Origin: a virus | Lineage: Duplodnaviria > Heunggongvirae > Uroviricota > Caudoviricetes | Reading direction: 5' to 3' (one strand) | Length of the DNA stretch: 22,540 bases | Virus record (IMG/VR): IMGVR_UViG_2526164690_000046 | Shown: positions 1 through 22,540 of the stretch, piece after piece | Numbering within the stretch: position 1 is the first letter of the stretch | How the letters are laid out: each line of letters opens with the position of its first letter | Translations under genes and position numbers: made by a program | The notes under the pieces: model-generated | What the model saw: the letters and a program-made list of their open reading frames with translations, nothing else | What the model was told of the DNA's origin: nothing | Databases searched by the model: none

Positions 1-1236
1 CTATGATAACCGCGCATTCAACATGGCTATCTGTTCGTCGTTCATGTCATCAATCCACATACCGTAAATTTCATACACCATCTGCGCAGTTTCATGCCCC
101 ATTTGGCTGGCTATAAATGCCGGGTTCGCTCCTGCCGTCAACAGCCAGCAGGCAAAAGTATGCCGCGTATGGTACGGATTACGGCGGCGAATACCAGCAC
201 GTTTTACTGCTGCATTCCACCTTGCCCCCAAACTGCTTACCGAGTAATAAGGTTTTTGTTTTCCGTTACACACCCTGGGCATGAAAACAAAATGCAGTTT
301 TTGCTTTTCGGTTCTGCCGTACTCCCGATGATAAAAGGTGATTTCGCTTTTGCGATGATGCCCGGTCAGTTTGTATTGCTCCTTCAGTGCTTCAAGAGCA
401 GGCTGCAGTAGTGTTACTGTCCGGATCCCGGCATTTGTTTTTGGGGGACCGAACATATCAAGTATCGTCAGGTTTCTTCTGACATTCACTATTCCCTTTT
501 CGAGATCCACATCCTCCCACGCCAGAGCTGCCAGTTCCCCGTGACGAAGTCCTGAGTAAACTGCAAATTTCCACATGTTCTGGCTCTGTCCTTTTTCACT
601 TTCCATTAATGCATTGAATTCTGTTTTAGATAACGGATCAGGCTTTATTCTGTTTCGCTGTAATTTTTTTACTCCTTCAAATGGTTTGGTTGATATAAAT
701 CCCGACTGATACGCAAAACGTAACAGCGAACAGAGCAGGGCGATATAGTTATCAACTGTGCGCACGGTTCTTCCTTTTTTGTTGGATCTTGGATTATCCA
801 GGTAAAGCGTTTCTCCATGCAGCAGTTCATTCCGGTAGTTTAAGATATCGCTATAACGAATATGTGATATCAGGGTACTTTCACAAATTATTATTCTGAG
901 TGTTTTTAATTGTGATTTCGTTTTCTTCATTGTGTTTGTTGTTAACTCTGTCTCTTTAATTTTTGTCCAGATATCACAAAGCTCTCCGAACGTTTTTATG
1001 ACTCTCGTTGTCACCATTTTTGCCCCAGTGCTGGACTGGGGAAAACGTCTTAAATACTCAAATTCACCGGAGTTTATTTCATGAACTATCAGCGCTCTTA
1101 AATTTCCGGCCTTTTTAATATTACTGTTTGTAATCTCCCAGCCTTTTAATGTTTCCCGACATCGTTTTCCTCGAAACATGAACCAGATGCGAATGTATCT
1201 ACCTCTAATCTCGACACCTGTTGGTAATTTAGACAT
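1..1236 (-). CDS. intR: Phage tyrosine integrase (Rac-prophage IntR type)
   Basis: 411-aa ORF from the track; tyrosine-recombinase-like C-terminal region (..RHGELAALAWEDV.., ..HTRHTFACWLL..); length equals what I recall for Rac IntR; start codon sits 2 nt from the stop of the adjacent xis-like gene. Confidence 0.85.
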   Translation of the reverse strand: MSKLPTGVEIRGRYIRIWFMFRGKRCRETLKGWEITNSNIKKAGNLRALIVHEINSGEFEYLRRFPQSSTGAKMVTTRVIKTFGELCDIWTKIKETELTTNTMKKTKSQLKTLRIIICESTLISHIRYSDILNYRNELLHGETLYLDNPRSNKKGRTVRTVDNYIALLCSLLRFAYQSGFISTKPFEGVKKLQRNRIKPDPLSKTEFNALMESEKGQSQNMWKFAVYSGLRHGELAALAWEDVDLEKGIVNVRRNLTILDMFGPPKTNAGIRTVTLLQPALEALKEQYKLTGHHRKSEITFYHREYGRTEKQKLHFVFMPRVCNGKQKPYYSVSSLGARWNAAVKRAGIRRRNPYHTRHTFACWLLTAGANPAFIASQMGHETAQMVYEIYGMWIDDMNDEQIAMLNARLS

Positions 1237-1237
1237 A

Positions 1238-1453
1238 TCATGAGTCTTTGATAAACTGATTTATCTTTGGATAGTTGTACCAGATAATCCCTCGTTTGCT
1301 GTCTGGCTTACCTAAAGGAGATACTCGTTTGAAGTGGAAGCCCTCCACCCAACAGTTCTGGCGGTATGCTTCAATTTGTCTGGCCCCCAGACCAGTGCGA
1401 AGCATCAGGCCGTATTCAACCATCCACTCTTCATTAAAGATTACTTGTGCCAT
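1238..1453 (-). CDS. ydaQ: Excisionase-like protein (YdaQ/XisR-like)
   Basis: Small ORF immediately upstream of int on the same strand; internal Met ([11 protein letters not shown]..) gives 71 aa, the recalled YdaQ length; the track ORF extends 8 codons further upstream (to 1477). Confidence 0.65.
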
Positions 1454-1552
1454 CGCATCACCTCTGGCAGGCGCCAATGTTAGACTGAAATTGACGCCCG
1501 ATGTTGATTATTAATAATCAGCTATGAAGTTTTAATTTGAATACAATGCAAT

Positions 1553-1813
1553 TCACGAGGACTGAAGTTTCTCGCAATTAAAATTTATCAGTTTTACTTT
1601 CTGCTCTCTGGAAACGCCTGCTTCTTTTTTACCTGAGAGCATTTTTTCGCATTCTGATTTCGTTAGTTTAGATTTTGAATATCTTGTCCAGTTAGTAGGA
1701 GTGCCACCTTCCTTTTCAATAGTGGCGGTAATTTTATACATGAACACCTCCATTATTATTTCCAGTGGTTCGTTTATTTCATCGTTCGAGTGCTTCTTTT
1801 TCACTTCCACCAT
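1553..1813 (-). CDS. ydaC: Small Rac-prophage protein (YdaC-like); start codon uncertain
   Basis: 86-aa track ORF between xis and ralR in the conserved Rac order; several in-frame Met codons are possible starts. Confidence 0.5.
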   Translation of the reverse strand: MVEVKKKHSNDEINEPLEIIMEVFMYKITATIEKEGGTPTNWTRYSKSKLTKSECEKMLSGKKEAGVSREQKVKLINFNCEKLQSS

Positions 1814-1928
1814 AACCGGTTCGGGATTCGCATCCGTTACACTTCGCTCGGTAATATCCTGAAATGGCTTTCACCGTTACTGATGGACAACCACAAAATG
1901 GACATGGTTTAACATTGTCATATCTCAT
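1734..1928 (-). pseudogene. ralR: Restriction-alleviation protein RalR/Lar-like gene interrupted by an in-frame TGA at codon 50
   Basis: Minus-strand ATG at 1928 reads MRYDNVKPCPFCGCPSVTVKAISGYYRAKCNGCESRTGYGGSEKEALER then TGA (plus-strand tca at 1779-1781); reading through continues in frame (NKRTTGNNNGGVHV) to TAA at 1734-1736, giving exactly 64 codons, the recalled RalR length; CxxC...CxxC zinc-ribbon motif. Confidence 0.5.
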
Positions 1929-1983
1929 AATTTTTCTCATAAAAATATTTCAAGTTGGCGGTGCATTACACCGCCAGGCTGAA

Positions 1984-2792
1984 TTATTCCTCTGAATTAT
2001 CGATTACACTGTATTCCCCGGTTAATACAGAGGAATCTGCAGGATCGATTGTCAGTGGTTCCTTTTCATCCATTGATACTGCACGCTGGATCTCAATTGA
2101 TACGGGCAGATATTTGAACAGGCGACGAATAGCCGTTTTCTTTGCCATTTCTTCCCAGTGAGTTACCCACGGCCCGTTATTACCAGCTTTACTCTGGCTG
2201 CGCACCAGCTCAATCTGTTTGCGCGTCATAACTTCAAACTGAGTACCTCCGTCTTTCAGTCTTGCGACAGCATAGACGTGGGTAACAGGGGCATCTTCGT
2301 TTTCTCCTGGGCGGTGTATTAACTTTTCATCAAGGCCAAATTCGAAATTAAACTCGTCACCTTCACGGACAACACGGGCTGACAGGCTGGCGATTTGACC
2401 TGAACGGCGAGCCAGATCAATCATGCCGCGATAGCCAATGATTAGCTGAACGTTTTTTTACCGCTCTTTTCGTTTTTATTACCAAAAGGCAGTAAATATG
2501 CATGACCGAGGGCGCTACCGGGCTCAAGTCCGAGCTGTGAACACTGTACGATTGCACTGACAAAACTCATAGTGTCACAGTTTCCTAACGCCGGAACTTT
2601 ACGAATTTCTGTGGTGGCGATACGGATCATACGTTCAGCCGTCATATGGCGTGGAAGAGCTGCTGCCAGTTGCTCTTTCATTGATGGCTGGTTAATAAAA
2701 CTAATCACGTCGTTATTTTTAATTGCTGCTGGTGCACGGTTTCCCTGAGTTTTTTGCAGATCGGCTTTTGCGATTGGTGGTTGCTTAGTCAT
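1984..2792 (-). pseudogene. recT: recT (ssDNA-annealing recombinase) disrupted by a -1 frameshift in a homopolymer run
   Basis: Two adjacent minus-strand ORFs in different frames (2442-2792 from [12 protein letters not shown].., and 1984-2424) together cover RecT; the N-terminal frame ends ..NEKSGKKTFS* while the C-terminal frame read upstream of its Met gives *KNVQLIIGYRGMIDL; the frames meet in a 7-T run at plus 2453-2459 (A7 on the coding strand), so A8 would restore one ORF. Confidence 0.8.
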
Positions 2793-5385
2793 TTGCATAT
2801 TCCTTAGCCCAGCGGGGCAGTGATAACGTCTTAATAGCTGGCCATTCATCGGTATTGAGGCAGTCAGCCAGGGTTCGCAGATTGCGGTGATATTCCAGCT
2901 GACCTGCCAGTTTTGCTTCTTCGCCCATCATGAAAATTTCAACCGGATAACGTCCGCATTCAATAGTTGTGCTGGCAACCAGAAAAACGAAAGTTGGCTG
3001 CACTCCAAACTGTGCTTCATAACCGTCACTGTAGAATGCATCCTGAACGTGATAGCGGTAGTCGTAATAAGCGGTTTTGAATCGTTGAATATCCGCCGTA
3101 GTTTTCACGTCCATGATCCAGTGAAATTCAGGGATAATTTTGTCCGGACGGCACCGACACAAAATTGCTGTTTCAGGATCTTCCCAGTAAATTGATGATT
3201 CAGCGTGTCCGGCGCTTTCAACAAGCCATTGCCCCAGCGGCAAAGCCATAACGCTCTGATACATGAGTTCAATTTTCCGGCCTTCTTCGGCAGTGATAAC
3301 CGTTTTTCCTGTGCTTGCGCATTCCCTCAGAAACGCTTTCTCTTCTTCTTTTCCGGAGTTTGTCCGGCGGTTAAATTCAGGTGCTACGATAAAGCGGTTA
3401 CTGAATTCTTCCGGCTCAAGTACCCGGCAGTGGAAAGCGGTTCCTAAATCGAGCGTTTTTGTCTTTGTGGTGTCCACGGGGGCATTTTTACGCCACAAAT
3501 ACAGTGCCGGAGTATCAGCAATGTCATCAAGCTGAGACTTACTGACACCGGGACCCGCGTGGTAATTCTCATTCGAAATTCCGTAATAAATACCTGGCTC
3601 TATGTCTTCTACGATTACGGGATCTGCGACTTCGCCAGTTTCATCACTGCAATCGCGATGCGGATCGCTGCCAGCATTCTCATTGTGCGGATGTTCAGCG
3701 CCTTCCATTTCCTCCGGATCATTTTCCTTAGCTTCAACCTGACTCTCTTCATCGAATGTTTCCTGGTATGTTGCGTCGCCCATCACCGCACCACAGTCAG
3801 GGCAGTTATCCCCGCCAGTCTGGCCGCAGGCATTGCAGGCTATTTCCGGTTCCTGTTGCACTACTGGCTCAGGTTGATTCATATCCGGGCTGGTTTTTTC
3901 CGTTTCTGGCTGGTTCTGGTACACACAATCGCGAGTCTGGATCCCCTTTACCCATTTCGGATCGTTCGGGTCGCTAATTCCGTCAACAAATTCACCACGT
4001 GATGCAGCAAGCAATTTATCGGCATCGACAGGATTTTTTGATGGAATGTTTTTCCGGGCTTCATGGAGTTCTGCCCGCAGTTCCTGATATTTCGCATCAA
4101 CAGAATTTACCTGTGACTGAGCATCCAGCGGCTGCGTGTCCTGATGATGTTCAGTTGCGTCCGGTTCCATTGTTTCAGCCTCTCCCTGTTCAACTGCCGT
4201 TGTTCCAGATGGTTGCGGTTTTTCTTCATAATCCTGTTTTCCTTCTTCTGTTACTCGCTGCGGCATCGGGGCAGAGGAGCGACCGCAGGCAATATCCACG
4301 ATTTCCGGATCAGGGTTGGCATGATCGGTTTCAGTCAGTACTTTGTTCAGATATTCAGTGACGTGCGCGGGGATGACCTCGATCCCAATTGGTGCTTCTT
4401 TTACGGACGCAACCACGATGGCGCGGGAATAATCCAGCCCGCCAGGCATGGTGATGAATTTGTCGCGGAAAACAGAAAAGGGCGGTTTATTTTCAGCGAT
4501 AATTTCCTCAATGCGTTTAGCGTGTGCCGGATGAAGGTTATAGATGTCCAGATCCATTGAACGGGCCAGTACGCCAGTGGCTACGTCCCGCGCCAGTGAC
4601 GTCAGATCGTGTACGAAACCTTCGCCGCGATCGGTGAGGTTTCCGCCGCCAGCATTAGCACCGGAAGCCGTGCGAGTGATGTGTGAAACACGATTACCCT
4701 TCATCCACTCTTTTGTCAGCAGTCCTCGATCGGTGTAGTCAGCGTTCAGGTATGCTTCGAAAAAAGCAGTTATCAGTCCCAGGTTTGAATTACCAGGATT
4801 AGGGAAAACTTTGTCAGTGTCACGAACCAGTTTGTGGAGTTCGCGAATTTCCAGCGGGTCGAGCAGGCTGGTTTTGTGGGAAACAGCCAGGGCAGTAACA
4901 GCCGGTAGTTCTTCAGCCCGAGCAATGTGTAATGCCTGGAGTCCGTCGCGTGAAACGTGCGTTACCGGTTTTTCGCTGCCGTGTTGAGCAAGCCAACGAA
5001 TGGGCAGTTCCTGGCCAGAAATTGGGAGTAGCATATTCTCCTCAATCTCAGTCATGTCTTCGCCGTTGACGTTGGTATTGCCTTGATAGTGAGCGTTGTC
5101 TGGTGCTGCTCCCGGTTTTAGTTCCCATGTCATGGAGTCTTTGCTGAGTTGATAGCGTTCACTCCAGGTAAAATCGATCTCACCTTCAGCGGGCAGGTCA
5201 TTAACGACAGGAAAATTCGTGGCAACAGCTTTAAAATAGCTGCTCAGTTTTTTACCTGACTTAACGATCAGGTAGTCCAGAGTGGCACAGGTCGATTCAA
5301 AATCGTTGCTTGCCCACAGGACGACGTCAGGTTCACCGGATGATTTTTTCGCTTTCCGTAACAGGAAGAGTGGTTTTGTGCTCAT
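2785..5385 (-). CDS. recE: Exodeoxyribonuclease VIII (RecE)
   Basis: 866-aa intact ORF; length and sequence consistent with recalled RecE; stop overlaps the recT start (ATGACTAA) as in the recET operon; GAGG SD before the start. Confidence 0.9.
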
Positions 5386-5486
5386 TGTTTTTTAACCTCA
5401 ACTCAGATTAAAATTCGTTTTGTTCAGTGAATGATCTTGCCGGATACACACTGTTCATAGCCTGCGCCATACGCAGGCTATTTCTT

Positions 5487-5762
5487 TCAGATTTCACCTT
5501 TTAATTTCATTGCAATTAGAGTTGCCAGAAATTCGGCTTTTTTTTCTGCGGGCAGATTCTTTCCGATATGCACCAGGCACATTTTTTTGACACCTTCATC
5601 AAGTGTTTTTACGTTGCCTGATGGACCATCGATATCAACCACAGTGAATGGGGTTTCTTTATTTTCTGTTTTAATTACGTAGCCAATGCGCTTTCCTTCC
5701 AGATTCACCTCGTGAACAATGTCATCGGTAGTTACAACAGTGGCTTCATAATTGGTAATCAT
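5487..5762 (-). CDS. racC: RacC-like small protein
   Basis: Internal Met of the track ORF gives 91 aa (MITNYEATVVTTDD..) with an AAGGAG SD just upstream (plus 5763-5775 reverse-complemented); position upstream of recE. Confidence 0.7.
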   Translation of the reverse strand: MITNYEATVVTTDDIVHEVNLEGKRIGYVIKTENKETPFTVVDIDGPSGNVKTLDEGVKKMCLVHIGKNLPAEKKAEFLATLIAMKLKGEI

Positions 5763-5836
5763 GTTTTTCTCCTTAATTAAGGTTGAGCGAATACCTGCCA
5801 TTTCTGGCATAAATTCAGTTTCGAATAGTCAATTAA

Positions 5837-6007
5837 TTAAAGTTCATGTGCCATCTGGTCTTTTTCGGCACAAGCTTCACTGCAATATTTTCTCGGTTCG
5901 TCTTTTGATAAAATCCCGTGCATGAAGTGAAGCATTCTTTCAATAGCTTTGCTTTCTTCAACGTCTTTTTTGCAAAGGTGGTAAGCACATTTTATTTTCT
6001 TAGTCAT
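5837..6007 (-). CDS. ydaE: Small Cys/His-rich protein (YdaE-like, 56 aa)
   Basis: Not in the ORF track (<60 aa); my translation: [56 protein letters not shown]; its ATG overlaps the kilR stop (ATGA), suggesting translational coupling. Confidence 0.65.
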   Translation of the reverse strand: MTKKIKCAYHLCKKDVEESKAIERMLHFMHGILSKDEPRKYCSEACAEKDQMAHEL

Positions 6008-6228
6008 CACCATGACTCCGCCTTTACAGGTAAACCATCACGACCGAGGAAGACTTTAATCATGCGGTCAGTAATGCATGTTTTTGTGGTCAGGTTACGA
6101 ATATATAGTTTTCGCTTTTTAATATTGTTTGCCGAGGCAATATATGTCCGGCCTTCATGAAGAACATAATCGCCAGGAGTCACACACTGACGTGGTATTT
6201 CATCAGTTCCGAAGTGATGTGCAATCAT
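6007..6228 (-). CDS. kilR: KilR-like cell-division inhibitor
   Basis: Internal Met gives 73 aa ([30 protein letters not shown]..); GGAG SD precedes; conserved position next to ydaE. Confidence 0.8.
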
Positions 6229-6648
6229 AATTATCTCCATTTTTACAAATGAACTTTGTTGATGCGGTGCCTGGTGCCTCCAGGTGACTGCAACCAGTTA
6301 ACAATTACAGTCGGCTTTCCCACCCAAACCAATAAGGACTAACATGACTTTTAACTGTGCCGCGTGCGCTTAGCCGCATTCACCGCATCACAAAATTCAC
6401 TTTAAAAAGGGCGGACATCAGTCGAACTTCAAGAAAAAACTGATGCCGCCAAGACTACACACAGCAGTGTTGTTATTCACAACCGGAGGCGCACTCCCAC
6501 CATTTAAATTTAACAGACAAGACCGACTCTTTATGGATACCGGAAATGCGCCTTCGTGTTGTGCCCGGTTTTATTTCACCACCTCCGGGCTTTGGTGGCC
6601 TCGGCTATACCCCTACAGCAAGAATATTGAATTAATCCAATAAATGGT

Positions 6649-6888
6649 TTAGCTGGTATTTTTGGCAAGCCAGCGACGGGCACCATTTTCGGTTTTAAAC
6701 GTTTTGCTTTTGGTATACGTCATTGCGGTGAACGTGCCGTCCTGGTTTGGAAACACGCCGTACACCAGAGATGCGTTGTTGCCAAGATCGATAGTATCCA
6801 TGCTGACCTCATTTCCCCTTAACGCCGGGGTAGCGGAACAAAAACCTGCTGCATAGTTATTAAAGTTGAACCCTGCCGTCATGTTCAT
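6649..6888 (-). CDS. Small prophage protein (possibly YdaF/YdaG-region homolog)
   Basis: 79-aa track ORF on the early-left strand between kilR and the repressor gene; identity from memory only. Confidence 0.45.
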   Translation of the reverse strand: MNMTAGFNFNNYAAGFCSATPALRGNEVSMDTIDLGNNASLVYGVFPNQDGTFTAMTYTKSKTFKTENGARRWLAKNTS

Positions 6889-7089
6889 ACGCCTCGGGCT
6901 GGCTACTTAACCCCTGACCACTGCCGGGTAACTCGAAGTATTGCCCTGCGTTCTGTGGGGCGGGGTGGGTTGGTAGGTATATGATGTACTTTGTGTTCAT
7001 TGATGTAAAGTACTTTAAGTACATTTTGTGTGTAAAAAAATGAGATGGGATAAAGTGAAGCACAAACCCGGAGGGGGACGCTACCGGAT

Positions 7090-7518
7090 TTATGCTGGTT
7101 TAAGAGGCTTTTTGTTTTTCTTTCGTGCTAGCTCTTCGTAAATTGCATTGTACTTCTGTTTTTTCTCCTCAAGAGTTTTTAAAAGTTCATCTGTCTCACT
7201 GTCAGGGAGCTCGTCCAGAAGGTCAATGATGATTTTTTGTCTTGGATTTAACTCCTGATAGAAACGTACCTGTCCACTTTCTTCTGTATCCTCTCCCAAA
7301 AGATAGGTTGGTGTTGTTCCAATGAGTGTTGCTAATTCCCTTAATTTCTCTCGGCGAGGAATTGTTTCGCCATTAAACCATTTGCTAACCGCTTTTGGTG
7401 TTAATTTCATTCGACGGGCAATTTCTGCCTGCCTTCCATGTTGTTCATAACCAGCGTTTTCACAGGCTAGCGCAAGCCTACTGGCGAACTCTTTACGCGC
7501 TTTATCTTCATGAACCAT
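7090..7518 (-). CDS. racR: HTH (XRE/CI-like) prophage repressor, RacR position
   Basis: 142-aa ORF with HTH segment (..QAEIARRMKLTPKAVSKWFNGETIPR..); divergent from the Cro-like ydaS gene across a 79-bp intergenic region. Confidence 0.65.
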   Translation of the reverse strand: MVHEDKARKEFASRLALACENAGYEQHGRQAEIARRMKLTPKAVSKWFNGETIPRREKLRELATLIGTTPTYLLGEDTEESGQVRFYQELNPRQKIIIDLLDELPDSETDELLKTLEEKKQKYNAIYEELARKKNKKPLKPA

Positions 7519-7538
7519 AAGTTCAATGATATTCGCTC

Positions 7539-7573
7539 TTGAATGTACTGTCAGTTCTGTTATAGCATGTACT
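7539..7573 (+). promoter_or_regulatory. Candidate rightward promoter and operators in the racR/ydaS divergent region
   Basis: TTGAAT (7539-7544), 16-bp spacer, TATAGC (7561-7566); two direct ATGTACT copies at 7543-7549 and 7567-7573 flank the -10. Confidence 0.4.
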
Positions 7574-7597
7574 CAAAGTTCACATTGTGAGGGTGAT

Positions 7598-7852
7598 ATG
7601 AACCAGAAAACACTTGAAGATGTAATCAAAACTGTTCGCGTTTCTGTTGTGGCCGACGTTTGTGGTGTCAGCCAAAGAGCAATCTACAAATGGATGGATA
7701 ACGGAAAATTGCCTCGCACAGAATATACCGGCGAAACAAATTACGCTGAAAAAATCGCTCATGCATCAAACGGATTATTTTCTGCTGATGTAATTTTAAC
7801 TATTGGCAGAAATAAAACTACTACGAAAAAGCTGATGGGAGTTGATTCATGA
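7598..7852 (+). CDS. ydaS: Cro/YdaS-like HTH protein
   Basis: ATG at 7598 preceded by GAGGG; HTH-like ..VADVCGVSQRAIYKWMDNGKLP..; divergent from the repressor gene; stop overlaps the ydaT start (ATGA). Confidence 0.65.
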   Translation: MNQKTLEDVIKTVRVSVVADVCGVSQRAIYKWMDNGKLPRTEYTGETNYAEKIAHASNGLFSADVILTIGRNKTTTKKLMGVDS

Positions 7853-8271
7853 AAATCAAGCATGAGCACATCGAGTCAGTGTTGTTAGCCCTGGCAGCCG
7901 AAAAAGGGCAGGCATGGGTAGCCAATGCCATTACTGAAGAATATCTGCGCCAGGGGGGCGGCGAATTGCCCCTGGTACCAGGCAAGGACTGGAATAATCA
8001 GCAGAATATCTATCACCGTTGGTTGAAAGGTGAAACGAAAACGCAAAGAGAAAAAATTCAGAAGCTGATCCCAGCAATTCTGGCAATCCTTCCGCGCGAG
8101 CTGCGTCACCGACTCTGCATCTTCGATACCCTGGAACGCCGTGCATTACTGGCGGCGCAGGAAGCGTTAAGTACGGCAATTGATGCGCATGATGATGCAG
8201 TCCAAGCCGTTTACCGGAAAGCGCATTTCAGCGGCGGCGGGTCTTCCGACGATTCTGTCATTGTTCATTAA
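7849..8271 (+). CDS. ydaT: YdaT-like protein (toxic when derepressed in Rac)
   Basis: 140-aa ORF, same length as recalled YdaT; coupled to ydaS. Confidence 0.7.
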   Translation: MKIKHEHIESVLLALAAEKGQAWVANAITEEYLRQGGGELPLVPGKDWNNQQNIYHRWLKGETKTQREKIQKLIPAILAILPRELRHRLCIFDTLERRALLAAQEALSTAIDAHDDAVQAVYRKAHFSGGGSSDDSVIVH

Positions 8272-8283
8272 GCAAAAGTTTCC

Positions 8284-9141
8284 ATGCTGTTTGTGCTTAT
8301 TCTAAGCCACCGGGCAGCATCATACGGGGCAATTATGGCCGCATTACCATACATGCAACTGTACATAGCTGATTACCTGGCTGACACCATGCATTTGTCA
8401 GCAGAGGAGCATGGTGCGTATTTGTTGCTGATGTTCAATTACTGGCAAACAGGAAAGCCAATACCTAAAAACAGGCTGGCAAAAATTGCCCGTCTGACTA
8501 ACGAGCGATGGGCTGATGTTGAACCATCCTTGCAGGAGTTTTTTTGCGATAACGGCGAGGAATGGGTGCATCTTCGGATTGAGGAAGATCTGGCATCAGT
8601 CAGGGAAAAATTAACCAAAAAATCAGCCGCAGGAAAAGCATCTGTTCAGGCCAGAAGAAGCAGAAAGGAAGCAGATGTTCAAACAAAACAAGAGAGAAAT
8701 TTAACAGGTGTTCAAACAGATGTTGAAGTGGTGTTTGAACATGATGTCAACACAAAGGCAACTAATAAAGATACAGATAAAGATCTAAAAACAGATCCCC
8801 CCCTAAATCCCCCCCGGGGGAATCGAGGTGTCAAAAAGTTTGACCCTCTGGATATTGCTTTGCCGAACTGGATTTCTGTCTCGCTTTGGCGTGAGTGGGT
8901 TGAATTTCGCCAGGCATTGCGAAAACCGATTCGAACGGAGCAGGGCGCTAACGGGGCGATACGGGAGCTGGAAAAATTCCGCCAGCAGGGTTTTTCACCT
9001 GAGCAGGTGATTCGACACAGCATCGCCAATGAATACCAGGGCTTGTTCGCGCCGAAAGGTGTTCGACCTGAGACGTTACTCCGACAGGTTAACACCGTCT
9101 CGTTACCGGATAGTGCGATCCCGCCAGGCTTCAGGGGGTAA
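8284..9141 (+). CDS. ydaU: Replication-initiation protein (YdaU-like, lambda O analogue)
   Basis: 285-aa ORF, the recalled YdaU length; sits directly upstream of the DnaC-like gene. Confidence 0.7.
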   Translation: MLFVLILSHRAASYGAIMAALPYMQLYIADYLADTMHLSAEEHGAYLLLMFNYWQTGKPIPKNRLAKIARLTNERWADVEPSLQEFFCDNGEEWVHLRIEEDLASVREKLTKKSAAGKASVQARRSRKEADVQTKQERNLTGVQTDVEVVFEHDVNTKATNKDTDKDLKTDPPLNPPRGNRGVKKFDPLDIALPNWISVSLWREWVEFRQALRKPIRTEQGANGAIRELEKFRQQGFSPEQVIRHSIANEYQGLFAPKGVRPETLLRQVNTVSLPDSAIPPGFRG

Positions 9142-9147
9142 CTGACC

Positions 9148-9894
9148 ATGAAAAATATTGCGACAGGCGACGTTCTTGAACGTATCCGCAGACTGGCCCC
9201 GTCACATGTAACCGCGCCATTCAAGACGGTAGCGGAGTGGCGCGAGTGGCAACTTTCCGAAGGCCAGAAACGTTGTGAGGAGATCAACCGTCAGAATCGT
9301 CAGTTGCGGGTGGAAAAAATTCTGAATCGCTCTGGCATCCAGCCATTGCACCGCAAATGCTCGTTTTCGAATTACCAGGTGCAGAACGAAGCGCAGCGAT
9401 ACGCGTTGAGTCAGGCGAAATCCATCGCTGATGAACTGATGACCGGGTGTACAAATTTTGCGTTCAGCGGAAAACCTGGTACCGGGAAGAACCACTTAGC
9501 GGCAGCTATCGGGAATCGCCTGCTGAAAGACGGTCAGACAGTGATTGTGGTTACCGTGGCTGATGTTATGAGTGCCCTGCACGCCAGCTATGACGATGGG
9601 CAGTCAGGCGAAAAATTTTTGCGGGAACTATGCGAAGTGGATCTGCTGGTTCTTGATGAAATTGGCATTCAGCGCGAGACGAAAAACGAGCAGGTGGTGC
9701 TGCACCAGATTGTTGATCGCCGGACAGCGTCGATGCGCAGCGTGGGGATGCTGACAAACCTGAACTATGAGGCCATGAAAACATTGCTCGGCGAGCGGAT
9801 TATGGATCGCATGACCATGAACGGCGGGCGATGGGTGAATTTTAACTGGGAGAGCTGGCGTCCGAATGTCGTCCAGCCAGGAATTGAGAAGTAA
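9148..9894 (+). CDS. ydaV: DnaC/IstB-like AAA+ helicase loader (YdaV-like)
   Basis: Walker [12 protein letters not shown] and Walker B LLVLDEIG in the 248-aa ORF. Confidence 0.85.
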
Positions 9895-9916
9895 TTTTTA
9901 CCGGGAGGAAATTTTT

Positions 9917-22540: not shown

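Follow-up and report, generated by a model that had tools for sequence, protein, structure and literature searches.

The toxin RalR is said to have formerly been named Lar, in work by King and Murray from 1995. With the antitoxin RalA it forms a type I toxin-antitoxin system of the Rac prophage of E. coli K-12 (Guo et al. 2014, PMC4041452). RalA represses translation of the toxin in an Hfq-dependent manner, and the same study describes a 16-nt complementarity between RalA and ralR, as found here at 1619-1634 and 1791-1806 (PMC4041452). Toxicity and non-specific DNase activity have been shown only for the 64-residue RalR of K-12, and the hok-family loci of the same strain are mostly inactive (PMC4041452).

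The window analyzed here, a 22,540-nt stretch of DNA, opens with the left end of a Rac-type prophage, where intR (1..1236), xisR, the DUF1187 gene, ralR, recT and recE all lie on the minus strand in the gene order of the Rac locus (intR-xisR-DUF1187-ralR-recT-recE). Truncated ralR sits between recT and the DUF1187/rcbA gene (Table 1). The original prediction described a ralR-like gene spanning 64 codons from ATG to TAA (1734-1928), with a TGA at codon 50 where TGG was expected. Both the coordinates and the codon count are exact, and the match to the NCBIfam model NF007260 (126.9 bits), together with the Rac synteny, identifies the gene as ralR. The reference length of 64 residues, as given in that prediction, agrees with that of K-12 RalR (WP_001317028.1, 195 nt).

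Translation starts at the ATG at 1928..1926, the start used by RefSeq, and reaches the minus-strand TGA at 1781..1779 (plus-strand TCA at 1779-1781). The TAA at 1736..1734 closes the old frame 14 sense codons past the TGA, giving an ancestral frame of 64 sense codons. The minus-strand translation from 1943 to 1731 is FMRKIMRYDNVKPCPFCGCPSVTVKAISGYYRAKCNGCESRTGYGGSEKEALER, stop, NKRTTGNNNGGVHV, stop and N, and the coding reading is MRYDNVKPCPFCGCPSVTVKAISGYYRAKCNGCESRTGYGGSEKEALER, stop, NKRTTGNNNGGVHV, stop. An alternative upstream ATG (1938-1940) gives a 53-residue reading of the truncated gene (MRKIM...). The 3' remnant is still open and identical to K-12. As had been proposed, truncation occurs downstream of the zinc-ribbon motif, with all four cysteine codons (9, 12, 30 and 33) preceding the stop. 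The same 49-residue product is annotated as WP_001443846.1 in strain E2865 and in the O111:H11 strain 88-19539.

Table 1. Coordinates of ralR, its neighbors and other RNA features in the window
Feature	Coordinates	Strand	Basis or remark
Premature stop TGA, codon 50 (ancestral TGG, Trp50)	1779..1781	-	Allele alignment
Truncated ralR CDS, 49 codons + TGA	1779..1928	-	Identical to RefSeq WP_001443846.1
Orphaned 3' remnant of the ralR frame, codons 51-64 NKRTTGNNNGGVHV + TAA (1734-1736)	1734..1778	-	
Zinc-ribbon core, Cys codons 9 (1902-1904), 12 (1893-1895), 30 (1839-1841), 33 (1830-1832)	1830..1904	-	All kept
16-nt RalA target inside ralR, codons 41-46, intact	1791..1806	-	
RalA antitoxin sRNA	1557..1735	+	RF02694, 225.1 bits against gathering 170, full length
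DUF1187 / RcbA-homologue CDS	1553..1741	-	
sok (adjoins hokD)	14156-14331		Rfam, above gathering score
STnc100	17952-18142		Rfam, above gathering score
AgvB	18144-18205	-	Rfam, above gathering score
isrK	21521-21597		Rfam, above gathering score
C4 antisense RNA	21619-21706		Rfam, above gathering score

The stop codon in ralR is genuine. The 451-nt stretch 1540-1990 was aligned with the K-12 allele and with six more, which go down to about 91% identity (O139, O145). TGG stands at codon 50 in all seven, also in those with about 91-95% identity, and each has a ralR annotated as 195 nt and encoding 64 residues. W50stop is therefore a derived G>A transition, and the reference RalR proteins of K-12 and the TGG alleles run to 64 residues rather than ending at this point. 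The changed base is plus-strand 1779, which is T in the window and C in K-12. Over the 451 nt, the window and K-12 share 99.1% DNA identity and differ at four sites: W50stop itself, a synonymous AGA>CGA change at ralR codon 49, a T-run shorter by one base just before the ralR start, and TGA for AGA at the end of the downstream DUF1187 gene. The coding-strand T-run, directly upstream of the ralR start codons (1941-1945), has five T residues in the TGA allele and six in K-12 and the other TGG alleles; the shorter run is linked to TGA in the sequences examined.

The closest complete genome to the window is that of the O111:H11 strain 88-19539. One substitution (17383) and eleven indels of a single base separate the two; the indels, most of which fall in homopolymer runs, lie at 2452, 7114, 16726, 17918, 17945, 18124, 18137, 18164, 18180, 22145 and 22530. 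Several of the indels lie in or near the STnc100/AgvB sRNA region. The pattern points to indel-prone sequencing behind one or other of these assemblies. At 2452, recT (1984..2849, minus strand) is split into two ORFs, with T7 in the window against T8 in 88-19539 and E2865; recT is intact in both of those genomes (810 nt), and the split is probably an assembly artefact and not a pseudogene. Assembly noise of this kind, eleven indels with one breaking recT, is what would speak for an error in the window over a true TGG codon in ralR. However, the change in ralR is a substitution and not an indel, as had been argued in calling it a point nonsense change and not a homopolymer artefact, and nearly all other differences from the nearest genome are single-base indels. 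The TGA is common to the window and 88-19539 and is thus not among their differences. The same base is also seen in 310 complete genomes, which come from many laboratories and platforms; at least 1,000 contigs and three phage records have it as well. A systematic error common to 310 complete genomes is not credible. The population counts and the nearest-genome comparison rule out assembly error, the probability of which we place close to nil, and resequencing is unnecessary because the TGA allele is fixed in hundreds of independent complete genomes.

The full-length window is matched by only two O111:H11 genomes; in most relatives (O26, O103 and others) the match is confined to 1-18538. Besides a second integrase, the region from about 18540 to 22540 carries fragments of the Icd-like and ash-family types and the isrK and C4 RNAs. 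This region resembles a P4-like satellite element that adjoins the Rac-like prophage.

The spread of the allele was assessed in 5,426 complete E. coli genomes using exact 30-mers centered on the site, such that any 28-nt seed word has to span it. The CGA-TGA haplotype occurs in 310 of these genomes, CGA-TGG in 123 and AGA-TGG in 1,199, and AGA-TGA in none (0 of 5,426). Recurrent TGA on the K-12-like AGA background is thus absent from complete genomes, leaving no evidence of convergent inactivation. The TGA allele accounts for about 16% of ralR-carrying complete genomes. Its carriers include O157:H7 (86-24, TW14588, ATCC 43890 and ATCC 43894), O55:H7, O26, O111:H8, O111:H11 and O103, as well as many non-STEC isolates. 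Of the 1,922 complete genomes that match over the 451 nt, about a sixth do so at 100% identity; this identity extends across serotypes and nearly all 310 TGA copies share it. The exact 49-residue protein is found on at least 1,000 contigs of a large protein collection, and three deposited phage records carry the same 451-nt sequence, including the TGA.

Several 49-residue RalR variants carry an additional missense change (P0011, P0022 and P0023; P15R, N5D and A21S), each on few contigs. The N5D, A21S and P15R forms probably derive from the same TGA allele. More divergent TGG alleles have N5D too, and recombination or a second origin may lie behind the missense variants.

Truncation at residue 49 shortens the match to all three family models, although each cut-off is still passed. 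For PF14354 (Lar_restr_allev, gathering 28.6), the 64-residue form aligns over residues 5-54 with 53.5 bits and the 49-residue form over residues 5-48 with 39 bits. The TIGR03655 score falls from 55.3 to 40.3 bits, marginally above its cut-off of 39.6. For the RalR equivalog NF007260 the score falls from 166 to 126.9 bits (cut-off 113), with the 49-residue product spanning profile positions 1-49 of 64 only; on the Lar family profile (PF14354 / TIGR03655) it covers only positions 2-52 of 58. The four-cysteine zinc ribbon (C-P-F-C ... C-x-x-C), whose columns are invariant or nearly so in the Lar family, is present in the short product. The C-terminal W-N-x-R motif of the family is deleted by the TGA.

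A HMMER search with a 64-residue representative returned 1,690 family representatives at E ≤ 0.001, and the matches almost always reach query residues 53-55. Conservation was counted in 224 Lar domains that were aligned from the best 144 of the 1,690 representatives, these 144 sharing less than 50% identity among themselves. W50 is present in 224 of 224 domains, N51 in 214 of 224 and R53 in 189 of 208, counts that are somewhat biased, as phmmer-derived values, toward domains containing the W-N-x-R motif. W50 equals or exceeds the zinc-ribbon cysteines in the same domains (223, 223, 214 and 219 of 224), while RalR positions 55-64 are mostly absent from them. W50 and N51 are also invariant in a separate MAFFT alignment of 58 single-domain members. 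An AlphaFold2 model of a 64-residue homologue (mean pLDDT 78) shows strands over residues 17-22 and 25-30 and a single helix over 43-54, followed by a disordered tail (55-64). With the helix predicted at 43-54, the stop would therefore cut the sole helix after 7 of its 12 residues and remove the most conserved motif of the family; the other ten lost residues (55-64) are probably dispensable. K-12 RalR lost its toxicity through non-synonymous changes in codons 41-46, where this helix begins (PMC4041452). Among solved structures, a sequence search matched only CbpD, at chance level, and Foldseek against the PDB found no significant neighbor, its weak zinc-ribbon matches (Elf1/ELOF1, RPC11 and eIF2-beta) including none that is nuclease-like. 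Structural comparison thus shed no light on the mechanism.

The RalA gene adjoins ralR in the opposite orientation and is identical to that of K-12 over 179 of 179 positions. Its pairing segment (1619-1634) matches the ralR target at 14 of 16 positions, 11 of them contiguous, in agreement with the published pairing (PMC4041452), and 9 nt separate the target from the TGA. With both the RalA gene and its target site intact, RalA regulation should thus be untouched. RalA stays constrained in any case, because it is antisense to the DUF1187/rcbA gene. A promoter and terminator scan around ralR gave nothing above shuffle expectation.

There is an 8-nt overlap (ATGTATAA) between the DUF1187 ATG (1739-1741) and the ancestral ralR stop, and translation of truncated ralR now ends 37 nt upstream of that ATG. 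This arrangement points to a possible loss of the translational coupling between ralR and DUF1187 that the stop/start overlap of full-length alleles would allow. The DUF1187 gene has a Shine-Dalgarno sequence of its own, GGAGGTG. It stops at a TGA (1553-1555) after 62 residues, while the AGA of K-12 leads to a 69-residue RcbA; this SNP is located 2 nt before the 5' end of RalA. Two rare database proteins, P0012 and P0015, are RalR::DUF1187 fusions, and the junction of P0012 (SEKEA|GVSREQ) coincides exactly with the pair of 16-nt direct repeats, 172 nt apart, through which RalA and ralR pair. The repeats (1619-1634 and 1791-1806) apparently double as a deletion hotspot that fuses ralR and DUF1187 in frame.

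The TGG>TGA change (Trp50>stop) is best read as a genuine, heritable nonsense mutation in ralR, which encodes the toxin in the RalR/RalA type I pair of Rac-type prophages. The TGA would have arisen once, on a CGA(Arg49)-TGG background, and the allele now resides in the Rac-like prophage of O157:H7, O55:H7, O26, O111, O103 and other E. coli. Translation would end after residue 49, keeping the zinc ribbon and losing half of the helix, the W-N-x-R motif and the disordered tail. RalR activity would be lost or severely weakened, leaving a decaying toxin gene beside an intact RalA sRNA. Overall we consider it likely that W50stop is a genuine, single-origin nonsense allele of ralR that probably inactivates or weakens the toxin and leaves the antitoxin behind. 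Conservation and the structural model make loss or strong weakening of activity in the 49-residue form probable. Against loss of function, the truncated product retains the zinc ribbon and 7 of the 12 residues of the helix and still passes the NF007260 cut-off. No further decay is seen in the TGA allele, as nearly every one of the 310 copies is 100% identical over 451 nt, and for this reason relaxed selection on it is not demonstrable. Its high frequency could equally reflect an allele that is tolerated, neutral or even advantageous.

The 49-residue protein might instead be a functional short form in which the zinc ribbon alone is active (toxicity, DNase or Lar-type restriction alleviation), with its strength altered or its functions separated. 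The product clears both the RalR equivalog and the Lar-family thresholds, the allele is common and occurs in deposited phage records, and residues 55-64 are unconserved and predicted to be disordered, so that most of the lost length is probably dispensable. However, the five residues that matter (W50-T54) include the only non-cysteine residue that is 100% invariant in the family, the tryptophan being lacking from 0 of 224 aligned Lar domains, and the stop falls in the middle of the predicted helix. Toxicity is also abolished by mutations in the neighboring codons 41-46 (PMC4041452), and on balance we regard a functional short form as unlikely.

Another explanation is that UGA is recoded, by selenocysteine insertion or programmed frameshifting, or read through by tRNA-Trp, supplying a deliberate low dose of wild-type RalR. 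UGA is leaky in E. coli, with near-cognate reading by tRNA-Trp expected at about a percent or less. Such reading would restore exactly the ancestral tryptophan, and the 14 downstream codons and TAA are intact and identical to K-12. That the downstream frame is intact is explained by the youth of the TGA allele, the whole 451 nt being invariant among carriers. No hairpin was found in the 32 nt after the UGA: when the 63 nt from ralR codon 49 onwards were folded against 200 shuffles, the MFE z was 0.34 and 118 of the 200 shuffles folded at least as well. The SECIS hairpin directly 3' of UGA that marks bacterial selenoproteins is therefore lacking. An Rfam scan of 1500-2000 gave no SECIS or recoding element at E ≤ 10, RalA being the only relevant match, and the actual context, CGA UGA AAU, is neither slippery nor of the RF2 type (CUU-UGA-C). 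With neither a downstream hairpin nor an Rfam match, selenocysteine and other recoding were ruled out, and programmed recoding or deliberate read-through as a whole appears highly unlikely.

It is also quite improbable that W50stop is not simply dead, either through tRNA-Trp reading that yields about a hundredth of the wild-type RalR dose or through a 49-residue ribbon that keeps one activity. If read-through were true, EHEC-type Rac prophages would carry a dose-attenuated DNase toxin under RalA control, and spread to about 16% of ralR-carrying complete genomes would reflect selection for attenuation. If one activity were kept, the 49-residue zinc ribbon would separate restriction alleviation from DNase toxicity.

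Returning to the nonsense allele favored here, it is already catalogued in RefSeq and UniRef under the RalR/Lar name: NCBI lists the exact 49-residue protein as RalR (MULTISPECIES) and UniRef as Lar family. PGAP names WP_001443846.1 'endodeoxyribonuclease toxin RalR' and gives it no internal-stop or pseudogene flag, because the product clears NF007260 (126.9 against 113 bits). A literature search found no paper on a truncated ralR allele or on the role of the Lar C-terminus. The in-frame stop is a true lineage marker of the Rac-like prophage of O157:H7/O26/O111/O103 E. coli and is not to be "corrected". Counts of RalR/RalA in pathogenic E. coli probably overstate functional systems, because the 49-residue product is named RalR toxin yet lacks the invariant W-N-x-R. 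Results obtained with K-12 RalR (toxicity, fosfomycin response) may not transfer to O157:H7/O26/O111/O103 pathogens. By itself, W50stop in ralR raises no new biological question.

Compared with the RalR/RalA system of K-12, the locus has the same position, the same synteny (intR-xisR-DUF1187/rcbA-ralR-recT-recE), the same RalA, the same 16-nt pairing sites and the same RalR residues 1-49. It differs in codon 50, which is TGA in the window and limits the protein to 49 residues against 64 in K-12; the toxin frame, intact in K-12, is thus interrupted at codon 50 of 64. With the Lar family (PF14354, TIGR03655) the 49-residue product shares the CPFCG...C..C zinc ribbon and scores above threshold, but it is without the C-terminal W-N-x-R that is invariant or nearly so in the family. 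Inactivated hok loci offer a parallel, as the toxin frame is disrupted while the gene for the antisense or antitoxin RNA persists. Disruptions of hok loci are due to insertion sequences and rearrangements, whereas the lesion in ralR is a single nonsense substitution, and RalA also overlaps another protein-coding gene.

What the first reader, a model, noticed from the sequence alone, without database searches (positions are those of the whole stretch)
6984..7573. Shared ATGTACT-type motif at the racR/ydaS promoter and upstream of the ydaG-like/kilR operon
ATGTACTT (6984-6991), AAGTACTT (7008-7015) and AAGTACAT (7017-7024) lie upstream of the minus-strand kil operon. ATGTACT recurs at 7543-7549 and 7567-7573, flanking the candidate ydaS -10. 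A common operator would put the kil operon under the same repressor as the ydaS-ydaT module.
Basis: seen in the sequence. Interest (0 to 1): 0.45.

Follow-up and report, generated by a model that had tools for sequence, protein, structure and literature searches.

The report
HK022-type operators flanking a prophage repressor
The repeated ATGTACT motifs are half-sites of five 17-bp repressor-binding sites (two at the leftward kil/recET promoter, three at the repressor/cro promoters) of an HK022/933W-type phage immunity cassette sitting in a Rac-like prophage, which is the ordinary lambdoid way of putting both early operons under one repressor.

Summary
The ATGTACT/AAGTACWT words are half-sites of 17-bp pseudo-palindromes, ATGWAC-N5-GTWCAT.

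- **Motif test.** I took the core GWAC-N5-GTWC independently, from annotated 933W-type operators. It occurs exactly five times in the 22.5-kb window (0.83 expected; 0 of 100 shuffles reach 5).
- **Layout.** Two sites, OL1 and OL2, are 24 bp apart on a leftward promoter (TTTACA-17-CATCAT). Three sites, OR3, OR2 and OR1, are spaced 33 and 24 bp over the divergent repressor and cro promoters.
- **Relatives.** HK022, a 933W-like phage, Citrobacter phage Omnitron and phage Tritos show the same 3+2 layout and spacing.
- **Conservation.** Across 11 variants, none of the 40 core positions varies, against 42 of 153 other intergenic positions.
- **Gene identity.** The "racR" and "ydaS" here are not K-12 orthologues. 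The repressor N-terminus is 47% identical to HK022 CI and 51% to 933W CI. The cro-like gene is 62% identical to HK022 Cro.
- **Cassette swap.** An ~870-bp immunity cassette (about 6974-7842) replaced the K-12 one. K-12 carries its own RacR motif at both equivalent places.
- **Repressor tail.** It has no RecA-cleavage site and no peptidase domain.

This is a new member of a well-known kind, so interest is modest. The open point is possible cross-talk with HK022 or Stx-phage repressors.

The parts
6984..7000 (.). OL1: operator ATGTACTTTGTGTTCAT. It lies in the spacer of the leftward promoter and overlaps its -10.
   Evidence: Exact GWAC-N5-GTWC match. Homologous to the promoter-proximal OL site of HK022, ATGAACTTTAAGTACAT on the other strand. 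Core bases are invariant in 11 variants.
7008..7024 (.). OL2: operator AAGTACTTTAAGTACAT, the most symmetric site (14 of 17 positions self-complementary). It abuts and overlaps the -35 of the leftward promoter.
   Evidence: It starts 24 bp after OL1, the same spacing as in HK022, Omnitron and the 933W-like phage.
6981..7009 (-). PL-like promoter of the leftward operon: -35 TTTACA (7009..7004), 17-bp spacer, -10 CATCAT (6986..6981).
   Evidence: One of only two sigma-70-like sites the scan finds in 6300-7900. The hexamers are identical to those at the corresponding place between the HK022 OL sites, read from the sequence. The -35 is invariant across variants.
6649..6888 (-). First gene of the leftward operon (DUF1391/YdaF family). 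It is followed by kilR (6007-6240), ydaE, racC and recE.
   Evidence: Pfam DUF1391, E = 2e-26. RefSeq annotation of the 99.9% identical O26:H11 locus.
7059..7096 (-). Hairpin directly after the repressor stop codon, followed by a U-rich tail. It is probably the terminator that separates the repressor transcript from PL.
   Evidence: Fold energy -19.4 kcal/mol, z = -5.6, 0 of 200 shuffles fold as well. One G-U pair becomes A-U in ETEC1730. The simple terminator scan did not call it.
7090..7518 (-). Repressor, 142 aa (139 aa in every other variant). It has an HK022/933W-type HTH N-terminal domain and a short helical tail, with no S24 peptidase domain.
   Evidence: Pfam HTH_3 only. 47% identical to HK022 CI over 99 aa. 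51% identical to 933W-type CI over 73 aa. Alignment.
7510..7526 (.). OR3: operator ATGAACCATAAGTTCAA, centred on the repressor start codon.
   Evidence: Exact core match. 16 of 17 positions identical to HK022 OR3, TTGAACTTATGGTTCAA on the other strand. The 933W-like OR3 also overlaps the cI ATG.
7526..7554 (-). PRM-like promoter of the repressor gene: -35 CTGACA (7554..7549, inside OR2), 17-bp spacer, -10 TATCAT (7531..7526). The -10 ends 7 nt before the ATG, so the mRNA is probably leaderless.
   Evidence: Promoter scan, 10 of 12 matches. Homologous arrangement in HK022. Leaderless repressor mRNAs are published for K-12 RacR (PMC9638921) and PaaR2 (PMC8630535).
7543..7559 (.). OR2: operator ATGTACTGTCAGTTCTG, in the spacer of the rightward promoter.
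   Evidence: Invariant in 11 variants.
7539..7566 (+). PR-like promoter of the cro-like gene: -35 TTGAAT (7539-7544), 16-bp spacer, TG at 7558-7559, -10 TATAGC (7561-7566).
   Evidence: Read from the sequence. It aligns base for base with TTGACT-16-CATAAT at the same place in HK022. The scan did not call it because the -10 lacks the final T. ETEC1730 has TATATT at this position.
7567..7583 (.). OR1: operator ATGTACTCAAAGTTCAC, covering the expected start point of the rightward transcript.
   Evidence: Core bases are invariant in 11 variants.
7598..7852 (+).
   Evidence: 62% identical to HK022 Cro, E = 2e-34. No significant similarity to K-12 YdaS.
6974..7842 (.). The exchanged immunity cassette: OL/PL, hairpin, repressor, OR, cro.
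   Evidence: Homology to K-12 Rac ends at about 6973 and resumes at about 7843.

Best explanation
The motifs are the left and right operators of a lambdoid immunity cassette of the HK022/933W specificity family.

**Proposed mechanism (inferred).** Dimers of the repressor encoded at 7090-7518 bind 17-bp pseudo-palindromes, ATGWAC-N5-GTWCAT, through a helix-turn-helix whose recognition helix is TPKAVSKWFNGE.
- Binding at OL1 and OL2 covers the -10 and the -35 edge of the leftward promoter. This silences the DUF1391-kilR-ydaE-racC-recE-recT... operon.
- Binding at OR1 and OR2 covers the spacer and start point of the rightward promoter. This silences cro-ydaT-ydaU-ydaV.
- OR2 and OR3 overlap the repressor's own, probably leaderless, promoter and start codon, which would give autoregulation.
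- The Cro homologue most likely uses the same sites.

**Shown here.** The sites, their enrichment, spacing and conservation; homology of proteins, promoters and operators to HK022 and 933W; and exchange of the whole unit as one cassette.

**Inferred, not shown.** Actual binding, the order of site occupancy, cooperativity or looping, and how repression is lifted. The repressor lacks the RecA-dependent self-cleavage domain.
For: 1. The independent 933W-derived core GWAC-N5-GTWC has 5 exact matches, all at these places, against 0.83 expected; 0 of 100 shuffles reach 5.
2. The same 3+2 arrangement, spaced 24/33 bp at OR and 24 bp at OL, occurs in HK022, Omnitron, Tritos, EDL933, ETEC1730 and Shigella flexneri. 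The 933W-like locus has the same layout once its annotated OR2, which is not an exact core match, is counted. K-12 Rac has no match.
3. HK022 and window half-sites are nearly the same, and the PL hexamers are identical.
4. Protein homology: repressor N-terminus and Cro. K42 and K46, published 933W base contacts, are conserved (PMC3317979).
5. 0 of 40 core positions vary among 11 variants, against 5 of 25 N5-spacer positions and 42 of 153 other intergenic positions. Fisher p = 2e-5 and 0.006.
6. Both promoters found by the scan coincide with the sites.
7. Cassette boundaries enclose OL through cro. K-12 has the published RacR motif TAGGC-N3-GCCTA at both equivalent places (PMC9638921).
8. In K-12, loss of RacR derepresses ydaG, ydaF, kilR, ydaE and racC 40-70-fold (PMC6765115; PMC11014345; bioRxiv 10.64898/2026.09.06.749655).
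9. HK022 CI binds cooperatively at OL and OR and loops between them (PMC8053113).
Against: - No binding, footprint or transcript-start data exist for this repressor or this prophage.
- The repressor lacks the C-terminal domain that gives dimerisation and cooperativity in CI proteins. Its tail is only weakly predicted to be helical (pLDDT 52), so the oligomeric state and affinity are unknown.
- The rightward -10, TATAGC, lacks the usually essential final T.
- The OL3 and O_FR sites of HK022 have no counterpart here.
- The conservation statistic treats alignment columns as independent, although the sequences are related.
Confidence: 0.85

Rival explanations
1. The sites are genuine HK022-type operators, but in these cryptic prophages they are mainly occupied by something other than the adjacent short repressor. 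Candidates are the Cro homologue or a full-length CI of a co-resident HK022/933W-type phage. On this view the short repressor is a weak or defective binder.
For: The repressor has lost the CI C-terminal domain. The window copy also carries a frameshifted C-terminus relative to 10 other variants. Four of the five sites satisfy the published 933W CI base requirements at positions 2-6 in both halves (PMC3317979). EDL933 carries this cassette and, by established knowledge, phage 933W.
Against: The short repressor gene is intact and under purifying selection: mostly third-position changes in ETEC1730, with 91% protein identity at 86.5% DNA identity. The same 139-aa repressor is the annotated CI of phage Tritos, a deposited complete phage genome. 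The cassette is present in 1047 of 5426 genomes, most of which need not carry such a helper phage.
Confidence: 0.07
2. The OL sites are an inherited relic. The leftward promoter is dead or read through from the repressor gene, so the shared motif has no present regulatory role for kilR/recET.
For: The prophage is probably defective. No classical terminator was called by the simple scan between the repressor gene and PL.
Against: The OL core positions and the -35 are invariant while the surrounding bases vary. A strong conserved hairpin follows the repressor stop codon. Tritos keeps the same OL/PL. The K-12 equivalent operon is strongly derepressed when RacR is depleted (PMC6765115).
Confidence: 0.05
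3. The recurrence of a short A+T-rich word in two A+T-rich promoter regions is due to chance.
For: The 7-mer count alone is not significant. Generic sharing of 7-mers between the two regions is marginal.
Against: The independent 13-bp motif has 5 matches against 0.83 expected, with 0 of 100 shuffles reaching 5. Spacing is identical in five other phages. The core bases are invariant.
Confidence: 0.01

Closest known systems
Immunity region of coliphage HK022 (CI, Cro, OL, OR, PL, PR, PRM)
   Same: - The repressor N-terminal domain and linker are 47% identical over 99 aa, with a near-identical recognition helix (PKAVSKWFN against PKAISKWFN).
- Cro is 62% identical.
- Operators have the same half-sites, number (3 at OR, 2 adjacent at OL) and spacing (24/33 and 24 bp).
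- The PL hexamers are identical.
- The repressor start codon lies inside OR3.
   Different: - No Ala-Gly cleavage site and no S24 peptidase domain; a tail of about 40 aa takes their place.
- No exact or one-mismatch match that would correspond to HK022's distal OL3 or to O_FR downstream of cro.
- PL drives DUF1391-kilR-recET rather than nun.
- The CII position is filled by YdaT.
- OL to OR is about 500-580 bp, against about 700 bp stated for HK022 (PMC8053113).
Operators of Stx phage 933W (Koudelka laboratory; PMC3317979)
   Same: - The core is G-W-A-C-N5-G-T-W-C, with two sites at OL and three at OR, spaced 24/32 and 24 bp, and OR3 over the cI ATG.
- The DNA-binding domain is 51% identical, with base-contacting K42 and K46 conserved.
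- The window's OL2 core AGTACTTTAAGTACA differs from 933W OR1 CGTACTTTCAGTACG at three positions. Two of them are positions 1 and 1', which the paper reports as nearly irrelevant.
   Different: - The flanking base is T (sometimes A) here and mostly C in 933W.
- The helix starts P-K-A rather than S-K-G, and S41 is a published specificity determinant.
- 933W CI is a full-length cleavable repressor reported not to bind cooperatively.
racR-ydaS-ydaT module of E. coli K-12 Rac
   Same: - Same chromosomal site (ttcA) and same flanking genes on both sides.
- Same logic: a short, non-cleavable repressor, a divergent cro analogue, then YdaT with a YdaT-box at its start codon (PMC11879457).
- Operators at both the rightward and the leftward promoter.
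- One operator lies over the repressor ATG (PMC9638921).
   Different: - The repressor and cro analogue are unrelated in sequence beyond the HTH.
- The K-12 operator is WTAGGC-N3-GCCTAW, and K-12 has no GWAC-N5-GTWC site.
- The cassettes are heterologous between about 6974 and 7842.
PaaR2-YdaS-YdaT region of prophage CP-933P (PMC8630535)
   Same: A lambdoid cryptic prophage whose repressor-type repeats are reported both in the repressor/cro intergenic region and at a downstream PL promoter. It also has a leaderless repressor gene and YdaT in the CII position.
   Different: The repeat sequence is different (GTTTAGTAA type), a toxin-antitoxin pair lies downstream of the repressor, and the repressor family is different.

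Membership tests
HK022/933W-type lambdoid immunity region | Repressor with a homologous HTH DNA-binding domain and recognition helix | tested here: met
   47% identity over 99 aa to HK022 CI (E = 7e-32). 51% over 73 aa to 933W-type CI (E = 2e-25). Helix TPKAVSKWFNGE against TPKAISKWFNGE and SSKGVSKWFNAE.
HK022/933W-type lambdoid immunity region | Operators with core GWAC-N5-GTWC at both OL and OR, adjacent sites 24 bp apart, OR3 over the repressor ATG | tested here: met
   Five exact matches at 6986, 7010, 7512, 7545 and 7569. Same layout in L004, L005 (with its annotated OR2), L009 and L010.
HK022/933W-type lambdoid immunity region | Divergent Cro homologue next to OR | tested here: met
   62% identity to HK022 Cro, E = 2e-34.
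HK022/933W-type lambdoid immunity region | LexA-like C-terminal domain with an Ala-Gly site and Ser/Lys peptidase (RecA-stimulated self-cleavage) | tested here: not met
   Pfam finds only HTH families. The alignment shows the QASAG site and the GDSM...K motifs present in HK022, Omnitron and Kp4864-1 but absent here.
HK022/933W-type lambdoid immunity region | Repressor actually binds the sites and represses PL and PR | not testable with these tools
   Needs EMSA or footprinting and reporter assays. Experimental work is cited for HK022 (Carlson & Little 1993, via PMC8053113) and 933W (PMC3317979).
HK022 proper | Extra operators OL3 (53 bp from OL2) and O_FR (about 300 bp beyond OR) | tested here: not met
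   No exact or one-mismatch core match at the corresponding places. HK022 itself has a sixth match at L010 2165-2177, between cro and cII.
Rac prophage (K-12 type) | Integration next to ttcA with intR-xisR-ralR-recT-recE-racC-ydaE-kilR on the left and ydaT-ydaU-ydaV on the right | tested here: met
   Annotation of the 99.9% identical O26:H11 locus, of EDL933 and of K-12.
Rac prophage (K-12 type) | RacR and YdaS orthologues with WTAGGC-N3-GCCTAW operators | tested here: not met
   The repressors share only 12 of 33 residues in the HTH. Cro against YdaS has E = 0.028. The K-12 motif pattern occurs in L002, and K-12 has none of the window's motif.

The most novel reading that the evidence does not exclude
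The short repressor has no RecA-cleavable domain. It sits in a cryptic Rac-like prophage found in about one fifth of complete E. coli genomes, including O157:H7 EDL933 and O26/O111/O103 EHEC, and it shares operator specificity with HK022 and partly with 933W-type Stx phages.

If cross-binding occurs, two things could follow. The resident cassette could give SOS-insensitive immunity to, or dampen induction of, HK022/933W-type phages. Conversely, Stx-phage CI or Cro could co-regulate the host-toxic kilR and recET genes of the cryptic prophage.

My evidence does not exclude this. Half-sites are the same as in HK022, and four of the five sites meet the published 933W CI base rules. The main point against strong cross-repression is that 933W remains SOS-inducible in EDL933 (established knowledge).
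Probability: 0.2. Interest if true: 0.6.

Novelty: new member of a known kind. Interest (0 to 1): 0.3.

Why it matters
- **Annotation.** This widespread "Rac" variant carries an HK022-type immunity cassette rather than racR/ydaS. Results on K-12 RacR operators therefore cannot be transferred to it.
- **Concrete predictions.** It gives base-level predictions for how the toxic kilR gene and the recET recombination genes are kept silent in EHEC lineages.
- **Repressor design.** It shows a natural CI-type DNA-binding domain joined to a non-cleavable tail.
- **Testable cross-regulation.** It allows a direct test of cross-regulation between a cryptic prophage and Stx phages. There is recent precedent for operator sharing between co-resident prophages (bioRxiv 10.1101/2025.01.01.630987).
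- **K-12 Rac.** The same analysis points to two apparent RacR operators at a near-consensus promoter upstream of ydaG. That would explain the published derepression of that operon.

Tried and rejected
- **7-mer enrichment.** Counting ATGTACT or AWGTACW over the whole window was not or only weakly significant. I replaced it with the independent 13-bp motif.
- **Shared k-mers.** A generic test between the two intergenic regions, against other 201-bp windows, was marginal (k = 7, p about 0.06). It is too blunt for gapped palindromes.
- **Related loci.** The search for related loci in genome contigs with the repressor returned only one locus, in Shigella flexneri. I took diversity from the phage and E. 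coli collections instead.
- **Terminator scan.** It found nothing between the repressor gene and PL. Folding showed a strong hairpin the scan's rules miss.
- **Leftward leader.** Folding 6880-6976 gave no structure better than shuffles (z = +0.5).
- **Rfam.** No family lies in 6200-7700.
- **Extra HK022-like sites.** A search for counterparts of OL3 and O_FR found none.
- **YdaT sites.** I asked whether the motif could be a YdaT (CII-like) site. It cannot: the YdaT-box is a different sequence and lies at 7842-7859.
- **Structure.** Single-sequence AlphaFold2 of the repressor gave pLDDT 52. That is too poor for a fold search, so I used only its secondary-structure hint.
- **K-12 RacR tail.** No similarity to the tail of this repressor.
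- **Literature.** A search for earlier work on the CP-933R repressor found nothing specific.

Full report
**1. The observation**

As a bare 7-mer, ATGTACT is not enriched in the window as a whole: there are 4 matches against 1.65 expected, and 10 of 100 shuffles do as well. All four matches nevertheless fall in the two short intergenic stretches on either side of one gene.

Repeat finding shows that the unit is longer. A 15-nt family ATGTACTnnnnGTTC occurs at 6984, 7543 and 7567, with an inverted copy at 7012-7024. Read as 17-mers, the sites are pseudo-palindromes, ATGWAC-N5-GTWCAT.

**2. The genes around it**

The window is a Rac-type prophage next to ttcA. It is 99.9% identical to E. coli O26:H11 11368 and to O111 and O103 strains.

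| Side | Genes |
|---|---|
| Leftward | DUF1391 gene, kilR, ydaE, racC, recE |
| Rightward | an 84-aa HTH gene, then ydaT, ydaU, ydaV |

Between the two motif clusters lies a 142-aa HTH_3 protein on the minus strand.

- This protein is not K-12 RacR. Only 12 of 33 residues in the helix-turn-helix match.
- Its first 99 residues are 47% identical to HK022 CI.
- Its first 73 residues are 51% identical to the CI of 933W-type Stx phages.
- The 84-aa gene is 62% identical to HK022 Cro and unrelated to K-12 YdaS.
- Phage Tritos encodes a 98.5% identical repressor, annotated as CI.

**3. An independent motif test**

A GenBank record of a 933W-like immunity region annotates OR1-3 and OL1-2. Their sequences give the core GWAC-N5-GTWC, consistent with the published 933W site (PMC3317979).

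I did not derive this motif from the window. It has exactly five matches in 22.5 kb, against 0.83 expected, and 0 of 100 shuffles reach five. One-mismatch matches elsewhere are at background level.

| Site | 17-mer coordinates | Core match starts | Start-to-start distance from previous site |
|---|---|---|---|
| OL1 | 6984-7000 | 6986 | |
| OL2 | 7008-7024 | 7010 | 24 bp |
| OR3 | 7510-7526 | 7512 | 502 bp |
| OR2 | 7543-7559 | 7545 | 33 bp |
| OR1 | 7567-7583 | 7569 | 24 bp |

The same pattern appears in the relatives:

- HK022, Citrobacter phage Omnitron, Tritos, EDL933, ETEC1730 and a Shigella flexneri genome each have three sites spaced 24 and 33 bp next to the repressor start, plus two sites 24 bp apart beyond its end.
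- The 933W-like locus has the same layout once its annotated OR2, which is not an exact core match, is counted.
- Klebsiella phage Kp4864-1 shows the OR trio but no OL pair within the stretch I fetched.
- K-12 Rac has no match at all.

HK022 and window sites are close to identical in their half-sites. HK022 OR3 is TTGAACTTATGGTTCAA and the window's is TTGAACTTATGGTTCAT. HK022 OL reads ATGTACTATTGGTACTT-TACATTA-ATGAACTTTAAGTACAT-CAT. The window reads ATGTACTTAAAGTACTT-TACATCA-ATGAACACAAAGTACAT-CAT.

**4. Promoters**

The consensus scan finds only two sigma-70-like sites in 6300-7900, and both coincide with the operators.

- **Leftward promoter.** TTTACA-17-CATCAT (7009..6981) has the same hexamers as the corresponding place in HK022. 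OL1 lies in its spacer and -10, and OL2 abuts its -35.
- **Repressor promoter.** CTGACA-17-TATCAT (7554..7526) has its -35 inside OR2. Its -10 ends 7 nt before the repressor ATG, which suggests a leaderless mRNA. Leaderless repressor mRNAs are published for K-12 RacR (PMC9638921) and PaaR2 (PMC8630535).
- **Rightward promoter.** TTGAAT-16-TATAGC, with an upstream TG, aligns base for base with HK022 TTGACT-16-CATAAT. Its -10 lacks the final T, so the scan does not call it.
- **Hairpin.** A strong hairpin follows the repressor stop codon (7059-7096; -19.4 kcal/mol, z = -5.6). It would separate the repressor transcript from the leftward promoter.

**5. Conservation**

The cassette occurs in 1047 of 5426 complete E. 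coli genomes. I aligned 11 variants, including one only 86.5% identical and counted variable positions.

| Class of position | Variable / total |
|---|---|
| Core (GWAC and GTWC) | 0 / 40 |
| Central N5 spacers | 5 / 25 |
| Other intergenic | 42 / 153 |

Fisher p is 2e-5 for core against other intergenic positions, and 0.006 for core against the spacers. The columns are not fully independent because the sequences are related, but the contrast within the same sites is clear.

**6. Cassette exchange**

Homology to K-12 Rac runs up to about 6973. It resumes at about 7843, inside the YdaT-box at the ydaT start. The heterologous block therefore contains exactly OL/PL, the hairpin, the repressor, OR and cro.

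K-12's own block carries the published RacR operator WTAGGC-N3-GCCTAW (PMC9638921) in the racR-ydaS region. It also has two copies 25 bp apart between racR and ydaG (L002 4631-4643 and 4656-4668). Those two copies bracket a near-consensus promoter, TTGACA-17-TATAGT, which I read. So two unrelated repressor types each have their own motif at both promoters. That is the expected pattern if the shared motif is the functional link.

In K-12, depletion of RacR raises ydaG, ydaF, kilR, ydaE and racC 40-70-fold (PMC6765115; PMC11014345; bioRxiv 10.64898/2026.09.06.749655).

**7. Mechanism**

The best explanation is the classical lambdoid one. Repressor dimers at OL1 and OL2 block the leftward promoter. 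Dimers at OR1 and OR2 block the rightward promoter. OR2 and OR3 give autoregulation, and the Cro homologue probably uses the same sites.

The 24-bp spacing is that of adjacent sites in HK022. CI of HK022 binds cooperatively and loops between OL and OR (PMC8053113).

What differs here is the repressor's C-terminus. Homology to the full-length relatives stops just before their QASAG cleavage site. A short tail replaces the peptidase domain. A low-confidence model predicts that tail to be helical.

Induction therefore cannot work through RecA-stimulated self-cleavage. Dimerisation and cooperativity must rest on another interface. Neither point can be settled with these tools.

**8. Comparison with what is known, and novelty**

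Functionally this is an HK022/933W-type immunity region placed in a Rac backbone. It meets the family's features for the DNA-binding domain, the Cro homologue and the operator sequence and layout. It fails on the cleavable C-terminal domain and on HK022's extra sites.

Operators shared between PL and PR are textbook. They have been reported for HK022, for 933W and, as repeats, for CP-933P (PMC8630535). I found no paper on this particular cassette. I rate it a new member of a known kind, of modest interest.

**9. The most novel reading not excluded**

Published 933W work shows that positions 2-5 (G, A/T, A, C) are decisive. Position 6 prefers T or C, and position 1 hardly matters (PMC3317979). 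Four of the five window sites satisfy these rules in both halves. OL2 differs from 933W OR1 at only three positions, two of which are position 1.

EDL933 carries this cassette and, by established knowledge, phage 933W. Cross-binding between the short non-cleavable repressor, HK022-type phages and Stx-phage repressors is therefore possible. Operator sharing between co-resident prophages has recent precedent (bioRxiv 10.1101/2025.01.01.630987).

The main point against strong cross-repression is that 933W is readily SOS-inducible in EDL933 (established knowledge). The recognition helices also differ at the position of S41, a published specificity determinant.

Noticed in passing
window 7842-7859: A perfect YdaT-box, TTGATTCATGAAAATCAA, overlaps the ydaT start codon (7849). 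It matches the published CP-933P consensus TTGATT-N6-AATCAA and differs by one base from the K-12 box (PMC11879457). Homology to K-12 Rac resumes inside this box, so it marks the right edge of the exchanged immunity cassette.
   Followed up: partly
L002 (NC_000913.3 1415000-1423000) 4631-4668, i.e. genome 1419630-1419667: K-12 Rac has two RacR-type operators, TAGGTAATGCCTA and TAGGCTATGCCTA, 25 bp apart. They bracket a near-consensus minus-strand promoter, TTGACA-17-TATAGT, upstream of ydaG. The RacR papers I read do not mention them. They would explain the published 40-70-fold derepression of ydaG-ydaF-kilR when RacR is depleted.
   Followed up: partly
window 7059-7096 (minus strand): A strong hairpin overlaps the repressor stop codon and is followed by a U-rich tail (-19.4 kcal/mol, z = -5.6). 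It is a probable terminator of the immunity transcript. The simple terminator scan missed it. One G-U pair becomes A-U in ETEC1730.
   Followed up: partly
window about 7095-7100 (T-run in the repressor 3' end): The window has a 1-nt deletion relative to all 10 other variants. It changes the repressor C-terminus from ...KKQKAS (139 aa) to ...KKNKKPLKPA (142 aa). This is either a sequencing error or a strain-specific frameshift of the last residues.
   Followed up: no
window 7090-7518 (repressor), residues about 95-142: Homology to full-length HK022-type CI proteins ends just before their QASAG self-cleavage site. A short tail, weakly predicted to be helical, replaces the peptidase domain. This amounts to a natural non-inducible CI-type repressor. 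PHROG 5736 (133 aa) covers most of its length.
   Followed up: partly
window 6241-6648: A stretch of about 400 bp without an annotated gene lies between kilR and the DUF1391 gene. sieB is absent here but present in EDL933 and K-12. K-12 annotates the small RNA KilS in the equivalent stretch. Rfam has no match here.
   Followed up: no
window 1557-1735, 14156-14331, 17952-18142, 18144-18205 (minus strand), 21521-21597, 21619-21706: Rfam matches above the gathering score: RalA antitoxin RNA, sok, STnc100, AgvB (anti-GcvB), isrK and C4 antisense RNA. They show that the window spans further prophage small-RNA loci.
   Followed up: no
L010 (HK022) 2165-2177: A sixth exact core match lies between cro and cII of HK022. 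This fits the published extra operator about 300 bp beyond OR (O_FR, cited in PMC8053113). The window has no counterpart.
   Followed up: partly
window 6649-6888: The 79-aa ORF joins a short upstream reading frame (MNMTAGF...), which is a separate 20-codon ORF in K-12, to the DUF1391 domain. RefSeq annotates only the 50-aa C-terminal part in the O26 genome.
   Followed up: no
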